A stretch of 62,543 nucleotides of DNA. Source: Deferribacteres bacterium. GTDB lineage: Bacteria > Nitrospirota > Thermodesulfovibrionia > UBA6902. Made by a program: the position numbers and the translations under genes. Shown here piece after piece: positions 1 through 62,543 of this stretch (within the stretch, counting starts at the first letter, position 1; each line of letters starts with the position of its first letter). The stretch covers positions 1-62,543 of the forward strand of contig JAADFS010000028.1 in NCBI GenBank assembly GCA_013152795.1. Reading direction: 5' to 3'. The notes beneath the pieces were generated by a model. That model did not search any database, had not been told where the DNA came from, and saw only the letters and a list, made by a program, of their open reading frames with translations.

Positions 1-105
1 TTGATCTTGTCAGGATCAATAATCGCCTTCTTGTAATTAGGCAGTTTTGACACCAGCAACTCCTCATTCTGCAATACTCAAGGCCATAATAATACGCCCT
101 GGTCT

Positions 106-2004
106 TTAATAATCCACCTCTACCGTTATGGATGTATCACACCCGAAAATATCTACCACCTTGACACAGGCGGTATATTTCCCTTTTTTCGGATATTTAT
201 CAAATTCATAATCTGAAACAGTGGGAAGGGAACGGTTTTTTCTTGTGCGGTATGCCTGCCAGTGATGCTCAAAGGGTTGTCCATCCTGGTAGTCGAAGTC
301 CACTGCCCAGAAGTCTATAAAGTCGAATCCGCTTTTTATTGCCCTTTCCTTGAGGGCTTCAAGTTCTTTGCTCGGAACCTCTGCAAGGGATGGAACAAAC
401 TTGGTCAGTTTAATATCAACGACTTTCTTGCCACTTACAGTCTTGTAAACAGGCTCCGCCTCAAGCACGGCAACTTCAAGGAACGGAGGCGGAGATGTCC
501 TGTTTTTTTCCATAATTTCACGTGGAATCGGAATAAGCTTAATTTTGATACCATGAGCATGTTCTATCTCAAGGCATACGAGCCTCAGGTCCATCTCAAA
601 CTCCCATGCAAGGCAATGCAGCTCCCTGGCCCCTGCCTCTTTTGCCGCTCCGGCAACAGCCCTTAATTCATCACGGGTAAAAAGCCCGTCTATGCTGTCA
701 ACATGACACAGGGCCGAACCTTTTCTGCCATGGATAAGCGGTGAGTTTGAGTTCTGCAGGACCTCTGCCCTGTAAAATCCAAGAACAACCTTCCGGTGCT
801 CCTCATCTGCACCTTTTAGCCTTTCCTTCTGCCACCACTGCCTTTCATACCTGCCGAGATTATAGACATCAAAGGCACGGTATGGTTTGCCTTCTTCATA
901 CAGTTTTCTCTGAACCTCAATCATCCGTTTTCGTGTGGTATGGATTGCAAACCTTCCAAGGTCTGCCATTATCCACCGCCTTCCGAGCCTTTCCGCAACC
1001 GCACCTGTAGTGCCTGAACCACAGAAGAAATCAGCCACAAGATTGCCTTCGTTGGAAGAGGCTTTTATAACGCGTTCAAGAAGGGCTTCTGGTTTTTGGG
1101 TCTGGAAGCCAACAAGTTCATTTCTGGATATTTGGCCGCCTGCAGGAATGTCAGGCCACCAATCTTCTGGAATTTTACCTTTGTTATATTCCCCCAAGAT
1201 ACGCTCGTCACGTTTTCTATTAGCATAAATACCACCTTTTCCTTCAATATATCTTCTGCGTTCCATAAAGCTTTCGCTATACTGCACTCTCACGGCATCT
1301 AAATTGAGAAAATAAGAGTCTGTTTTACTGTAACGCAGAATAATATCGTGTTTGTCTGGAAAATCTTTAACTTTACGAGAAGGACCGGTGTAGGCCCAAA
1401 TTATTTCGTTTCTGAAATTTTCGTTTCCTAAAACTTCATTTAGCATTAGCCTTAAATAACTATTAACTCGCCAGTCTATATGAACATAAATAGTCCCCGT
1501 CTCACTTAACAGCTCCTTCATCAGCACCAGCCGTTCATACATCATGTGCAAATAACTGTCCGTACCCTTCCCCCACATATCCCGATAAGCCACCATTTCA
1601 AGGGTTGACTGGTCTTTCCCTATCGTTTCCTTGCCTTCTCCGACAGGGATGTTCATTGTGAAATCAGCGCCTACATCAAAGGGTGGGTCAATGTATATAA
1701 TGTCGATCTTGCCTTTGAAGTCTTTCAGAAGGCTCGCCATGACGAGCTTGTTGTCGCCCCAGATGAGCATGTTTCTGAAATCATCCTTGTGGGCCTTTTC
1801 ATGATCAAAGAGGCCGAGAGGCTTTAATCTGCTTGCAGGCTCATCAATCGTCTCAATTTTCTGCATCGGCATGGCACATCCGGCAATATCAACCTCCCGC
1901 CTGTTGCCATACTCATCATACTTCCCTTCCCAGATAAGCTCCGTTTTCCGTGAGCTTAAAGGGTGGGGGTTGTCAGGGCCGTATATGTTTTTTTCATTGA
2001 GCAT
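106..2004 (-). CDS. DNA amino-methyltransferase (N6-adenine or N4-cytosine), beta-class motif order
   Basis: 632-aa ORF. Catalytic IYIDPPFD (motif IV) lies upstream of SAM-binding FFCGSGTTGAV (motif I). Long C-terminal extension of unknown role. Confidence 0.85.
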   Translation of the reverse strand: MLNEKNIYGPDNPHPLSSRKTELIWEGKYDEYGNRREVDIAGCAMPMQKIETIDEPASRLKPLGLFDHEKAHKDDFRNMLIWGDNKLVMASLLKDFKGKIDIIYIDPPFDVGADFTMNIPVGEGKETIGKDQSTLEMVAYRDMWGKGTDSYLHMMYERLVLMKELLSETGTIYVHIDWRVNSYLRLMLNEVLGNENFRNEIIWAYTGPSRKVKDFPDKHDIILRYSKTDSYFLNLDAVRVQYSESFMERRRYIEGKGGIYANRKRDERILGEYNKGKIPEDWWPDIPAGGQISRNELVGFQTQKPEALLERVIKASSNEGNLVADFFCGSGTTGAVAERLGRRWIMADLGRFAIHTTRKRMIEVQRKLYEEGKPYRAFDVYNLGRYERQWWQKERLKGADEEHRKVVLGFYRAEVLQNSNSPLIHGRKGSALCHVDSIDGLFTRDELRAVAGAAKEAGARELHCLAWEFEMDLRLVCLEIEHAHGIKIKLIPIPREIMEKNRTSPPPFLEVAVLEAEPVYKTVSGKKVVDIKLTKFVPSLAEVPSKELEALKERAIKSGFDFIDFWAVDFDYQDGQPFEHHWQAYRTRKNRSLPTVSDYEFDKYPKKGKYTACVKVVDIFGCDTSITVEVDY

Positions 2005-2018
2005 TTTTGTTCTTCCTT

Positions 2019-2828
2019 TTAAGTCTTATGTTGGTACGGTTGTAAAATTGTGGCGTTTTCTGTCAACTGAATGTCAACGGCCTTCGCGTTCACATAACCT
2101 AAGATAGAAAATGACTGTCTAAAGAATGCCAGAAACACCGCAGCCTTTAAGTTGTCGGTTACACCAAACCTATAAAAAAACTGTTCAGAAAGATCCATAT
2201 TTGAGCGCTCGAGATTTGGGAATCCGCTTGCGAGTGGTGCCAATTCTCCTGGAATCTCACCATTTTCAACTTGAAGATTAGAGTACCAACGAATGGCAAT
2301 TCCTCCCTCTCTGGGAAGGATTTTGTTTGTATGTTTATAATACAGGGCCATGAATAATTTTCGACCGAAATTTGCAACTGCACTGCTTACAAGTGGCCCT
2401 TTGACAGAAAGAAAAGGCAAATCTGATAAAGCTAATCCTTCAGGTGTCTGTATATTGTATTTTTTAAGAGTATCTTGTGCTTGATCTGTACTAACTCTCA
2501 TCTCTTCTAATAAGCCAGGATTGTTATGAGCAACAGCTCGGACACGTTCAGAAAATTCTTTTTTCTTGTCGGCATTATCGGCTTCTGGATATAGCCGGGA
2601 AAGCATTGCAACCACTTGCTCATCATGGCGTGAAATCCTGTTGCATGGCTTACATGCTGGAAATTCATATCCCTCCGGCCACTGTCGTTGGTCGAAAAGC
2701 ACCCGCGCTGGGATATGGTCAGTTTCCATTGATGGTGTCTCACCTCCACAGAAACAACAAAGGGGATGCCTTTGTAAAAACTGTTTTCTATGTTGTTTTC
2801 TTGCGCCCATAGTTCGAATATATTCCAT
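2019..2828 (-). CDS. HNH-motif protein, candidate nuclease partner of the adjacent methylase
   Basis: 269-aa ORF. N-terminus has CCFCGG..DHIPAR..CKPCN (CxxC / DH / CxxCN layout typical of HNH). Same strand as the methylase start, 14-nt gap. Confidence 0.5.
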   Translation of the reverse strand: MEYIRTMGARKQHRKQFLQRHPLCCFCGGETPSMETDHIPARVLFDQRQWPEGYEFPACKPCNRISRHDEQVVAMLSRLYPEADNADKKKEFSERVRAVAHNNPGLLEEMRVSTDQAQDTLKKYNIQTPEGLALSDLPFLSVKGPLVSSAVANFGRKLFMALYYKHTNKILPREGGIAIRWYSNLQVENGEIPGELAPLASGFPNLERSNMDLSEQFFYRFGVTDNLKAAVFLAFFRQSFSILGYVNAKAVDIQLTENATILQPYQHKT

Positions 2829-3078
2829 CTAGTAGAAGTATCATAATTGAATTGACATCATAGAACCAATATACATGGCCTGAATGTCTTACCCACACCT
2901 TATCCCTCTCCCTTGAAGGAGGAGGGGAGGGGTTGGAGGGGCGTCATCTTGACTATTTTGAGACAATTTATAATTATACAACTTCTGTTTAATACGTGAA
3001 CCCTTCCAATTTAGAAGTGTTGCCGATTCCGAATAAATTTCGAACACGTTCGAAAGAAACATTACGTAAAATCAAAAT

Positions 3079-3717
3079 TTAAAAATTAATATTTATCATT
3101 TTTAAAAGGTCTATACTAATATTCTGTATCGGCTTTAAACGTGATAATACAAACAATAAAGAAAGCACTATAATTCCCAGAATGATATACTTTTTATTTT
3201 TTGTGCCGTGCAACCAAAACCATTTTAAATTTTGAAGTATTACAGGAGGCTTTGCTGAAAGCGAATTTGATTTTTCAAGACGAAGTTCTTCCTTTAAAAT
3301 CTCTATTTTATTGCTTATAGAGTCTCTATATTTTCCTTCTTTTTGCTTAAAATCTGAATTAACGCTATCTACTGCTTGATTATCATCTCTTTGAAAACTC
3401 GTTAAGATTCTCGAACGAATTATATCCACTTCTCGGACCATGAAGTCGATTACTTCTTTTTTTAATGTAATGAAATAATCATCTTCATGAACTTTTGTCT
3501 CTTCATTAAAAAGAGCTGTTTTTTCAGTATCAAATAATGCATTAAGCAGTTTCTGAATATAGTTGTCTTGAATCTGAAGAAGATTTCTATAGTAAGCTCC
3601 AGGATTGGACACTCTTATTTCAGCCATAGATGTTGCAAGTTTTGTCTCCTCCTCTTTTCTCTCTTTATTGAGCTGAGATTTCAGCTTTTTTAAATTTAAT
3701 TCTGTGTATTTTTGCAT
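3079..3717 (-). CDS. coiled-coil protein with C-terminal transmembrane helix, unknown function
   Basis: ORF 3079..3792 trimmed to MQKYTEL (ATG 3717), which is preceded by AAGGAAGG. Lys/Glu-rich heptad-like sequence, then YIILGIIVLSLLFVL. Confidence 0.5.
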   Translation of the reverse strand: MQKYTELNLKKLKSQLNKERKEEETKLATSMAEIRVSNPGAYYRNLLQIQDNYIQKLLNALFDTEKTALFNEETKVHEDDYFITLKKEVIDFMVREVDIIRSRILTSFQRDDNQAVDSVNSDFKQKEGKYRDSISNKIEILKEELRLEKSNSLSAKPPVILQNLKWFWLHGTKNKKYIILGIIVLSLLFVLSRLKPIQNISIDLLKMININF

Positions 3718-3822
3718 TGAGATGCCTTCCTTAATTTTTCGGTATCTTCTTTCTGCCAAATGCAACGTAAATTGGAGAGGTCTGGCCCACACGGATTGTT
3801 TCCCACATAGAATACATTTTTC

Positions 3823-4254
3823 TCATTGCTTGCCGTTCCTTTTCACTTTCTTTGATTTATCGATCTCAACCATGGCCGTAATATTGAATGGAGGCAGAAG
3901 GAGAGGAGGGATATTGGCTTTCATGGTTGTATTGCCTATGACCTCACGGACGAAAGGGAATAAATGCGCGGGGGCATTAACCTTTGAGAATCTTTTAAGT
4001 CCCGCGGGATCCTCTCCTGTAAAAGTGCCCTCAACTGTAACCTTCATTGAAAAGGGACGGTTCCTTGTTTTTGTAAATAATGCTACAGACAGCATGGCGT
4101 TGAGGGTCTTTTTGTCAGGACTGAAGGAGTTCTTTGTCTGGACGTCGATTTCAACAGGCAGGCCGTCTTTTGGCAATTTAAACTTTTTATTTAATTTGAA
4201 AACGAGTTCCGTCAGGGTTACATTAACAAAATTTATCCCGGTGTCAATCCCCAA
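3823..4254 (-). CDS. SecB-like chaperone (third gene of a toxin-antitoxin-chaperone operon)
   Basis: 143 aa. APAHLFPFVREVIGNTTMKANIPPLLLPPFNI resembles E. coli SecB CPNILFPYARECI..FPQLNLAPVNF. Overlaps the antitoxin stop by 11 nt. Confidence 0.7.
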   Translation of the reverse strand: MGIDTGINFVNVTLTELVFKLNKKFKLPKDGLPVEIDVQTKNSFSPDKKTLNAMLSVALFTKTRNRPFSMKVTVEGTFTGEDPAGLKRFSKVNAPAHLFPFVREVIGNTTMKANIPPLLLPPFNITAMVEIDKSKKVKRNGKQ

Positions 4255-4792
4255 TTAAATCCTCCACTTTTACCTTGAATATTTCAGCAAGTTTTTTTAA
4301 CGTGCTGGTCGGAACGTTGTATCCAACCCTCTCCATCCTGCTTATATTGGGCTGTGCAGTCCCGAGCTTTCTTGCAAGAGTTTTCTGGTCCATCCCGTTA
4401 AGGAGCCTGTGATATTTTATGGGACTCATTCTCCCCTGGCTGACAAGTTCCTTCCATTCCTCATTCTGGTCTTTCCAGGCCCTCTCCCAAGCCCTTTTCC
4501 CTTCAGCAGTAGAAGTAAACTCCGCTACTATTTCCTTCAGGGGGATGGCTTCCCCATCCAATGCTGCCTTCAACTCTAATGTCTTGATCTCGTCCTGCAG
4601 GAACTTTACAAGTCTTTTAAGTTTTTTATTCTCGGTTTTTAATTCTCCAATCTGTTTATCCTTAATTGAATCACATGTCTTACATATTTCATCTAACTCA
4701 ACAGGCATTCCCTTTGGGACAGACAAGCTTGGCATTATCCAGGTAAAGCCGGTTTTGCGGGAGTAAGTAATCCGTTCTCTATATGAGCTCAT
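4244..4792 (-). CDS. XRE-family HTH antitoxin (HigA-like) with long N-terminal coiled-coil region
   Basis: C-terminal MDQKTLARKLGTAQPNISRMERG-like helix-turn-helix. Start placed at ATG 4792, which forms an ATGA overlap with the toxin stop. The upstream ATG at 4843 cannot be excluded. Confidence 0.7.
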   Translation of the reverse strand: MSSYRERITYSRKTGFTWIMPSLSVPKGMPVELDEICKTCDSIKDKQIGELKTENKKLKRLVKFLQDEIKTLELKAALDGEAIPLKEIVAEFTSTAEGKRAWERAWKDQNEEWKELVSQGRMSPIKYHRLLNGMDQKTLARKLGTAQPNISRMERVGYNVPTSTLKKLAEIFKVKVEDLIGD

Positions 4793-5163
4793 CGACATTG
4801 CATCCATTGAGTGTAGAGGAGCTTGATCATCTTGTAGTGCCAAGAGTTTTTGTTGTATGTGTCATCATTTCTTGGAACAACACAGTACACACAGACCATG
4901 CCGGACTTTTTAAGAGCATAAAAAATTCTGTAATCCGCTGTATCTACGCACTTAAGCCTATGCACAAAGACCTTCTTTTTCCTTAAATTCTGAACAATCC
5001 CGGAATTGCACTCTTCCGCGTCCGGCAATGGATCAGATCCTAAGGCTGCAATCCTCTGAAGAATACGTCCTGCCTTCCTGCTGTCAAGAATAGTTATCTG
5101 TTTGATAGTGCTCCAAACATTTGAATGCACTTTTACATTGTCCGGCAGGTTTGGTATTCTCAT
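4789..5163 (-). CDS. RelE/ParE/HigB-superfamily toxin
   Basis: 124 aa. HRLKCVDTADYRIFYALKKSGMVCVYCVVPRNDDTY matches the RelE/ParE core pattern (yRiiY..v.il.v.hR..aY). First gene of the three-gene operon. Confidence 0.65.
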   Translation of the reverse strand: MRIPNLPDNVKVHSNVWSTIKQITILDSRKAGRILQRIAALGSDPLPDAEECNSGIVQNLRKKKVFVHRLKCVDTADYRIFYALKKSGMVCVYCVVPRNDDTYNKNSWHYKMIKLLYTQWMQCR

Positions 5164-5768
5164 AGTATATCACTTGTGATATATAAGTCAAGCCCTCCAA
5201 TAATGGCAAAGTTTATCAGAGCAGGATATTTTGAGATACCGTCTATCCTATATTGTGGTTTCAGGATAATTTAATCAATTAAAACACAATATATGGTATT
5301 TGTCAATTAAAAAATGCAGTTTCTTTAATCTTTTGATTTATAAGGAAAATACATGTGAATAAATGGTCGTTGTTCTTGATGAAGTATCTCTTGAGAGAGG
5401 AAAAAGGGTTCCTCGCTATTTTGAGGGGGTAGTGGTTGAATAGTAGACTTGGAAACTGGCAAGTTTATTTTCATGATGACAGATACTGAACTTTTAGATA
5501 AGGCCCCTGGTTTGACACCGCTGTGGCGGGAGCTGTACCACTATGTGGATGAGGTTCAGGAATGACCTGTCCCCCTTTTCTGGACCGACATAAATACGAA
5601 GGTATAAACTTTGAGCAGGAGCATGAAGTTTACAAGAACAAGGTTTACTGAATATGTTTTCAGTCTTGGGGTATAGCATATTCGTATTTATTCCGTTCCA
5701 AAAAGTGGGGGCATATCACATGGAAAAATCCATAGTACCAACTTACACAGTTCGGCGGACATCCCTTC

Positions 5769-6413
5769 TCATTCCGTGTCCCGGCACTCTCCTGTATGCG
5801 GGGCCGTTGAGACCCGATCCCGTTTCCGCATCAGGCATGCCCAGGAGCGGGGAGCCTCCGGCAGCTTTGAATCAAACCGCGTGCTCCTGAGCAGGAGTAT
5901 CTCGAACCACGGCTCCACCGCGGATACAATATCGAGCGCAGAACGCCTCGGCGGGCCTTCCTCCCGCTCCGGTCCGTCGGCGCTGCCCATGAGGCTGAAC
6001 CAGTGACCGCCCGGGCCCAGGCGCCTCCACACGGTTTCGGCCAGCCGCGCCCTCTCCTCGGGGAGATCGAAGGTATGAAAACACCCGCGGTCGAATACGA
6101 ACCCGAAGGGCCCCGGCGGCAGCTCGTCCCTGAGTATGTCCGCAACGATGAATTCGACCTCCACGCCAGCGGCGGATGCCTTCTTGCGTGCCATCCCGAC
6201 CGCAGTCGGCGACAGGTCGACCGCGGTCACCCTGAAGCCCTTCCGGGCCAGCCATATCGCATCGGTGCCGGTTCCTGCGCCGAGCTCGAGGACGGTGCAT
6301 GGAGCGATACCGTACTCGCGTATGACGAGCTCGAGGTTTCGGTCGTGTCTTCCTGTATCCCAGGGCAGGTCGCCGGTCCTGTAACGCTTGTCAAAGTCCC
6401 TTGTCCGTTGCAT
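5769..6413 (-). CDS. class I SAM-dependent methyltransferase
   Basis: VLELGAGTGTDAIWLARKGFRVTAVDLS (motif I plus acidic loop). Start trimmed to MQRTRDF (ATG 6413), preceded by AGGAGG. The longer ORF N-terminus is low-complexity. Confidence 0.8.
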   Translation of the reverse strand: MQRTRDFDKRYRTGDLPWDTGRHDRNLELVIREYGIAPCTVLELGAGTGTDAIWLARKGFRVTAVDLSPTAVGMARKKASAAGVEVEFIVADILRDELPPGPFGFVFDRGCFHTFDLPEERARLAETVWRRLGPGGHWFSLMGSADGPEREEGPPRRSALDIVSAVEPWFEILLLRSTRFDSKLPEAPRSWACLMRKRDRVSTAPHTGECRDTE

Positions 6414-6466
6414 GGTTCCTCCTTTGAAGACCCCGAAGGCTGGGCCGTCTCTTCCGAGGGCGTAGT

Positions 6467-6904
6467 TTAATGCTGAGACCGTATCCCCTTGCTGCGCTTG
6501 ATGACCTCGAGGATGTCGTTGAGCCTGAGGGTCAGCTCCCGCGCCTTCTCCTGGAGCTCCTCGCTCAGGTGGCTCACCTTGTCCGGGTGGCACTTGGAGA
6601 CCTTCTCCCTGTATGCCTTCTTAACTTCCTCCCATGAGGCCCCGGGAGAGACCCCGAGTGTCCTGTATGCCTCTTCCAGGCTGAGTGTTTCCCGGCCCCG
6701 CCGGTAAGGGTCGGAGCCTGGATCTTCACGGGTGCCGCTGTATGAACGCGTTTCCTGTCTCTTCTGTGCGGCCTTCCTGTATGACAGATAATACAATATC
6801 CCCATCGCGACGATGTCGTCGATGAAGCCGGGAAACAGGTCGAGGGGGCTGATGATGTAGATCAGCAAAAGTATCAACCATATGTAGTATGCGGTATTTC
6901 CCAT
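6467..6904 (-). CDS. membrane DUF1232-like plus J-domain (DnaJ-like) protein
   Basis: N-terminal LLLIYIISPLDLFPGFIDDIVAMGILYY. C-terminal YRTLGVSPGASWEEVKKAYREKVSKCHPDK (HPD motif). Confidence 0.75.
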   Translation of the reverse strand: MGNTAYYIWLILLLIYIISPLDLFPGFIDDIVAMGILYYLSYRKAAQKRQETRSYSGTREDPGSDPYRRGRETLSLEEAYRTLGVSPGASWEEVKKAYREKVSKCHPDKVSHLSEELQEKARELTLRLNDILEVIKRSKGIRSQH

Positions 6905-7005
6905 CTGTAACCCCGTCTCTTCCCGCCTCAGACCCGTTGCATGTATTATAAAACATCCCGTTCATGCAGTACATACGGTCCTGTGGGATGAGGGGACGGG
7001 GCTGT

Positions 7006-8178
7006 TCAGGAGGTGTCGGCCTTCCGTTCGTGGAGGCTTTCTGAGACACTCCACTGTATGGGCAGGGAGAACCTGAAGACGGTTCCTTCGTCTTCGGATG
7101 TCGTGAAGCTGACCTCTCCGCCGAGGATCTGCTCTCCGAAGAGCTTCATGGAATATGTTCCGATTCCCCTGCCTGCTCCCTCTTTCGTGGAGAAGTTTCG
7201 TTGAAAGATCCTCAGGGCTGCGTCTTCCGGAATCACCTGTCTGTTCCAGACGTGAAACGTAAGGAGATTGCCGTCTTGTTCCAGCCACACCCTCACCGTG
7301 CCGTTTTCTTCCGTGGCCTCGAGGGCGTTTATGATCATGTTGCAGAGGACACGCAACAGCAGGGACATGTCCGTGTTCAGGGAGATCACCGGATAGGAGG
7401 GAGAGAACTGCAGGGTCTTCTTTTGTGCTACTGGATGGCTGATGAAGGAGGTGCGGAGCTCTTCCATTATCCGCTCCGTCGAGATCCTGTGTATGAGAGG
7501 ATGATAGGTGTATCTTTCAGTCTGGGACAGGCTCCTCTGTATCTCCACCTCTTTTTGCAGCCGCAGTGCCGACTGGTGTATCATCTTAACGAGGTCCGAC
7601 TGGCCGTTGTCGGCCCTGAGCATCTCGCTTGCACCCACCAGCGCACACAACATGTTGTTTATGTCGTGAAAGAACGTCCTCTCAAGTGCGGCCCGCTGCT
7701 GCTGTATGCTGATATCCTGAAGGAAGAGGAGGAGGAACCTGTTGCCGGAGATATCCAGGGGATGCGCCCGGACAAGAAGCGCGATGTCGACGTGCCTGCC
7801 TCCCCGGACAGCCGTCAGTGCACAGATCCTTTCGGCGGGTTTGTCATGCCCGAGTGCCGCAACAGTTGCTATCGCCGCTCCGCAGGTGGAACAGAACTTG
7901 GTGGTGCCGCAGCCTGCCGGTTCGTCGTCTGCATGGATACACTGCAGCACCTCTCCTATCCGCAGTCCAAGGACTCCGGATGGATCGTTGAACCCGATCA
8001 TCCTCAGGAAAGAGTCGTTCATCGCAATGATCTGACGGTGCTCGTCGAGGATGACTATCAGTCCGCTGATCGAGTGGAGCAGCCCGGACATTACGGCGTT
8101 CTTGTTGACTATCTCGATCTCCTTGACGAGATCCTCGTCTTCCGTACGCTCGGCCGGAGCAAAGTAGGAGTCCATCAT
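7006..8178 (-). CDS. PAS-domain sensor histidine kinase (no cognate response regulator in window)
   Basis: H-box FFHDINNML. N/G boxes NALEAT and GRGIGTYSMKLF. PAS-like N-terminus carries CGTTKFCSTC. Confidence 0.85.
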   Translation of the reverse strand: MMDSYFAPAERTEDEDLVKEIEIVNKNAVMSGLLHSISGLIVILDEHRQIIAMNDSFLRMIGFNDPSGVLGLRIGEVLQCIHADDEPAGCGTTKFCSTCGAAIATVAALGHDKPAERICALTAVRGGRHVDIALLVRAHPLDISGNRFLLLFLQDISIQQQRAALERTFFHDINNMLCALVGASEMLRADNGQSDLVKMIHQSALRLQKEVEIQRSLSQTERYTYHPLIHRISTERIMEELRTSFISHPVAQKKTLQFSPSYPVISLNTDMSLLLRVLCNMIINALEATEENGTVRVWLEQDGNLLTFHVWNRQVIPEDAALRIFQRNFSTKEGAGRGIGTYSMKLFGEQILGGEVSFTTSEDEGTVFRFSLPIQWSVSESLHERKADTS

Positions 8179-8589
8179 TCATACCCTGACTGTGTCATGC
8201 CTGTTTCAGTTGCAGAGGCTTTCGGGTGGGATCCTGTGCTGCACGGGTTGTCCCGCGCTCGGCCGGCAGACGATACCGCCGGCAGTGCCTTTTTCATCCC
8301 CCCTCGGCCCGACCATGGCCCGTTCGTGCAGTCTGTGTCATCTTCTGGATGACCCTGCGCCTATCCATACCATATCACAGAAGACTCCAAAAGACAAGCG
8401 TTTCATTCAGTTTCAGCAGCAGGTGCGTCGTTGCAGGGAGGATGGCTGCTCCGGCCGGCCGTTTGCAAATGAAGGCTCGGTGGGAGTATGATATGCCGAG
8501 AGGCCTTTCAAGCGGACCTTTGGAGCAGCCGTTTCCCGCTGCCGGGTCTCGATCGGAATATATTCAGCAACAGGCGGTGGTGCCGGTCA

Positions 8590-9402
8590 ATGAGGTCTTT
8601 GAATATCGTCGCGGTGTGCAGGATGCCTGATAAGATGGACGATGCTGCTGCGGTCCTCGGCGGGATCGTCGACCTCACTGCATACGAGGCGGCTTCACGC
8701 CTGCGCGTCAGCAGGGGAGTTCCGGTTGTCGTTGCAGTATATCCCGACCCTTCAACTGCTGAAGATGCGGCCGGCCGGCTCGAGTCGGCAGGATTCGTCA
8801 CGGTTGTACTGAAGGATGACGGGATAGAGTCCGAAGACCAACGGTTCATAGTGCGGAAGTTTTCCTTCGAGGATACACGGCTCAGTGTTGAATCGAGAGA
8901 CGGGGACAAAATGTCGGTTGACTACGGGCGCTTCGATTTCATGCTGCGAGGCACGTGCATTACGCGATCTGCGAGGACGAGGGTCGAGAAGGGAAGGAAG
9001 TTCAGCTTGGGGCGAGCCGTCATTTCAGGCGGGCTCGTAATGAGCAGGTCCACGAAGAGGCATCATGTGGACACCTCGGAAAGCCGTGAAGGGTTTGTTC
9101 ACCTGTATGCGGATGATCTCATCATGGTGTTCAGGGAGTCTTCTCTGGTCTATTCATCACTCGGTTCCCTTATGAAGCCTGCACGGCCGGCAAACTTCGC
9201 CGTTGTTGTCGACGAGCTGAGACGTCGCTGCCGGAATGTTTCTTTCAGCGACTCACTCCTGGCCAGGTCGGCTCAGGCTCAGATACTCGGTCCGCTGTTC
9301 AGTCCGGAAGAAGACCTTGATATAGCGATATCCCTCGTCACCGGTGCTGCACGCGAGTCCACCTGCCACCGACCTCTGCCGGGAAACAGGGGCAGGGGAT
9401 GA
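8590..9402 (+). CDS. hypothetical protein
   Basis: Long GC-rich ORF 8488..9402. Start at ATG 8590 (MRSLNIV) is a guess. No motif recognised. Confidence 0.35.
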   Translation: MRSLNIVAVCRMPDKMDDAAAVLGGIVDLTAYEAASRLRVSRGVPVVVAVYPDPSTAEDAAGRLESAGFVTVVLKDDGIESEDQRFIVRKFSFEDTRLSVESRDGDKMSVDYGRFDFMLRGTCITRSARTRVEKGRKFSLGRAVISGGLVMSRSTKRHHVDTSESREGFVHLYADDLIMVFRESSLVYSSLGSLMKPARPANFAVVVDELRRRCRNVSFSDSLLARSAQAQILGPLFSPEEDLDIAISLVTGAARESTCHRPLPGNRGRG

Positions 9403-9471
9403 GCCGGAAGGCCCGTCCCCTGGCGCGCTGATGACCGGTACGTATAGCTGTGTGGAGCGCAGGCCTCGGGC

Positions 9472-10068
9472 TTACCAGTGATATCCGGCTGTCACGCCGT
9501 AGTGTAAGCCGCCGGCTTCCACATCGGTATTGAAGAGTGTAACTTCAGCCCTCGAGTATCGGAACTCGACACCGATGTTGAAGTTTCCGGACAGTACAAG
9601 GTATGCCCCTCCTCCAATCCATATGCCGATTCCGCTGTCGTCGTCGGTGACCTTGACTCCCGAGGCGGCAGCCTCCAGTTTCGCGTTTACCAGGGCCAGA
9701 CCTCCGCCGACAAAGGGACGAACCAGTGAAGGCAGTTCCCAGATCTTGCGGACCCCGAAGTACAATTCGGACGTATTCCCCTCGATGTCGACGCCCATGA
9801 CATTGTCGTCGTCGGAACTGAACAGGTAGCCGATCGTGCCGCTGACCGGCCAGTCGTCCTGCTTGAAGTCGACCCCGATGCCGATCTCGGTCTGTTCATC
9901 GAGTGGATTCCAGTCGTCTTCATCCAGGCTTTTGACTCCTATCAGCAGGTTTGCATTGCCGGACCATCCGTCCGCATCCAGGGCATAGGCGTTCGGGCCC
10001 ATCGTGCCGACGATGACCATCAAGAACACAAATGTACGGAACAAGCTGCTGAACTCAATCCCTCTCAT
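9472..10068 (-). CDS. outer-membrane beta-barrel protein (OmpW/OmpA-like small porin family)
   Basis: Start trimmed to MRGIEFSS (ATG 10068, AGGAGGAAGA upstream). Signal peptide ends AYA. Alternating beta-strand pattern; C-terminal GVTAGYHW ends in an aromatic residue. Confidence 0.7.
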   Translation of the reverse strand: MRGIEFSSLFRTFVFLMVIVGTMGPNAYALDADGWSGNANLLIGVKSLDEDDWNPLDEQTEIGIGVDFKQDDWPVSGTIGYLFSSDDDNVMGVDIEGNTSELYFGVRKIWELPSLVRPFVGGGLALVNAKLEAAASGVKVTDDDSGIGIWIGGGAYLVLSGNFNIGVEFRYSRAEVTLFNTDVEAGGLHYGVTAGYHW

Positions 10069-10249
10069 TGTCTTCCTCCTTTTCTTCGTCTGCGGGTTCA
10101 ACGTTCTTATACTAAGCACGGGGGGCCGGAAAGTCAAGACGCCGGCCGTGACGCCGGAGCCCCGGCTGCTGCTCGTGTTGCCATCCTCGGCAGTATGTGC
10201 TATCTTGGTCGTAGGCGGTGCCGGTCTGCAGAGGAGACGGAGTGGAGTC

Positions 10250-10846
10250 GTGTCCAGGATACTTGCCATAAATGGTTCATACCGCAGCAACGGAATAACC
10301 GACCAGTCTGTAAATGCACTGACCGAGGCTGCCGAGGCGGCGGGGGCAGTGACCGAGACCGTCCTCCTGCGCCGATACCCCGTGGAATTCTGCCTCAACT
10401 GTCGCCGGTGCACTCAGGAGCCGGGTGATGCGCCCGGCGAGTGCGTGCTGAACGACGGCATGCAGGAGCTGATCGACCGGATGGAGCTGGCAGACGGCTA
10501 CATCTTTGCATCCCCCACAAATTTCGGTACGGTCACGGCCGTCTTCAAGCGGTTCATGGAGAGACTGATCGTTTATGCCTATTGGCCGTGGGACATGAGA
10601 AGTCCGAGTCTCAGGAAGGCCAAGCTCCGGAAGAAGAAAGCCGTGCTCGTCTCCTCATGTGCTGCTCCCGGGATCATCGGACGCCTCTTTCACGAGACTC
10701 ACAGGCAGCTGAGGATGACTGCACAAGTGACAGGTGCCCGTACGGTCGGCACACTGTTTACGGGATTGACCGGGAGGGAGCAGGCCCCGGTGCTGCCCGA
10801 GCGTGCGTGTACAAGGATCGTCTCGCTGGCGGAAAGGCTGATTTGA
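10250..10846 (+). CDS. flavodoxin-like fold / NADPH-dependent FMN reductase family protein
   Basis: ILAINGSYRSNG..., IFASPTNFGTVTAVFKRFMERL. Start uncertain: GTG 10250 chosen after GGAG-rich sequence. Confidence 0.6.
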   Translation: MSRILAINGSYRSNGITDQSVNALTEAAEAAGAVTETVLLRRYPVEFCLNCRRCTQEPGDAPGECVLNDGMQELIDRMELADGYIFASPTNFGTVTAVFKRFMERLIVYAYWPWDMRSPSLRKAKLRKKKAVLVSSCAAPGIIGRLFHETHRQLRMTAQVTGARTVGTLFTGLTGREQAPVLPERACTRIVSLAERLI

Positions 10847-10913
10847 GCCGCGGGTGCCGCTGCGTTCCGGATGAGGCAACCGGTGTCGCCCGGAGGCGCG
10901 TTACCCCCACTCT

Positions 10914-12308
10914 CTATTTCCCGACACAGAACCGGCTGAATATCCGGTTGAGGATATCCTCGGTCGTGGTTTCACCTGCTATCTCTCCAAGCCTGTCGAG
11001 CGCGTCTCTGAGTTCAAAGGCGGTTATTTCGTATGGCAGCCCCTCCACTATGGCGCGGGATGCCCTTGAAATTGCCTCTGCTGCCCCGTCAAGGGCGAGC
11101 TTGTGCCTGAGGTTTGTTATCATCAGACCGTCTGAGGACGAGCCGCTCCTGAAGACCAGGCCCTCTATCTCCCTCTTCAGGGAGTCCATTCCCTGTCCGG
11201 TCCTGGCGGATATCCTGACGATCGGAAGCCCCTCGGGAATGAGGCCCTCGTCGACCGAGCCGGGGAGGTCAGCCTTGTTGAGGACGATGATGCTCTTTCT
11301 GGTGCGTATCTTGTCGATCACGGTGAAGTCTTCATCCTTCAACGGGAGGCTCATGTCGAAGACCGCCAGCACCAGGTCCGCACCGTCGATCGCCCTGAGG
11401 CTTCTCCTGACCCCTTCACTCTCGGCCAGGTCGTGGGTCTCCCTGATGCCTGCCGTATCCATTATCCTCAGCGGCAACCCGTTTATGTTCAGATACTCCT
11501 CTATGACGTCCCTTGTAGTGCCGGGACTCTCCGTTACGATCGCCCGTTCCCTCTCAACGAGGGCGTTCAGGAGGGATGACTTTCCGACATTCGGTCTTCC
11601 GACGATCGCCACCGATAAGCCTTCACGAAAGAACCTTGCCTCTTCGTATGTTGAAGACAACTCACGGAGCCGCCCTGCAAGGGTGTCGGCGCTCCTGCTG
11701 AGCTCCTCTCTTGTATGCAGGTCCAGCTCTTCTTCAGGAAAGTCTATATATGCCTCGATATGGGCGCATATCTCCACGAGGGTCGTCCTTGCGGACGCTA
11801 TCTTTTCGGAGAGCGCGCCGGAGAGCTGTTCCATGGCAAGCTTTCTGGCCCTGTCGGTCTTTGCCCGTATCAGGTCGATGGTCGCTTCTGCCTGGGAGAG
11901 GTCTATCCTCCCGTTCATGAAAGCCCTGAACGTGAACTCACCCGGTCCTGCTATTCGCGCCCCTTCTCTTACCGCGAGTTCGAGGACCCTTCTGAGGGGA
12001 ATCATTCCGCCGTGGCAGTTGATCTCCACAACGTCTTCTTTCGTATATGAGTGGGGAGCCTTCATGACCGACAGCAGCACCTCGTCTATGACGGTGCCGT
12101 CCCTCGGATCAGTGATATGACCGTAGTGCATTGTGTGGGAGCGGAATTCCGTGGGAGTGCCCTTGCGGTGCGGGCTGAACATCATGGAAGCAATACCGAT
12201 TGCATCCTTGCCGCTCAGCCTGACTATGCCTATCCCGCCTTCTCCTGAAGGGGTGGATATGGCGACTATGGTATCTTCGAGGTTCATGGGCATGAAGGGG
12301 TCAGACAT
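10914..12308 (-). CDS. mnmE: tRNA modification GTPase MnmE
   Basis: G-domain GRPNVGKSSLLNAL, DTAGIRE, NKADL. Diagnostic C-terminus FCVGK. ORF N-terminus beyond 12308 is a read-through of tRNA-His. ATG 12293 or 12287 are also possible starts. Confidence 0.9.
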   Translation of the reverse strand: MSDPFMPMNLEDTIVAISTPSGEGGIGIVRLSGKDAIGIASMMFSPHRKGTPTEFRSHTMHYGHITDPRDGTVIDEVLLSVMKAPHSYTKEDVVEINCHGGMIPLRRVLELAVREGARIAGPGEFTFRAFMNGRIDLSQAEATIDLIRAKTDRARKLAMEQLSGALSEKIASARTTLVEICAHIEAYIDFPEEELDLHTREELSRSADTLAGRLRELSSTYEEARFFREGLSVAIVGRPNVGKSSLLNALVERERAIVTESPGTTRDVIEEYLNINGLPLRIMDTAGIRETHDLAESEGVRRSLRAIDGADLVLAVFDMSLPLKDEDFTVIDKIRTRKSIIVLNKADLPGSVDEGLIPEGLPIVRISARTGQGMDSLKREIEGLVFRSGSSSDGLMITNLRHKLALDGAAEAISRASRAIVEGLPYEITAFELRDALDRLGEIAGETTTEDILNRIFSRFCVGK

Positions 12309-12342
12309 GCATGCGGATTTTTCCGGACGGACAGGATAACGA

Positions 12343-12419
12343 TGGGGTGAGCGATGGGACTCGAACCCACAACCACTGGAGCCACAGTCCAGTGCTCTAA
12401 CCATTGAGCTACGCTCACC
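12343..12419 (-). tRNA. tRNA-His (GTG anticodon)
   Basis: Reverse complement GGTGAGCGTAGCTCAATGGTTAGAGCACTGGACTGTGGCTCCAGTGGTTGTGGGTTCGAGTCCCATCGCTCACCCCA folds as a cloverleaf. Has the extra G-1, loop CTGTGGC and an encoded CCA. Confidence 0.9.
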
Positions 12420-12479
12420 ATTGTAACTATCGTCGTATACTTATTTTATCAGAAACAGCCCCTGTTATGCCATCTGTTC

Positions 12480-12526
12480 TGGCGCGCCTGGGAGGATTCG
12501 AACCCCCGACCCACTGATTAGAAGTC
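12480..12526 (-). pseudogene. 3' fragment of tRNA-Arg (TCT anticodon); prophage attachment-site remnant
   Basis: Reverse complement ..GACTTCTAATCAGTGGGTCGGGGGTTCGAATCCTCCCAGGCGCGCCA contains the anticodon loop, 3' anticodon stem, T-arm, acceptor 3' strand and CCA. It closely resembles E. coli argU. No D-arm or 5' acceptor strand is present; sequence beyond 12526 is integrase-proximal phage DNA. Confidence 0.8.
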
Positions 12527-12557
12527 CTGCGTCCAACATCAATAAAAACATTTGAAA

Positions 12558-13634
12558 TCAACCGGTTATTTCATTTTTCGTGTAGTCATTGTTGACTACA
12601 CTGTTCGGTTTTAAATTCAATCCTGCATTTTCAAGTGCATTTTTTTTATTCTCTAACGCCACATGGGTATAAAATTCCGTTGTTGCAATCTGAGCATGGC
12701 CGAGGATTTCCTGTATTGTGCGCAGGTTGATATCCTTTGCCAGCAGGTGAGTTGCCAGGCTATGGCGGAGCAGGTGCGGATGGATGTGTTTATTAATCCC
12801 TGCTTTTTTCTTTGCCCTCTGTATTGCCCTTCTTATGTCCCTGATCGGCCTTGCACCGTTGACCGGTGAAGGGAAGACCCATTCTGAGCCGGTCGACTTG
12901 AGCAGGTCCTTCAATTCATCGTGCAGCCAATCCGACAAGGGCAGAACATTGGTTTTGTCCCCCTTCCGTCTGACCATTATGGCCCTGGTCTCCCAGTCGA
13001 TGTCTGTTCGTCTCAACATTCTTGCCTCGCTGAACCGAAGGCCGAGGTTGAACATGACAAGGAACATAACACGGTACACCGGGGAATCAGCGGCCGCGAT
13101 GAAGCGGACAGCTTCCTCAAATGTAAGCACCTGTGGAATAGGTCTTTTATATGGCAATTTTTCAATCTTCAATACCTCGGCGGGCCTCAGGTTCATGTTT
13201 TTGTCAGCCCATTTCAGGAAGGCTGCAAAGTAATCGAGCTCTTTGTTGATTGACCTGTTCCCTGCATTTTTCCCGCGGAAATCTTCTTTTCTCTGTTTCT
13301 GGTATAGCTGGAGCAACCTGTTTGTAATGTCATGGATCCGCATGGTTCCGAAGAACGGCACCAGATACCTCTCAAAACATTGCTTCTTGTCCACGAGGGT
13401 TTTCTTTGCCTGGTGCAGACGGACATACTCGAGGTATGCCGGGACCATTGCCTTGATAGGATCATTCAGGGCAACAAGCGGAGATGCTCCGCTCTTTTTC
13501 CGCATCTCTGCCTCAATTTCCCTTGCCTCATTTTCGGTTGTCCCTTCCGGAAGAGTAATACGCCGCCTCTTCCCCTTCCTGCCGTGGGGATAATAATCTA
13601 TGACGTATTTGCCGTTTCGGATACGGATAGACAT
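12558..13634 (-). CDS. phage integrase, tyrosine recombinase
   Basis: GLRFSEARML (Arg), HPHLLRHSLATHLL (HxxR), LGHAQIATTEFYTHV (His/Tyr). Adjacent to the tRNA-Arg fragment. Confidence 0.9.
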   Translation of the reverse strand: MSIRIRNGKYVIDYYPHGRKGKRRRITLPEGTTENEAREIEAEMRKKSGASPLVALNDPIKAMVPAYLEYVRLHQAKKTLVDKKQCFERYLVPFFGTMRIHDITNRLLQLYQKQRKEDFRGKNAGNRSINKELDYFAAFLKWADKNMNLRPAEVLKIEKLPYKRPIPQVLTFEEAVRFIAAADSPVYRVMFLVMFNLGLRFSEARMLRRTDIDWETRAIMVRRKGDKTNVLPLSDWLHDELKDLLKSTGSEWVFPSPVNGARPIRDIRRAIQRAKKKAGINKHIHPHLLRHSLATHLLAKDINLRTIQEILGHAQIATTEFYTHVALENKKNALENAGLNLKPNSVVNNDYTKNEITG

Positions 13635-13678
13635 TACTCAAACCGACACTGGAACCAGCCAGGTAGGCACCTCCATCA

Positions 13679-14287
13679 CTATAATTTAGACAGCAAATCC
13701 TTCTTTTTTTCCTGGAACTCTTGTTCTGTCAAAATGCCTTGTTCTTTCAATTCAGCCAATTTTTTTATCTGCTCCGGGATATCAATATTAGAGTTGGCCT
13801 CTATGGGTGTTGAATGTTTCTTGCCGATATTTTCTTTGACATAATTAACAAACGCATGAACATTTCCCTCGCTTATCCATTTCATGGACACCTTGTTACC
13901 AGATGCAAATAGCGTAATTGTATGCCCCATGAATCCCTTGCTTATATCGATTGAAGATATATTTGAATAAGGAAAAACCTCTAAATCATAACCAAGCATT
14001 TTTTTAGCGTAAAAAACGACTTTCTCGTTAGTCGCCAGGAAGATGCCGCTCCTGATACTCTCTTTACCTAATATTTTTGTTTCATAAGTGCCGAGAACTG
14101 ATGCGATGATTTTTTCGTCCTTATTCAGGTGTTCCGATGAAAGCTGAATAAGTTTTTGATGCTTGGTAAGTTTCTCTGGTTTTTTGTCCGAGTTGGGAGT
14201 TTCAGCAGTCGTTTGAGCTTCCATAGCACTTTTCAGTTTCTCAGCCTTCCATTTCTCATATTCCTCTCTACTTTTCCACTGTGCCAT
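13679..14287 (-). CDS. bacterial PH-domain (YokE-like) plus C-terminal SHOCT-domain protein, lysogeny-side moron
   Basis: GIFLATNEKVVFYAKK..SSIDISKGFMGHTITLFASGNKVSM (bPH-like). KKLAELKEQGILTEQEFQEKKKDLL (SHOCT pattern). Confidence 0.55.
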   Translation of the reverse strand: MAQWKSREEYEKWKAEKLKSAMEAQTTAETPNSDKKPEKLTKHQKLIQLSSEHLNKDEKIIASVLGTYETKILGKESIRSGIFLATNEKVVFYAKKMLGYDLEVFPYSNISSIDISKGFMGHTITLFASGNKVSMKWISEGNVHAFVNYVKENIGKKHSTPIEANSNIDIPEQIKKLAELKEQGILTEQEFQEKKKDLLSKL

Positions 14288-14317
14288 GGGGTTGTCCTCC
14301 TTGCAACAAATGCTGAA

Positions 14318-14962
14318 CTAAACCTTCAAGGGCCTCCATCCCTTGATGACCTTGCCCATGATCTGATAGTGCCTGTTCGGCTTCAGGGTCGGATATTCAG
14401 GATTGTCGCTCACCAGGAACTTTTCCCCGTCTTTTTCCCTGTACCGCTTGATCATGGATTCGCCCCATTCATTGTTGACGATGACAATATCACCGCTCCG
14501 GATTTCTTCGTTCGGCCTGAAGATGACATAGTCCCCATCCCGGAACGTCGGGCTCATGCTGTCACCCTTCACAATGAGTGCATATGCTCCCTTGGGTACC
14601 TCCGGTATATTGATATAGTCAATTATGTCGCTTTCAGGGATGTGTTCAGGAAAACCGGCCGGCACCCTGCCGAGCACGGGGATGCTCTCTGTCAATGAGA
14701 AGGCCCCCGGGATTCCTGATTTCTGAAACATATCTCCTTCGCCGGTTTTTAACCAATGTTCGTCAATTCCATATTTGAGACATATTAACCTGACAATTTC
14801 TTCCGGGATTCTTGTTTTTCCAAGTCTGTAATCCGACAGCCGGTTTTTGTGAATTCCGAGATCTTCGGCCATTTTTTTAGTATTTAAATGAAATTTATCA
14901 ATAACCCTATCTATTCGCTCGCCTATAGATCCCCTTGGCGGTTTATTACGCTTTCTTGGCAT
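14318..14962 (-). CDS. CI/LexA-like repressor (XRE HTH plus S24 peptidase domain)
   Basis: N-terminal HTH KKMAEDLGIHKNRLSDYRLG. C-terminal GDSMSPTFRDGDYVIF..MIKRY Ser/Lys dyad. Confidence 0.85.
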   Translation of the reverse strand: MPRKRNKPPRGSIGERIDRVIDKFHLNTKKMAEDLGIHKNRLSDYRLGKTRIPEEIVRLICLKYGIDEHWLKTGEGDMFQKSGIPGAFSLTESIPVLGRVPAGFPEHIPESDIIDYINIPEVPKGAYALIVKGDSMSPTFRDGDYVIFRPNEEIRSGDIVIVNNEWGESMIKRYREKDGEKFLVSDNPEYPTLKPNRHYQIMGKVIKGWRPLKV

Positions 14963-14966
14963 TGCA

Positions 14967-14987
14967 ATAGACCGTAATATTGTCTAT
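14967..14987. promoter_or_regulatory. candidate operator palindrome ATAGAC-N9-GTCTAT just upstream of the repressor start
   Basis: Perfect 6-bp inverted arms. GTCTAT recurs at 15192-15197. Lies in the divergent immunity intergenic region. Confidence 0.4.
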
Positions 14988-15260
14988 ACTTATAACCATG
15001 ATGGCCCTGAATTCAGCAAACACAAAACCCTCCCTTGGTTGTAATTTCGGCGCCACCGAAATTATACCACAGGGTAGGGATTTTTTCACCCACCACCGCC
15101 CCCTCATCGTGGTGGGCAACTCCCCGGCATGCCGGTCTCTGCCTGCCAGACAGGGCCATCACCTTGACCGTCATGCCGGGGCCTTTTACCTGTCTATCCA
15201 TACAATGATTATATGCCCTTATCTCCATAAGGGCAATTATAAGTTGGCTCGGGGGTTATA

Positions 15261-15722
15261 ATGACTTCTTATGATGCTCTGAACAAGGCCATTGGGGGAA
15301 AAACGAGGGAGCATGCCAAGGCCCTCGGTCTCAGCACAGCCCTGCTGTATAAGTGGCAGGAGCCCTCAACGGATTGGACAGACTCAGGCTCCTACAACCC
15401 CCTCGACCGCATAGAGACGATCATAGAGACAGCGCTCAAACTTGGGCAAGGCAGAAATGATGCCTTTGCTCCTCTTCATTACCTCGCCCGCCGTTTCAAC
15501 CAGATTTTGATTCCTGCCCCCTCAAGTGCTACCTGCCTTAAAGAACTGCAGCAGGCGCTTATGAAGACAATAAAGGAGTTTTCAGACCTCGCGCGGGCCT
15601 CGGCCGCCGCCCTCGAGGACGGCAGGCTCGACCCACGTGAGGCAGAGCAGATAAAAAAGGAAGGCTGGGAGCTCATCGAGCAGGCCTCGGCCTTCGTAAA
15701 GTTAATCGAGGACTATCTATGA
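15261..15722 (+). CDS. phage regulatory protein, CII/CP76-like HTH
   Basis: N-terminal EHAKALGLSTALLYKWQEP HTH-like segment. First gene transcribed divergently from the repressor. Confidence 0.5.
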   Translation: MTSYDALNKAIGGKTREHAKALGLSTALLYKWQEPSTDWTDSGSYNPLDRIETIIETALKLGQGRNDAFAPLHYLARRFNQILIPAPSSATCLKELQQALMKTIKEFSDLARASAAALEDGRLDPREAEQIKKEGWELIEQASAFVKLIEDYL

Positions 15723-15946
15723 ATGATATCCTGGTTCGTCTTCAGATACTGGAGAAGAAAGTAGACAAAATGCTTGAAAAAATGGGCATCGACATTGATG
15801 AGGAGGAAGAGTTCCGGACGGCAATAGACTATGCCGTGAGGACCCTTGATTTTTCACTGATCAAGGCGCATCTCCGCAAAAAAATAGAAAGGGAGGGGAG
15901 ACTCAATGGAAAGAGTAAGCATAGAAGAACTGAAACTTCCAGATGA
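15719..15946 (+). CDS. hypothetical protein
   Basis: ATGA overlap with the upstream stop. Charged, coiled-coil-like 75 aa. Confidence 0.4.
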   Translation: MNDILVRLQILEKKVDKMLEKMGIDIDEEEEFRTAIDYAVRTLDFSLIKAHLRKKIEREGRLNGKSKHRRTETSR

Positions 15947-16160
15947 AATCGCCTTAACCAACAGCTTTCATGTCTTCTGTATCGACGAGATACAACCAAT
16001 ACTCAAAGAAGCTCTGATCAGGAAGCATCCAACCGCTGCATATTGGGATGTTCAGAACAGGACATTCCTTCTGTTTGATGAGGCGCTGAACCTGTTGGAT
16101 GCCTTGACCATTGATGACATCGATCAATTAAAGGAGGGGGACAGATGTTTGACAAGCTGA
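15906..16160 (+). CDS. hypothetical protein
   Basis: ATG preceded by GGGAGGGGAG. 84 aa. Confidence 0.4.
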   Translation: MERVSIEELKLPDEIALTNSFHVFCIDEIQPILKEALIRKHPTAAYWDVQNRTFLLFDEALNLLDALTIDDIDQLKEGDRCLTS

Positions 16161-16648
16161 CAAAAGTGATCGTCCTGATCGCAATTGGATGGATTCTCGG
16201 GTATATGCATCATTTCATGGTGACAAGAGACATCCTTCAGGATTTCAGCAACAGGATCTTGTGGCTTGAGCAGGATATGAGCCTTGCAAACGCAGGGATA
16301 TCTCAGGTCTTCAAGGAAGTCATCACTCTCAATCAAAAATTCAATATCGGGAGTGATTTCAAGGTCACCGGCTATTCGAATGACCCCGGATCAATCAATG
16401 TCCCGCGCTGGCGTGACGGAAGGACTGCCACCGGAGTGAAGGCTACACCCGGGATCTGCGCGGCCGACTGGGATTTGATCCCGGTTGGAACTCTTGTCTG
16501 GATAGATGATTACGGCTGGTGTGAAATCCAGGACAGGGGCGGCAAGGTAAAGGGAAGGCATATCGATCTTTTCTTTGATGATGTGCTTGATGCAAAGAAT
16601 TGGGGTGTGAGAAAGACTGATATAGTCATTGCTGATCTGGAGGAGTAG
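16145..16648 (+). CDS. membrane-anchored 3D-domain (RlpA/MltA-like double-psi barrel) protein
   Basis: N-terminal TM helix VIVLIAIGWILGY. FKVTGYSNDPGS..TATGVKATPGICAADWDLIPVGT..IQDRGGKVKGRHIDLFF matches the 3D-domain pattern. Confidence 0.7.
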   Translation: MFDKLTKVIVLIAIGWILGYMHHFMVTRDILQDFSNRILWLEQDMSLANAGISQVFKEVITLNQKFNIGSDFKVTGYSNDPGSINVPRWRDGRTATGVKATPGICAADWDLIPVGTLVWIDDYGWCEIQDRGGKVKGRHIDLFFDDVLDAKNWGVRKTDIVIADLEE

Positions 16649-16664
16649 CTCCCCCGCCCTCCTG

Positions 16665-16745
16665 ATGCCGTGGGGATAGGGTTCCGGACCCGACAAGGTG
16701 AATGCCTCCACCTTCCCCACGGCATAACCAGAGGCGATTTGGCAA
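16665..16745 (+). ncRNA. structured leader element, copy 1 (see findings)
   Basis: 11-bp outer helix ATGCCGTGGGG/CCCCACGGCAT encloses a 45-nt core identical to 17543-17587. Conserved tail AACCAGAGGC. Confidence 0.5.
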
Positions 16746-16865
16746 GGAGATGCTTTATATCCTGCATATCAAGGATTTTGCTGGTGTAAAGGACATAGTT
16801 GCATACACATGTGTTCTTTCAACAATCAGTGGGCTCTACAGCACATTGCCCCAGGGAGTGAATTG

Positions 16866-17528
16866 ATGAGCACAACCCTTGAATCTGTTGCAGAGAAACA
16901 TACTGATCAGGATATATGTCCCCGCTACCCCGGCAACCCGACCAGGACAGACTTGATGTGCGCCACAAGGCATAAGAAGGCCGTAAGGGATCCGGAGAAG
17001 ATCCTTTATTCGAATTGTGCTGACTGCAATATCGGTAAAGAGGCAGCAATGAAGGATATCAAACCGATCAAATATACAGCCAAGCATACATCGACCGATA
17101 CACATCCCTGTTCGCAGTGTGGCAGGCCTACCCGGGGCAAGTTATGTGCCGGATGTTTGCTCCAGGGCAAGTCAGGCTCTTCCAGGGAGACAAAGGAGAC
17201 AGAAATGCAAAAACAAAAGATCTGCAAGGTTGAAGGATGCGGCAATCCTTTCAAAGCAAGAGGTTATTGTGACAAGCACTATAAAAATGCCGTTAAAACC
17301 GGTGAGATTAAGACTACACCCAGGAATAAAAAGAAGATCAATCCTCAACCGGAGAAGCAGGAAACGTGCAATGCAGAGAATATGACCGCCATGCTTGCCC
17401 AGCTTCTCTATTGCAGCCGGGTTCTCGATTCCGAAATCAACGCCGCCATGCTTCAGAACAGGATCGAGATCAAGAATATATCCGATGTAAGGTTCCGCCT
17501 TGGAGAGATAATGAGAGGGGCTCTATAG
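16866..17528 (+). CDS. Cys-rich (zinc-ribbon-like) hypothetical protein
   Basis: CSQCGRPTRGKLCAGC and CKVEGCGNPFKARGYCDKHY motifs. ATG 16866 preceded by GGGAG; ATG 16809 is an alternative start. Confidence 0.5.
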   Translation: MSTTLESVAEKHTDQDICPRYPGNPTRTDLMCATRHKKAVRDPEKILYSNCADCNIGKEAAMKDIKPIKYTAKHTSTDTHPCSQCGRPTRGKLCAGCLLQGKSGSSRETKETEMQKQKICKVEGCGNPFKARGYCDKHYKNAVKTGEIKTTPRNKKKINPQPEKQETCNAENMTAMLAQLLYCSRVLDSEINAAMLQNRIEIKNISDVRFRLGEIMRGAL

Positions 17529-17536
17529 TCCCATCG

Positions 17537-17623
17537 CCTGCAGGGATAGGGTTCCGGACCCGACAAGGTGAATGCCTCCACCTTCCCTGCAGGACAACCA
17601 GAGGCATATATGGAAAGGAGGCA
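17537..17623 (+). ncRNA. structured leader element, copy 2, immediately 5' of the recombinase/Cas12-like operon
   Basis: 9-bp outer helix CCTGCAGGG/CCCTGCAGG around the same 45-nt core. Loop TGCCTCC (17573-17579) is complementary to the SD GGAGGCA (17617-17623). Confidence 0.5.
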
Positions 17624-17627
17624 TTCC

Positions 17628-18236
17628 ATGACAGCAGAGAGGACATCAACAAGGACAAGGGCCGGAGAGAACTATCTCACCGAGCAGGAAGAGAAAAGGC
17701 TTTTCAGACACCTGAAGGGCCTGAAATCCCGCCAGGCAGAGCGTGACTATGTGCTCCTGAAGCTCTGCCGGCTGACAGGGCTCAGGAGGGCTGAGGCACT
17801 GGCCCTCAATGTGGGGGATGTGATCAACCAGAAGAGAATAATCATCGACGAACGGATCGCGCGCAAGGGGGCCGTGGGGGAAGTCGGCATCCCGGTGGAA
17901 CTGCAAAAAATCATCAAGCGGTTCCTCTGGCTTAAGCGCACCTGGCGCGAAAGCCTTGATGACGAGGCCCCTCTGTTCGTGAGCAAGAGGGGCAACAGGC
18001 TCTCTCTGAGGGCCTTCAACGACCTGATGGACAAGTGGTGCAGATCGGCGGGGATCCCGCGCTATACTCCGCACGCCCTACGTCACACAAAGGCGCACAG
18101 GATACTTGAGAAGTCGGACAACCCTCCAAAGGCCCTGGTATATGTCAACAATCAACTGAGGCACAAGTCCTACAACTCGACACTCGTATACACCCTCCCT
18201 ACAAAGGAAGAGAGGGAGAAGGTGGCAGGGCTGTAA
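17628..18236 (+). CDS. minimal tyrosine recombinase (catalytic domain only)
   Basis: GLRRAEALAL (Arg), HALRHTKAH (HxxR), LRHKSYNSTLVYT (His/Tyr). About 200 aa with no N-terminal SAM-like core-binding domain. ATG 17628 preceded by AAGGAGG. Confidence 0.8.
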   Translation: MTAERTSTRTRAGENYLTEQEEKRLFRHLKGLKSRQAERDYVLLKLCRLTGLRRAEALALNVGDVINQKRIIIDERIARKGAVGEVGIPVELQKIIKRFLWLKRTWRESLDDEAPLFVSKRGNRLSLRAFNDLMDKWCRSAGIPRYTPHALRHTKAHRILEKSDNPPKALVYVNNQLRHKSYNSTLVYTLPTKEEREKVAGL

Positions 18237-18237
18237 C

Positions 18238-19761
18238 ATGGCGAACCATTTCAACAAGGGAGTCGTGTTCGGAAAACTGGCGGGGCTTGAACGGAAGAAA
18301 TCCGAAGGGGGCAAACCCTACATCCAGATATACCTCGAATGCCCGAACGATCTCCACGGGGATGCAAAGGTTTACGGCCGGATGTGGGGAGAAGACAGGG
18401 TCAATGCCTTCATGGCCGGGCTGAACAGAGACGGCAAGCTCCTCATGGGGACCGGGCTCAGGCTTGAAGGATTTTTCAGCCAATACGACGCAGAGGACGG
18501 TCTCTACTGGGCCAATGCGGCACATCTCAAGGACAAGTTCATGAATGCCTACTTCTCGTCTCTGAGGCATGGCAGGAAACTTCACTTCCATGCCTTTGAC
18601 GGCAACCTCAGGTTTGAGCATGTCTTCACATCCGGGGGGATCCCGGCTGAGAAGATCTTCACCGACAATCCAAGGCAGAAACGTATCAGGATAACTCCTA
18701 TTTCCCGGGATATCTACCAGGACAGGCAGCGGGGCATTATCTCTCAGCGGGAGATGAAACGAAAGGCGCGCACCGAGGCGTTGATAACGCTTGCAGGCCT
18801 CCAGATGAGGTTCCGGACCATATTGCACCGGCCGGTGCCGGAGGGGAGCATCCTCAAGAAAGCCGTCATCAAGCGGATCAGGACCGGGAGGTACAACTAC
18901 AGGTGGACTCTCTCGCTGACCGTAGAGGTCCCGCCGGATGATTCGATGCCCGCAGGACAGGCACCCGCCGGCAAGACGGCAGGGCTCGACGTCGGTTACA
19001 GGATGATCGACGGCCGCCTGCGTGTTGGCTATCTGGCTGGAGATGCCGGACAGATGGAGATATACCTGCCCGGCCGGATAATGGAGCGGTTCATCCATGT
19101 GCAGGAGCTGCAACAGAAGAGCGACGCCCTGCTTGAGGAGATGAAGGCACGCCTGGTCGAGATGCTCCCCGAGGGGCTCCCAGCGGAGCTGAAAGCAAAC
19201 TGGCATATGGCAAGGCACGGAAGGCTCAGAAAGATTATCCGTTGGCTTGCGGATAACAGCCCTGAACATATAGCCCTCAGGGAACTGCGGAAATGGGAGC
19301 GGCAGGATGCAGCGATACAGAATGAGAAGGAGGGACTCAGGAGGCGTGCAATCAGGCAGAGGCAATGGTTCTACTACAACCTCGCGCACAGGCTGGCCGG
19401 AGAGTATGGGACCCTTGTGATCGAATCTCTCAAGCCCGGCGACCTGCAGAGGAAGACCCAGCTTGATGACGACCGGACACTGCCCCGGAGAGCGTCTTTC
19501 TATCGAGGTATCGCTGCCGTTGGTGCTTTGCTCGACATTATTCAGGATGTCGGACGCCGAAAGGGCATGACGGTCCACAAGGTTGATCCCGCATACACCA
19601 CGTTGACCTGCCATGTCTGTGGTCATGTGGTAGAACCCGTTGACAGGGCCAGCCTGCTCTGGTGCTGCGACGGCTGCGGATCCGAGTGGGACCAGGACTA
19701 TAACGCTGCGTATAACCTCTATATGAGTGGAAGGGAGAGCAAAGAGGCAAAAGTTGCATAA
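18238..19761 (+). CDS. TnpB/Cas12-like RuvC nuclease, putative compact type V CRISPR effector
   Basis: 507 aa. RuvC-I TAGLDVGY (D251), RuvC-II TLVIESL (E396), RuvC-III WDQDYNAAYNL (D486/D488). Zinc ribbon CHVCGH..CCDGCG. DPAYTTLTC linker as in TnpB. Followed 47 nt later by a CRISPR array. Confidence 0.8.
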   Translation: MANHFNKGVVFGKLAGLERKKSEGGKPYIQIYLECPNDLHGDAKVYGRMWGEDRVNAFMAGLNRDGKLLMGTGLRLEGFFSQYDAEDGLYWANAAHLKDKFMNAYFSSLRHGRKLHFHAFDGNLRFEHVFTSGGIPAEKIFTDNPRQKRIRITPISRDIYQDRQRGIISQREMKRKARTEALITLAGLQMRFRTILHRPVPEGSILKKAVIKRIRTGRYNYRWTLSLTVEVPPDDSMPAGQAPAGKTAGLDVGYRMIDGRLRVGYLAGDAGQMEIYLPGRIMERFIHVQELQQKSDALLEEMKARLVEMLPEGLPAELKANWHMARHGRLRKIIRWLADNSPEHIALRELRKWERQDAAIQNEKEGLRRRAIRQRQWFYYNLAHRLAGEYGTLVIESLKPGDLQRKTQLDDDRTLPRRASFYRGIAAVGALLDIIQDVGRRKGMTVHKVDPAYTTLTCHVCGHVVEPVDRASLLWCCDGCGSEWDQDYNAAYNLYMSGRESKEAKVA

Positions 19762-19808
19762 CCCCGGCTTTAATATGCTGAAAAGAAACAGGAAAAGAGA
19801 GGGGTGCA

Positions 19809-20111
19809 GTAGGAAAACTGGGTCCAGGTCAGGAAGCCTGGAACAGGGACAATCCCTGAGGGGATAGGAAGGCGGGCCTGTAGGAAAACTGGGTCCAGGT
19901 CAGGAAGCCTGGAACTCCGGATGGTGATAAATTTTTCCATGTTTAAGTAGGAAAACTGGGTCCAGGTCAGGAAGCCTGGAACTGGGGATCAACGGGTTTC
20001 TTGCCGCCGCTTTCTTGGTAGGAAAACTGGGTCCAGGTCAGGAAGCCTGGAACTGGCGTTCAGGATAGCAAGTCCGTCCGCGATGCTGGGTAGGAAAACT
20101 GGGTCCGGAAC
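19809..20111 (+). CRISPR. CRISPR array: 4 identical 36-nt repeats, 1 truncated terminal repeat, 4 spacers
   Basis: Repeat GTAGGAAAACTGGGTCCAGGTCAGGAAGCCTGGAAC at 19809, 19880, 19947 and 20018. Spacers of 35, 31, 35 and 36 nt, all different. Terminal unit 20090-20111 is GTAGGAAAACTGGGTCC+GGAAC. Confidence 0.9.
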
Positions 20112-20198
20112 GACCAAGTTCACCGGTGAGCGGTAGCGAGTTCGGTGCAGCGCATTGTTGGGCCTGATGGCCTTAATCTAAATACAGGAGGTTACGCT

Positions 20199-20387
20199 AT
20201 GAAACTGAGGAACATTCTTATCATTCAGGCTATTATCGTTCTGTTCATTGGTATAGGCTGGGTGAAAAATCTTATTAAACTCGCACATTGTGATTTTGAG
20301 GCCCCATATCAGGCTGAGGTTATCTATGCCGCTGGCTTGATTCCACCTGTGGGGGCTATAACCGGCTGGCTTGACCTTGGGAAGTGA
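20199..20387 (+). CDS. small membrane protein
   Basis: ATG 20199 preceded by CAGGAGG. Two hydrophobic helices (ILIIQAIIVLFIGIGWV, IYAAGLIPPVGAITGWL). Confidence 0.45.
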   Translation: MKLRNILIIQAIIVLFIGIGWVKNLIKLAHCDFEAPYQAEVIYAAGLIPPVGAITGWLDLGK

Positions 20388-20395
20388 GGTGAATC

Positions 20396-20737
20396 ATGAA
20401 AAACAAAGGCTTTACTTTCATCGAACTTCTTATCATCCTCGCAATGGCCGGGATTGTTGCGACCATGTTCTTTGGCTTGGTCGTAAATAATCGTGGGGCA
20501 ACCGAGCGCAGGGCCTTCGCCGGGGCAGTGAAATTTGCAACCGGCAACAATATTACAGTCAAGCGCATTTCATGTGCCGGAGATTCAAACCGTGACGGAT
20601 ATGGCACTTGTGCCATTTCCACGGAAGATAATCAGCGTATAATGCTCCAGTGCCCGACAGATTATTTTGACGTTGAATGGTTCGGAGCAAGCGGCTGTAA
20701 AGAGGTTTTCCAGGATTTCAATTTTACGATTAGATGA
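20396..20737 (+). CDS. type IV pilin-like / pseudopilin protein with prepilin N-terminal methylation motif
   Basis: MKNKGFTFIELLIILAMAGIVA is the canonical G|FTxxE prepilin signal. Four Cys in the C-terminal part. Confidence 0.7.
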   Translation: MKNKGFTFIELLIILAMAGIVATMFFGLVVNNRGATERRAFAGAVKFATGNNITVKRISCAGDSNRDGYGTCAISTEDNQRIMLQCPTDYFDVEWFGASGCKEVFQDFNFTIR

Positions 20738-20765
20738 GGATAGGCTCAACCTTCAAGGAGTAGAT

Positions 20766-21107
20766 GTGGAATATAACTGGCACAGAGAAGTCATTGACAA
20801 GGCAACCAGGGCCATATCGCGGCACGCGCAGAAGCTGTACGACGAGGGCCTTGATCTCAGCGGATGGTTCTCTTTCTTTGAGAAGAATCATCCAGAGGTC
20901 TTCAGCAAGTATCTGAAGATACCCGAAAGGCTCAACAGGGCGAAGGCTAAAAACTCCATGTCGGAGTTCAAAAAGATAGCAAAAGAATACCAGGACACCG
21001 AGATATGGGCAATCAACCAGTTCGCAGAACACCTTGAGAAGGAAAAAACCAAGGCCCTTGAGGCCATGAGGGAAAAACGGAGAGATCCGCAGGAGGTGCT
21101 TATATGA
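20766..21107 (+). CDS. hypothetical protein
   Basis: GTG 20766 preceded by AAGGAG. The longer ORF from 20667 overlaps the pilin-like gene. Confidence 0.4.
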   Translation: MEYNWHREVIDKATRAISRHAQKLYDEGLDLSGWFSFFEKNHPEVFSKYLKIPERLNRAKAKNSMSEFKKIAKEYQDTEIWAINQFAEHLEKEKTKALEAMREKRRDPQEVLI

Positions 21108-21448
21108 CACATGAGGAGTTCAACGAGGTCCTCGAAGCACGATTCGAGAAAAGCCGCATGGTACTTGCAAAAAAGGCCGGAGAATACGCCCGGGGCGACC
21201 GGCTCAGCAACTTCAAGAAGGCTGCCGGTGCACTCCAGTGCACTCCGCACAAGGCCCTTGTCGGCATGTGGATGAAGCACATCATCAGCATCATCGACAT
21301 GGTCGACGACATGGAGAAAGGTAAGGACACATCTTACATTATATGGGATGAAAAGATCGGCGATGCAATCAATTACCTGATACTGCTTGATGGATTGGTC
21401 TGTGAGGGCCTTGGCGTCAAACCAACTCAAGAGGTTGAGAATGTTTGA
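21104..21448 (+). CDS. DUF1599-like (nucleotide-modification-associated domain 1) protein
   Basis: GDRLSNFKKAA..ALVGMWMKHIISIIDMV resembles the DUF1599 pattern as recalled. ATGA overlap with the upstream stop. Confidence 0.45.
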   Translation: MTHEEFNEVLEARFEKSRMVLAKKAGEYARGDRLSNFKKAAGALQCTPHKALVGMWMKHIISIIDMVDDMEKGKDTSYIIWDEKIGDAINYLILLDGLVCEGLGVKPTQEVENV

Positions 21449-22349
21449 TCGCATTGAAAAAGGCCTCTGGTGGGACAGGGCTTGGACTCTTGTGGAAGGA
21501 TGCACCAAGGTAAGCCCTGCCTGCCGGAACTGCTGGGCCGAGAGAGATGCATGGCGGAAGTCTCATCAGAAAAATGAAAAAATCAGCAGGCGGTATGAGG
21601 ATCTCCTGGATGAAAACGGACACTGGACCGGCAGGATCCGCTTGATGGAGAATTTCGACATTCCTTGCCTGATCAAGAAGATCAGAAGACCTACGGTCTT
21701 TGCAATCTGGAATGACCTGTTTCATGAGAATGTGCCCAGACTATACATTGAACACGCTCTCATTGTAATGGCGCTTCTTAAGAAACATGTCTTTCTGGTC
21801 CTGACTAAAAGAATCGACAGAGCAAAAAAGATTTTGGATACCCCTGCGCCGAATATCTGGTTCGGAGTCACAGCGGAGAATCAGGAACAGGCAAACAGGC
21901 GGATACCAACACTCATGCAGATACGAGCAGCAAAGCGGTTCGTTTCCATTGAGCCTATGCTGGGGCCCGTAATTTTAGAGAAATGGCTTGCGGACAGAAA
22001 ACTGGATTGGGTCATCCTCGGCGGTGAGACAGGCAAAAATGCCCGGCCCATGCATCCCGGTTGGGCGCGCAAGGTCCGGGACGACTGCCAGGCGGCGGGG
22101 GTGCCGTTTTTCTTTAAGCAATGGGGGGAGTGGTTGCCTGATCGCCAACTCTTCAATCACCCTCAAGGCCCGGGGGGGAAACTGATGCTTACCTTAGAGC
22201 ATAATTCACCCAAGGCGATTGCTACACGGCAAAAGCTACAAATCACAACAATTTGCCATCATGGATTTACTACCACCTTTGCCCATGTCGGCAAGAAGGC
22301 TGCTGGCGCGTTGCTTGATGGCAGGGAATGGCGCGAGGTGCCGGAGTGA
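21441..22349 (+). CDS. phage Gp37/Gp68 family protein (DUF5131)
   Basis: N-terminal WDRAWTLVEGCTKVSPACRNCWAE matches the family signature W.p..GC...S.gC..CyA. ATG 21441 overlaps the upstream stop. Confidence 0.65.
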   Translation: MFDRIEKGLWWDRAWTLVEGCTKVSPACRNCWAERDAWRKSHQKNEKISRRYEDLLDENGHWTGRIRLMENFDIPCLIKKIRRPTVFAIWNDLFHENVPRLYIEHALIVMALLKKHVFLVLTKRIDRAKKILDTPAPNIWFGVTAENQEQANRRIPTLMQIRAAKRFVSIEPMLGPVILEKWLADRKLDWVILGGETGKNARPMHPGWARKVRDDCQAAGVPFFFKQWGEWLPDRQLFNHPQGPGGKLMLTLEHNSPKAIATRQKLQITTICHHGFTTTFAHVGKKAAGALLDGREWREVPE

Positions 22350-22351
22350 AA

Positions 22352-22534
22352 ATGATTGAAGAGAAACTTGCCGAGGCTGAAAGAAAAGCTTGGGATGCCC
22401 TCGGCAGATACAAGTTCTTGATGTTCGGATATTGGGCGGCTATATGGGTGCATATGAATTCAATGTCACCTGCCAAAAGGAGCAATCCTTTCAATCGTCT
22501 GGTGCAGATGGCAAGGGAGGCAAAGAGACAATGA
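22352..22534 (+). CDS. hypothetical small protein
   Basis: ATG 22352 after GGAG. 60 aa. Ends in an ATGA overlap with the next gene. Confidence 0.35.
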   Translation: MIEEKLAEAERKAWDALGRYKFLMFGYWAAIWVHMNSMSPAKRSNPFNRLVQMAREAKRQ

Positions 22535-23103
22535 CTGAGCGTCCTATAATTATGACAACTTCTATGGTGCGGGGCATTCTTTTCGGGCGAAAAACGCAGA
22601 CAAGGAGACTGGCAAGGCGGAGAACATGCCCCTATGGAGCCCCTGGCGACCGGCTGTGGGTAAGAGAGACGTGGGCCCACCACAAGGCATGCAACCGTGC
22701 CGAGCATGATCACGATACAGGGTGTCTTTTGTACAAGGCAGACCATATTGAAAATGTCTGGAACGATAAAACTCGCTGGATACATATATGGTATGAGAAA
22801 AAGCCCTCTATTCATATGCCTCGGTGGGCATCGAGGATACTTCTTGAAATAGTCAGCGTCAGGGCAGAAAGAATTCAGGATATAAGTATTGAGGATATTC
22901 ACGCAGAGGGTATTGATAGATGGGAAGACTTTGAAGGTGGAAAACATCTATCAGTTTATCAGGCTCAAGGGGCCTTTAAAAATTTTTGGAATTCACTCTA
23001 CGCCAAGAGTGGGTACGGATGGGATGCAAATCCAGTGGTATGGAGGATAGAGTTCAGAGTATTACACGACTTGTGCCGTGCAGGTCTGCCGCTTATGAAA
23101 TGA
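22531..23103 (+). CDS. ASCH-like domain protein
   Basis: MTERPIIMTTSMVRGILFGRKTQTRR..GDRLWVRETW is the pattern common to phage ASCH-type proteins. Confidence 0.45.
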   Translation: MTERPIIMTTSMVRGILFGRKTQTRRLARRRTCPYGAPGDRLWVRETWAHHKACNRAEHDHDTGCLLYKADHIENVWNDKTRWIHIWYEKKPSIHMPRWASRILLEIVSVRAERIQDISIEDIHAEGIDRWEDFEGGKHLSVYQAQGAFKNFWNSLYAKSGYGWDANPVVWRIEFRVLHDLCRAGLPLMK

Positions 23104-23136
23104 AAGGATGGATCTTTATGTGGCTGGAAACGGGCC

Positions 23137-24861
23137 GTGCTTATCGCACGGACTGTTATGGACATAAGGACAGATCGTGCGCAGACGTCCATCCTCGACG
23201 CCGTAATTGCACGTCCAGGCATCGGGAACGTCGGAGACGCTCTCGTTTGGGATCAATTCGAAATATTTGCAATCAGGATAGGTATTCATAAAAAAAGTAT
23301 AGCAAAAAGGAGAAGTATTATCAAGGAACTCATAGTCGACAACTTTGCAGGAGGTGGCGGGGCTTCGGTAGGCATAGAGGCTGCGCTCGGGCGACCGGTG
23401 GACATTGCGGTCAATCATGACCCGGTTGCCATTGCCATGCACAAGGCAAACCATCCGCGCACGCGGCATCTGAACGAAAATATCTGGGACGTTGATCCGG
23501 TCGATATTTGCGCCGGCCGGCCTGTCGGTCTCGCATGGTTCAGCCCGGACTGTACTCACTTCAGCAAGGCCAAGGGCGGACGGCCGGTCAATAAGAAGAT
23601 ACGGGGCCTCGCCTGGGTGGTTCTCAAGTGGGCCGCTACCGTGCGGCCGCGGATAATCATACTCGAGAATGTCGAGGAGTTCGTCACCTGGGGACCACTC
23701 GTAAAGAAAGAGGACGGCAACCACTACCCCTGCCCGAAGCGCAAGGGTCAGACCTTCAAGGTCTTCGTGAACGCCCTCAAAAAGCACGGTTATGACGTCA
23801 ACTGGCGGGAGCTTCGGGCCTGTGACTACGGGGCCCCGACCATAAGAAAACGTCTCTTCCTGATAGCCCGCTGCGACGGGCAGGCCATAACCTGGCCTGA
23901 GCCCACGCACGGGGACCCGAAAAGCAAGGCGGTCAGGATAGGACGGTTGAAGCCCTGGCGGACGGCCGCAGAGTGCATTGACTGGTCTATCCCATGCCCC
24001 TCGATATTTATGACCAGGGAAGAGGCCAGGGCATACGGCGTCAAGCGGCCACTGGCCGAGGCGACCATGAGGCGCATAGCAAGGGGCATCAAGCGGTATG
24101 TCCTGGATGCGGCGGAGCCATTTATCGTGCCAATAGCTCATTATAATGGCCGAGATACCATTCATGGCATAAATGATCCATTCAGGACCGTTACCGCCAA
24201 CCCCAGGGGAGGGTCATTCAGCTTGGTGATGCCTTCTCTCATGCACCTGACCCATCATGGAAAGCAGACCCTTGTCTCTGCTTTCCTCGCCAAGCATTAT
24301 GGTGGGGTCGTTGGTACCAGTATGGACAGCCCCATAAGCACGGTAACGAGCAAAGATCACCATTCGCTCGTCACCGCCCACATCATAAAGCTATATGGCA
24401 CGAATACCGGTCATGCTTGTAATGAACCCCTTCATACGGTCACGGCTGGGGGTTTTCATCTCGGCGAGGTATGGGCCTTCCTCATGAAGTATTACGGCAC
24501 GGACCAGGACCCTCAACTCCGCAAGCCCTTGCATACGGTCACTACAAAGGACCGTTTCGGTCTCGTTACGGTCCATGGGGAGGAATACCGGATAGTGGAC
24601 ATAGGCATGAGGATGCTTACACCGAGGGAACTTTTCCGGGCGCAGGGGTTCCCGGACAGCTACATCATTGACATAGGGCACGACCCAAGGGAACTCTTCC
24701 GGGACAAGCCCCTCACGAAGACCCAGCAGGTTGCCCTGTGCGGCAACTCTGTATGCCCCGACTTGGCGAAAATCCTCGTCGAGTCGAATTATGAAGCAGG
24801 CAATGGAATCCTTTCAGAAAAATGCGATACAACAGGGATGTCTACACTCCAACCCACCTGA
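23137..24861 (+). CDS. DNA (cytosine-5)-methyltransferase with expanded target-recognition region
   Basis: Motif I DNFAGGGGAS, motif IV FSPDCTHFSKA, motif VI IILENV, motif X CGNSVCP. Four tandem ~32-aa modules between motifs VIII and IX. Exact start uncertain. Confidence 0.88.
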   Translation: MLIARTVMDIRTDRAQTSILDAVIARPGIGNVGDALVWDQFEIFAIRIGIHKKSIAKRRSIIKELIVDNFAGGGGASVGIEAALGRPVDIAVNHDPVAIAMHKANHPRTRHLNENIWDVDPVDICAGRPVGLAWFSPDCTHFSKAKGGRPVNKKIRGLAWVVLKWAATVRPRIIILENVEEFVTWGPLVKKEDGNHYPCPKRKGQTFKVFVNALKKHGYDVNWRELRACDYGAPTIRKRLFLIARCDGQAITWPEPTHGDPKSKAVRIGRLKPWRTAAECIDWSIPCPSIFMTREEARAYGVKRPLAEATMRRIARGIKRYVLDAAEPFIVPIAHYNGRDTIHGINDPFRTVTANPRGGSFSLVMPSLMHLTHHGKQTLVSAFLAKHYGGVVGTSMDSPISTVTSKDHHSLVTAHIIKLYGTNTGHACNEPLHTVTAGGFHLGEVWAFLMKYYGTDQDPQLRKPLHTVTTKDRFGLVTVHGEEYRIVDIGMRMLTPRELFRAQGFPDSYIIDIGHDPRELFRDKPLTKTQQVALCGNSVCPDLAKILVESNYEAGNGILSEKCDTTGMSTLQPT

Positions 24862-24942
24862 GAAATCGTCTCAGAGAGGCTCTCAGGCGGCCGGTTTTTG
24901 GGGGATAATGAGTAAATCCAACAATATTAAAAAGGAGGTATC

Positions 24943-25209
24943 ATGATTAACCTGGGAGACAAAGTCAAAGACATTGTAACTGGATTTGAAGGGGTAGTAA
25001 CTTGCAGATGTGAATATCTGAACGGTTGTGTCCGTGTTGAAGTGCAACTAGATAAGCTCAAGGATGGCAAACCGATTGGTTCTCTCTGGATTGATACACA
25101 ACAACTGATCGTTGTCAAAGCGGGCAAGGTCAATATTAAATCTGTTAAGAATGATGACCCTCCTGGTGGACCCGGAAGCATTCCCACTTCATTCAGTCAG
25201 CCAGATTAA
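24943..25209 (+). CDS. hypothetical protein
   Basis: ATG preceded by AAAGGAGG. 88 aa. Confidence 0.45.
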   Translation: MINLGDKVKDIVTGFEGVVTCRCEYLNGCVRVEVQLDKLKDGKPIGSLWIDTQQLIVVKAGKVNIKSVKNDDPPGGPGSIPTSFSQPD

Positions 25210-25230
25210 TTCTCAGGAGGTTAAGTAATT

Positions 25231-25527
25231 ATGGATATGCCGATATTACGATTTGAGCTTGAAGGGCTGAAGCGCTCTTTTATGGCTGTACTCAATGACT
25301 ACAACAAAGAACTTGAGCAAATGGTGCAGAAAGCGATGAATGAATATTGTACCCCAGAGAACCTGGAATCAATTATTAATGCCAAAGCTGCAAGTATCAT
25401 TCGCATGATTATTGAAGAAGAGATGGAGCGTTTTTGCTTGGATAGCGAGGAAATCCGCGAGGCGATCCGAAATGCTGTTATAGCACAGCCTTCTTCATTC
25501 AATCAGAAGGAGACTAATCAGGATTGA
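25231..25527 (+). CDS. hypothetical protein
   Basis: ATG preceded by CAGGAGG. 98 aa, acidic. Confidence 0.45.
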   Translation: MDMPILRFELEGLKRSFMAVLNDYNKELEQMVQKAMNEYCTPENLESIINAKAASIIRMIIEEEMERFCLDSEEIREAIRNAVIAQPSSFNQKETNQD

Positions 25528-28502
25528 ACGATTTCGAACGGGTAAAAGACGCCATAGACCTGCTGAACCTGATAGAGGCAGAGACAGGACTCAAGATGAA
25601 GGGACACCATCTTGAGGAGTGCCCCTTCTGTGGCGGCCACGACTGTTTTTCCATCAAGCCGGACGAGCAGTTCTTCAAATGCTTCCAGTGCGACCGGTCA
25701 GGAGATGTTTACACGTTTCTGACTGAATACAAGGGGATTGAAATCCCCGAAGCACTTCGTCAGGCCGCCGAATTTGCACGCATCAACCTCACCTTCAGTG
25801 AAAAAAAGAAGCGCCGTCTTACGAAAAAGGACCGCATTTTCCTCGATGCCGCTGAATACTACCATCAACAGTTACATGCAAACGGCGGCAGCAAATATTT
25901 CGTCGAGCAGAGAAAGCATTCCAAAGAGGCCCTCTCAAGGATGAAGGTCGGCTGGTCAAACGGTCAGCTCAGCCGCTGGCTCCTTGAGAAGGGCTACACG
26001 AGGGAGGAGATTCTTGAAAGCGGCCTTGCAAGGGAGAAGGACGGCTCACTGGTTGATTTCTTCTCCCCGGGCCTTGCCATATTCCCTCACTTCCATGACG
26101 GCAAGGTCCTGCACATCACCATGAAGGACCCCAAAAAGGAAAAGAGATATCAACTCCCATCAAAGGTCAGGGCAAAGGACTGGGTCTTCTACAACCAGTC
26201 AGCCCTATACAGATACAAGGAACTCATAATCGTTGAGGGGGAAAATGATCTCCTGAGCGTGATGGGCGCGGGGGTGAGCCACGTTGTTGGCCTCATCGGC
26301 CAGGTCTCGAAAGACCAGATCAAAGCCCTCCAGAAACACATGAAGGGCCGGCACCTCTACCTCTGGCTTGACAAGGATGAGGGGGGCATAAAGCAGACAC
26401 GCCAGATATGTGAGGCCCTCAGGGGCCATGACTATAATCTAAGGGTCGTTGTCCATCCCGGAGAAGCCAAGGACCCTGACGAATTCATCAAGAGCCTTCC
26501 GGAAAAGGACAGGCGCAAGACCATCAGGATGCTCCAGGAAGAGGCCCTCATGCCGGTAGCCTGGGAGATAGCACTCATCTCCAGGGTAGACGGCTTTGAA
26601 AACAGATTAAAGGCACTGAAAAGCCGGGGAGTTTTTCGCGCCGTGGCTGAAATGGTTGAGAGCGAAAAGCTCATCTACATCGAAAAACTGAAGGCCCTCG
26701 GACTGACTGAAAAGGCGATCCTTGAAGAAATAGATCTGAGCCGGGAACTGCTGCAGACGATCAAGACATATTTTGCATCCCTGGACAACAAGAGAGATGC
26801 CGATCCAAACGTCATTGCCTCGATGATCTTCAAATATTTCAATGAGCATGGCCGGTTCTTTTTCGACAAGATGGATAATGTCTATCTTCTCTATCAGCAT
26901 CGCATCTATACCGTTGGAAACAACCGGCCCTTCAACGCCCTCATGAAGAAGACCACTATCCTGCTGCCGACCAAGGAACCCGGCCGGTCCGTCTGGGAGA
27001 GTCTGGCCTCGGACGCCTACAACAACGGCCGCCAGATCGACCTTGCATCTTGGATACACACTGACAGAAACACCGATACGATCTACGTGAACCTGAATTC
27101 ACCGAACAACATGATTCTGAAGATATCCGCGAAGGGCATCGAAGAGATCCCGAACGGACTGAACAAGGACGGGATCCTGCTGAAATCCTCGAGGAAGATT
27201 CTGCCGGTGAATTTCCTGCCTGATTCTGACATGGCCGAAGGGCTCAGGTTCCTGAAAGAACTCGTTTTCGACAATCTCACCTGTGAACCGGAACAGCGAT
27301 ATCTCATCATCTGCTGGCTGATGAGTGCATTCCTTCTGGACTTCACACCCTACATGGCATTGATGAAATTCTCCGGAGCCAGCAGTTCAGGAAAAACCAC
27401 AGCTGCCAGGCTCCTTTCTCTCCTGATTTACGGTAGCGATCACCTCGGGGACCCTTCAGCGGCGGCAGCCTATGCCGTGGCGAGTCAAAATCCACTGCTG
27501 ATCATCGACAACCTCGAGCATGACGATTTCACGAAGAGCATCCTCAAATTCCTGCTACTCAGCGCCACGAAAGGAGGCAAGGAGAAACGCACCGCAGGCA
27601 CAGAATCCGAGACCACCGAGGAACAGCCCAAGGCCCTGGTACTGATCACGGCAATTGAGCCGTTCACCAAGCCGGAGCTGATCAACAGGACCTATGACAT
27701 AGATTTCAGATTCAGGTTCAAGAGCGATGATTTTGTTGAGGACGAGGTCATCAGAGAGATTATCAAGCGCCGTGACCTCATGCTCAGCGCAATCATCAAG
27801 TTCCTTCACGGCGAGGTGCTTCCAAATCTCCGTGAACGGAAGGACTATATCAATATCCTCAAGAAGGAATACCGGAATCACTCAAAAAACAGGACCGATG
27901 AGTTCCTGTCTCTCCTAATGGTCATGCTCAACAGGCTCCTAAATTACATCCCATATTATGACGAGGATCACTCTCTTCATGGTGTTGAGACCGGCGAGAA
28001 GGAGATCCGTAAGCGGTGGATTGAATACCAGGACGCCAAGGCAAAGGACACTGAGGTGACCAGCAACAATATCCTGAAGCTCCTGGACGGTCTCGTCCGC
28101 GAGTACCTGATCAAGATGAAAGACAGCAAGCTTGAGCCGGAACCTCACTCATCTCATGCTGATCCGGTGTTTGTATACATTCACCCTGAGTACATGCTCG
28201 AAGTGGTAAAAACCCAGCCACAGGTTGAAGAGGACGAAAACGGGGAGCCTTACACGATCACCTATGTGGAATTCATTGCAACATCCAGTGAGATCTGCCA
28301 GGCCTTTGACCGGTTCTGCAGGAACAACGGCCTCCGTAATCCATACGAGAAGGCCAGTGTCTTCTCAGCCCGGCTGAGTAACGACAAACATCTCCTCAGA
28401 AAAGGTGGCTGGGAGATCATCTCTGCACCCGGCAAGGAGCCATATTTCAAGATTATCAAGGGACAGAGATACTGGAAATTCAGGAAGACGATAGCAAAAT
28501 AG
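25524..28502 (+). CDS. DNA primase (CHC2 zinc finger plus TOPRIM) fused to a P-loop NTPase/helicase
   Basis: CPFCGGHDCFSIK..FKCFQC (CHC2). IIVEGENDLLS (TOPRIM). FSGASSSGKTT (Walker A). LLIIDNLE (Walker B). Confidence 0.85.
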   Translation: MNDFERVKDAIDLLNLIEAETGLKMKGHHLEECPFCGGHDCFSIKPDEQFFKCFQCDRSGDVYTFLTEYKGIEIPEALRQAAEFARINLTFSEKKKRRLTKKDRIFLDAAEYYHQQLHANGGSKYFVEQRKHSKEALSRMKVGWSNGQLSRWLLEKGYTREEILESGLAREKDGSLVDFFSPGLAIFPHFHDGKVLHITMKDPKKEKRYQLPSKVRAKDWVFYNQSALYRYKELIIVEGENDLLSVMGAGVSHVVGLIGQVSKDQIKALQKHMKGRHLYLWLDKDEGGIKQTRQICEALRGHDYNLRVVVHPGEAKDPDEFIKSLPEKDRRKTIRMLQEEALMPVAWEIALISRVDGFENRLKALKSRGVFRAVAEMVESEKLIYIEKLKALGLTEKAILEEIDLSRELLQTIKTYFASLDNKRDADPNVIASMIFKYFNEHGRFFFDKMDNVYLLYQHRIYTVGNNRPFNALMKKTTILLPTKEPGRSVWESLASDAYNNGRQIDLASWIHTDRNTDTIYVNLNSPNNMILKISAKGIEEIPNGLNKDGILLKSSRKILPVNFLPDSDMAEGLRFLKELVFDNLTCEPEQRYLIICWLMSAFLLDFTPYMALMKFSGASSSGKTTAARLLSLLIYGSDHLGDPSAAAAYAVASQNPLLIIDNLEHDDFTKSILKFLLLSATKGGKEKRTAGTESETTEEQPKALVLITAIEPFTKPELINRTYDIDFRFRFKSDDFVEDEVIREIIKRRDLMLSAIIKFLHGEVLPNLRERKDYINILKKEYRNHSKNRTDEFLSLLMVMLNRLLNYIPYYDEDHSLHGVETGEKEIRKRWIEYQDAKAKDTEVTSNNILKLLDGLVREYLIKMKDSKLEPEPHSSHADPVFVYIHPEYMLEVVKTQPQVEEDENGEPYTITYVEFIATSSEICQAFDRFCRNNGLRNPYEKASVFSARLSNDKHLLRKGGWEIISAPGKEPYFKIIKGQRYWKFRKTIAK

Positions 28503-28523
28503 CAAAGCGAGGGATGAACAGAT

Positions 28524-28769
28524 ATGCAATTATTGCTTGACATGCTGCCTCAATCTTACTGGGAAGACATCGCGAAACTCTACAGGGCCCGCTATGCAAC
28601 CAGATTCACCGATGAAGAGATCATCAGAAAGGCAAAAGAGGTTTATGTCTTGTTCCAGAAACGGCCTGATGGCGGGACTCACCACCGGCCCGGTGATATG
28701 CCGAGAGGCCGGTGGTTTCTTTCAAGAATATTTGATGCCCTTGATCATGGGTTAGAGGGGTGCAGTTGA
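28524..28769 (+). CDS. hypothetical protein
   Basis: 81-aa ORF in the operon. No motif recognised. Confidence 0.4.
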   Translation: MQLLLDMLPQSYWEDIAKLYRARYATRFTDEEIIRKAKEVYVLFQKRPDGGTHHRPGDMPRGRWFLSRIFDALDHGLEGCS

Positions 28770-28770
28770 C

Positions 28771-29220
28771 ATGAAAGTAGTTATTTTTGGAAGTAGAACT
28801 TTAATCAGTCAAAAATATAAAGAAAACATCAAAAAAGAAATTGAGGCTCTTGGTATTGAAAGAATTAAAGAGCTGAGGACCTCAGGTGGAATAAAAGGTA
28901 TCTGTCACCTGGCTATTGAGGCGGCCAGAGATTTATACCTACCAATAAAATTGTATTGGCCAAATCCAAAATATCGTCAAGGAATGTTTCACAGGCGATC
29001 TGTCCAGATTTTAACTGGCGCAGATTTTTGTCTTTTATTCCATGATGGAAAAAGCAAAGGAACACTTAACGAATTAAATTTGGCTAAGAAAATGGGGATA
29101 CCCTTTAAATACTTTTTCATGAAAATTGATTTTGATGTAAACGACTTATTAATAGACTCTATCAATTCAATAGAATTAGAAAGTTTATTAGATGATGATT
29201 TTGATCTAAACATTATTTGA
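28771..29220 (+). CDS. SLOG/DUF2493-like Rossmann-fold protein
   Basis: MKVVIFGSRTL.., GGIKGICHLAIEAA.., ADFCLLFHDGKSKGTLNE pattern. Markedly AT-rich relative to neighbouring genes. Confidence 0.4.
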   Translation: MKVVIFGSRTLISQKYKENIKKEIEALGIERIKELRTSGGIKGICHLAIEAARDLYLPIKLYWPNPKYRQGMFHRRSVQILTGADFCLLFHDGKSKGTLNELNLAKKMGIPFKYFFMKIDFDVNDLLIDSINSIELESLLDDDFDLNII

Positions 29221-29714
29221 AGGGGTTGCAGTTGATATGAATATGGTGCAGTTCATTTATGATTTTCATCCACCAAGTGTTACTAAAGGTAACAAATTTG
29301 ACGTTTTTTCTTTTTTTTACCACTCGGGGAAAGTTTGGGGGCATGTTTCAGAATCAACTGCACCACTGCACCACCGAGTTAGTATTTATTATTTATTTAA
29401 AGAAAATAAAAGAAAATCAAAGAAAAAGCGGTGGTGCAATCTGAGTGCAACCGTGGTGCAGTATGGTGCAATGTTGGTGCACCCGAAACCTTCTAAAAAT
29501 GGATTGCACCACGATTTTTTGTTTAAAAATCAAGATGTTATCCGGGATGGTGCAGTGGTGCAGTTAAAAAAATGCCCTATAGACTGTCAAGATGAAGGTC
29601 AACTGCACCACGACATGTTTTTGAGGGCTTTGATCATGAAAACCGGCGATATTTGCTGAAAATCGGGATTTTATCTTTTTGTTGCGGAGGGTTTTGCCTG
29701 TTTAAGGGTGCAGT
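29221..29714. repeat. iteron cluster (GGTGCA[G/A]T) with AT-rich spacer; candidate phage replication origin
   Basis: At least 12 copies on both strands. Forward: 29245, 29433, 29455, 29465, 29476, 29549, 29557, 29707. Reverse: 29357, 29365, 29503, 29602. Includes three tandem pairs. A/T-rich run at 29381-29428. Confidence 0.65.
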
Positions 29715-30418
29715 TGTCCTTCTTGCGGCTTCTGGCCCTTCTTTCTGAAAAATGCCTTCTCCGCGGTTCTTTTTTCAGTTTGAAGATAGTTATAAGATTG
29801 TTGTTGGTATTAGGTTTTAGGTTGATATCTGTTTTTTCTCTGTGCCGGCAGGGAAAGGACAAGGCCGATAACGAACCGAAAAAAGCGAAATTACAGAACT
29901 GCATAAAATGATAAAAAGTGCGATAACAGAGATTAATCAGATATCTAAAGTCAATAAAATTAATAGGTTTGTGGATTACAGTTTTATTAAAAGTGCGATA
30001 AGAGGTTAAATGTGAGGGTTTTTGATTGTCTCAGGTGGTGTGTGAAGGGGACCCCCCCTATCAAAAATTGGGTATAAGGTGTAGTGCCGTGACTCCATAG
30101 GTTTCTGTAAATTGGTAGACATCGAAAAAGGTTTTCTATGGTTTGTAAGAGGTTTGATGTATGGTGATAATCAGTTTAAAAGGTGGGGGGTCTGGGGGGA
30201 GGCCGAAACTTCAAGCGCTGCTGGAGGTGTCTGATGTATGAATACGAGATAGTAGCGATCTATTTCGCTCGGAAAAGGATGAGAAGGCTTATGGAGGTTA
30301 TTGAACGCAAGGTATGCATTGCTATTGAAGAGATGAGATTGAAAAACAGTTTTTGGGAGGCTTATGTGCCTGGCCTTGGCTGGAGGAAGGTAAGCGATCT
30401 GTTGGAGGGGAAATACAA

Positions 30419-31393
30419 GTGAGGCAGTATATCAAGCACTGGGTAGAACATGAAAAAATCCATAAGGGCCGCCAGGCAAGTGGGGTGGAGCGGTACCGGA
30501 GGACCGTTGAGATGTTTCTCGAGTGGCTTGAGGTGAATGACATACCTCTGGAGCCCGGTAAGGTCTCAAGGTCGGATATAGATGCGTTCATGAAGTGGTT
30601 GTTCTATCAGAAAGGCAATATCAGGAATTCCTCCAGGGCAAATAAGCTGGCCGCTGTCAGATCCTTTTTCCGGTTCCTGGTATACATCGGGATAGTACAT
30701 GAGGATCCTACAAGCGGGATCCCTACTCCGCGGTTTTCCCCGAAGCTCCCTGTCAAGTTCACAACCGAGGAGCTCCGGTATATCTTCTCAATGCCTGATA
30801 CGAACACAGAGATGGGCATAAGGGATCTGGCAATGCTCATGACCCTCTACGGGGCCGGGCTCAGGGTATCAGAGCTCTGCAGCCTCCGAATGGGGGATGT
30901 GATAGACAATGGCGGATACATCAGGCTGAATATCATGGGCAAGGGCGGAAAGAGCAGGACGGTGACACTCAGAACAAACCCGTCAAAGGTGCTCAGGCAG
31001 TGGCTGACAATCAGGATGGCACAGGGAGCCGGGCTTGATGACATGGTATTCGTGAGACTACATGGAGGCAACCTGGAGGGCCTGTCTCCGGTAGCGGTCA
31101 ATAATGTCCTGAAAAAATATGCCCTGAAGGTGGGCATAAGGTCCTCTGATGCCTTTGTACATAAATTGAGGGCCACCTTTGCCACCGACCTTTACGATGC
31201 CGGCCGCGACAGGTGTCTGTATTGTGGCCATGCGGTGGAGAAGGTGGATATCTTTGAGATCATGCATCTGATGGGGCATAGCGATCCTAAGACAACAATG
31301 AGATACATTGCAATATCAGAGAAGGTGCTGAAGAAAACCGCCATACCGGACAGGCGTTGGAAAGAACTACTCGAAGGGAGGGCTGATGGGTAA
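30419..31393 (+). CDS. XerC/XerD-like tyrosine recombinase (full length, with N-terminal SAM-like domain)
   Basis: GLRVSELCSL (Arg), HKLRATFAT (HxxR), LMGHSDPKTTMRYI (His/Tyr). GTG 30419 preceded by GGAGGGG; ATG 30353 is an alternative start. Confidence 0.85.
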   Translation: MRQYIKHWVEHEKIHKGRQASGVERYRRTVEMFLEWLEVNDIPLEPGKVSRSDIDAFMKWLFYQKGNIRNSSRANKLAAVRSFFRFLVYIGIVHEDPTSGIPTPRFSPKLPVKFTTEELRYIFSMPDTNTEMGIRDLAMLMTLYGAGLRVSELCSLRMGDVIDNGGYIRLNIMGKGGKSRTVTLRTNPSKVLRQWLTIRMAQGAGLDDMVFVRLHGGNLEGLSPVAVNNVLKKYALKVGIRSSDAFVHKLRATFATDLYDAGRDRCLYCGHAVEKVDIFEIMHLMGHSDPKTTMRYIAISEKVLKKTAIPDRRWKELLEGRADG

Positions 31394-31841
31394 ACGATAC
31401 AGCCTTGAAATTTGGGAATCAATGAGAAGGGTGCTTATACGGCATATTGGATTTGAAGACCTCGCTGAAGATATCTATCTCGAGACGATACGAATTTTCG
31501 GCGAAGGCAGCCGGCTCAAGATGCCGAAGTATGAGGAGGGCCCTGGGGGAGAGATTTATTTCTGGAACCCGCATCGGTGCCTGCACAGCATGAGGGCCTG
31601 CAATCAGCTACTTGCATACCTGCGGAAAAAACTTGGAGAACAGACAGGAGACAGAATTTTCAACGCCATAGTTGTTGAGTTAGGCCAGGGCAGAAGGATT
31701 ACCGTTCCAACAATCCGGAGCATCCTTATACAGAGGCGGAATGAATATATCAGGAAGCAATTCCGGGGGTTCAATCATAAGGAACTGGCGATCCTGTATG
31801 GATTGTCGGAAAGGCAGGTGAGGCGAATTGTTAACAATTAA
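31386..31841 (+). CDS. Mor-like transcriptional activator (C-terminal HTH)
   Basis: C-terminus RRNEYIRKQFRGFNHKELAILYGLSERQVRRIV resembles the Mu Mor/C family HTH. Confidence 0.55.
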   Translation: MGKRYSLEIWESMRRVLIRHIGFEDLAEDIYLETIRIFGEGSRLKMPKYEEGPGGEIYFWNPHRCLHSMRACNQLLAYLRKKLGEQTGDRIFNAIVVELGQGRRITVPTIRSILIQRRNEYIRKQFRGFNHKELAILYGLSERQVRRIVNN

Positions 31842-31864
31842 GAAAACCTTATTCAGGAGGACAA

Positions 31865-32623
31865 ATGGACAAAAAAACAGTGCAAGACATCCTCAAAGAC
31901 TGGCTGAAGCAACGAGGCTTTGACGGCCTTGCTGGCACTGAATGTGGTTGCGCGCTTGATAATCTCTGCGCATGCGGCGAGTATGTTCTTGCGTGTGAGC
32001 CTGCCAGGTACCGGAACTGTTCAGATTGTGAGTTCGGTATGGTTGAGTGCTCATACCGGGAAACTTATGATGCTAAAGGATGTTTCTATCCTGTTAAGGA
32101 AACGATTAACAGTCAACCGTCAGGCAAGATCATTATCTGCAGTTTCGACGAGAGATATCTGCCAGAGAGGAAGCACAACTCGGCAGGATGGGATTGCAAG
32201 GCATACCTTAAAGTCCCTAAGGATAATGATCCTATTCTTACTCCAATAGCTATTACTCCAAAAAGAGATTCTCTTATACTACCAGGTGCTCGACTCTTTG
32301 TCCCGTTGGGTTTCAGGATGGCCATGCCTCTGGACTGCCATGCGGATATAAGACCTCGCAGCGGCTTGGCGTTTCAACATGGTGTCACGGTCCTGAACTC
32401 TCCCGGCCTTGTGGACCCTGATTACCGGGGGATAGTTTCCACGATATTGATCAACCATAGCGTGGATCAGTTTGTCGTTAAGGATGGGAACCGTATTTGC
32501 CAGATGGTTTTCAGCAAAGATTATCCTGTTGAATTAATTGTTGATTCGGATCATTTTAAAAACTTTGACCAGGCTTATCCCACCGAGCGGGGAGAGGGAG
32601 GGTTTGGGAGTACGGGGAGATGA
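31865..32623 (+). CDS. dut: dUTP diphosphatase with ~100-aa Cys-rich N-terminal extension
   Basis: dUTPase motifs AGWD, RPRSGLA, GLVDPDYRG, RICQMVF and RGEGGFGSTG. N-terminal CGC..CACGEY..C..C..C. Confidence 0.85.
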   Translation: MDKKTVQDILKDWLKQRGFDGLAGTECGCALDNLCACGEYVLACEPARYRNCSDCEFGMVECSYRETYDAKGCFYPVKETINSQPSGKIIICSFDERYLPERKHNSAGWDCKAYLKVPKDNDPILTPIAITPKRDSLILPGARLFVPLGFRMAMPLDCHADIRPRSGLAFQHGVTVLNSPGLVDPDYRGIVSTILINHSVDQFVVKDGNRICQMVFSKDYPVELIVDSDHFKNFDQAYPTERGEGGFGSTGR

Positions 32624-32669
32624 TAGTAACAAAATAAGGAATAACTATAAACATATAAAAATATTTTGC

Positions 32670-32698
32670 TTGACAATGTAAAGCAATTGTGATAAGCT
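32670..32698 (+). promoter_or_regulatory. sigma70-like promoter (TTGACA-17 nt-TAAGCT) for the RHH/DUF4258/DUF2283 module
   Basis: Perfect -35, 17-nt spacer, TAnnnT -10. The ATG at 32705 lies 6 nt after the -10 with no SD, which suggests a leaderless transcript. Confidence 0.4.
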
Positions 32699-32704
32699 TA
32701 AAGC

Positions 32705-32854
32705 ATGAAGGAGAACAAGACGGCACAAGTAATGATACGGCTGACACAAAAAGAGAAGCAGATATTGAAGGAAGAGGCTCAGAAGAGGGGCATATCCATT
32801 ACCGCCTTGATCAGGATTATATTGTATGAAAAAATCCCAAGGCTTAGAGGGTAA
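32705..32854 (+). CDS. ribbon-helix-helix (CopG/MobC-like) small protein
   Basis: 49 aa, not in the ORF track: MKENKTAQVMIRLTQKEKQILKEEAQKRGISITALIRIIL. This is a typical RHH beta-alpha-alpha pattern. Confidence 0.55.
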   Translation: MKENKTAQVMIRLTQKEKQILKEEAQKRGISITALIRIILYEKIPRLRG

Positions 32855-32855
32855 A

Positions 32856-33131
32856 ATGATAATCACAAAACACTTGAAGCATAGAATGAAAGAAAGAGGA
32901 ATTACCCAGGATGAAGTGATGATGACACTTCAGAATGGATGGGATGCAGAGGATGTTCAGGAAGGCACGATAGGCAAAGTCTATGTTTTTGAGTATAATA
33001 GATATTGGAAGGACAAGTTTTATCCTGAAAAGGAAGTCTCGGTATATTTCAAGTATGAAGGGGATACAAAGATACTGATAACTGCCAAGGCAAGATATGG
33101 CAGTGGTTTCCCCAGAGGAGGCAAAAAGTGA
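32856..33131 (+). CDS. DUF4258-like protein (putative toxin)
   Basis: MIITKHLKHRMKERGITQDEVMMTL matches the DUF4258 N-terminal pattern. Start is 1 nt after the RHH stop. Confidence 0.5.
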   Translation: MIITKHLKHRMKERGITQDEVMMTLQNGWDAEDVQEGTIGKVYVFEYNRYWKDKFYPEKEVSVYFKYEGDTKILITAKARYGSGFPRGGKK

Positions 33132-33340
33132 AGATAGAATACGATTATCAGGCCGATGCATTATACATATACTTCTGCGAATCTGGCAAGAAGGTAACAG
33201 AGACGGTTACTGTAAAGCCAGGTGTGCATGTAGACTTTGACGAGGATGGCAGAATTATGGGGCTTGAAGTCCTGTCTGCGTCAAAGGTGATTGACAAGAA
33301 GGTTATTGAGCTTGCTTTGCCGGAAGTTATATCAGCATAA
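33128..33340 (+). CDS. DUF2283-like protein
   Basis: KIEYDYQADALYIYF....GVHVDFDEDGRIMGLEVLSAS matches the DUF2283 pattern. GTGA overlap; GAGGAGG SD. Confidence 0.55.
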   Translation: MKIEYDYQADALYIYFCESGKKVTETVTVKPGVHVDFDEDGRIMGLEVLSASKVIDKKVIELALPEVISA

Positions 33341-33429
33341 CTATAGCTGTCTTTGACAGCCTTATTACCGGTCTCCTGACCGGTCCCGGATCCCCAGACC
33401 GGGAAAGGTGCAGGAGAAAGGAGGATTCC

Positions 33430-33615
33430 ATGAAACACGCTTTAGAAATTACCGAGAGAGATTTGAGAAAAGCTATGGTAGTAGCAAATGGCGAAGAATT
33501 GAAAGTTTTGAAGGAAGCTCTCGAATATAACCGAACGAGTCCTCAATGGCAGTGGGCCTCGGATATCTATAACAGGCTCGCAGCCAAATACGACTTATAT
33601 AAGTTTGACGATTGA
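33430..33615 (+). CDS. hypothetical protein
   Basis: ATG preceded by AAAGGAGG. 61 aa. Confidence 0.4.
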   Translation: MKHALEITERDLRKAMVVANGEELKVLKEALEYNRTSPQWQWASDIYNRLAAKYDLYKFDD

Positions 33616-33623
33616 TTTACCAA

Positions 33624-33657
33624 ATGGCCCTGGGGAAACCCAGGGGCCATTTTTTTA
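33624..33657 (+). terminator. rho-independent terminator
   Basis: ATGGCCCTGGG-GAAA-CCCAGGGGCCAT stem (one bulge) followed by TTTTTTT. Confidence 0.75.
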
Positions 33658-33670
33658 GTGGGAGGTACAT

Positions 33671-33970
33671 ATGATCGAACTTTACTGTAGCGCCGATCCT
33701 GAAAAAATCGGTATAATAACAGATGGAAAATTGAAACCTGAGAGACTGCAAGCACACATACAATCATGTGATGCTTGCAGACAAATGATCAATTTCTACG
33801 CCGAGGCCCACGAAGATTTGCGCTATCAAGATATCTATCTTGCAATCATTCATGTCAAGCAATCAATCACACTCATGGAGCAGACTAAAAGTGCATTCAA
33901 ATCCAAACTCATCGCACAAGCACGAGATGAGGCCGAGAAGGCGATCAATATACTTGAAGACATCATATAA
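33671..33970 (+). CDS. small protein with HxxxCxxC (ZAS-type anti-sigma-like) motif
   Basis: HIQSCDAC motif. GGGAGG SD. 99 aa. Confidence 0.4.
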   Translation: MIELYCSADPEKIGIITDGKLKPERLQAHIQSCDACRQMINFYAEAHEDLRYQDIYLAIIHVKQSITLMEQTKSAFKSKLIAQARDEAEKAINILEDII

Positions 33971-33982
33971 GAAAATAAAAAC

Positions 33983-34002
33983 TGACATAAACTGACACGA
34001 AA
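33983..34002 (+). promoter_or_regulatory. late-operon box A, copy 1 (TGACATAAACTGACACGAAA)
   Basis: 20-nt sequence identical to 38923-38942. Contains a direct repeat ACTGACA-N3-ACTGACA. Sits upstream of the terminase genes. Confidence 0.45.
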
Positions 34003-34108
34003 CCATAGACCTCCAGGTGCCTCTATGATATGATTTCTCGTAGAGGCACGGAATGCCAGATGTGGTTGGAAAGACCGCACCGGGCTTTTTGTCTTCTGGA
34101 GGTCGGCA

Positions 34109-34984
34109 CTGGCGGAAAACGGTCACAATGAAACTTTATCATTAGAGAAGCTTCTCAGAAAGCTCAAGGTCAACGTAGCTCAAAAACTCGTTGGCGGAGA
34201 TACCGGTCTTGCCTCTGAGCTTGAACGCATACATGACCTTGAGCGCCGGCTTGCACTTGAGAAGGCAAGGCAGTCCGAAGCTGACCAGGTCGCCTCTGAA
34301 GCCCCCGGAACAGACTCCACCCTTGAGCGGCTCAAGGTAAGGCGTCGCAAATACACCCTCTCTGAAGCAGCCCTCCAGGCAAGACAGGAAAATGCCCGTA
34401 AATCAACAGGTCCCACAACTCCCGAAGGCAAGGCCGTCAGTGCCCGCAACGCCTGGAAGCATGGCAAATATGCCCGGTCTTTCGTTATGCGTTACATGAG
34501 GCCCTGCAAGTCCACCTGTCCGCAGTATCCCTGCAGCATCGTTGAAGAGGGGAGAACTGCTCCTGGAGGGGAGTGCCTTGAAAAGGAGCATGTGGTTGAG
34601 GCTTTCAACGCAATACTGAAGGCAGCCCTCAATCAGCAATTCGATGAGTTCAACGCCCTTGCAGCCCTCGAGGTTGCAAAGAACATAGAGATAGTGAGGA
34701 AGCTTCAGGAGGCGGTGCTTGATGATGGCGTCGTTGTCTATTCTGAGAAGGTCGATAAAGACGGAAACGTCATCGGCAAGGAACTCAAGCCCCATCCCGC
34801 CCTTCTGGCCCTTCCAAAGCTTATAGCAGACCTCGGCCTTACGCCGCAGGAGATGATGATCACACCCCGGCAGCTTGCCCGGGCGGGCAGGGAGGACGAC
34901 GGCATCAAGAGTATTGCCGACCTTATGAGCGCGATTGGAACTAACCTGAAGGGCAAGAAGGATGAAGATGACAGCAGTGGCTGA
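34109..34984 (+). CDS. terminase small subunit-like protein (start codon uncertain)
   Basis: C-terminal LALPKLIADLGLTPQEMMITPRQL resembles small terminases. The frame is open and protein-like back to 34034 (NARKSTGPTTPEGKAVSARNAWKHGKYA). The first ATG is at 34487, but a CTG at 34109 is preceded by GGAGG. Confidence 0.5.
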   Translation: MAENGHNETLSLEKLLRKLKVNVAQKLVGGDTGLASELERIHDLERRLALEKARQSEADQVASEAPGTDSTLERLKVRRRKYTLSEAALQARQENARKSTGPTTPEGKAVSARNAWKHGKYARSFVMRYMRPCKSTCPQYPCSIVEEGRTAPGGECLEKEHVVEAFNAILKAALNQQFDEFNALAALEVAKNIEIVRKLQEAVLDDGVVVYSEKVDKDGNVIGKELKPHPALLALPKLIADLGLTPQEMMITPRQLARAGREDDGIKSIADLMSAIGTNLKGKKDEDDSSG

Positions 34985-36803
34985 TATGGAACCCCTGAAA
35001 ATCGATGATCTCAAAAAAGGGATCCTTGTCCCCGAGAAGGACTTCGAGAGGTTCCTTCAGCGGTTCGATTGGACATGGCACCAGATAAGCCGCGGCGAAT
35101 TTCCTGCTCCCTTCAGCAGCCTTGACGAGTTCCAGCTCGCCTGTATCTGTGCGGATCCGGTATTATGGACAACTGCCTTTTTGAGGGAACCTGAAGACCC
35201 GGACCATAAAGAACCATATGCCCTATGGGACTACCAGAAGGAATCCCTCAGATATCCTGGACATACGATACATAAATGCGGCGCAGAGGTCGGTAAGACA
35301 AGGGAAATCGTCGCTTACGCTCTCTGGAAGGCATATACTACCCGGAATGGATCTGCTCTGATCGGGGCACCACAACAGACTCATCTTGATGAAATCATTG
35401 AGGCAATATATGATCAGATGCTATGGAATCTTGATCTCAAAAGCGCCCTTGTCAGATGGAAAAAGCATCCGCACCATGCCTTCTATTTCTCAAACCGATT
35501 CAAAGTAGACTTCAGACCCTCCGGGCATGACGGGGAGGCCTACAGGGGAGTCCATGCAAGAACCTTTGCAATCAAGGACGAGGCGGTTAAGGATAAAAAC
35601 AAAAAGCAATGGTCAGAGTTCTGGCGGGCAATCAAGCCGGGATGTATTGCAAAGATATACTCTGTGCCCGACGGAGACCGTTCTTGCGAATTCCACAAGC
35701 TGGCACAGAGGGCAAAGAGCACCAAGAAAGAAGAGGAGGTGCAGATTGAATCATTCCAGGATGTTTCACGCCATGTCAAAAATATTAAGTTCAAGCTTTT
35801 CCACTGGCCGAAAACCATCATGCCGGCTCCTTACTGGTCGGAGGAGCGCCGGAAGTTCTATATCGAACAGTACGGTGGAGAGGATTCTCCGGAATACAGG
35901 CACAATGTCCTCGGAGAGGACGGCGATCCAGAGAATACTGTCTTCCCGTGGCATCAGTTCAAACTCTGCATAAAGGATATCCCCGAGTACAGGGGGGTCA
36001 AGGTACTTGTTGACTCCTCGCACGGAGAGGTCAGGGTTACCGGCTACAAATGCGAATATGTCCCCGGAGAGGATGGCCCGGTGCCGAGAGAAGTAATACT
36101 GCTGGATACGACATTCAGTGTCTCTGAATTCTTTGAGCTGGATGACAGCGGCGAATCAGAGTTCAAGAGATTCATCAGGAATTTCTATATCAGCATGCCG
36201 GGGCTCAAGCGTGGCGGTGGTGATTTCGGGTTCAGCTCTGATCCGACGGAGATAATCGTCAAGCTCATACTCGGCAGAAGGGAGCGCACAGTTGCGAGGC
36301 TCCAGCTCAGGCATGTCACTTACGACCAGCAGTGCCAGGCCCTTGATGCAATCGACGATATTTACGGGCCTGATATTATCTGGGGTACCGACTTCGGCAA
36401 TGCCGGCTCTGCTGTGGCTCACGACCTTCAGGGGCTGCAGATATATGAGCAGAAGGGATATGACGAAAGACTCAGGGGATTCATGTTTGAGTCCACGACT
36501 GAGAATGTGAATGAAGACGGGGAGCCGATCATTGATTCCAAGACCGGCAAGCCCGCCAGGATCACACTGAAGGAGCTGTCAACGGATATTCTCGTCAAAA
36601 AGATGCAGCGCCAGGAGCTGGAGTATCCCCCTGATCCGGATTTTGCATTCTTCTATCCGAATCATACCTGCCGACAGGGGAGCAAACACAGGATCTACAA
36701 AAAAGAAGACGACCATCTTATTGATGCAGACAGGGTGCAGGTACTTGCTCATCTACTCTATGAACCGGTTGAGGATCTCTTTTCAGTGGGGGCAGGGTAT
36801 TGA
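34962..36803 (+). CDS. terminase large subunit
   Basis: Walker A KCGAEVGKT. Size and position upstream of the portal gene. ATG 34986 is an alternative start. Confidence 0.75.
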   Translation: MKMTAVADMEPLKIDDLKKGILVPEKDFERFLQRFDWTWHQISRGEFPAPFSSLDEFQLACICADPVLWTTAFLREPEDPDHKEPYALWDYQKESLRYPGHTIHKCGAEVGKTREIVAYALWKAYTTRNGSALIGAPQQTHLDEIIEAIYDQMLWNLDLKSALVRWKKHPHHAFYFSNRFKVDFRPSGHDGEAYRGVHARTFAIKDEAVKDKNKKQWSEFWRAIKPGCIAKIYSVPDGDRSCEFHKLAQRAKSTKKEEEVQIESFQDVSRHVKNIKFKLFHWPKTIMPAPYWSEERRKFYIEQYGGEDSPEYRHNVLGEDGDPENTVFPWHQFKLCIKDIPEYRGVKVLVDSSHGEVRVTGYKCEYVPGEDGPVPREVILLDTTFSVSEFFELDDSGESEFKRFIRNFYISMPGLKRGGGDFGFSSDPTEIIVKLILGRRERTVARLQLRHVTYDQQCQALDAIDDIYGPDIIWGTDFGNAGSAVAHDLQGLQIYEQKGYDERLRGFMFESTTENVNEDGEPIIDSKTGKPARITLKELSTDILVKKMQRQELEYPPDPDFAFFYPNHTCRQGSKHRIYKKEDDHLIDADRVQVLAHLLYEPVEDLFSVGAGY

Positions 36804-38854
36804 GAATATTCGGATTCGAGATAAAGAAAGCGACACCGACAGCGGTTTTCAGGTCCCAGCTTAGACCCTCCAACGGCCAGGGACCATATACCCGGTATTT
36901 CAGAAACTGGGTCCCCCGGAAAGTAGAGACAGATTTCTACGAGGTATTACGCGAGGCGATCCCGATTATTGATGCAGCTATATGGAGACTCGTGTCTCTT
37001 GACGGGCATATTGTTGTCAAGGGCAATAATGAAGCCATGGTTGACGAGATAAGGGACTGGATGGAGGATGTGAAAGTCAATGATATGCAGAAGGGGCTTC
37101 AATCCTTCCACCAAAACATTACGAACGAGGCCTTTGAGCAGGGATTCGGCCTCGGGGAGTTCATCACGGATAGTAAACGCACAAACATTATCCAGCTCCG
37201 GGTGGCTGACTCAAAGACCATAAAATTCGCCCGCAAAAATTCCAGTATAGAGATATACCAAAAAGCAGATGGAGACCTCGACTGGAGACTCTTGAAACCT
37301 GACAACCTCCTCTACTTTTCGGTCAATAATGAAAACCAGAACCCATACGGAACATCGATCATGCGGTCGATGGAATTCGTCTCAAAGATTCTGGTGACGA
37401 TGCATAATTCTTTGCTGAATGTTTGGGAGCGGTTCGGGGACCCTTCTTTTCAGATTACCTACAAGGCGGGTAAGCGCACCCTCGGCGCTGATACGCTTGA
37501 GCAGAGGCGGCAGAAGATAGCAGAAGAGTTTGATACTTCTGTGAGGAAGAAAAGAGAAGGACAATCCATGGATTTCGTCTCCGTAATAGACAAGGACTCT
37601 GATTTTGAGATAAAGGTCATCGGGGCAGAGGGGCAGGTACTCGAGATGGAGGTTCCGGCCCGGCACGTGCTGGAACAGATCGTATCCAAGACAGGGCTGC
37701 CGCCCTGGATGCTCGGACTCCACTGGTCCACGACGGAGAGAATGGCCGACAAAGAGGTGACCATGCTCCTGCAGGATGTGACAACCCGGCAGGCGGCAAA
37801 ATTGCCGTTTTTCGAGCGCTTGATCAGCACACAGCTCCTGCTGATGGGCAGGACCTGGAAACGTGGCGACTGGTGGATAGAGTTCGAAACCGCCAACCTG
37901 CATGACATCGAGAAACAGGCCCGCGCGAGGTTCCTGAACGCCCAGGCGGATATGTATTACCTGAATGCAGGGATACCGATAGATGAAATACCCAAAAAGA
38001 GCCAGCGGGCAGAAGTAAGCAAGAAGGGGCAGAAGTCACATGGTGGATCGGAATCATGTGGATGTCAGAAGGTACACCATGAGGGCTGCAAGGAACTTAG
38101 AAGACCTTTTGACTGGCCGGATCTGGACAAGGCAGAGCACGATTACGAAAATGAGTTGAAGTACGACTGGTCGGAGCTGAGAGACAAGGTATTCATGATT
38201 CTTGGGTTTGATACCGAGGTTGACCTCGGCAAGCAGGAGATACCGGCAGAGGAGGCATTCAGGTATACGGAAGAGCAGAGGGCTGCAATCATGAAGGCCC
38301 TGAGAGACTGGGTCGATGAATACGATCCAGCAAAGTTTGAGGACTCTGCTGTCAAATTCTACTACGACCTTGCCTATTCTCTCGGCCTCATACAGGCAGC
38401 AATTATGGTAGGGGCAGAGAGACCGATCCTTGACATCATCAGAAACAGCGAGATACTCAAGGAGCTGTATGCTACCGGCTTTGAGCTTGTAAAGAATAGG
38501 GCAACGCTTCACATTGTGAACAAGATTCTCCCTGAACTCGACGCCATGGTCATTGTTGGAACAAATCCGAAAATTGTGGCACAGAGGCTGAAGCAGCTTT
38601 TCGGCAATGCAAATTCTGACTGGGAACGCCTGGCCCGCTCAGAGCTTGCCATGGCTGCAGAGAAGGCAAAGCTCGATGAGTGGAAGGAGTGGAAAGTAAG
38701 GATGGTGGAGTTCACTCCTGCACCTGATGCGTGCCCGATCTGCATGGCCCTGGAAGGAGACTATGAGATCGAAAATGTGCCGGTGCCTGTTGAGGATACC
38801 CATCCCAGGTGCAGATGTTCAACGAGGCCCTCGGAAAGTGAGGTTGAGGGATGA
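36800..38854 (+). CDS. portal protein fused to a Mu F / SPP1 gp7-like head-morphogenesis domain
   Basis: 684 aa. The C-terminal part ends with the gp7/MuF signature CPICMALEGDY..THPRCRCS. TTG start overlaps the terminase stop. Confidence 0.7.
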   Translation: MRIFGFEIKKATPTAVFRSQLRPSNGQGPYTRYFRNWVPRKVETDFYEVLREAIPIIDAAIWRLVSLDGHIVVKGNNEAMVDEIRDWMEDVKVNDMQKGLQSFHQNITNEAFEQGFGLGEFITDSKRTNIIQLRVADSKTIKFARKNSSIEIYQKADGDLDWRLLKPDNLLYFSVNNENQNPYGTSIMRSMEFVSKILVTMHNSLLNVWERFGDPSFQITYKAGKRTLGADTLEQRRQKIAEEFDTSVRKKREGQSMDFVSVIDKDSDFEIKVIGAEGQVLEMEVPARHVLEQIVSKTGLPPWMLGLHWSTTERMADKEVTMLLQDVTTRQAAKLPFFERLISTQLLLMGRTWKRGDWWIEFETANLHDIEKQARARFLNAQADMYYLNAGIPIDEIPKKSQRAEVSKKGQKSHGGSESCGCQKVHHEGCKELRRPFDWPDLDKAEHDYENELKYDWSELRDKVFMILGFDTEVDLGKQEIPAEEAFRYTEEQRAAIMKALRDWVDEYDPAKFEDSAVKFYYDLAYSLGLIQAAIMVGAERPILDIIRNSEILKELYATGFELVKNRATLHIVNKILPELDAMVIVGTNPKIVAQRLKQLFGNANSDWERLARSELAMAAEKAKLDEWKEWKVRMVEFTPAPDACPICMALEGDYEIENVPVPVEDTHPRCRCSTRPSESEVEG

Positions 38855-38925
38855 ACGTGAGATGTCCATATTGTGGAGAGATTTATGAACCGGATTTCGG
38901 GTTATGCCCAAGATGCAGAAATTGA
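38851..38925 (+). CDS. 24-aa zinc-ribbon micro-ORF
   Basis: MNVRCPYCGEIYEPDFGLCPRCRN (CxxC..CxxC). ATGA overlap with the portal stop. Not in the ORF track. Confidence 0.3.
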   Translation: MNVRCPYCGEIYEPDFGLCPRCRN

Positions 38926-38942
38926 CATAAACTGACACGAAA
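38923..38942 (+). promoter_or_regulatory. late-operon box A, copy 2
   Basis: Identical 20-mer, here preceded by T so that it reads TTGACA. Sits upstream of the head-gene cluster. Confidence 0.45.
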
Positions 38943-39023
38943 GTATCGAATTTTCAGACTATATCTGCTATAAATTAAGCAATACCGGGCTTTTTTGTTT
39001 CAGAAAAAATGATGGAGGTGAAT

Positions 39024-39326
39024 ATGAAATCAAGAGATATGAAGGCAGAAGATGCGAAGATCAAAATCCTGGAACTGACGACTCCAGATGAGATCCTCTT
39101 CTTCATCGAAGGAGACAACCGTAAGGGGGTGATCACGACGGCTGACGAGCGTCTGAAGGAGCTTGGTCATAACGGCCTCAAGCACGGCCAGACAGCAAAG
39201 TTTACGGATACGGAAAAAGATTTCAAGGGCTCCGGGGTTGAGGGAAAGAAGGAGGCAGAAGAGAAGGACCATGTCACCTGTGAGGATGTGATTGAGAGAC
39301 TCAGGGCCAAGGGCGTAAAGATATGA
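39024..39326 (+). CDS. hypothetical protein
   Basis: ATG 39024 preceded by GGAGGTG. About 100 aa, acidic. Confidence 0.45.
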   Translation: MKSRDMKAEDAKIKILELTTPDEILFFIEGDNRKGVITTADERLKELGHNGLKHGQTAKFTDTEKDFKGSGVEGKKEAEEKDHVTCEDVIERLRAKGVKI

Positions 39327-40399
39327 AAAAGATATACAGGAAGATACAGGTCCTCAAGGCTGCAGACATGGGGGCGGAAATATCCCCTGAGATGCTTGCG
39401 AAGATCAATGCGTATACATTGAAGGAACTCTCTGCTGAAGATGTATATGTCAGAAAGTTTCTTCTCGCCCATAATGCCATCGACAGGGACAACGAGCGTT
39501 TCCCTGAGGCATTGATAGATGAGTTCGCAGATACCCTGCCGGGCAAGGGTTTTCTCATAGGCCACGAGCGGCCCGGCCCTGGGAGGGGACTGTTCTTTGA
39601 CGCCGCTACAGAGGAGATGCCCCCGGAAAGGTTTGTCGAGCTTACAGGTGAGACACCGAGATTACCGGCTGGGGTAGAGACCGTCAAGGTCCTCTGGGGC
39701 TGGATGTATCTGTTGAGAGAAGCTTTCAACGAGGAGATCATGGCGAACCTGGACGCCGGCATATACCGGCATGTGTCGATAGGTTTCAGGGCTGCTGATC
39801 TTAACGCAGTCAAGGCAGATCCGAACGGAGCAGTTCTGTACTGGGAATATGTACCGCCGGGCGAGGCCACAGAGGGGTCGTTAGTCTGGCTCGGGGCTCA
39901 ACCAGGCGCAACAGCCCAGAAGGCACAGAAGACAGAGTCCGGGGATATAGATACCGAGAAAAAAGGAGGTAAGGAGATGAATGAATTTCTGAAAAGATTG
40001 TCATTGAAGCTCGGCAAGACGTTCTCTGAAGATAACGCCGAAGACGAGATCATGGCGATTTTCAATGAGAAGGATGCGAAGCTCAAAGAGCTTGAAAACA
40101 AGGTAGCCGAGCTTGAACCTCTCGCTGCAGATGGCAGGGCCTACAGGAAGGAGCTCGTCGATTCCTATGTCACTCTCAGGACCAAGCTTGAGGAGCTGCC
40201 CGCGGATGACGAGAACAGACAGAAACAGGCCCGCGAGATTGCCGCCGGCTTTCCTGTCGAGTTTCTGAAGTCAGAAGTTGAAGTGCTTCAGAAGCGAGTC
40301 GAGGAGAAATTCCCCGATGAGGGCCAGTTGAAGGGCGGGGATCCAGACAATCGGGACAAGAATGCAAAGACAAATCCACTCGTGCCTGACGATGATTGA
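39323..40399 (+). CDS. putative prohead protease / scaffold protein
   Basis: Call is by position (between portal and capsid), size, and the coiled-coil Glu/Lys-rich C-terminal half. No catalytic motif identified. Confidence 0.4.
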   Translation: MKKIYRKIQVLKAADMGAEISPEMLAKINAYTLKELSAEDVYVRKFLLAHNAIDRDNERFPEALIDEFADTLPGKGFLIGHERPGPGRGLFFDAATEEMPPERFVELTGETPRLPAGVETVKVLWGWMYLLREAFNEEIMANLDAGIYRHVSIGFRAADLNAVKADPNGAVLYWEYVPPGEATEGSLVWLGAQPGATAQKAQKTESGDIDTEKKGGKEMNEFLKRLSLKLGKTFSEDNAEDEIMAIFNEKDAKLKELENKVAELEPLAADGRAYRKELVDSYVTLRTKLEELPADDENRQKQAREIAAGFPVEFLKSEVEVLQKRVEEKFPDEGQLKGGDPDNRDKNAKTNPLVPDDD

Positions 40400-40447
40400 T
40401 GATCGCTGAGACGGATCAGAAAATCAAATAAAGAAGGAGGTTAAAGG

Positions 40448-41017
40448 ATGGCTACAGCAACCATCATAGATACAATACAGAATGTGAGAACGTTGGCATA
40501 TACGCACGACTCTGCCGTAGCAAAGGGAGATGTCATCGTCGTAAACGGCCAGGTCCTCATTGCAGTCAATGACGCAGACGCGAATGCCGAAAACGTATAT
40601 GCATACCAGGGCAAGGCGGAGTTTCCGAAAGAGGCGAACCTTGCTGTTTCCCCCGGGGAGATTTGCTACTGGGATGAATCCGCAGGAGTTATGACGAAAA
40701 CCCAGGGAGGCAATACCAGGGCCGGGACGTGCATAGAGGCATCCGCTGCATCTGATACCACTTTGCTGGTGCTCCTTGAGCCGAACAGGACGAAGATCCG
40801 CAAGGTAAGTGTCACTGTAGCTGCAGGGACGACAGCAGGATCAAGCGCTGCTGATACGGCACTTGTTGGAGCTGAGGTGATCGGAATATATCCGACCGGC
40901 AACCAGGACCAGCTTGTTGACAACGTGGCTGTGAATGCCGACGGAAGCATCACGGTCACTCTTGCTGCAGCGGCTACGGCAGACAATACGTTCAGCGTTG
41001 CCTGCCTGAGCGTGTAA
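40448..41017 (+). CDS. DUF2190-like head decoration-type protein
   Basis: AKGDVIVVNGQVLIAVND..YQGKAEFPKE..PGEICYWDESAG..GTCIEAS..LLVLL matches the DUF2190 pattern. Confidence 0.5.
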   Translation: MATATIIDTIQNVRTLAYTHDSAVAKGDVIVVNGQVLIAVNDADANAENVYAYQGKAEFPKEANLAVSPGEICYWDESAGVMTKTQGGNTRAGTCIEASAASDTTLLVLLEPNRTKIRKVSVTVAAGTTAGSSAADTALVGAEVIGIYPTGNQDQLVDNVAVNADGSITVTLAAAATADNTFSVACLSV

Positions 41018-41050
41018 CGATTCCAGAAACGACAAGGAGGTAGAAAGAAG

Positions 41051-42142
41051 ATGAATAGAGGATTACAGACATTCGGGATATGGGGGTTGATGGTCCTCGC
41101 CTCAATACTCGCCCTTGCAGTGCTCGGCACTCCTTCACAGGGGGCCGGGATGGCATCAGTGGCTTTCGCCTGGATGCCACTTGCAGGAGTAATCTACGGC
41201 AGGAAGATATTTGATTGGTCGAAGATCAACGACATCGAACATATCGACGACAAGAAGGAGATGATCGTAGATGCGGCAAATACGTTCATGCAGAAGATCA
41301 ATCAGCAGAAAGTTGCAGGGGCAAAGATATCAGGGGCTGACCCGAACCTGCAGGGGGCTATACCTGTCGTTCTTGTTATGTCCGATACGGTGAAAAACCC
41401 GGACCGGGGGTATGAACTCCTGTTCGATGAAGTGGACATGAGGGAAAGCACGAGTGACACCTTCGAGGTGCTGGATGTCTCCGGTGGTGTGACCTTCTAC
41501 CAGCAGAACCCGGGCGAAGAGGCAAAGATGTCCAAAATACCGTCGAGCGATAAGACAAACGTCGGGTTCCTGAGGTTCACCGGCGGCCTGAACATTCTCG
41601 ACGACTGGCTCCGCTTCAACAAATACTACCTGATTGACGAGCTCTTCGAGGATACGATCAGGCGTTGGTGGGGCAAGAAGGCAACGCTGTTCTACGGATT
41701 GCTCTCTAACCTTACCGGCATTGACGAGCCTTTCGATACCGACGATGTTCTCACGATCAACAACGCCTGTGCCAGCATCCTCACAGATCTTGAAAAGATA
41801 GGATTTGACGTGGATGAAAACGAACAGTTCGTTATCACCTGCAATCCGAGACTCAGGGGCAGGATCTTCAAGGCTATTGCTTCGAGCTTCGTGAACCCGA
41901 ATCAGAACAACAACCAGATCATCTACAACATCAGCGCTGTTGTCAGCTCGACGAAGGTTGCAAACACGAGCTACTATGTCTCTCTCCCCGGCAGAAAGAA
42001 CAAGCGCGGGGAATGGGAGGACTTCAATGCGCGTCCTGCACAGAGAGACGAGCGTATCCTCGGGGCCGCCCATGTCTGGACGGGGGCCTACAACGGCATA
42101 ATCGCACAAAAGAAACAGCACAGGAGATGCGCACTGAGCTAA
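41051..42142 (+). CDS. putative major capsid protein
   Basis: Call is by position after the decoration-like gene, size (363 aa) and a strong AAGGAGG SD. No sequence motif confirmed. N-terminus is unusually hydrophobic. Confidence 0.5.
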   Translation: MNRGLQTFGIWGLMVLASILALAVLGTPSQGAGMASVAFAWMPLAGVIYGRKIFDWSKINDIEHIDDKKEMIVDAANTFMQKINQQKVAGAKISGADPNLQGAIPVVLVMSDTVKNPDRGYELLFDEVDMRESTSDTFEVLDVSGGVTFYQQNPGEEAKMSKIPSSDKTNVGFLRFTGGLNILDDWLRFNKYYLIDELFEDTIRRWWGKKATLFYGLLSNLTGIDEPFDTDDVLTINNACASILTDLEKIGFDVDENEQFVITCNPRLRGRIFKAIASSFVNPNQNNNQIIYNISAVVSSTKVANTSYYVSLPGRKNKRGEWEDFNARPAQRDERILGAAHVWTGAYNGIIAQKKQHRRCALS

Positions 42143-42145
42143 GAG

Positions 42146-42583
42146 ATGGCACGGGTGACAGTTGAAAATATCAAGGACCTCGGTTTCACTTTTCAGATGT
42201 TCGGGCTGGACAACGAGTCCAGCCTCGAACTCTACATTCAAGACATCATTGACGATGCCGGTGCCATCCTCGAGGGTGTCATAGGTTCGACAACTTACAA
42301 TTCAGCCTCGAGTCCTACTGCCGGCTACGTCAAGCGGGCTGAAAAATGCCTTGTTGCCTCTGAGCTCCTACAGCGACGCATCAACAGGGTCCTGAACAAC
42401 GTAACAGCCTCGGATGACAAGATCAGCACAAGGAACGAAGAGCAGCAGATGCAGCGGTACCAAGACGAGGCGGAAAAGCTGATCAGTCTACTCACAGGGG
42501 ATACAGACTACAGCTTCGGCATTGTCAAGACATCGCATTTCGAGGAAACATCAGGGCCTGGAGGGCTTGAAGTCTCAGGTTAA
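42146..42583 (+). CDS. head-tail connector-like protein
   Basis: Call is by position only. 145 aa. Confidence 0.4.
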   Translation: MARVTVENIKDLGFTFQMFGLDNESSLELYIQDIIDDAGAILEGVIGSTTYNSASSPTAGYVKRAEKCLVASELLQRRINRVLNNVTASDDKISTRNEEQQMQRYQDEAEKLISLLTGDTDYSFGIVKTSHFEETSGPGGLEVSG

Positions 42584-42589
42584 GGGGAT

Positions 42590-43069
42590 ATGCTCAATCT
42601 CAATGTAACCATAGAGGGAGACAAGGTGATCATAGAAGGTCTCGATAAAATCGCGGACCATATGCCCGATGCAGTCCAGCGCGGCCTTTTGAGGGTTGTC
42701 AAAGGAATCCACCGCATGGCATACGAGTTCCTTTCCGGTCCCGGATTGGAAGCAAAGGGAGCGGCGTTAGCCGGCGGATACCCTGTCCCTGTCCGTACCG
42801 GGCATCTCAGGCGGATGCTCGACTGGCTGGGGCCCGGCGAGACAAAGACAGCAGGCGATCATACCTTCACGGCCGGTCCGATGGAGGCAATGGTATACAA
42901 CTCGGCAGAATATGCGATGGTCATCCATGAAGGACGTGGCTCCTCCGAGAAGTATGGGAGGAGGCCGTATCTCGAGGATGCCCTTGATGCATTCAACCAG
43001 GGCGACAGGATACGGAATACCATTGCGGAGGAGATAGACGAGGAGGTCAGGAGAAGTGGGCTTTCTTGA
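42590..43069 (+). CDS. HK97 gp10-family head-tail joining protein
   Basis: VPVRTGHLRRML and NSAEYAMVIHEG resemble the gp10-family tG.Lr.s / YA..vE.G motifs. Confidence 0.5.
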   Translation: MLNLNVTIEGDKVIIEGLDKIADHMPDAVQRGLLRVVKGIHRMAYEFLSGPGLEAKGAALAGGYPVPVRTGHLRRMLDWLGPGETKTAGDHTFTAGPMEAMVYNSAEYAMVIHEGRGSSEKYGRRPYLEDALDAFNQGDRIRNTIAEEIDEEVRRSGLS

Positions 43070-43490
43070 CAGGTTCAATGCAATTGCCGTGAGGATTGAG
43101 AACAATCGATCCCTTCAGCAGTTTTGCATGGATAATTTCGGGCAGGCATTGAAGGTTGAGAAGGTTTTCAGGTGGCGCAAGGAGATCCCGATTACTGATC
43201 TGCCGATCGCCCTGGTCACCCGGCCATATGTGAGGCGGTCGTTTGAGGGAATGGTACCGAAGAAGGAACAGGGCATCTCTGTGTATGCCGGGTTCCGGAT
43301 GGAAGATCAAGATAAGGCCGTGGCATTGTCGATCGAGTTTGAGGAGCTGCTTGAGGATGCGATATGCCGCAAGACATCACATCCGGATGACCGGCCGATG
43401 GGTATTATGCCGGCTGATTCGACAAACGATGAGGGCAAATTCCATCCGGTATATTTTCTTGTGATGGAAGTGCTCGTGAGAGACAGATAG
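43056..43490 (+). CDS. hypothetical structural protein
   Basis: GTG start overlaps the upstream gene. 144 aa. Confidence 0.4.
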   Translation: MGFLDRFNAIAVRIENNRSLQQFCMDNFGQALKVEKVFRWRKEIPITDLPIALVTRPYVRRSFEGMVPKKEQGISVYAGFRMEDQDKAVALSIEFEELLEDAICRKTSHPDDRPMGIMPADSTNDEGKFHPVYFLVMEVLVRDR

Positions 43491-43498
43491 GAGGATGA

Positions 43499-43774
43499 AT
43501 GGACGAACCGCGCATGATAACAGCTATCGCCGGTTTTTTTGGCGCCATTGTCGGAGCCATAGGCAGTTTCTTCGGCCTGAAGTATAGGGTGGACCGTATG
43601 GAGAAGGATTTCGATTCTCACAAGAAAATCGCAATTACAGCTCCATCATGTGACAAGTGCCTTGCAGGCACAACATCGAGATTGTCGACCCTGGAAAGAT
43701 TCATGGCCGACATCCATAAAAAGCAGGACCAGACGATAGCGAAACTGAACCAGATAATCGGAAAACTGCAATAA
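43499..43774 (+). CDS. single-pass membrane protein (holin/spanin candidate)
   Basis: TM helix ITAIAGFFGAIVGAIGSFFGL, then coiled coil. Immediately upstream of the endolysin gene. Confidence 0.45.
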   Translation: MDEPRMITAIAGFFGAIVGAIGSFFGLKYRVDRMEKDFDSHKKIAITAPSCDKCLAGTTSRLSTLERFMADIHKKQDQTIAKLNQIIGKLQ

Positions 43775-43788
43775 TCCCCGGGGGTGAA

Positions 43789-44274
43789 ATGGCACGTTTC
43801 GAAGAAGCCGTTACAAAGACACTGCAGTTTGAAGGTGGATACTCAAATAACCCTCTCGACCGCGGGGGGGAAACAAGGTTCGGCATATCGAAGAGGTGGC
43901 ATCCGGATGTCGACATCAAGAACCTGACAATAGAGAGGGCAAAAGAGATCTACCGGCGTGAGTACTGGGATAAACTCAACCTTGACTTAGTTGAAAACCA
44001 ACGCATTGCAGAGGAGATTTTCGATACAGCAGTCAACACAAGCCCGAGAAAGGCAGGCAGGTTCCTTCAAGAGGCATTGAATCTGCTTGAAGACTCCGGC
44101 CTGGTCGAGGACGGAATAATCGGCGAGAAGACGCTCGCTGCAGTAAACAATTATCCGTATCCGGATGCGCTCTTGAAAGCATTGAACGGGTTTCAGTTCA
44201 TGCATTACTTGCAGACAATTGAAAAAGATGAAAGTCAAAGGATATTCATCCGGGGATGGCTGAAGAGGGTATAG
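43789..44274 (+). CDS. endolysin, glycoside hydrolase family 108 (N-acetylmuramidase) type
   Basis: EGGYSNNPLDRGGETRFGIS is the GH108 signature. C-terminal peptidoglycan-binding-like region. Confidence 0.8.
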   Translation: MARFEEAVTKTLQFEGGYSNNPLDRGGETRFGISKRWHPDVDIKNLTIERAKEIYRREYWDKLNLDLVENQRIAEEIFDTAVNTSPRKAGRFLQEALNLLEDSGLVEDGIIGEKTLAAVNNYPYPDALLKALNGFQFMHYLQTIEKDESQRIFIRGWLKRV

Positions 44275-44509
44275 CAGTTATCTGGCCGTTGCTTCGTTAC
44301 ATGTTTGCTGATGCCTTTGTTGAGGGCAGGCGTGGAAGAAATCAAGTTGTCCTCAAGGCAGGGGTCAGCGCTCGTATCCCGAACTCATGGTGTGCTGTTT
44401 CTGGATGTCTTGTACGCAAGAACTTATTCAGTGACAAAGAATATCAGCTTGAAGCACGTGCGGAAGTATGCCAGACCATGTGCCACTGGAGACAGTGGCA
44501 GAAGGAGCA

Positions 44510-45172
44510 ATGCAGATGACCTGGAAAAAGATAGGCAATTTCCTGCTCGAGAACGGAGTCAAGAGGCTTGGCGGGTTCCTCCTGAATCCTGCCGGGGAAA
44601 CTGTCGACCTGATTGCGGACCTGATCGGCGGCAAGCTCGGGGAGGACGATCCAGAGAAGGTATATGAGATACTCAGGAAGGATAAGGATGCCTTGGTCAA
44701 GCTCAAGGAACTCGAGATGTCTCACGAGACCGAACTCGAACGCCTCGCCATACAGGACAGGGCAAACAGGCTTGCAGCCGATACAGCAAGACTGCAATCC
44801 GTCAACCAGACAATGCAGGCCGAGACACAAGCTAAGTGGAAATGGTCTGCATTCTGGAGGCCCCTGTGGGGAGTTCTGTCGGCGATTGCCTTCTTTGTGC
44901 AGATGGTGGGGATCATGATAATTCTCAGCATTCTGGTCTATAAGGTGCTTGCAGGGGAAGTAGATAACATTTCTCAGATTCTGACCGCTGTCTCAACAGT
45001 ATTGTCCGCCATATTTCCGATGTGGGGCATTGCCGGGGCGGTACTTGGGGTCACGGCCTGGCATCGCGGGAAAATGCAGAGGGCCATGGTCGAAGCCCCC
45101 GGCCGCGGTCTGACTGGCCCGGCCGGGAAGCTTGAGTCCATCATAAGAAAGACGATCGATAAGGGAAAGTAA
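44510..45172 (+). CDS. three-TM holin-like protein (GTA-type holin family)
   Basis: N-terminal soluble coiled coil, FWRPLWG motif, then three hydrophobic helices. GAAGGAG SD. ATG 44516 is an alternative start. Confidence 0.55.
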   Translation: MQMTWKKIGNFLLENGVKRLGGFLLNPAGETVDLIADLIGGKLGEDDPEKVYEILRKDKDALVKLKELEMSHETELERLAIQDRANRLAADTARLQSVNQTMQAETQAKWKWSAFWRPLWGVLSAIAFFVQMVGIMIILSILVYKVLAGEVDNISQILTAVSTVLSAIFPMWGIAGAVLGVTAWHRGKMQRAMVEAPGRGLTGPAGKLESIIRKTIDKGK

Positions 45173-45546
45173 TGCCAGAGAAGATAAGCTGGAGACAAAA
45201 GATCAATCCGATCTGGTGGTTCGGCAACATCGACGACCCGGAGCCACCGGACTGGTTTGAACCGACGCAGCTCAACTATGAAAGACGGCGGGGTTGGCGA
45301 TTCCGTAATCCATTCCATAATTTTTTCTGGTATGTACTGGGGATTGCGGATAAGGAATTCACCGCCCATGGAAAAGCCACGGAGAATGTATTTGTAGACG
45401 GATTGAACTATACCTTTCTGAAGACAAAGCACTTGCCGGTGTGCTTTCCGTTCATCTCATATCGCGGGCTGGGAATCAAGTTTTACGTAGGCTGGAGGCC
45501 TGACAGCGGGGCTTTCGGCCTGAAATTGACGATCGACAGGAGGTAA
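45172..45546 (+). CDS. hypothetical protein
   Basis: TAATG overlap. Trp-rich, 124 aa. Confidence 0.4.
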   Translation: MPEKISWRQKINPIWWFGNIDDPEPPDWFEPTQLNYERRRGWRFRNPFHNFFWYVLGIADKEFTAHGKATENVFVDGLNYTFLKTKHLPVCFPFISYRGLGIKFYVGWRPDSGAFGLKLTIDRR

Positions 45547-45547
45547 C

Positions 45548-46072
45548 ATGAGAAAGTTTATTCTTGTATGCATGATTGTGTTGTCATTCCTTTTGGTGAG
45601 CTGCGGCATGATAGGTTCATATTCAGTGGAGGTGGCCACAGAGTTGACCGCTGAGACAGATCTCGTGGGGATTCCGGGGGCAGAGACTTCAACGGAGTTT
45701 GTAGACGTTGTGGTCACCGAGAACACGATCCAGGACCTGACCGTGAAGAGCATAGCTTATGAAATCACGAGAAATGATGGCGGAAGTGGGGAGATAAACC
45801 TATCCATCACTGACGTTGGTGAGGAATGCGACATGGATATCCCGCTCGCTACGATTCGGATTGTTTCAGGAGAAACAACAGACGGTCCGGTCCCCCTGCC
45901 GGCAGGCTTCCTGATAGACAAGCTGAACGAACGGATCGATACTGGATACAGACTGTGCTTTGAGATTGTGCAGGACATTGCTTCCGACAATGTAACGGCT
46001 GGGGATATAAACCCTATCGACATACATATCAAATTGCCCGTGTATGTCAGTGCGAGTCTTGAGGCAGCATAG
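45548..46072 (+). CDS. lipoprotein (outer spanin candidate or surface moron)
   Basis: MRKFILVCMIVLSFLLVSC lipobox. AGGAGG SD. Confidence 0.55.
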   Translation: MRKFILVCMIVLSFLLVSCGMIGSYSVEVATELTAETDLVGIPGAETSTEFVDVVVTENTIQDLTVKSIAYEITRNDGGSGEINLSITDVGEECDMDIPLATIRIVSGETTDGPVPLPAGFLIDKLNERIDTGYRLCFEIVQDIASDNVTAGDINPIDIHIKLPVYVSASLEAA

Positions 46073-46085
46073 AAAGGTCAAAACG

Positions 46086-46523
46086 ATGGCAATCACAGGC
46101 ACTGAGAGGACAAGACGGCCGGAGAGAGGCGGAGTGGATATAGTCGTCGAGTTTTCAGGAGACGTGAAGACCACGAAGACATTCCACTTCGCGGCCCCAA
46201 ACCCCTCCAAGGCGGAAATAGACGCCCGCATCCAGAAGGCCGCGGCAAGGATGCAGTACAGGCTCAATCCCCTCAATGAGCTTGAGGTCGAGGGAGCTGA
46301 TGTGAGACTGCTCTTGCAGGGCATAGTGAAATATATCAGGAGCAAGCCGGATGTGACGTTTCAGCAGCTCATCGTGACGATTAACGCGAAGCATCCTGAG
46401 CTGAACTGGAAGCCTGAAAAACTCCTGCAGCACATCATCCGCCGTGCCGGGAAGAATATGACCTTCCAGGAGTTCAAGACGATCTGCATCGGCAGGAAAT
46501 TCTACGGGGTGGACGATGGCTGA
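46086..46523 (+). CDS. hypothetical protein
   Basis: ORF 46044..46523 trimmed to ATG 46086. Confidence 0.35.
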   Translation: MAITGTERTRRPERGGVDIVVEFSGDVKTTKTFHFAAPNPSKAEIDARIQKAAARMQYRLNPLNELEVEGADVRLLLQGIVKYIRSKPDVTFQQLIVTINAKHPELNWKPEKLLQHIIRRAGKNMTFQEFKTICIGRKFYGVDDG

Positions 46524-48501
46524 CTATTTTGTCGACAGCACAAGAGGCGACGATACGAACGGCACGGGAGCCTGGAAAGCGGCTTTGACGGGTACCATCA
46601 CCATGACGAACGGCTCCACCGCGGTCTCCGCGGTAGGCGGGGCCTTCACCTCCGAGCTCTGGGCCGGGGCGTGGATATGCCTCGATGCGGACGAGACTTC
46701 GGACGTCTGGGCGCAGGTGAGCAGCATCACAGACGATAACAATCTCGTGCTTGTCAGCAATTACACTGGCGCAGGCGGCTCGGGTCCGGCGAGCAAGCTT
46801 GCGAACTGGAAGACTGTTGAGCATGCAGATGAGGCCGGCGGCTTGGCCGCAGGCGATATTGTGTGGCTGCGCAGAGGGGGTAGCGAATACCCCGTAAGTG
46901 ACATTGCTCCTACAGGAGATGGCACAGGAGCATCTCCAATTCAGAGAATCGGGTGGCCGAGGGCTGCTAAAACCCTCACGGGGAACTGGGTCAACGGGTA
47001 TCCCTGCGTGTGGGGCCTGTCGATAGTTGCGAACAGGAGCGAGCACCAGACGCGCCGAATCAGGCTCGACGCGGACGGGAAGTGGTACATGATCACCCAC
47101 ATCGGGCAGGAGCTGGCCTATGACGGCCAGTCGGCGGATTTCGTCGTCGGTGAGACCGTCACCGGAAGCGCAAGCGGTGCCACCGGTGTGATCGTGTATG
47201 ACGACGATCAGGGGACCTCCGGGACCCTGATTCTCCAGAACGTCCAAGGGACGTTCGTGGACAACGAAACAATCACCAGCACGAGCGGCTCCGCAACAGC
47301 AAACATCCCCTCCGGCACGGTGGGATGCTTTATTATTGATCGGAAGTTTTCCGGCACGAGTACTTCTGCCGGGGCTTCGACCATGCAGGAAGATGATGAT
47401 TATTCCACGCGCCCCGATATAGGCTCATTGCGCACCATCTGGGACGCAGATGGGGATGCTCCGTATGTGATTGACTTTGCAGGCGGTGCGTACAACATAT
47501 ATTTCAATGCTGACAATTACAATATCTTGAAGAATCTTGAGTTCAAGGATACTGCAGACGGTGCTGGGCACGTAATGTTTGCATATTCGGCAGCAGGTGC
47601 AATCATAGGGTGTCTGTTCAAGACCACCTATTCTGCACGCTGCATAGGACAAACTACTGACTATCTGTATCTTGAAAGGGTCACAGCAGAGAACGATGGG
47701 GTTACGGCATATTACACTCGCGATGGGATAGGCGTGGGTGCCAAAGGGGTACTATATGCGAAGGATGTGGCTGTGTACAATTGCGGCGGATATGGACTTG
47801 ATGTCAACGGGGGCACAGCTATCCTCGAAAACGTGAACATTGGCGTTGAAGGCGCCAACCAGGATGCAGACATAGCAATATATTACTCCGGGCAGGTCTT
47901 CGGAAGAGATGTGCAACTGGGAGGAACGAATGGGTATGTTGAAGATGCTTCTTACGTTTCGCCCAGAAAGCTTGTATCGATAGAAAACTTCCAAAAGGAG
48001 CTCGGCAGGCAGAAACAATGGTTCCGCGGCGGAGAGATCCACAATGTCGATGTGGGCGACACCAATGCCCCCTCCGTCGCCGATCCTACCGGCAAGACCA
48101 CCGATTTGATGGAAATCCTCCCCAACGTCAGCGGATTCGATTTCATCGAGGAGTGGGCCGTCGATATCTTCACGGGGGAAGAAGACGGGGTCAACGGGGC
48201 GAGGACGTACACCTTATACATCCAGAACAACACCGGGAATACCCTCAACGCCTCAACGGCGAAAGACGATCTATGGCTGGTGGCGGAGTACGTGTCGCAA
48301 TACTCTGCGAATGACGCATACACAGTCGAGCGCGTCTTTTCTGCGGAGACTCTCATCGCACAGCGTGCGGACGCAACCGATTGGGATTCGTTGTCAGTGA
48401 CTATCAATGCGGCTGTTGCATCGAAGGTCCGCCTCAAACTCTACATCTCGACATATTCCGCTACCGGCGGAATATACGTAGGTGGATTGGCGGTGTCCTG
48501 A
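46516..48501 (+). CDS. beta-helix-like (pectate-lyase fold) structural protein, tailspike/depolymerase candidate
   Basis: N-terminal ADYFVDSTRGDDTNGTG pattern typical of right-handed beta-helix proteins. Gly/Thr/Asn-rich repeats. Confidence 0.45.
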   Translation: MADYFVDSTRGDDTNGTGAWKAALTGTITMTNGSTAVSAVGGAFTSELWAGAWICLDADETSDVWAQVSSITDDNNLVLVSNYTGAGGSGPASKLANWKTVEHADEAGGLAAGDIVWLRRGGSEYPVSDIAPTGDGTGASPIQRIGWPRAAKTLTGNWVNGYPCVWGLSIVANRSEHQTRRIRLDADGKWYMITHIGQELAYDGQSADFVVGETVTGSASGATGVIVYDDDQGTSGTLILQNVQGTFVDNETITSTSGSATANIPSGTVGCFIIDRKFSGTSTSAGASTMQEDDDYSTRPDIGSLRTIWDADGDAPYVIDFAGGAYNIYFNADNYNILKNLEFKDTADGAGHVMFAYSAAGAIIGCLFKTTYSARCIGQTTDYLYLERVTAENDGVTAYYTRDGIGVGAKGVLYAKDVAVYNCGGYGLDVNGGTAILENVNIGVEGANQDADIAIYYSGQVFGRDVQLGGTNGYVEDASYVSPRKLVSIENFQKELGRQKQWFRGGEIHNVDVGDTNAPSVADPTGKTTDLMEILPNVSGFDFIEEWAVDIFTGEEDGVNGARTYTLYIQNNTGNTLNASTAKDDLWLVAEYVSQYSANDAYTVERVFSAETLIAQRADATDWDSLSVTINAAVASKVRLKLYISTYSATGGIYVGGLAVS

Positions 48502-48656
48502 TGGCGATTCAGACTGGCTGGAGTTACGGTGAGTACAAGGTGAAAATAATCAGTGCAGCTCCGGAAGAGTCGTGGTCGTATGGAGAATATGGGTTTTTCT
48601 GGGAAGAAGCGGCCACAACAGGACCGACAATAACACAGTCAATAGTGGGGAGATGA
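48501..48656 (+). CDS. small protein ending in GPTITQSIVGR
   Basis: TGATG overlap. 51 aa. Internal duplication WSYGEY..WSYGEY. Confidence 0.35.
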   Translation: MAIQTGWSYGEYKVKIISAAPEESWSYGEYGFFWEEAATTGPTITQSIVGR

Positions 48657-48866
48657 ATGGGCAGACTGGTGATGAAATGTAAATGTGGTGAGCTTGTAGA
48701 CCTGGGATACAATGTGCAGGCAATCCCAAGACTGGCAGTTTGCGCCAAGTGCGCGAAGCTCAAGAATGCAAAGATCAGGAGGGATGTGATCCGACGTGGA
48801 GGGGTGAAAGGCAACCTTTCCTTGAGAAACGGGATCAATATCATATTTGGAGGTCACAATGGATAG
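48657..48866 (+). CDS. small zinc-ribbon-like protein
   Basis: CKCGE..CAKCAK. 69 aa. Confidence 0.35.
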   Translation: MGRLVMKCKCGELVDLGYNVQAIPRLAVCAKCAKLKNAKIRRDVIRRGGVKGNLSLRNGINIIFGGHNG

Positions 48867-49128
48867 ATGGAAAACTCTCAATGAAGTTCCGAAAGTTTTC
48901 AGAATTCTTGACGGTGGAAGGCTTTCGGTCGAGCAGTGCAACCTGATATACAAGGATCTCGCATCGAAATATATCAGAACCAGGGCGGATGGAAGGAGGG
49001 ATTTCGACTATTCAAAGGCGAGGGAAGAGTTCAAGAGGAGATACGAGAAAAAGAAGCTGGGAAACACATTCGTGTGGATCACAAAGGGTGGGAACGGCAG
49101 TACGTCATCTGTTGAGGGAGGTGAATAA
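48859..49128 (+). CDS. hypothetical protein
   Basis: ATG 48859 preceded by GGAGG. Confidence 0.4.
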   Translation: MDRWKTLNEVPKVFRILDGGRLSVEQCNLIYKDLASKYIRTRADGRRDFDYSKAREEFKRRYEKKKLGNTFVWITKGGNGSTSSVEGGE

Positions 49129-50018
49129 TGGGACTCTTGCTGCTTAATGGTGCTGGTACGGATTCAACCGATCCGATCCTGAAAGGACTCGGGTTTGATT
49201 TCATCATATCCCCGGAAAGCATGGATGTAGCCGACGTCAATGATGTCGGTATCGATAATGCTACCGGATTCCCGATCACAAACTCGGTTTTGACATCGCT
49301 GCACCCGGCTGAAACGGTCATTGAAAAGGGGACCGCAGGATCCTATGATGATACGTTGAAGCAACTGGCAATAGGAAGCACAACCGGGTTGGCTGCAGGA
49401 GATTTCATATATCTCTCACATGCAGCCATTACAGACGGGATATACGAGATTGCCTCGGTTGTTGATGCCACGAATGTCACGCTTGTCTCCGACCCTTTTT
49501 CAGGCGGTGGAAACCAGACTGCGATCTCATACCAGGTTGCATGGGCATATGCCGGGGTAGCCGGAACGGCACCGTCTGTTCTTGACGGCGTGTCGTATTA
49601 CAAATCCGATCTTGACGATGGCCTCACGTCTACGCAGACAGAGGACACGAACTATATCGCAAGTCCACCTGCAGGGGCGAGTTATATCGCTATCGACGGA
49701 AAGAGCTATACGGGACAGACTACGAACGACCCGAGTCCGACCCTGGTAATTCTGAGTGGCTGGACAAACAAGGGTGGCGTTACACACGTTGAGCTGTCCG
49801 GAACCGATGCTTTCTGGGATGCCGGTCTGACCGACCAGGCAGAGAAGGACATTGCGACCGCAGAGGCCGGAGGCCTATACCTGAGTTCCGGAGATGGACT
49901 CAAATCGTTCAATATCATTTTAAAATCAGCATCCGGAGGGGTTCAGGTAAGTGTTGCATGTGATATAACACTTGATACATCAGGACCCACCATTACGCAT
50001 TCGGTGGTCGGAAGGTAA
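49128..50018 (+). CDS. hypothetical structural protein ending in GPTITHSVVGR
   Basis: GGAGGTG SD. 296 aa, Gly/Thr/Ser/Asp-rich. Confidence 0.45.
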   Translation: MGLLLLNGAGTDSTDPILKGLGFDFIISPESMDVADVNDVGIDNATGFPITNSVLTSLHPAETVIEKGTAGSYDDTLKQLAIGSTTGLAAGDFIYLSHAAITDGIYEIASVVDATNVTLVSDPFSGGGNQTAISYQVAWAYAGVAGTAPSVLDGVSYYKSDLDDGLTSTQTEDTNYIASPPAGASYIAIDGKSYTGQTTNDPSPTLVILSGWTNKGGVTHVELSGTDAFWDAGLTDQAEKDIATAEAGGLYLSSGDGLKSFNIILKSASGGVQVSVACDITLDTSGPTITHSVVGR

Positions 50019-50515
50019 TGGCTACAGAGGCGATAAAAAAGACATACCTTGACCTTGTGATAGACTCTGACGAGGAGTTGGGAATACTCGACTCCTCGTA
50101 CATAGAGGATTATTATGGCATCGACGGCCAATTGACATTGCACCATCAGGATACAGCGCAGGAATTCGATATAGTGATGGCTCCGGTCGATGGGGGAGGC
50201 CCCTATCCGAATGATCACTTCGAAGGCACAAGGGATGCAACGGTGATGCCCCTTGGTATATATGAGGTCAGAGGCAGGGTCAGGGATACTGTCGGGAACT
50301 ATACAATCCTGACCGCATTCCAGAACCCGAACGGAAACGAGCGGGTCCTTGAGTTGTTATTTTCGCTGGTAGAGAGCCTCGGAGTGGTCTACGCGAAAAT
50401 CAGTGGGTTGAAATCCTATGTAGACGTGCTGATAAAAGCAAAACAATACTTGAGAAACCCCGAGGTAAGCATGAGTTCATATTTTGACATTACAGCAATT
50501 TCAAGAGGGCTGTAG
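50018..50515 (+). CDS. hypothetical structural protein
   Basis: TAATG overlap. 165 aa. Confidence 0.4.
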   Translation: MATEAIKKTYLDLVIDSDEELGILDSSYIEDYYGIDGQLTLHHQDTAQEFDIVMAPVDGGGPYPNDHFEGTRDATVMPLGIYEVRGRVRDTVGNYTILTAFQNPNGNERVLELLFSLVESLGVVYAKISGLKSYVDVLIKAKQYLRNPEVSMSSYFDITAISRGL

Positions 50516-50812
50516 ATGGCTACTTACGACAGAGGCACTCCTGTACTGATAGAGGCTGAGTTCAAAAGAAATGAACCCTTCGGAGGCCCTGCGTATTTCG
50601 ATCCGACATCACCCAAGGTGACCGTTACTGCTCCGGATGGCACTGTTATGGTCGACGGAGCCGCCATGACGAAGCAGGAGACAGGGAAATGGTATCACAT
50701 ATTCCAGACGGACATTTCATGGGAAAAAGGTCCGTACAATGTCAAGATTACCTGCAGTGACGGGACTTACAATGATGTGACTGTCGCGAGAGGGATATTC
50801 AGGTTGCTGTAA
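50516..50812 (+). CDS. hypothetical structural protein
   Basis: 98 aa, beta-rich pattern. Confidence 0.4.
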   Translation: MATYDRGTPVLIEAEFKRNEPFGGPAYFDPTSPKVTVTAPDGTVMVDGAAMTKQETGKWYHIFQTDISWEKGPYNVKITCSDGTYNDVTVARGIFRLL

Positions 50813-50825
50813 TACGAGGCACACG

Positions 50826-50866
50826 ATGCCAGAGCCTATAGTGGCTGGGCCAGGCATTTTATTTTC
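50826..50866 (+). terminator. candidate rho-independent terminator between neck and tail modules
   Basis: ATGCC..AGCC-tatagt-GGCT..GGCAT imperfect hairpin followed by TTTTATTTT. Confidence 0.45.
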
Positions 50867-50891
50867 AACCAAAAATCTACGGAGGTGAAAG

Positions 50892-51626
50892 ATGGGAAAG
50901 TCATACACAATAGGTAAAGGAAAACTCCTTTTCAGGCCTGAAGGTGAGCAGGGGTACAAGGACCTGGGCAACTGCCCGGACTTCAAGGTCACCGTTGCAA
51001 CCGAAAAGAAGGAGCATTACTCGGACAGGTCAGGGATATCCGTCAAGGATGCCGAGATCGTGACGAAGCAGACTGCATCTGGAGGGTTCACGCTCGATGA
51101 GCCGAACATCGACAACCTGAACATGTTTGTGATGGGAGCCGGGACTGTTACGACCCAGCAGGCTGCCGGATCCGCAACCGATCAGGCTGTCACTGCATTG
51201 CTCGACCGTTGGGTCGCCCTCGGCAAGGTCAATGTCTCAAGCGTTGTCGTGACAGACAACAGTGGCACTACCACGTATGTTAAGGGCACCGATTATGAGC
51301 TTGACGCAAGTGCAGGGCTCATAATGGCCCTGTCGAGTGGATCAATTACTGACGGGGAATCCCTGCTCGTTGATTTCACTTACCCGGACGCCACAATCAA
51401 GCAGGTCAATGCTGCAACGGCTACAACGGTCAAGGGGCACATATACTTTGTGGGAGACCCTCCTGTCGGAAAGATCCTCGACGTCAAGGGCTATATCAGC
51501 CTTGCCCCGAATGGAGAGCTCTCTCTGATAGGCGAGGACTGGATGCAGTATGAATTCGAGATGGAGTTCCTCTCTCATGCTGACTATGATGGTCTCTTTG
51601 AGATCGTCGAAAGAGGTGAGGTCTGA
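50892..51626 (+). CDS. major tail (tube) protein candidate
   Basis: Call is by position directly upstream of the frameshifted chaperone pair and tape measure gene. GGAGGTG SD. Confidence 0.55.
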   Translation: MGKSYTIGKGKLLFRPEGEQGYKDLGNCPDFKVTVATEKKEHYSDRSGISVKDAEIVTKQTASGGFTLDEPNIDNLNMFVMGAGTVTTQQAAGSATDQAVTALLDRWVALGKVNVSSVVVTDNSGTTTYVKGTDYELDASAGLIMALSSGSITDGESLLVDFTYPDATIKQVNAATATTVKGHIYFVGDPPVGKILDVKGYISLAPNGELSLIGEDWMQYEFEMEFLSHADYDGLFEIVERGEV

Positions 51627-52063
51627 TGAGCGACGAGTTGAAGGTCCTTCTGCCTGATGAGATGTACATACTCGAGACTGGGGAACAGGTCACTGTCAGG
51701 CCTGTTCCCTTCGGCAAACTGAATATCTTCTCCGAGGCAGTGGCATCACTGATGCTGAAAATTTCTGATCTTGGCCTTGAGCTCAGAGATATCAAGAATT
51801 GGAAGACCCTCTTTGACGTCGCCTTCGAGGAGATGCTCAATATCATGGGCCTGGTGCTCGAAAAGCCCCGGGAATGGTTTGACACGATATCCATCAATGA
51901 TGGCATAGGCCTCTTGGCCATCATTGTCGAGCAGAACTTCAGGGAGGAGACTAAAAAAAACATCCTCAAGGTCGTAGAGAAATTGAGCTCAACATGGCAG
52001 ACGTCATCCAGATACTCATCTCGGCAGGACACAGCTGGGAAGAGATCAAGAACTACACGGTAG
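51626..52063 (+). CDS. tail assembly chaperone (G-like)
   Basis: Sits between the tube and tape measure genes. Contains the slippery A AAA AAC at 51955-51961. Confidence 0.6.
   Translation: MSDELKVLLPDEMYILETGEQVTVRPVPFGKLNIFSEAVASLMLKISDLGLELRDIKNWKTLFDVAFEEMLNIMGLVLEKPREWFDTISINDGIGLLAIIVEQNFREETKKNILKVVEKLSSTWQTSSRYSSRQDTAGKRSRTTR
51955..51961 (+). other. programmed -1 ribosomal frameshift site (A AAA AAC)
   Basis: Run of 8 A at 51953-51960, in phase with the 51626 frame. The -1 frame is open from 51961 through 52260. Confidence 0.55.
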
Positions 52064-52260
52064 GGCAGATCGAGCTGTTTGCCGAAAGCGTCATGCGGGT
52101 TGAGAACATGAAATTGTCCAGCCTGACGTGGGCTGTTCATGTTGCCGCCCAGGGTGGCCATAAGGACGTGAAGAACTATACGGACAACCTGAAACCCGGC
52201 AAGGAGCTTGGAAGAGATGACTTGCTGCGAGATTTCAAGAGGACAGGAAATACAAAATGA
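51994..52260 (+). CDS. -1 frame extension of the tail assembly chaperone (GT-like product)
   Basis: ORF lies in the -1 frame relative to 51626..52063 and overlaps its 3' end. No convincing independent SD. Confidence 0.5.
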   Translation: MADVIQILISAGHSWEEIKNYTVGQIELFAESVMRVENMKLSSLTWAVHVAAQGGHKDVKNYTDNLKPGKELGRDDLLRDFKRTGNTK

Positions 52261-52398
52261 TGATGACAGGCCATATGAGTAAGGCAAGCAGGTGGCCTGC
52301 AGGACGGAAGATGACGGTTACAGGCAGGGCAATTAGCCTGGCAAACAATTGACAAAGGTAGATGATGAATAAAAATATCAACACCGACTGGAGCATGA

Positions 52399-55300
52399 AT
52401 GACCTCCATTGTTAATTTAATTATATCCGCACAGGACAAAGCGAGTCAAATTGTCCGGAAGACAGAGAACGGCATCAAGAAACTCTCTGGTGCTTCGAAG
52501 GCATATCACGACACACTTCAGGGCCTGAACGGGACTGCAGACAAGTTCATGCAGAACATGCAGCGTATAGCTGCTGTTGTGGGTATAGCCGGAGTTGCAC
52601 GGTCTTTTGTCGAGATCAATTCAAGCGCTGAGAAGACAAAACTGATGCTCCAGGGGCTCCTGGGATCTACTGAAGCGGCAGCAGAGGCGTTTGAATGGAT
52701 ACTCGATATCTCAACTAAACTGCCTTTTTCAATTGATGCGCTCAAGGATTCCTACATCAAGCTGCAGGTGGCAGGACTGGATCCCATGAGCGGATCACTC
52801 AAGACCCTGTCTGATGCGATCGCTTCATTTGGAGGGACCGATGAGGACCTGAAACTTGCGTCCATTGCGATACAGCAGATGGCAGGCAAGGGTGTCGTCT
52901 CAATGGAAGAACTGAGGCAACAGCTCGGGGAAAGGATACCTACCGCGATCAAGGCCATGGCAGAGGGAATGGGAATGTCCATGGGCCAGCTCACAAAGGA
53001 GATTGAGAAGGGAAATATCAGTGCCACCAGGGGCATCAATGCCATGATGAGCAAGCTGGAAGAATGGTATGGCGGCCGGGGCAAGGAAATGATGAATTCA
53101 TGGGCTGGGCTCATGTCAAATTTGAGGGTGGCATGGGAGAGGTTTGCCTTGTTCATCGGTGAGACAGGGGTTTTTGAAAAACTCAAAAGCATCATCGATG
53201 GCGTACTTGGAAAGCTTGATGAGATGAAACAAAGTGGGAACCTGAAGGCCTGGGGAGAAAGAATTGCTGGCACAATCGGAAGATTGGTTGACATGTTTGT
53301 GCGGCTTGGAGCGGTCATAGTAAGAGTAATCGATATTTTTGGACCCTTTCTCCCGGTACTAATCGAGATGTTTGTGTATTTCAAGATGACGAAGGTCATT
53401 CTCGGGGGAATTATCGGGCTGCCGTTGAGTATAGGCAGGGAATTGATGGCATTAAAAAAAGCTGCAACTGTTTTGATGGGTACCGGGATTGCTCAATATT
53501 TCAAGAATCTGGGCATGGTTATGACTACATTACCCGCAAAGATCATTGCAATAGATAATAGTTTGGGCGGGCTGGCAAAGAAAGCCGGGCTGATAACTGC
53601 TGCCTTCACTTTTGGTTGGCAGTTCGGAAAATGGCTCGGTGGATTCGAGGTTGTGCGCAAGTGGACTGAGGTGGCAATGACCTATCTGGATGAATTTTTC
53701 ATCTGGTACCGCATCAAACAGCTTGAACTGTGGAAACTGACAAAAAAGGTCTTCACCCTCGGCGCCGCGGACACTACTGCTACAGACAGGCAGATAGCGG
53801 CTTTGAACAGGCACAGGGAAATCCTTGCCCTGGTGCGGAAAGATATTCTCAAGGGCAAGGATGCACAGGAAAAGCTCGGAAAAGAGACGGAGAAGTCGAC
53901 AAGGGCGATAGAAAATCAGAGCAGGCAGGTTGAGAAGCAGAAAAAAACATACGAAGAACTGATGGATTCAATTGAGGAGGGCTCCTCACAATACATTGCG
54001 ATCAAAAGCAGGGAACTTTCCACCTTCAAGGCCAATATCGACTATGAGATCGCATTGGAAAAACAGAAATATGAACAGGGGAAGATATCCCTTGAGGAGT
54101 TCCTGAAGTTCAGGCAGAGCAGGCAGCAGGCATATACTGAGGAGATGATCAGGCTCAAGGAGATGGAGATCGAGGCCCTCAAGGAGGCCCCGGATGTTGA
54201 CCCCGTCAAAGTAAAGGCTATTGAGGAGGAGATCAAGCAGATCAAGATACAATCCGCCCAGGACCAGTTGAAGATCCAGCAAGAGCTTGCCCAGGGCATC
54301 AAAAAAGAGCATGAGGATGCCTTCACAAACTGGAAGTCACTCCAGGAACTCAGGCTTGATACCCTGAAAAACCAGTTTGACCTTGAGAATACACTCGATG
54401 ATGAGGCGGCCAAGCAGGGCCTCTTGAGACAGTCGGAAGTGCTTGAGCGTAAACTTCAGAGAACAAAAGAGTTCTATGAGGCCCGGATCAAACTTGCCAC
54501 TGAAGCACTTCAGAAGATAGCAGAGATTGAAGGAACTGACAGCGAAGGATACAAGAAGGCCTATGCCGAACGTCTGAGACTACAGCAGGAACTCGAGATC
54601 CAGGTTATCAGGTCGGAGGCCCAGATCAATGAAGCAAGGGTTAATGAGGAGATAGAGGCACAGAAACTCGTAGCTGATCTGACTGATGACCGCATCAGGC
54701 TTGCTGAGATAGAGAAGGCTGAAAAACTGCAAAAGTTGAAGGAATATCACGAGCAGGGACTTATAAGTGCAATCGAATATTCTCATGCTGTTATAGCTCT
54801 TGAGAAAAAGATTACGGACAGTTTTAGCTCTGAGCTCAGAGAGAGGTCGGAGCAGTTGACGGTATGGGCCGGCATCATATCAGAGAGGACGCGCAGGATG
54901 TATGATGCCATCGGCGGACTCGTGATGAATTCCTTCGAAGATGTCAAGCAGTATTTCGGTTCTGCCAGCGATGCCCTTGCAATTACTGTTTCAGAGGTTC
55001 GTGCGCAGATAGAGGGGTTCCTGAATGCAATCAACAGGGGCACAGCTGAGACATTCTGGAAGGCAGAGCTCTTCGGCCGCAAAATGGTCGACATGGTCGG
55101 GACAAACATCTATGACTGGGCCAGCCGGGTCGCGGAGTATATCCAGTACGTCAAGGGCTTGATGGATGACCTCAGGGACACCATAGAGGACTATCGGAAA
55201 CAACTGCTCCGGCTCAGGGGAGACCGTGTCGGCCTCGTTGAAATATGGTACCAGGAACAGCTTGAAAAGCTGAAGAGTAAGTTCAAGGACCTTGCAGATT

Positions 55301-55659
55301 CGCCTGAATACAGGCAGGCGATTGACCTGCTGCGGAAACTGTACGAGGAGAAGCTTAAAAAGGCAGAGGAGTCAATGAGTAAAGAGGAAAACCGGTGGGA
55401 GAAGTATGCCGGCGTTATTACAACAACAGCAGAGAATATGGCCGGCAAGGTCAAGAGCTCAGTGGCCGGCATTGCATCTATCAACCTGTCAGCTATTTCC
55501 GGATCCTTGTCTCCGGAAGTGCGCGTTCAACGAGACATAAAGCTTGATTCCGTGTTCAAGATACAGACTTTCGACTCTGAAACAACAAGGCGTTGGCTCA
55601 GGGATATCGTATTCCCGGAATGGGAAAAACAACTCAGGCTGAAAGGGATCAGGTTATGA
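52399..55659 (+). CDS. tail tape measure protein
   Basis: 1086 aa. Long coiled-coil regions plus a central hydrophobic segment. Canonical position. Confidence 0.85.
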   Translation: MTSIVNLIISAQDKASQIVRKTENGIKKLSGASKAYHDTLQGLNGTADKFMQNMQRIAAVVGIAGVARSFVEINSSAEKTKLMLQGLLGSTEAAAEAFEWILDISTKLPFSIDALKDSYIKLQVAGLDPMSGSLKTLSDAIASFGGTDEDLKLASIAIQQMAGKGVVSMEELRQQLGERIPTAIKAMAEGMGMSMGQLTKEIEKGNISATRGINAMMSKLEEWYGGRGKEMMNSWAGLMSNLRVAWERFALFIGETGVFEKLKSIIDGVLGKLDEMKQSGNLKAWGERIAGTIGRLVDMFVRLGAVIVRVIDIFGPFLPVLIEMFVYFKMTKVILGGIIGLPLSIGRELMALKKAATVLMGTGIAQYFKNLGMVMTTLPAKIIAIDNSLGGLAKKAGLITAAFTFGWQFGKWLGGFEVVRKWTEVAMTYLDEFFIWYRIKQLELWKLTKKVFTLGAADTTATDRQIAALNRHREILALVRKDILKGKDAQEKLGKETEKSTRAIENQSRQVEKQKKTYEELMDSIEEGSSQYIAIKSRELSTFKANIDYEIALEKQKYEQGKISLEEFLKFRQSRQQAYTEEMIRLKEMEIEALKEAPDVDPVKVKAIEEEIKQIKIQSAQDQLKIQQELAQGIKKEHEDAFTNWKSLQELRLDTLKNQFDLENTLDDEAAKQGLLRQSEVLERKLQRTKEFYEARIKLATEALQKIAEIEGTDSEGYKKAYAERLRLQQELEIQVIRSEAQINEARVNEEIEAQKLVADLTDDRIRLAEIEKAEKLQKLKEYHEQGLISAIEYSHAVIALEKKITDSFSSELRERSEQLTVWAGIISERTRRMYDAIGGLVMNSFEDVKQYFGSASDALAITVSEVRAQIEGFLNAINRGTAETFWKAELFGRKMVDMVGTNIYDWASRVAEYIQYVKGLMDDLRDTIEDYRKQLLRLRGDRVGLVEIWYQEQLEKLKSKFKDLADSPEYRQAIDLLRKLYEEKLKKAEESMSKEENRWEKYAGVITTTAENMAGKVKSSVAGIASINLSAISGSLSPEVRVQRDIKLDSVFKIQTFDSETTRRWLRDIVFPEWEKQLRLKGIRL

Positions 55660-58600
55660 GCGGTCAGCAGGCATATATCTACCAGGAGTATAACAAGGTT
55701 GTTGACGCAGCTATTACGAGTAATGTTTCCCCCAGTTCCCGTGCACCGCTTGTGTATCCTCTCAGAAAACAGGGCAACGGTAACATACGGCTCTACGGAA
55801 ACTATAGCGGGGACAAGGATGCCCGTTATGAGGTTAAGATCCTCGATTCAATATTGCAGGATCCTGTCGTGTCAGCTCCGGTCTTCCGCGGTGCCGGCAC
55901 AGGCAAGATCTCTGATATTGCTGTCTCAAACCTTGAGGCTCAAAAGATCCGTATCCTGTGCCTCTCTACCGGCACTGAGAGCAGGAAGGCGGAAATAGAG
56001 CTTGAGGGTTACAGGTTCAGGGCGAAAGAGGCCGGGGCATCCGGGAACGCAATATACCTTCTAATCGATGATTCATCACTCGTCTTTACAGCGAGTGATT
56101 ATTCCGTCATCAAGCCCCTGAAGGTTGGAGATACTGCTCTGGAAGGACAGGAGTGGGATTTCGACACAAAGGTCCTGCAAGGCGAGTTTGTCCCAGAGGA
56201 TGCTCACAGGCTGGCCTTCGGTCAGGACAGGCTCCATATATACACGCAGTACAAGAAGTTTGAGGAGGGAGTCTGGAAATATTACTTCATCCTGCCTATT
56301 CAGTATGAAGTGAAGGCGGGGGAGAGAGTATACTTCGTCTCCGGTGGCAGGACCATCACCGTCACTGACGGCGCTACAACCGAAGAGTATACGGACATTG
56401 TGACCATAGCCGATTTCTGGCAGAAGGTTAAGGCATCATCCGGATTGATAGAACCGGTCGACTCATCCATTGATACATCACGCAGTATTACGAGTCCGGC
56501 GGTAAGAGAGTTTTCAACGAAAACCGAGGCATACTTCATGCCTCCATACCGGGATGAGAAATCATCTGAATATGCCGGGGACCTTCAGGACATAGAGGTC
56601 AGCAACGATAAAGCAAAGACAGAGTTGATCCGGATCACCTGTATTTCCAATGCCTACGTTGGAGATGAGGTTTGGGAGGTCAAGGGCTCATCGAGCGGGG
56701 ACCTTGGGCAAGTGAGAACAGGAGAGTATGCATACCTGGGGCCTGTCGGCTTCAGAATTCCGCAAAAATTGCCTAAGAACTGGGGGGAGGTGAACGAAAA
56801 CTGGAGCTACAAGATTGATTATGCCCCCAGGGATGCAGGGGTCGATCCTCCGGCAATATGTTTTTCGCTGCGCATGGGGATAAACTCAGTTCCGCAAACA
56901 CTCGAGCTGACATACAAGAAAAAACCGCCGGAATGTTATTGTCCCCCCGTTGGGTTTTCGGATAAATGCCTCGGATTTGAAGAGAAAGGAGGTGAGACAG
57001 GAATGGCATACATTGTTCAGGACCTGAGCTTCTGGACAGACGTGGTCATCAACCGCATGGCAGAGAAGTGGCAGGAGCAGGAGCCGTATCTTGCAGGGTC
57101 TTCCAGTGAAGCATACGAAAAACAGTTCTTGAAACTGATCGACAGAAATGTAGAGATCTTCAAGGGCCTCGCTCAAAGAATAATGAATCTGCCTGAGGAG
57201 GATGCATCAGCCCTTCAAGCAATGGTGGATCAGTATAAGACGCTTGTAAACTCCCAGACCGTGCTGGTAATGCTAAATTCATCTTTCACCCAGTATGCCT
57301 GGGCATCATGGGATGGATCAAAGTGGATATACGACACACAGCCATCAAGCAAATACAGCTATCTCAAGGATGCGACATTCGATACCGATCTGTACCAGAC
57401 ACTTGCAGATGCGATCCTCAACTATGAGCAGACCTATGGCGTAAAAAAAAATAATGTCATTGGTATCGGTACTTGCTACCAGGATACCGATGATGATTAT
57501 TACTGGGAGATCAGTGGTAGTAAGGCATATCTGCCTGCATACACGGATGTGCCTTACTATTCAACTGTCCAGTCAGGTAATGATTACATCAACACAAAGG
57601 AGTTTGCCCTTCTTGTCTCAATTCCTTGCGGGGGCACGCTTGTCGAGGGTGACAAGATAACAGTGGAAATCGGAGGGGTGGTATATGAGAAGACATATCA
57701 GGTAGGAGATATAACATATCTGCCGACAGTAGCAAGGCAGAACCTTAACCTTACCGGTGGGCGGGACGGGGATGATACATACACCTGGGAAGTTTCAGGA
57801 GAGATAGACAAATTCCCTGACTATCTTCTCGACAGAAAAACACCAGCGCGGTACATCACCCCGCAACTATCCTTTCAGATCGAAGACGGTATAGTGCCCT
57901 TTGATGTCGGTGACGTTTTTGAGTTCACCATTGAGGGGGGACGCTGGATCTGGCGTAAGGATGGGGGAGCGTGGTCATCTCCACTCGACATCAAGAAAGA
58001 GGCTCAGACATTTGATAGCGGCCTGCAGATAGCCTTTGATTTCGGGGTGAGTCCGTCGTTCATTCAGAATGATACCTGGGAAGTGCTCTGTATCCAGGAA
58101 AACAAGGCGAGCAACCTGGCTACCCCGGGCCGCACAAGGCGGAAAGGACCCGGTGATGTTACGTTCGCCTTCAGCTCTCAGGTTACGATCGATACCCTGG
58201 TGATTGACATGCACGATATCGGCACTGATATTGTCTTCAAGGCCTCAAATGTGTCTGATTTCAGCGTTATTGAATACTCTGAAACGATCTCGCCGACCTC
58301 TCTTATCTGCAGACTTTTTGGGACGCCCATCACAGCACAATATTTCAGGCTGGAAATCTCTGGGGAAACATCAATCGGGTATGTCTTTCTCGGCACAAGG
58401 ATGCAACTCAGCCTCGATGCGGACAGCATCAGGCCGATGCGTCAATACAATATGTCCAGACAGGAGGCAAAAGAGCCCTTCAGTCTCCTGAAGTATGCCA
58501 GAAAGGGGTACATGATAGACTACAGTTCTTTCATATACAATGCCGATTTTGAGGCCCTTGAACAGATGATCGACTATCTGAAGACCAACAATGACATGCC

Positions 58601-58754
58601 TTTCTATTTCGTGGCGAACATCAGTTACCCGGAGGATTGCATCCGGGCATATATCGATACTGACAACATTGAGGTCGAGAGCCCTGTAGATATCAATGCT
58701 CCCAAGGCGAACAGATTGTTCAGCCTCAAGCTTCCAGTCATAGGTGTTCAGTAA
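55656..58754 (+). CDS. large distal tail / baseplate-hub-like protein
   Basis: ATGA overlap with the tape measure stop. 1032 aa. No motif recognised. Confidence 0.5.
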   Translation: MSGQQAYIYQEYNKVVDAAITSNVSPSSRAPLVYPLRKQGNGNIRLYGNYSGDKDARYEVKILDSILQDPVVSAPVFRGAGTGKISDIAVSNLEAQKIRILCLSTGTESRKAEIELEGYRFRAKEAGASGNAIYLLIDDSSLVFTASDYSVIKPLKVGDTALEGQEWDFDTKVLQGEFVPEDAHRLAFGQDRLHIYTQYKKFEEGVWKYYFILPIQYEVKAGERVYFVSGGRTITVTDGATTEEYTDIVTIADFWQKVKASSGLIEPVDSSIDTSRSITSPAVREFSTKTEAYFMPPYRDEKSSEYAGDLQDIEVSNDKAKTELIRITCISNAYVGDEVWEVKGSSSGDLGQVRTGEYAYLGPVGFRIPQKLPKNWGEVNENWSYKIDYAPRDAGVDPPAICFSLRMGINSVPQTLELTYKKKPPECYCPPVGFSDKCLGFEEKGGETGMAYIVQDLSFWTDVVINRMAEKWQEQEPYLAGSSSEAYEKQFLKLIDRNVEIFKGLAQRIMNLPEEDASALQAMVDQYKTLVNSQTVLVMLNSSFTQYAWASWDGSKWIYDTQPSSKYSYLKDATFDTDLYQTLADAILNYEQTYGVKKNNVIGIGTCYQDTDDDYYWEISGSKAYLPAYTDVPYYSTVQSGNDYINTKEFALLVSIPCGGTLVEGDKITVEIGGVVYEKTYQVGDITYLPTVARQNLNLTGGRDGDDTYTWEVSGEIDKFPDYLLDRKTPARYITPQLSFQIEDGIVPFDVGDVFEFTIEGGRWIWRKDGGAWSSPLDIKKEAQTFDSGLQIAFDFGVSPSFIQNDTWEVLCIQENKASNLATPGRTRRKGPGDVTFAFSSQVTIDTLVIDMHDIGTDIVFKASNVSDFSVIEYSETISPTSLICRLFGTPITAQYFRLEISGETSIGYVFLGTRMQLSLDADSIRPMRQYNMSRQEAKEPFSLLKYARKGYMIDYSSFIYNADFEALEQMIDYLKTNNDMPFYFVANISYPEDCIRAYIDTDNIEVESPVDINAPKANRLFSLKLPVIGVQ

Positions 58755-59110
58755 TGTTGAACGTCAGCATTGACAGCTTAAACGCGATTGAAGAGGGCAT
58801 CAACCCAGCATACAAGGTCGTCGTATATTTTCAGGAGCCGGAAACATACACAGAGGATGATTATCTTCTCAATGCAGGCGACTTGAGCACAAGCATGTCA
58901 GAGGACGGCGGTTACGAGGTTGCAAACACATCCGTAACACTGAGGAATCAAGAGTATTACTTCTCGAGGCGTCTGGCAAAAGAGTTGCCTGACAACAAAC
59001 TTGTTGAGATATTCATGAATACGGGATTCGAGGATATCCTCCTGTTCAGGGGGGTTGTATACGACTGGCAATTGACCGAGACTGAATTAACTCTAAACAT
59101 TAACGCGTAG
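58754..59110 (+). CDS. hypothetical tail protein
   Basis: TAATG overlap. 118 aa. Confidence 0.4.
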   Translation: MLNVSIDSLNAIEEGINPAYKVVVYFQEPETYTEDDYLLNAGDLSTSMSEDGGYEVANTSVTLRNQEYYFSRRLAKELPDNKLVEIFMNTGFEDILLFRGVVYDWQLTETELTLNINA

Positions 59111-59120
59111 GAGGTTTGAA

Positions 59121-59744
59121 ATGGCTGAAATTTTTGGAGTCAAAGGATATGACGGGGTGGGTTGGAACATCGATATCACAAGCACGGATCGTGTCGGGTT
59201 CAATGCTGCGAACTTCGGCGAATCCATCTCAGTGGGGACGTTTCAGGACAGCACACACAAGACTGACAGCACCATGTCTACAGACCTTTGCAGTCCTGAC
59301 CATATCCGCAATTGCAAGTACATCTCTCCAACAGAGGTATCTCTGATGGGGGGAGCCGCGGTTACCCTTGATACAACAAACGTGGGGCAGAATGATTGCA
59401 CGCTTCAGTGGTCATACCAGGACGACACGGTCAATACCGCCCTGTCAAACGTGAGGTTCTTTTTCTATGATGCTGTGGATCCCGCCAATGCTCCTGCCGG
59501 AGTCATAGCCGTCGCCTTTGAGCACGACGGGGCCGCAATCAACAAGGACAGGGTGTCAGACACACCTGGAGACGGAGGAGCCTGGGACAGTTCGAAAGGA
59601 ATCGGAGGTAACGCAAATGCCCTGATCTGTTCCGATCAGGCATCTGCTTCCATACACAATTTCTATATCGGCATCTCCCTCTCACCCACATCAAAGGGGC
59701 TGAAGACGGCGGTCAGGGCAAGACTTGAATTCGATGCTCAATAA
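59121..59744 (+). CDS. hypothetical tail protein
   Basis: AGGAGG SD. 207 aa. Confidence 0.45.
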   Translation: MAEIFGVKGYDGVGWNIDITSTDRVGFNAANFGESISVGTFQDSTHKTDSTMSTDLCSPDHIRNCKYISPTEVSLMGGAAVTLDTTNVGQNDCTLQWSYQDDTVNTALSNVRFFFYDAVDPANAPAGVIAVAFEHDGAAINKDRVSDTPGDGGAWDSSKGIGGNANALICSDQASASIHNFYIGISLSPTSKGLKTAVRARLEFDAQ

Positions 59745-59758
59745 CAGGAGGAGGATAC

Positions 59759-60076
59759 ATGACGACTCATGACTGGTTTGCCCGTCTGAAGAACGGGCAG
59801 GTGATCTGTGGCAAGACTGTAGGCTCGTTCGCAAACATCAAATCCCTCGAAATGGATGACCTGTGGGTGAACTTTCGTGGTAACAGATATGCTGCACCAA
59901 GGAAGGGGAGTGAAAAGCCCCTGAGATTCGATTTTTTCGTCTCCATGGCCATGGAGCCTGAAGGAATACAGGCCAAGGCATACAAACTCATCTCATTATA
60001 TCCGGATTGCAGGCTGACACGACTTGTGTTCCCTGATGGACGGACAGAAATAAGGCGGGAAGCTAAAAGAGGTTGA
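59759..60076 (+). CDS. hypothetical protein
   Basis: AGGAGGAGG SD. 105 aa. Confidence 0.4.
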   Translation: MTTHDWFARLKNGQVICGKTVGSFANIKSLEMDDLWVNFRGNRYAAPRKGSEKPLRFDFFVSMAMEPEGIQAKAYKLISLYPDCRLTRLVFPDGRTEIRREAKRG

Positions 60077-60080
60077 GTAG

Positions 60081-61103
60081 ATGGCACTTGTGATAATGGA
60101 GCGGGATGCAATCCTGCACGGGTATACGAGCCTGCAATCGGACAGGGATGCGATACTGCATGGGTACACGACCCTGCAATCGGACAGGGATATCATACTT
60201 GCAGGTCACGAAACTCTGAGCACAGACAGGGATTTCATCCTCGACGCCCACCCGGGGCGTGAAGTAGATACTGTCCTTTCCGGAAAGACACCCCTTGAGC
60301 GCGCTCCCATCCTCGCAGGCAAGACCCACCTTTCACAAAACAGGTATACCGTGCTCAGAGGACTTGACCATGCCATGGCAGAACTGGATTGCATCCTTCA
60401 AGGCCTCGAACATTACATTGACAGAGACTTTATCGTTGCCGTTAAGCCGCAGGAGGAGCGTTCATTCATCCTGCAGGCCCATGAAGATATCCCTGCCGGC
60501 AAGACGAGGCGCCTTACCCTGTTTGATACCCTCAACCTCAGAAGTACGAGTATCTACAGGAATCCCCGGGATATCTCAACTCTTCAGATCGTAATCGGGG
60601 ACCTCTCAAGCAGCAGGGTTCCCTGCACTCCCCTTGATGAATCGGGGACGATATATCACGTCTCTGACAGACCTATTCAGAGCATATCAAAGGTCTATGT
60701 CGAGGGAGAACCCAAAACCTTTGGGTATCGGGCATATACATCCTACCAGGACGAGACCGGTCAATCGATCGCCTGCGTGGTCTTTGACAATCCACAGTAC
60801 GATAAAAGCGTCTCTGTTGCATGTAAGGGCGTTATCGATGTCAAAACTGGAGGTCTGCTTGAAAACCCTGCTGATATCATCAATTATGTGTTTTTGGAGA
60901 TTCAGGGGTATGATGAAAACTCTATAGATTCAGGGGAGATTTCGAGGTTTTACTCCGACTGTCTCAAGGAAGACCTCAAAATAGGATATGTTTTAGATGA
61001 ATCTGTTACCGTGAAGCAGTTCCTTGATGACCTTGCCATGAATATTCACGCAAGGTGGATGATCAGCGATGGCAAATCCGTGATGAGGTTGATGTGGCTG
61101 TAA
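60081..61103 (+). CDS. tail fibre/baseplate protein with N-terminal 14-residue periodic repeats
   Basis: RDAILHGYTSLQSD x2, then RDIILAGHETLSTD, RDFILDAHPGREVD and more degenerate units. C-terminal ENPADIINYVFLE-type domain. Confidence 0.5.
   Translation: MALVIMERDAILHGYTSLQSDRDAILHGYTTLQSDRDIILAGHETLSTDRDFILDAHPGREVDTVLSGKTPLERAPILAGKTHLSQNRYTVLRGLDHAMAELDCILQGLEHYIDRDFIVAVKPQEERSFILQAHEDIPAGKTRRLTLFDTLNLRSTSIYRNPRDISTLQIVIGDLSSSRVPCTPLDESGTIYHVSDRPIQSISKVYVEGEPKTFGYRAYTSYQDETGQSIACVVFDNPQYDKSVSVACKGVIDVKTGGLLENPADIINYVFLEIQGYDENSIDSGEISRFYSDCLKEDLKIGYVLDESVTVKQFLDDLAMNIHARWMISDGKSVMRLMWL
60103..60270 (+). repeat. four tandem 42-nt units (coding 14-aa repeats)
   Basis: GGGAT(G/A/T).. restarts at 60103, 60145, 60187 and 60229. 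The first two units are near-identical at nucleotide level. Confidence 0.7.
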
Positions 61104-62098
61104 GAGATATTGACAGGGATATCATACTTGATGCTCATCCAGGGAGAGAGACAGACTTCATCCTGGGTGCAAAGACATATCTCGATCGTGGAATTGTTTT
61201 GCAAGGCACTACTTCGCGACAATTTTCACGGTATGCTGTCCTTGCCGGGTCGCAACTGAAAAATTCAGATGCCGATATTATTATAGCGGGCAAGAACTTC
61301 TTTGAGCGTGATTATATTCTTTACACGAAATCACAGAACGAGATAGATATCGTTCTGAACGCGGACGATCCTCCTGAAATCTACGTGCGCTATTCCTTTA
61401 GGGAAGATGAAATGGAGGATTTTCTCCTCTCTCCTGCCGGACGTCCGACCAATGAGATCACGATTAATTATGCTTACGATTTCGTCTCCGGCAAGGCGAG
61501 GCAATCTATCACAAAGCATAATCCTGTATCAAAGATATTGTATGGCCAGAACAGAAAGACCCTCAATCTCAGGATGATTCACGGTACCAGGCAGGCTGAG
61601 AAAATCGCAGATGCAATATTGAAGACATCTTCCATTCCCCCTGTGAAGGTATCTTTCATTCATGATCTGAGGAGTTTCCATCTTGAGGTGGGAGATCTCG
61701 TCACAATTACCCATCGCGCTGGCATGGGTGACGATGGATACAAGTCCGTGATCGCGATGATAACTAAAAAGCGGTTCAGCGGGACAGGTATCAGTTATGA
61801 GGCAATCATTAAGCCACAGGGACTTTTCTACAAGTCCGAACTCATGACATTATCTCACGTCTCAGAGGCTGGCAGGGAGGGAGTCACGGTCACATATGAG
61901 CACGGTGTTGCCACGATCACAATCTATGCGGATGTTCAGGGCTACCCTCCTGTTGAGGGTGCCGAAATCACGATATCAGGGGTTACGAAGATTTCGGACA
62001 AAAACGGTCAGGTCCGCTTCAAACTTGAGCCCGGAACTTATACCGCGTCAATCAAGGCCTCAGGCTATGATGACAGCGAGGTAACATTTACGGTATGA
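61094..62098 (+). CDS. paralogous tail protein with the same 14-residue repeat and a C-terminal Ig/carboxypeptidase-regulatory-like domain
   Basis: DRDIILDAHPGRETDFILGAKTYL.. parallels the upstream gene. C-terminus GAEITISGVTKISDKNGQVRFKLEPGTYTASIKASGY. GTG 61094 or GTG 61055 are possible starts. Confidence 0.5.
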   Translation: MAVRDIDRDIILDAHPGRETDFILGAKTYLDRGIVLQGTTSRQFSRYAVLAGSQLKNSDADIIIAGKNFFERDYILYTKSQNEIDIVLNADDPPEIYVRYSFREDEMEDFLLSPAGRPTNEITINYAYDFVSGKARQSITKHNPVSKILYGQNRKTLNLRMIHGTRQAEKIADAILKTSSIPPVKVSFIHDLRSFHLEVGDLVTITHRAGMGDDGYKSVIAMITKKRFSGTGISYEAIIKPQGLFYKSELMTLSHVSEAGREGVTVTYEHGVATITIYADVQGYPPVEGAEITISGVTKISDKNGQVRFKLEPGTYTASIKASGYDDSEVTFTV

Positions 62099-62543
62099 AA
62101 TCTTTGAGATTCGGACTGAAGGCCCTTGAAGAAAAGGCAAAGATAGAGGTTAGACTTAAAAGCAGGTTTGCCCTTGTCCCATCTGAAAAAGAGATCGATA
62201 CGACCGAAAGAGTAAAAAAATCTTATGAATACATCTATATGGGTACAAATTCTGCGCCAGCATATATCATTAAATTCAGTATTGCTGATTTCAAGGAAAC
62301 AGGCACAATAACCACGTCATATAATTATCTCGACACGGTTCTCTATGACAGTAAAAATGGATATCTCTACTTTGCCACATGGCAAAGTCCCCCGGCAATT
62401 TTAAAAGTCAAGATTGCCGATTTTACTATAGTTGATGCAATAATTTTAGACGGATATCAATATATTACAGATGGTGTGATTGATGTTGATGCGGGTTTGG
62501 CGTATTTCGCTTCAGGATTCGATATTATCAAGTTTGATCTGGT
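62095..62543 (+). CDS. partial CDS (3' end outside window), repeat-containing tail-associated protein
   Basis: ATGA overlap with the upstream stop. Open to the window edge. Recurrent YLYFATW / LAYFASG blades suggest a beta-propeller-like repeat. Confidence 0.4.
   Translation, partial: MKSLRFGLKALEEKAKIEVRLKSRFALVPSEKEIDTTERVKKSYEYIYMGTNSAPAYIIKFSIADFKETGTITTSYNYLDTVLYDSKNGYLYFATWQSPPAILKVKIADFTIVDAIILDGYQYITDGVIDVDAGLAYFASGFDIIKFDL

What the first reader, a model, noticed from the sequence alone, without database searches (positions are those of the whole stretch)
19762..20111. Array details suggest a tracrRNA-independent 5'-handle crRNA; the terminal repeat is a precise hairpin deletion
**Seen in sequence.**
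- The repeat GTAGGAAAACTGGG-TCCAGG-TCAGGAAG-CCTGGA-AC has a 6-bp stem and 8-nt loop two nucleotides from its 3' end.
- Given the gene-proximal leader and the degenerate distal repeat, the array is most simply read on the + strand.
- On that strand the hairpin sits directly 5' of each spacer, as in Cas12a and CasPhi crRNAs. The repeat also ends in AC, as CasPhi and Cas12f repeats do.
- The last unit (20090-20111) equals the repeat with exactly the central 14 nt AGGTCAGGAAGCCT removed.
- The leader is only 47 nt and has no obvious promoter, which suggests co-transcription with the effector gene.
- I found no extended anti-repeat near the locus.

**Inference.** The effector processes its own crRNA, which carries a 5' handle.
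Basis: partly seen in the sequence, partly recalled or inferred. Interest (0 to 1): 0.7.

Follow-up and report, generated by a model that had tools for sequence, protein, structure and literature searches.

The report
Prophage Cas12m array beside truncated effector

Summary
Four identical 36-nt repeats, four spacers and a 22-nt last unit lie 47 nt downstream of a 507-aa ORF. No promoter-like site, terminator-like site or anti-repeat was found.

The system is neither Cas12a-like nor CasPhi-like. It is type V-M (Cas12m). The protein's best solved relatives are Cas12m structures (E = 5e-44). About 55 relatives, mostly on viral contigs, carry a same-strand array just downstream.

The repeats share a covarying two-helix pseudoknot, and published Cas12m crRNAs have the same layout. 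The window repeat matches the solved MmCas12m2 scaffold position by position: a 6-bp helix at nt 15-20/29-34, G14 opposite A35, and a GAAG loop.

For this family, tracrRNA independence, a roughly 33-nt 5' handle and effector-dependent processing are already published. Plus-strand reading and co-transcription with the gene are supported.

Residues 1-88 are the first OB fold of a phage two-OB SSB. Residues 89-507 are Cas12m starting at about residue 163, so WED strand 1, most of REC1 and all of REC2 are missing. A syntenic prophage carries the intact SSB gene.

Whether this protein still processes or uses crRNA is doubtful. The "precise hairpin deletion" is literally true, but it rests on 5 nt, and 3'-eroded last repeats recur in relatives.

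The parts
18238..18501 (+). Codons 1-88 of the 507-aa ORF: the first OB fold of a phage tandem-OB SSB-like gene. The rest of that gene is absent from the window.
   Evidence: - phmmer against 1.84 billion representatives gave 73 hits, all to the N-terminus of roughly 200-aa proteins. The best is P0007: 58% identity, E = 1.5e-27.
- P0007 lies in a syntenic prophage, L054/L055.
- The C-terminal half of that gene is absent from the window.
- The AF2 model gives pLDDT 80-91 for residues 7-84, and Foldseek matches this part to PriB and SSB.
- The P0007 model (pLDDT 92) matches the two-OB SSBs of Deinococcus and Thermus at TM about 0.6.
18502..19761 (+). Codons 89-507 plus the stop: a Cas12m (type V-M) effector lacking its first roughly 162 residues. 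It keeps the last REC1 helix (LYW motif), the rest of WED, RuvC (D251/E396/D487) and the TNB zinc finger (C458, C461, C477, C480).
   Evidence: - PDB phmmer: 23vw_A Cas12m, E = 5e-44, query 86-496 against chain 156-569; 23vu UnCas12m4a, E = 7e-23.
- Foldseek: 8hhl Cas12m2, E = 3e-14; 8pm4 GoCas12m.
- BLASTP to the intact 582-aa relative in L056: 38% identity, window L89 aligned to L163.
- Pfam Cas12f1-like_TNB, E = 5.7e-16.
- The invariant residues come from alignment A1.
19762..19808 (+). A 47-nt gap between gene and array (the leader), with no recognisable promoter or terminator.
   Evidence: - The promoter and terminator scan found nothing here.
- In 32 relatives the gap ranges from -33 to 192 nt, with one of 667 nt. 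Nine are 25 nt or less.
19809..19844 (+). Repeat 1 (36 nt). S1 pairs nt 10-13 with 21-24. S2 pairs nt 15-20 with 29-34. G14 lies opposite A35, the loop GAAG is nt 25-28, and the repeat ends in AC.
   Evidence: plus the Cas12m2 crRNA description in PMC10442227.
19845..19879 (+). Spacer 1 (35 nt).
   Evidence: - Coordinates.
- No target was found in the window, the fetched loci, INPHARED phages, PLSDB plasmids or IMG/VR.
19880..19915 (+). Repeat 2, identical to repeat 1.
19916..19946 (+). Spacer 2 (31 nt).
   Evidence: Coordinates. No target was found.
19947..19982 (+). Repeat 3, identical to repeat 1.
19983..20017 (+). Spacer 3 (35 nt).
   Evidence: Coordinates. No target was found.
20018..20053 (+). 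Repeat 4, identical to repeat 1.
20054..20089 (+). Spacer 4 (36 nt).
   Evidence: Coordinates. No target was found.
20090..20111 (+). Degenerate leader-distal repeat (22 nt): repeat nt 1-17 followed by GGAAC. It can no longer form the pseudoknot.
   Evidence: - Sequence identity checked.
- It folds at only -1.9 kcal/mol.
- Last repeats that keep the 5' part and lose the 3' part also occur in L005, L009 and L016.

Best explanation
**What it is.** This is a type V-M (Cas12m) CRISPR locus carried in the early/replication region of a tRNA-integrated prophage of a Deferribacteres MAG.

**How the array is read (inferred from the family).**
- The array is read on the + strand, most likely as a continuation of the effector transcript.
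- Each crRNA would be about 33 nt of repeat-derived 5' handle plus about 17-20 nt of the following spacer.
- The handle folds into the Cas12m pseudoknot: S1 CUGG/UCAG, S2 UCCAGG/CCUGGA, G14 opposite A35, GAAG loop. No tracrRNA is involved.
- The last unit has no spacer after it, so its scaffold is dispensable and has decayed.

**The effector is not intact.**
- An illegitimate recombination or deletion joined codon 88 of the phage's tandem-OB SSB gene in frame to about codon 163 of cas12m.
- This removed WED strand 1, most of REC1 and all of the REC2 coiled coil.
- In Cas12m2 these parts help hold the PAM duplex, the heteroduplex and the displaced strand.

**Most likely consequence (inferred).**
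- The fusion may still bind the crRNA scaffold, because WED and RuvC are largely present.
- It is probably impaired for PAM-dependent DNA binding.
- The locus would then be a recently disabled V-M system rather than a working one.

**Shown versus inferred.** Family assignment, repeat architecture, orientation, absence of an anti-repeat, and the chimeric gene structure are shown. Transcription, processing and loss of function are inferred.
For: **Family assignment**
- The best solved relatives are Cas12m structures.
- Forty-six IMG/VR viral loci, 3 genome loci and 5 metagenome loci encode relatives. Nearly all have an array just downstream on the same strand.

**Repeat architecture**
- On a plain MAFFT alignment of 29 distinct repeats, S2 is 91% paired and S1 is 75% paired.
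- All 9 pairs show compensatory changes. None of 500 shuffles reaches the observed score, and slid controls stay at or below 49%.
- Eight biochemically characterised Cas12m crRNAs have the same layout (PMC11013384 Table S5).
- The window repeat matches the MmCas12m2 register described in PMC10442227.

**Strand**
- G-U pairs occur only in the + sense.
- Degenerate repeats lie at the gene-distal end in the window and in relatives.

**No tracrRNA**
- No anti-repeat was found.
- The family is experimentally tracrRNA-free.

**Co-transcription**
- The 47-nt gap has no promoter-like or terminator-like site.
- Nine of 32 relatives have gaps of 25 nt or less.

**Chimera**
- The N-terminal 88 aa match an SSB family.
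- A related prophage has the intact 207-aa gene at the same place.
- The junction is exactly at residue 88/89.
- All relatives with a complete 5' end (one, L023, runs off its contig) have the canonical N-terminus and none has an OB fold.
- The window holds no remnant of the missing Cas12m part or of the SSB C-terminal half.
Against: - There are no expression data, so strand, processing and activity are inferred from relatives.
- The retained Cas12m part shows no erosion:
  - the 419 codons are open;
  - the RuvC triad and zinc finger are intact;
  - 11 of its 13 departures from family-conserved residues are shared with the intact closest relative, L056;
  - all four repeats are identical.
- That pattern fits a very recent break, but it fits continued selection on the fusion equally well.
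- The window repeat is an outlier in the family: it scores 15.6 bits against the family covariance model and ends in AAC, not GAC.
- No spacer target was found, so activity cannot be judged from targets.
- The AF2 model is poor for residues 86-240, so the fold of the truncated WED domain is unknown.
Confidence: 0.65

Rival explanations
1. The SSB-OB::Cas12m fusion is a working new effector. The single-strand-binding OB fold would replace the REC1/REC2 lobe, for example by holding the displaced non-target strand as the arginine-rich REC pocket does in Cas12m2. The array would still supply functional guides.
For: - The fusion is in frame at a domain boundary: after the last strand of the OB fold and just before the PAM-reading LYW helix.
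- The retained Cas12m part shows no erosion relative to the intact relative L056.
- The repeats are identical.
- REC1/REC2 of Cas12m2 bind the displaced single strand (PMC10442227), and an SSB OB fold also binds single-stranded DNA.
Against: - It is unique: a cluster of one among 5.8 billion clusters, and none of about 55 relatives has it.
- WED strand 1 is missing. So are residues that in Cas12m2 stack on the first heteroduplex pair (Met4), hold the crRNA (His12) and read the PAM (Tyr141).
- The phage has also lost the second OB fold and the C-terminal tip of its SSB, which looks like collateral damage.
- One in three random deletions is in frame.
Confidence: 0.15
2. One reading: an intact effector of a Cas12a/CasPhi-like kind recognises a simple 3'-proximal hairpin and cuts its own pre-crRNA.
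For: - The hairpin and the terminal AC are present.
- There is no anti-repeat.
Against: - CasPhi matches are not significant (E = 0.13-0.19) and Cas12a gives no hit, whereas Cas12m gives E = 5e-44.
- The handle is a covarying pseudoknot.
- The effector is truncated and chimeric.
Confidence: 0.07
3. The gene fusion is an assembly or binning artefact. In the real phage, ssb and cas12m would be separate, intact genes.
For: - The contig is from a metagenome-assembled genome.
- The fusion is seen once only.
Against: - Both flanks are syntenic with one prophage backbone, L054, so two compensating misjoins would be needed.
- There is no composition break at the junction.
- The missing halves of both genes are nowhere in the 62.5-kb contig.
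- An in-frame join without a shared repeat is not what assemblers produce.
Confidence: 0.08
4. A Cas12f-like, tracrRNA-dependent miniature system, with the tracrRNA simply not recognised.
For: - The Pfam hit is named Cas12f1-like_TNB.
- The protein is small.
Against: - NCBIfam Cas12f2 scores 36 bits against a cut-off of 450.
- No anti-repeat occurs anywhere in the contig.
- The repeat forms its own scaffold, as in the tracrRNA-free Cas12m systems.
Confidence: 0.03

Closest known systems
Type V-M CRISPR-Cas12m (MmCas12m2, GoCas12m, MsCas12m, PmCas12m; PDB 8hhl, 8pm4, 23vw)
   Same: - The WED-RuvC-TNB regions are homologous (E = 5e-44).
- The array lies just downstream of the gene on the same strand.
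- The repeat is 36 nt with the S1/S2 pseudoknot directly 5' of the spacer. Its register is identical to the Mm crRNA: helix at nt 15-20/29-34, G14 opposite A35, GAAG loop.
- There is no tracrRNA, and no adaptation genes were found among the neighbouring ORFs checked.
- It is carried on a mobile element. V-M is known on plasmids and on some prophages (PMC11656645).
   Different: - The effector lacks about 162 N-terminal residues (WED strand 1, most of REC1, all of REC2) and carries an SSB OB fold instead.
- The RuvC triad is DED, as in Cas12m clades 3 and 4, not the HDD of MmCas12m2.
- The repeat's 5' third is diverged.
- S1 is CUGG/UCAG, with no flipped-out base at -24.
- The repeat ends in AAC, not GAC.
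- The closest intact relative is only 38% identical.
   Same: - A single crRNA with a repeat-derived 5' handle.
- Structure adjacent to the spacer.
- No tracrRNA, and processing depends on the effector.
   Different: - The proteins are not detectably related beyond the generic RuvC/TNB core (CasPhi E = 0.13-0.19).
- The handle here is about 33 nt with two helices.
- Cas12a cuts in WED and CasPhi cuts in RuvC. The Cas12m processing site is still unknown and does not depend on RuvC (PMC11013384, PMC10442227).
TnpB/omega-RNA and Cas12f
   Same: - The same RuvC-TNB core.
- Sub-threshold NCBIfam guided_TnpB hit (74 bits against a cut-off of 100).
- Small size.
   Different: - TnpB has no CRISPR array and uses a roughly 150-nt omega RNA.
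- Cas12f needs a tracrRNA and acts as a dimer.
- Neither feature is present here.
Two-OB-fold SSBs of Deinococcus and Thermus (PDB 1se8, 2cwa), for the N-terminal 88 residues
   Same: - The parent roughly 200-aa phage family folds as two OB domains (TM about 0.6).
- Many members end in an acidic ...PF tip like bacterial SSB.
   Different: - The family has no Pfam or PHROG assignment.
- Only the first OB fold survives in the window.
- Single-stranded DNA binding has not been tested.

Membership tests
Type V-M CRISPR-Cas12m | Effector homologous to Cas12m across WED, RuvC and TNB | tested here: met
   - phmmer against PDB: 23vw_A Cas12m, E = 5e-44, over query 86-496.
- Foldseek: 8hhl and 8pm4 rank first.
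Type V-M CRISPR-Cas12m | Complete effector architecture with the N-terminal WED strand, REC1 and the REC2 coiled coil | tested here: not met
   - The alignment starts at L89 of the window protein, opposite L163 of the intact relative.
- All relatives with a complete 5' end have the YxYG... N-terminus.
- No remnant of it exists in the window.
Type V-M CRISPR-Cas12m | CRISPR array directly downstream on the same strand, with 36-37-nt repeats that form the stem I/stem II pseudoknot and end in AC | tested here: met
   and the comparison with published crRNAs.
Type V-M CRISPR-Cas12m | No tracrRNA (no anti-repeat near the locus) | tested here: met
   - Exact k-mer scan and RNAduplex scan of the whole contig.
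- No Rfam family matches near the locus.
Type V-M CRISPR-Cas12m | Effector-dependent pre-crRNA processing to a roughly 50-nt crRNA | not testable with these tools
   - Known for MsCas12m, MmCas12m2 and PmCas12m from the literature.
- Testing it here needs RNA-seq or a cleavage assay.
Type V-M CRISPR-Cas12m | PAM-dependent DNA binding without cleavage | not testable with these tools
   - The RuvC triad D251/E396/D487 is intact.
- Several residues that contact the PAM or the displaced strand in Cas12m2 fall in the deleted part.
Cas12a / CasPhi (Cas12j) | Sequence or fold membership of the effector | tested here: not met
   - CasPhi E = 0.13-0.19, and Cas12a is not hit.
- CasPhi ranks 24th in Foldseek with TM 0.25.
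Cas12f (type V-F) | NCBIfam model score, and a tracrRNA with an anti-repeat | tested here: not met
   - Cas12f2 scores 36 bits against a cut-off of 450.
- No anti-repeat was found.
TnpB (IS200/IS605, IS607) | NCBIfam guided_TnpB score above its cut-off, a transposon context, and no array | tested here: not met
   - 74 bits against a cut-off of 100.
- A CRISPR array is present.

The most novel reading that the evidence does not exclude
The in-frame SSB-OB::Cas12m(delta-N) protein is a selected, working effector. A single-strand-DNA-binding OB fold would have replaced the REC lobe of a Cas12, giving a 507-aa RNA-guided DNA binder with a new way of stabilising the R-loop.
Probability: 0.13. Interest if true: 0.75.

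Novelty: new member of a known kind. Interest (0 to 1): 0.38.

Why it matters
**The array itself.** For the array, this is tidy confirmation rather than discovery. It adds a divergent lineage to type V-M, together with the soil-metagenome relative L056, whose repeat also ends in GGAAC. The Cas12m pseudoknot geometry holds even at 38% protein identity or less.

**Family-wide observations.**
- Phage-borne Cas12m loci are common in IMG/VR.
- Many place the array within 25 nt of the stop codon, so read-through transcription is likely a family habit.

**The chimera.** The part that could matter is the effector. It is a natural experiment in which the whole REC lobe of a Cas12 is replaced by an SSB OB fold. 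If it works, it would inform minimal-effector design and show how much of Cas12m is needed for crRNA binding and processing. If it does not, it is a dated snapshot of how a phage-borne CRISPR system dies.

Tried and rejected
- **Nearby DNA matches.** Megablast of the locus against INPHARED phages and complete E. coli genomes found nothing.
- **Rfam.** Only the tRNA at 12346-12418 was found.
- **Profile protein search.** A search with alignment A1 added no closer relatives.
- **N-terminal 88 aa.** The word-index search found nothing. The exhaustive phmmer search was what revealed the SSB family.
- **SSB family in viral collections.**
  - The search for related loci with P0007 in IMG/VR found nothing.
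  - Alignment A2 was too diverse to search with.
  - tblastn against INPHARED found nothing.
- **Repeat core.** TCCAGGTCAGGAAGCCTGGAAC has no exact match in IMG/VR or in JGI metagenome contigs.
- **Spacers.** No target was found in the window or the fetched loci (up to 7 mismatches), in phages or plasmids by blastn, or in IMG/VR with the first 22 nt.
- **Covariance model.** The family model aligned the window repeat one base out of register at only 15.6 bits, so it was not used for pair counts.
- **N-padded structural alignment.** MAFFT re-gapped it, so covariation was counted on the unfitted alignment A4 instead.
- **attR.** No copy of the attachment region of 14 nt or more was found in the contig.
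- **SSB next to cas12m.** No SSB-family gene lies next to cas12m in any of the 60 fetched loci, so an ancestral ssb-cas12m adjacency could not be shown.
- **Rejected readings.** Cas12f/tracrRNA, TnpB/omega-RNA and minus-strand transcription were considered and rejected.

Full report
**1. The observation**

The sequence is as described.
- Four identical 36-nt repeats, GTAGGAAAACTGGGTCCAGGTCAGGAAGCCTGGAAC, lie at 19809, 19880, 19947 and 20018.
- The spacers are 35, 31, 35 and 36 nt.
- A 22-nt last unit lies at 20090-20111.
- A 47-nt gap separates the array from the stop codon of a 507-aa + strand ORF (18238-19761).

The hairpin is real. TCCAGG (nt 15-20) pairs with CCTGGA (nt 29-34) around an 8-nt loop, and AC follows. 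On its own it is not statistically exceptional: -11 kcal/mol, z = -1.74.

The last unit equals the repeat minus nt 18-31. Beyond the 17-nt prefix this rests on a 5-nt match, with chance 0.001 to 0.015. A 6-nt deletion followed by GGAA aligns nearly as well.

No promoter-like or terminator-like site lies in the gap. No anti-repeat was found:
- The longest antisense exact match elsewhere is 12 nt, 26 kb away.
- The best RNA duplex outside the array is -39.5 kcal/mol, inside the -33 to -46 range obtained with shuffled repeats. Near the locus the best is -32.

**2. What the locus is**

The window is a complete 62.5-kb contig of a Deferribacteres MAG, and the ORF is annotated there as "transposase". 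The surrounding genes show a prophage:
- tRNA at 12346-12418 and an integrase;
- a CI-like repressor and a CII-like regulator;
- a cytosine methylase and a DnaG-type primase;
- a portal protein and a tape measure protein.

The ORF has a Cas12f1-like TNB domain, but it fails the NCBIfam cut-offs for TnpB and Cas12f2.
- Among solved structures its best matches are Cas12m: 23vw_A at E = 5e-44 and 23vu at E = 7e-23.
- CasPhi is not significant, and Cas12a is not hit.
- Foldseek with an AF2 model ranks Cas12m2 (8hhl) and GoCas12m (8pm4) first.
- D251, E396 and D487 give a DED RuvC triad, and the CxxC...CxxC zinc finger is present.

**3. Relatives and their arrays**

Relatives are rare in the protein cluster database (4 hits). 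They are common on viral contigs: 46 IMG/VR loci, 3 genome loci and 5 metagenome loci. Nearly all carry a CRISPR array just downstream on the same strand, with 36-37-nt repeats ending in GAC.

The gap between gene and array ranges from overlap to about 190 nt. In 9 of 32 relatives it is 25 nt or less. The window's 47 nt is therefore ordinary, and read-through from the effector gene is a plausible family habit.

Gene-distal repeats are often degenerate. In L005, L009 and L016 they keep the 5' 14-24 nt and lose the rest. This supports the + orientation. It also makes the window's last unit look like normal decay of a repeat whose scaffold is never followed by a spacer.

**4. The handle is the Cas12m pseudoknot**

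Every repeat can form two helices. S2 (5-7 bp) ends two bases before the 3' end. S1 (3-4 bp) pairs the bases just upstream of S2 with the 5' part of the S2 loop. The mean number of paired positions is 9.4, against 3.2 for shuffled repeats.

Covariation was counted on an unfitted MAFFT alignment of 29 distinct repeats:
- S2 is 91% paired and S1 is 75% paired.
- All nine pairs show compensatory changes.
- None of 500 shuffles reaches the observed covariation.
- Sliding the partners drops pairing to 49% or less.
- G-U pairs are frequent, which fits the + strand only.

The eight Cas12m crRNAs used in PMC11013384 have the same layout (Table S5).

The solved MmCas12m2 crRNA pairs C(-22)...C(-17) with G(-8)...G(-3), and G(-23) with A(-2) (PMC10442227). 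In the window repeat these positions are:
- T15-G20 paired with C29-A34;
- G14 opposite A35;
- the loop at -12...-9 is GAAG in both.

The window differs in S1. It is CUGG (nt 10-13) with UCAG (nt 21-24), with no bulged -24 base, and the repeat ends in AAC. Its closest relative, L056, also ends in ...TGGAAC.

**5. What is already known for this family**

- Cas12m uses a single 50-60-nt crRNA with no tracrRNA.
- Pre-crRNA is cut within the repeat in an effector- and Mg-dependent reaction that does not depend on RuvC. The site is unknown (PMC11013384, PMC10442227).
- PmCas12m crRNA is about 33 nt of repeat plus about 17 nt of guide, cut after repeat nt 2-3.
- V-M loci are enriched on plasmids and occur in some prophages (PMC11656645).

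**6. The effector is a chimera**

Homology to Cas12m begins only at residue 86-89 of the ORF, opposite residue 156-163 of full-length proteins.

Residues 1-88 belong to something else.
- They match, at up to 58% identity (E = 1.5e-27), the N-terminus of a family of roughly 200-aa proteins with no Pfam or PHROG assignment.
- A high-confidence model of one member, P0007 (pLDDT 92), is a tandem-OB protein resembling the two-OB SSBs of Deinococcus and Thermus.
- Many members end in an acidic ...PF tip like SSB.

P0007 sits in a prophage syntenic with the window, with the order integrase, bPH, CI, CII..., SSB, next gene. A tblastx comparison shows which parts match:
- The window matches that phage through SSB codon 88 (18247-18495).
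- It matches again from 20751.
- In between lie the cas12m remainder, the array and two small ORFs.

The SSB C-terminal half and the Cas12m N-terminal part are nowhere in the contig. All relatives with a complete 5' end (one, L023, runs off its contig) have the canonical N-terminus, and none has the OB fold.

In Cas12m2 the deleted part includes:
- Met4 and His12 of the WED domain;
- the REC2 coiled coil;
- the arginine pocket R111, R112 and R126;
- the PAM-contacting Tyr141.

Trp152, the W of the retained LYW motif, survives.

**7. Broken or new?**

The retained part shows no erosion. Of 51 family-conserved columns it keeps 38, and 11 of its 13 departures are shared with the intact closest relative L056. 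The four repeats are identical.

This fits either a recent break or a selected fusion. Several points favour a recent disabling rearrangement (about 0.65):
- the fusion is unique;
- a structural strand of WED is lost;
- the phage's own SSB is damaged at the same time.

A functional neo-effector remains possible (about 0.13-0.15). An assembly artefact is unlikely (about 0.08), because both flanks sit in one syntenic backbone and there is no composition break.

**8. Verdict**

- The array is a new, divergent member of the known V-M kind.
- The only unusual element is the SSB::Cas12m fusion next to the array, which the finding did not notice.

Noticed in passing
window 18238-19761, junction at 18501/18502: The "effector" ORF is an in-frame fusion. 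Codons 1-88 are the first OB fold of a phage tandem-OB SSB-like gene. Codons 89-507 are a Cas12m lacking about 162 N-terminal residues. It was seen only in this contig.
   Followed up: yes
window 17568-18236 (+); also 12558-13634 (-) and 30353-31393 (+): The prophage has three tyrosine recombinases. The 222-aa one lacks an N-terminal SAM-like domain, and its stop codon lies one base before the start of the fusion ORF (TAAcATG). Its role is unknown, and it is absent from the syntenic prophage L054.
   Followed up: no
window 16145-18236 and about 21100-25500, compared with L054: These blocks have no counterpart in the syntenic prophage L054/L055, so the early region is mosaic. They hold a 3D-domain protein, an HNH-like protein, the small recombinase, DUF5131 and a C-5 cytosine methylase.
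   Followed up: partly
window 20145-20737 (+): Two small ORFs lie directly after the array and have no relatives in any fetched locus. The second (20396-20737) begins with a prepilin-type N-methylation motif. No terminator-like site lies directly after the array (the nearest on the + strand is at 20439-20462, inside the second ORF), so the ORFs would be transcribed through it.
   Followed up: no
proteins P0007-P0078; loci L054 6001-6624 and L055 4522-5145: A family of roughly 200-aa phage proteins has no Pfam or PHROG assignment. It is predicted with high confidence to be a two-OB-fold SSB of the Deinococcus/Thermus type, and many members end in ...(D/E)xPF.
   Followed up: partly
L005-L060, relatives of the effector: Cas12m loci are frequent on IMG/VR viral contigs. 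In 9 of 32 the array starts 25 nt or less after the effector stop codon, or overlaps it, which implies read-through transcription.
   Followed up: yes
L038 and L047 (both from IMGVR_UViG_3300032770_000005, 152.9 kb): One viral contig carries two separate cas12m-array loci about 48 kb apart, with different repeats.
   Followed up: no
L060 5382-6097 and 7019-7258: This array is split by about 0.9 kb of non-repeat sequence, and the repeats in the second block are degenerate.
   Followed up: no
window 12346-12418 (-) and 12480-12526: A tRNA gene lies next to the integrase, and a 47-nt stretch is 85% identical to the same position in L054, which suggests the attachment site. No second copy of 14 nt or more exists in the contig, so the far prophage end was not located.
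   Followed up: partly
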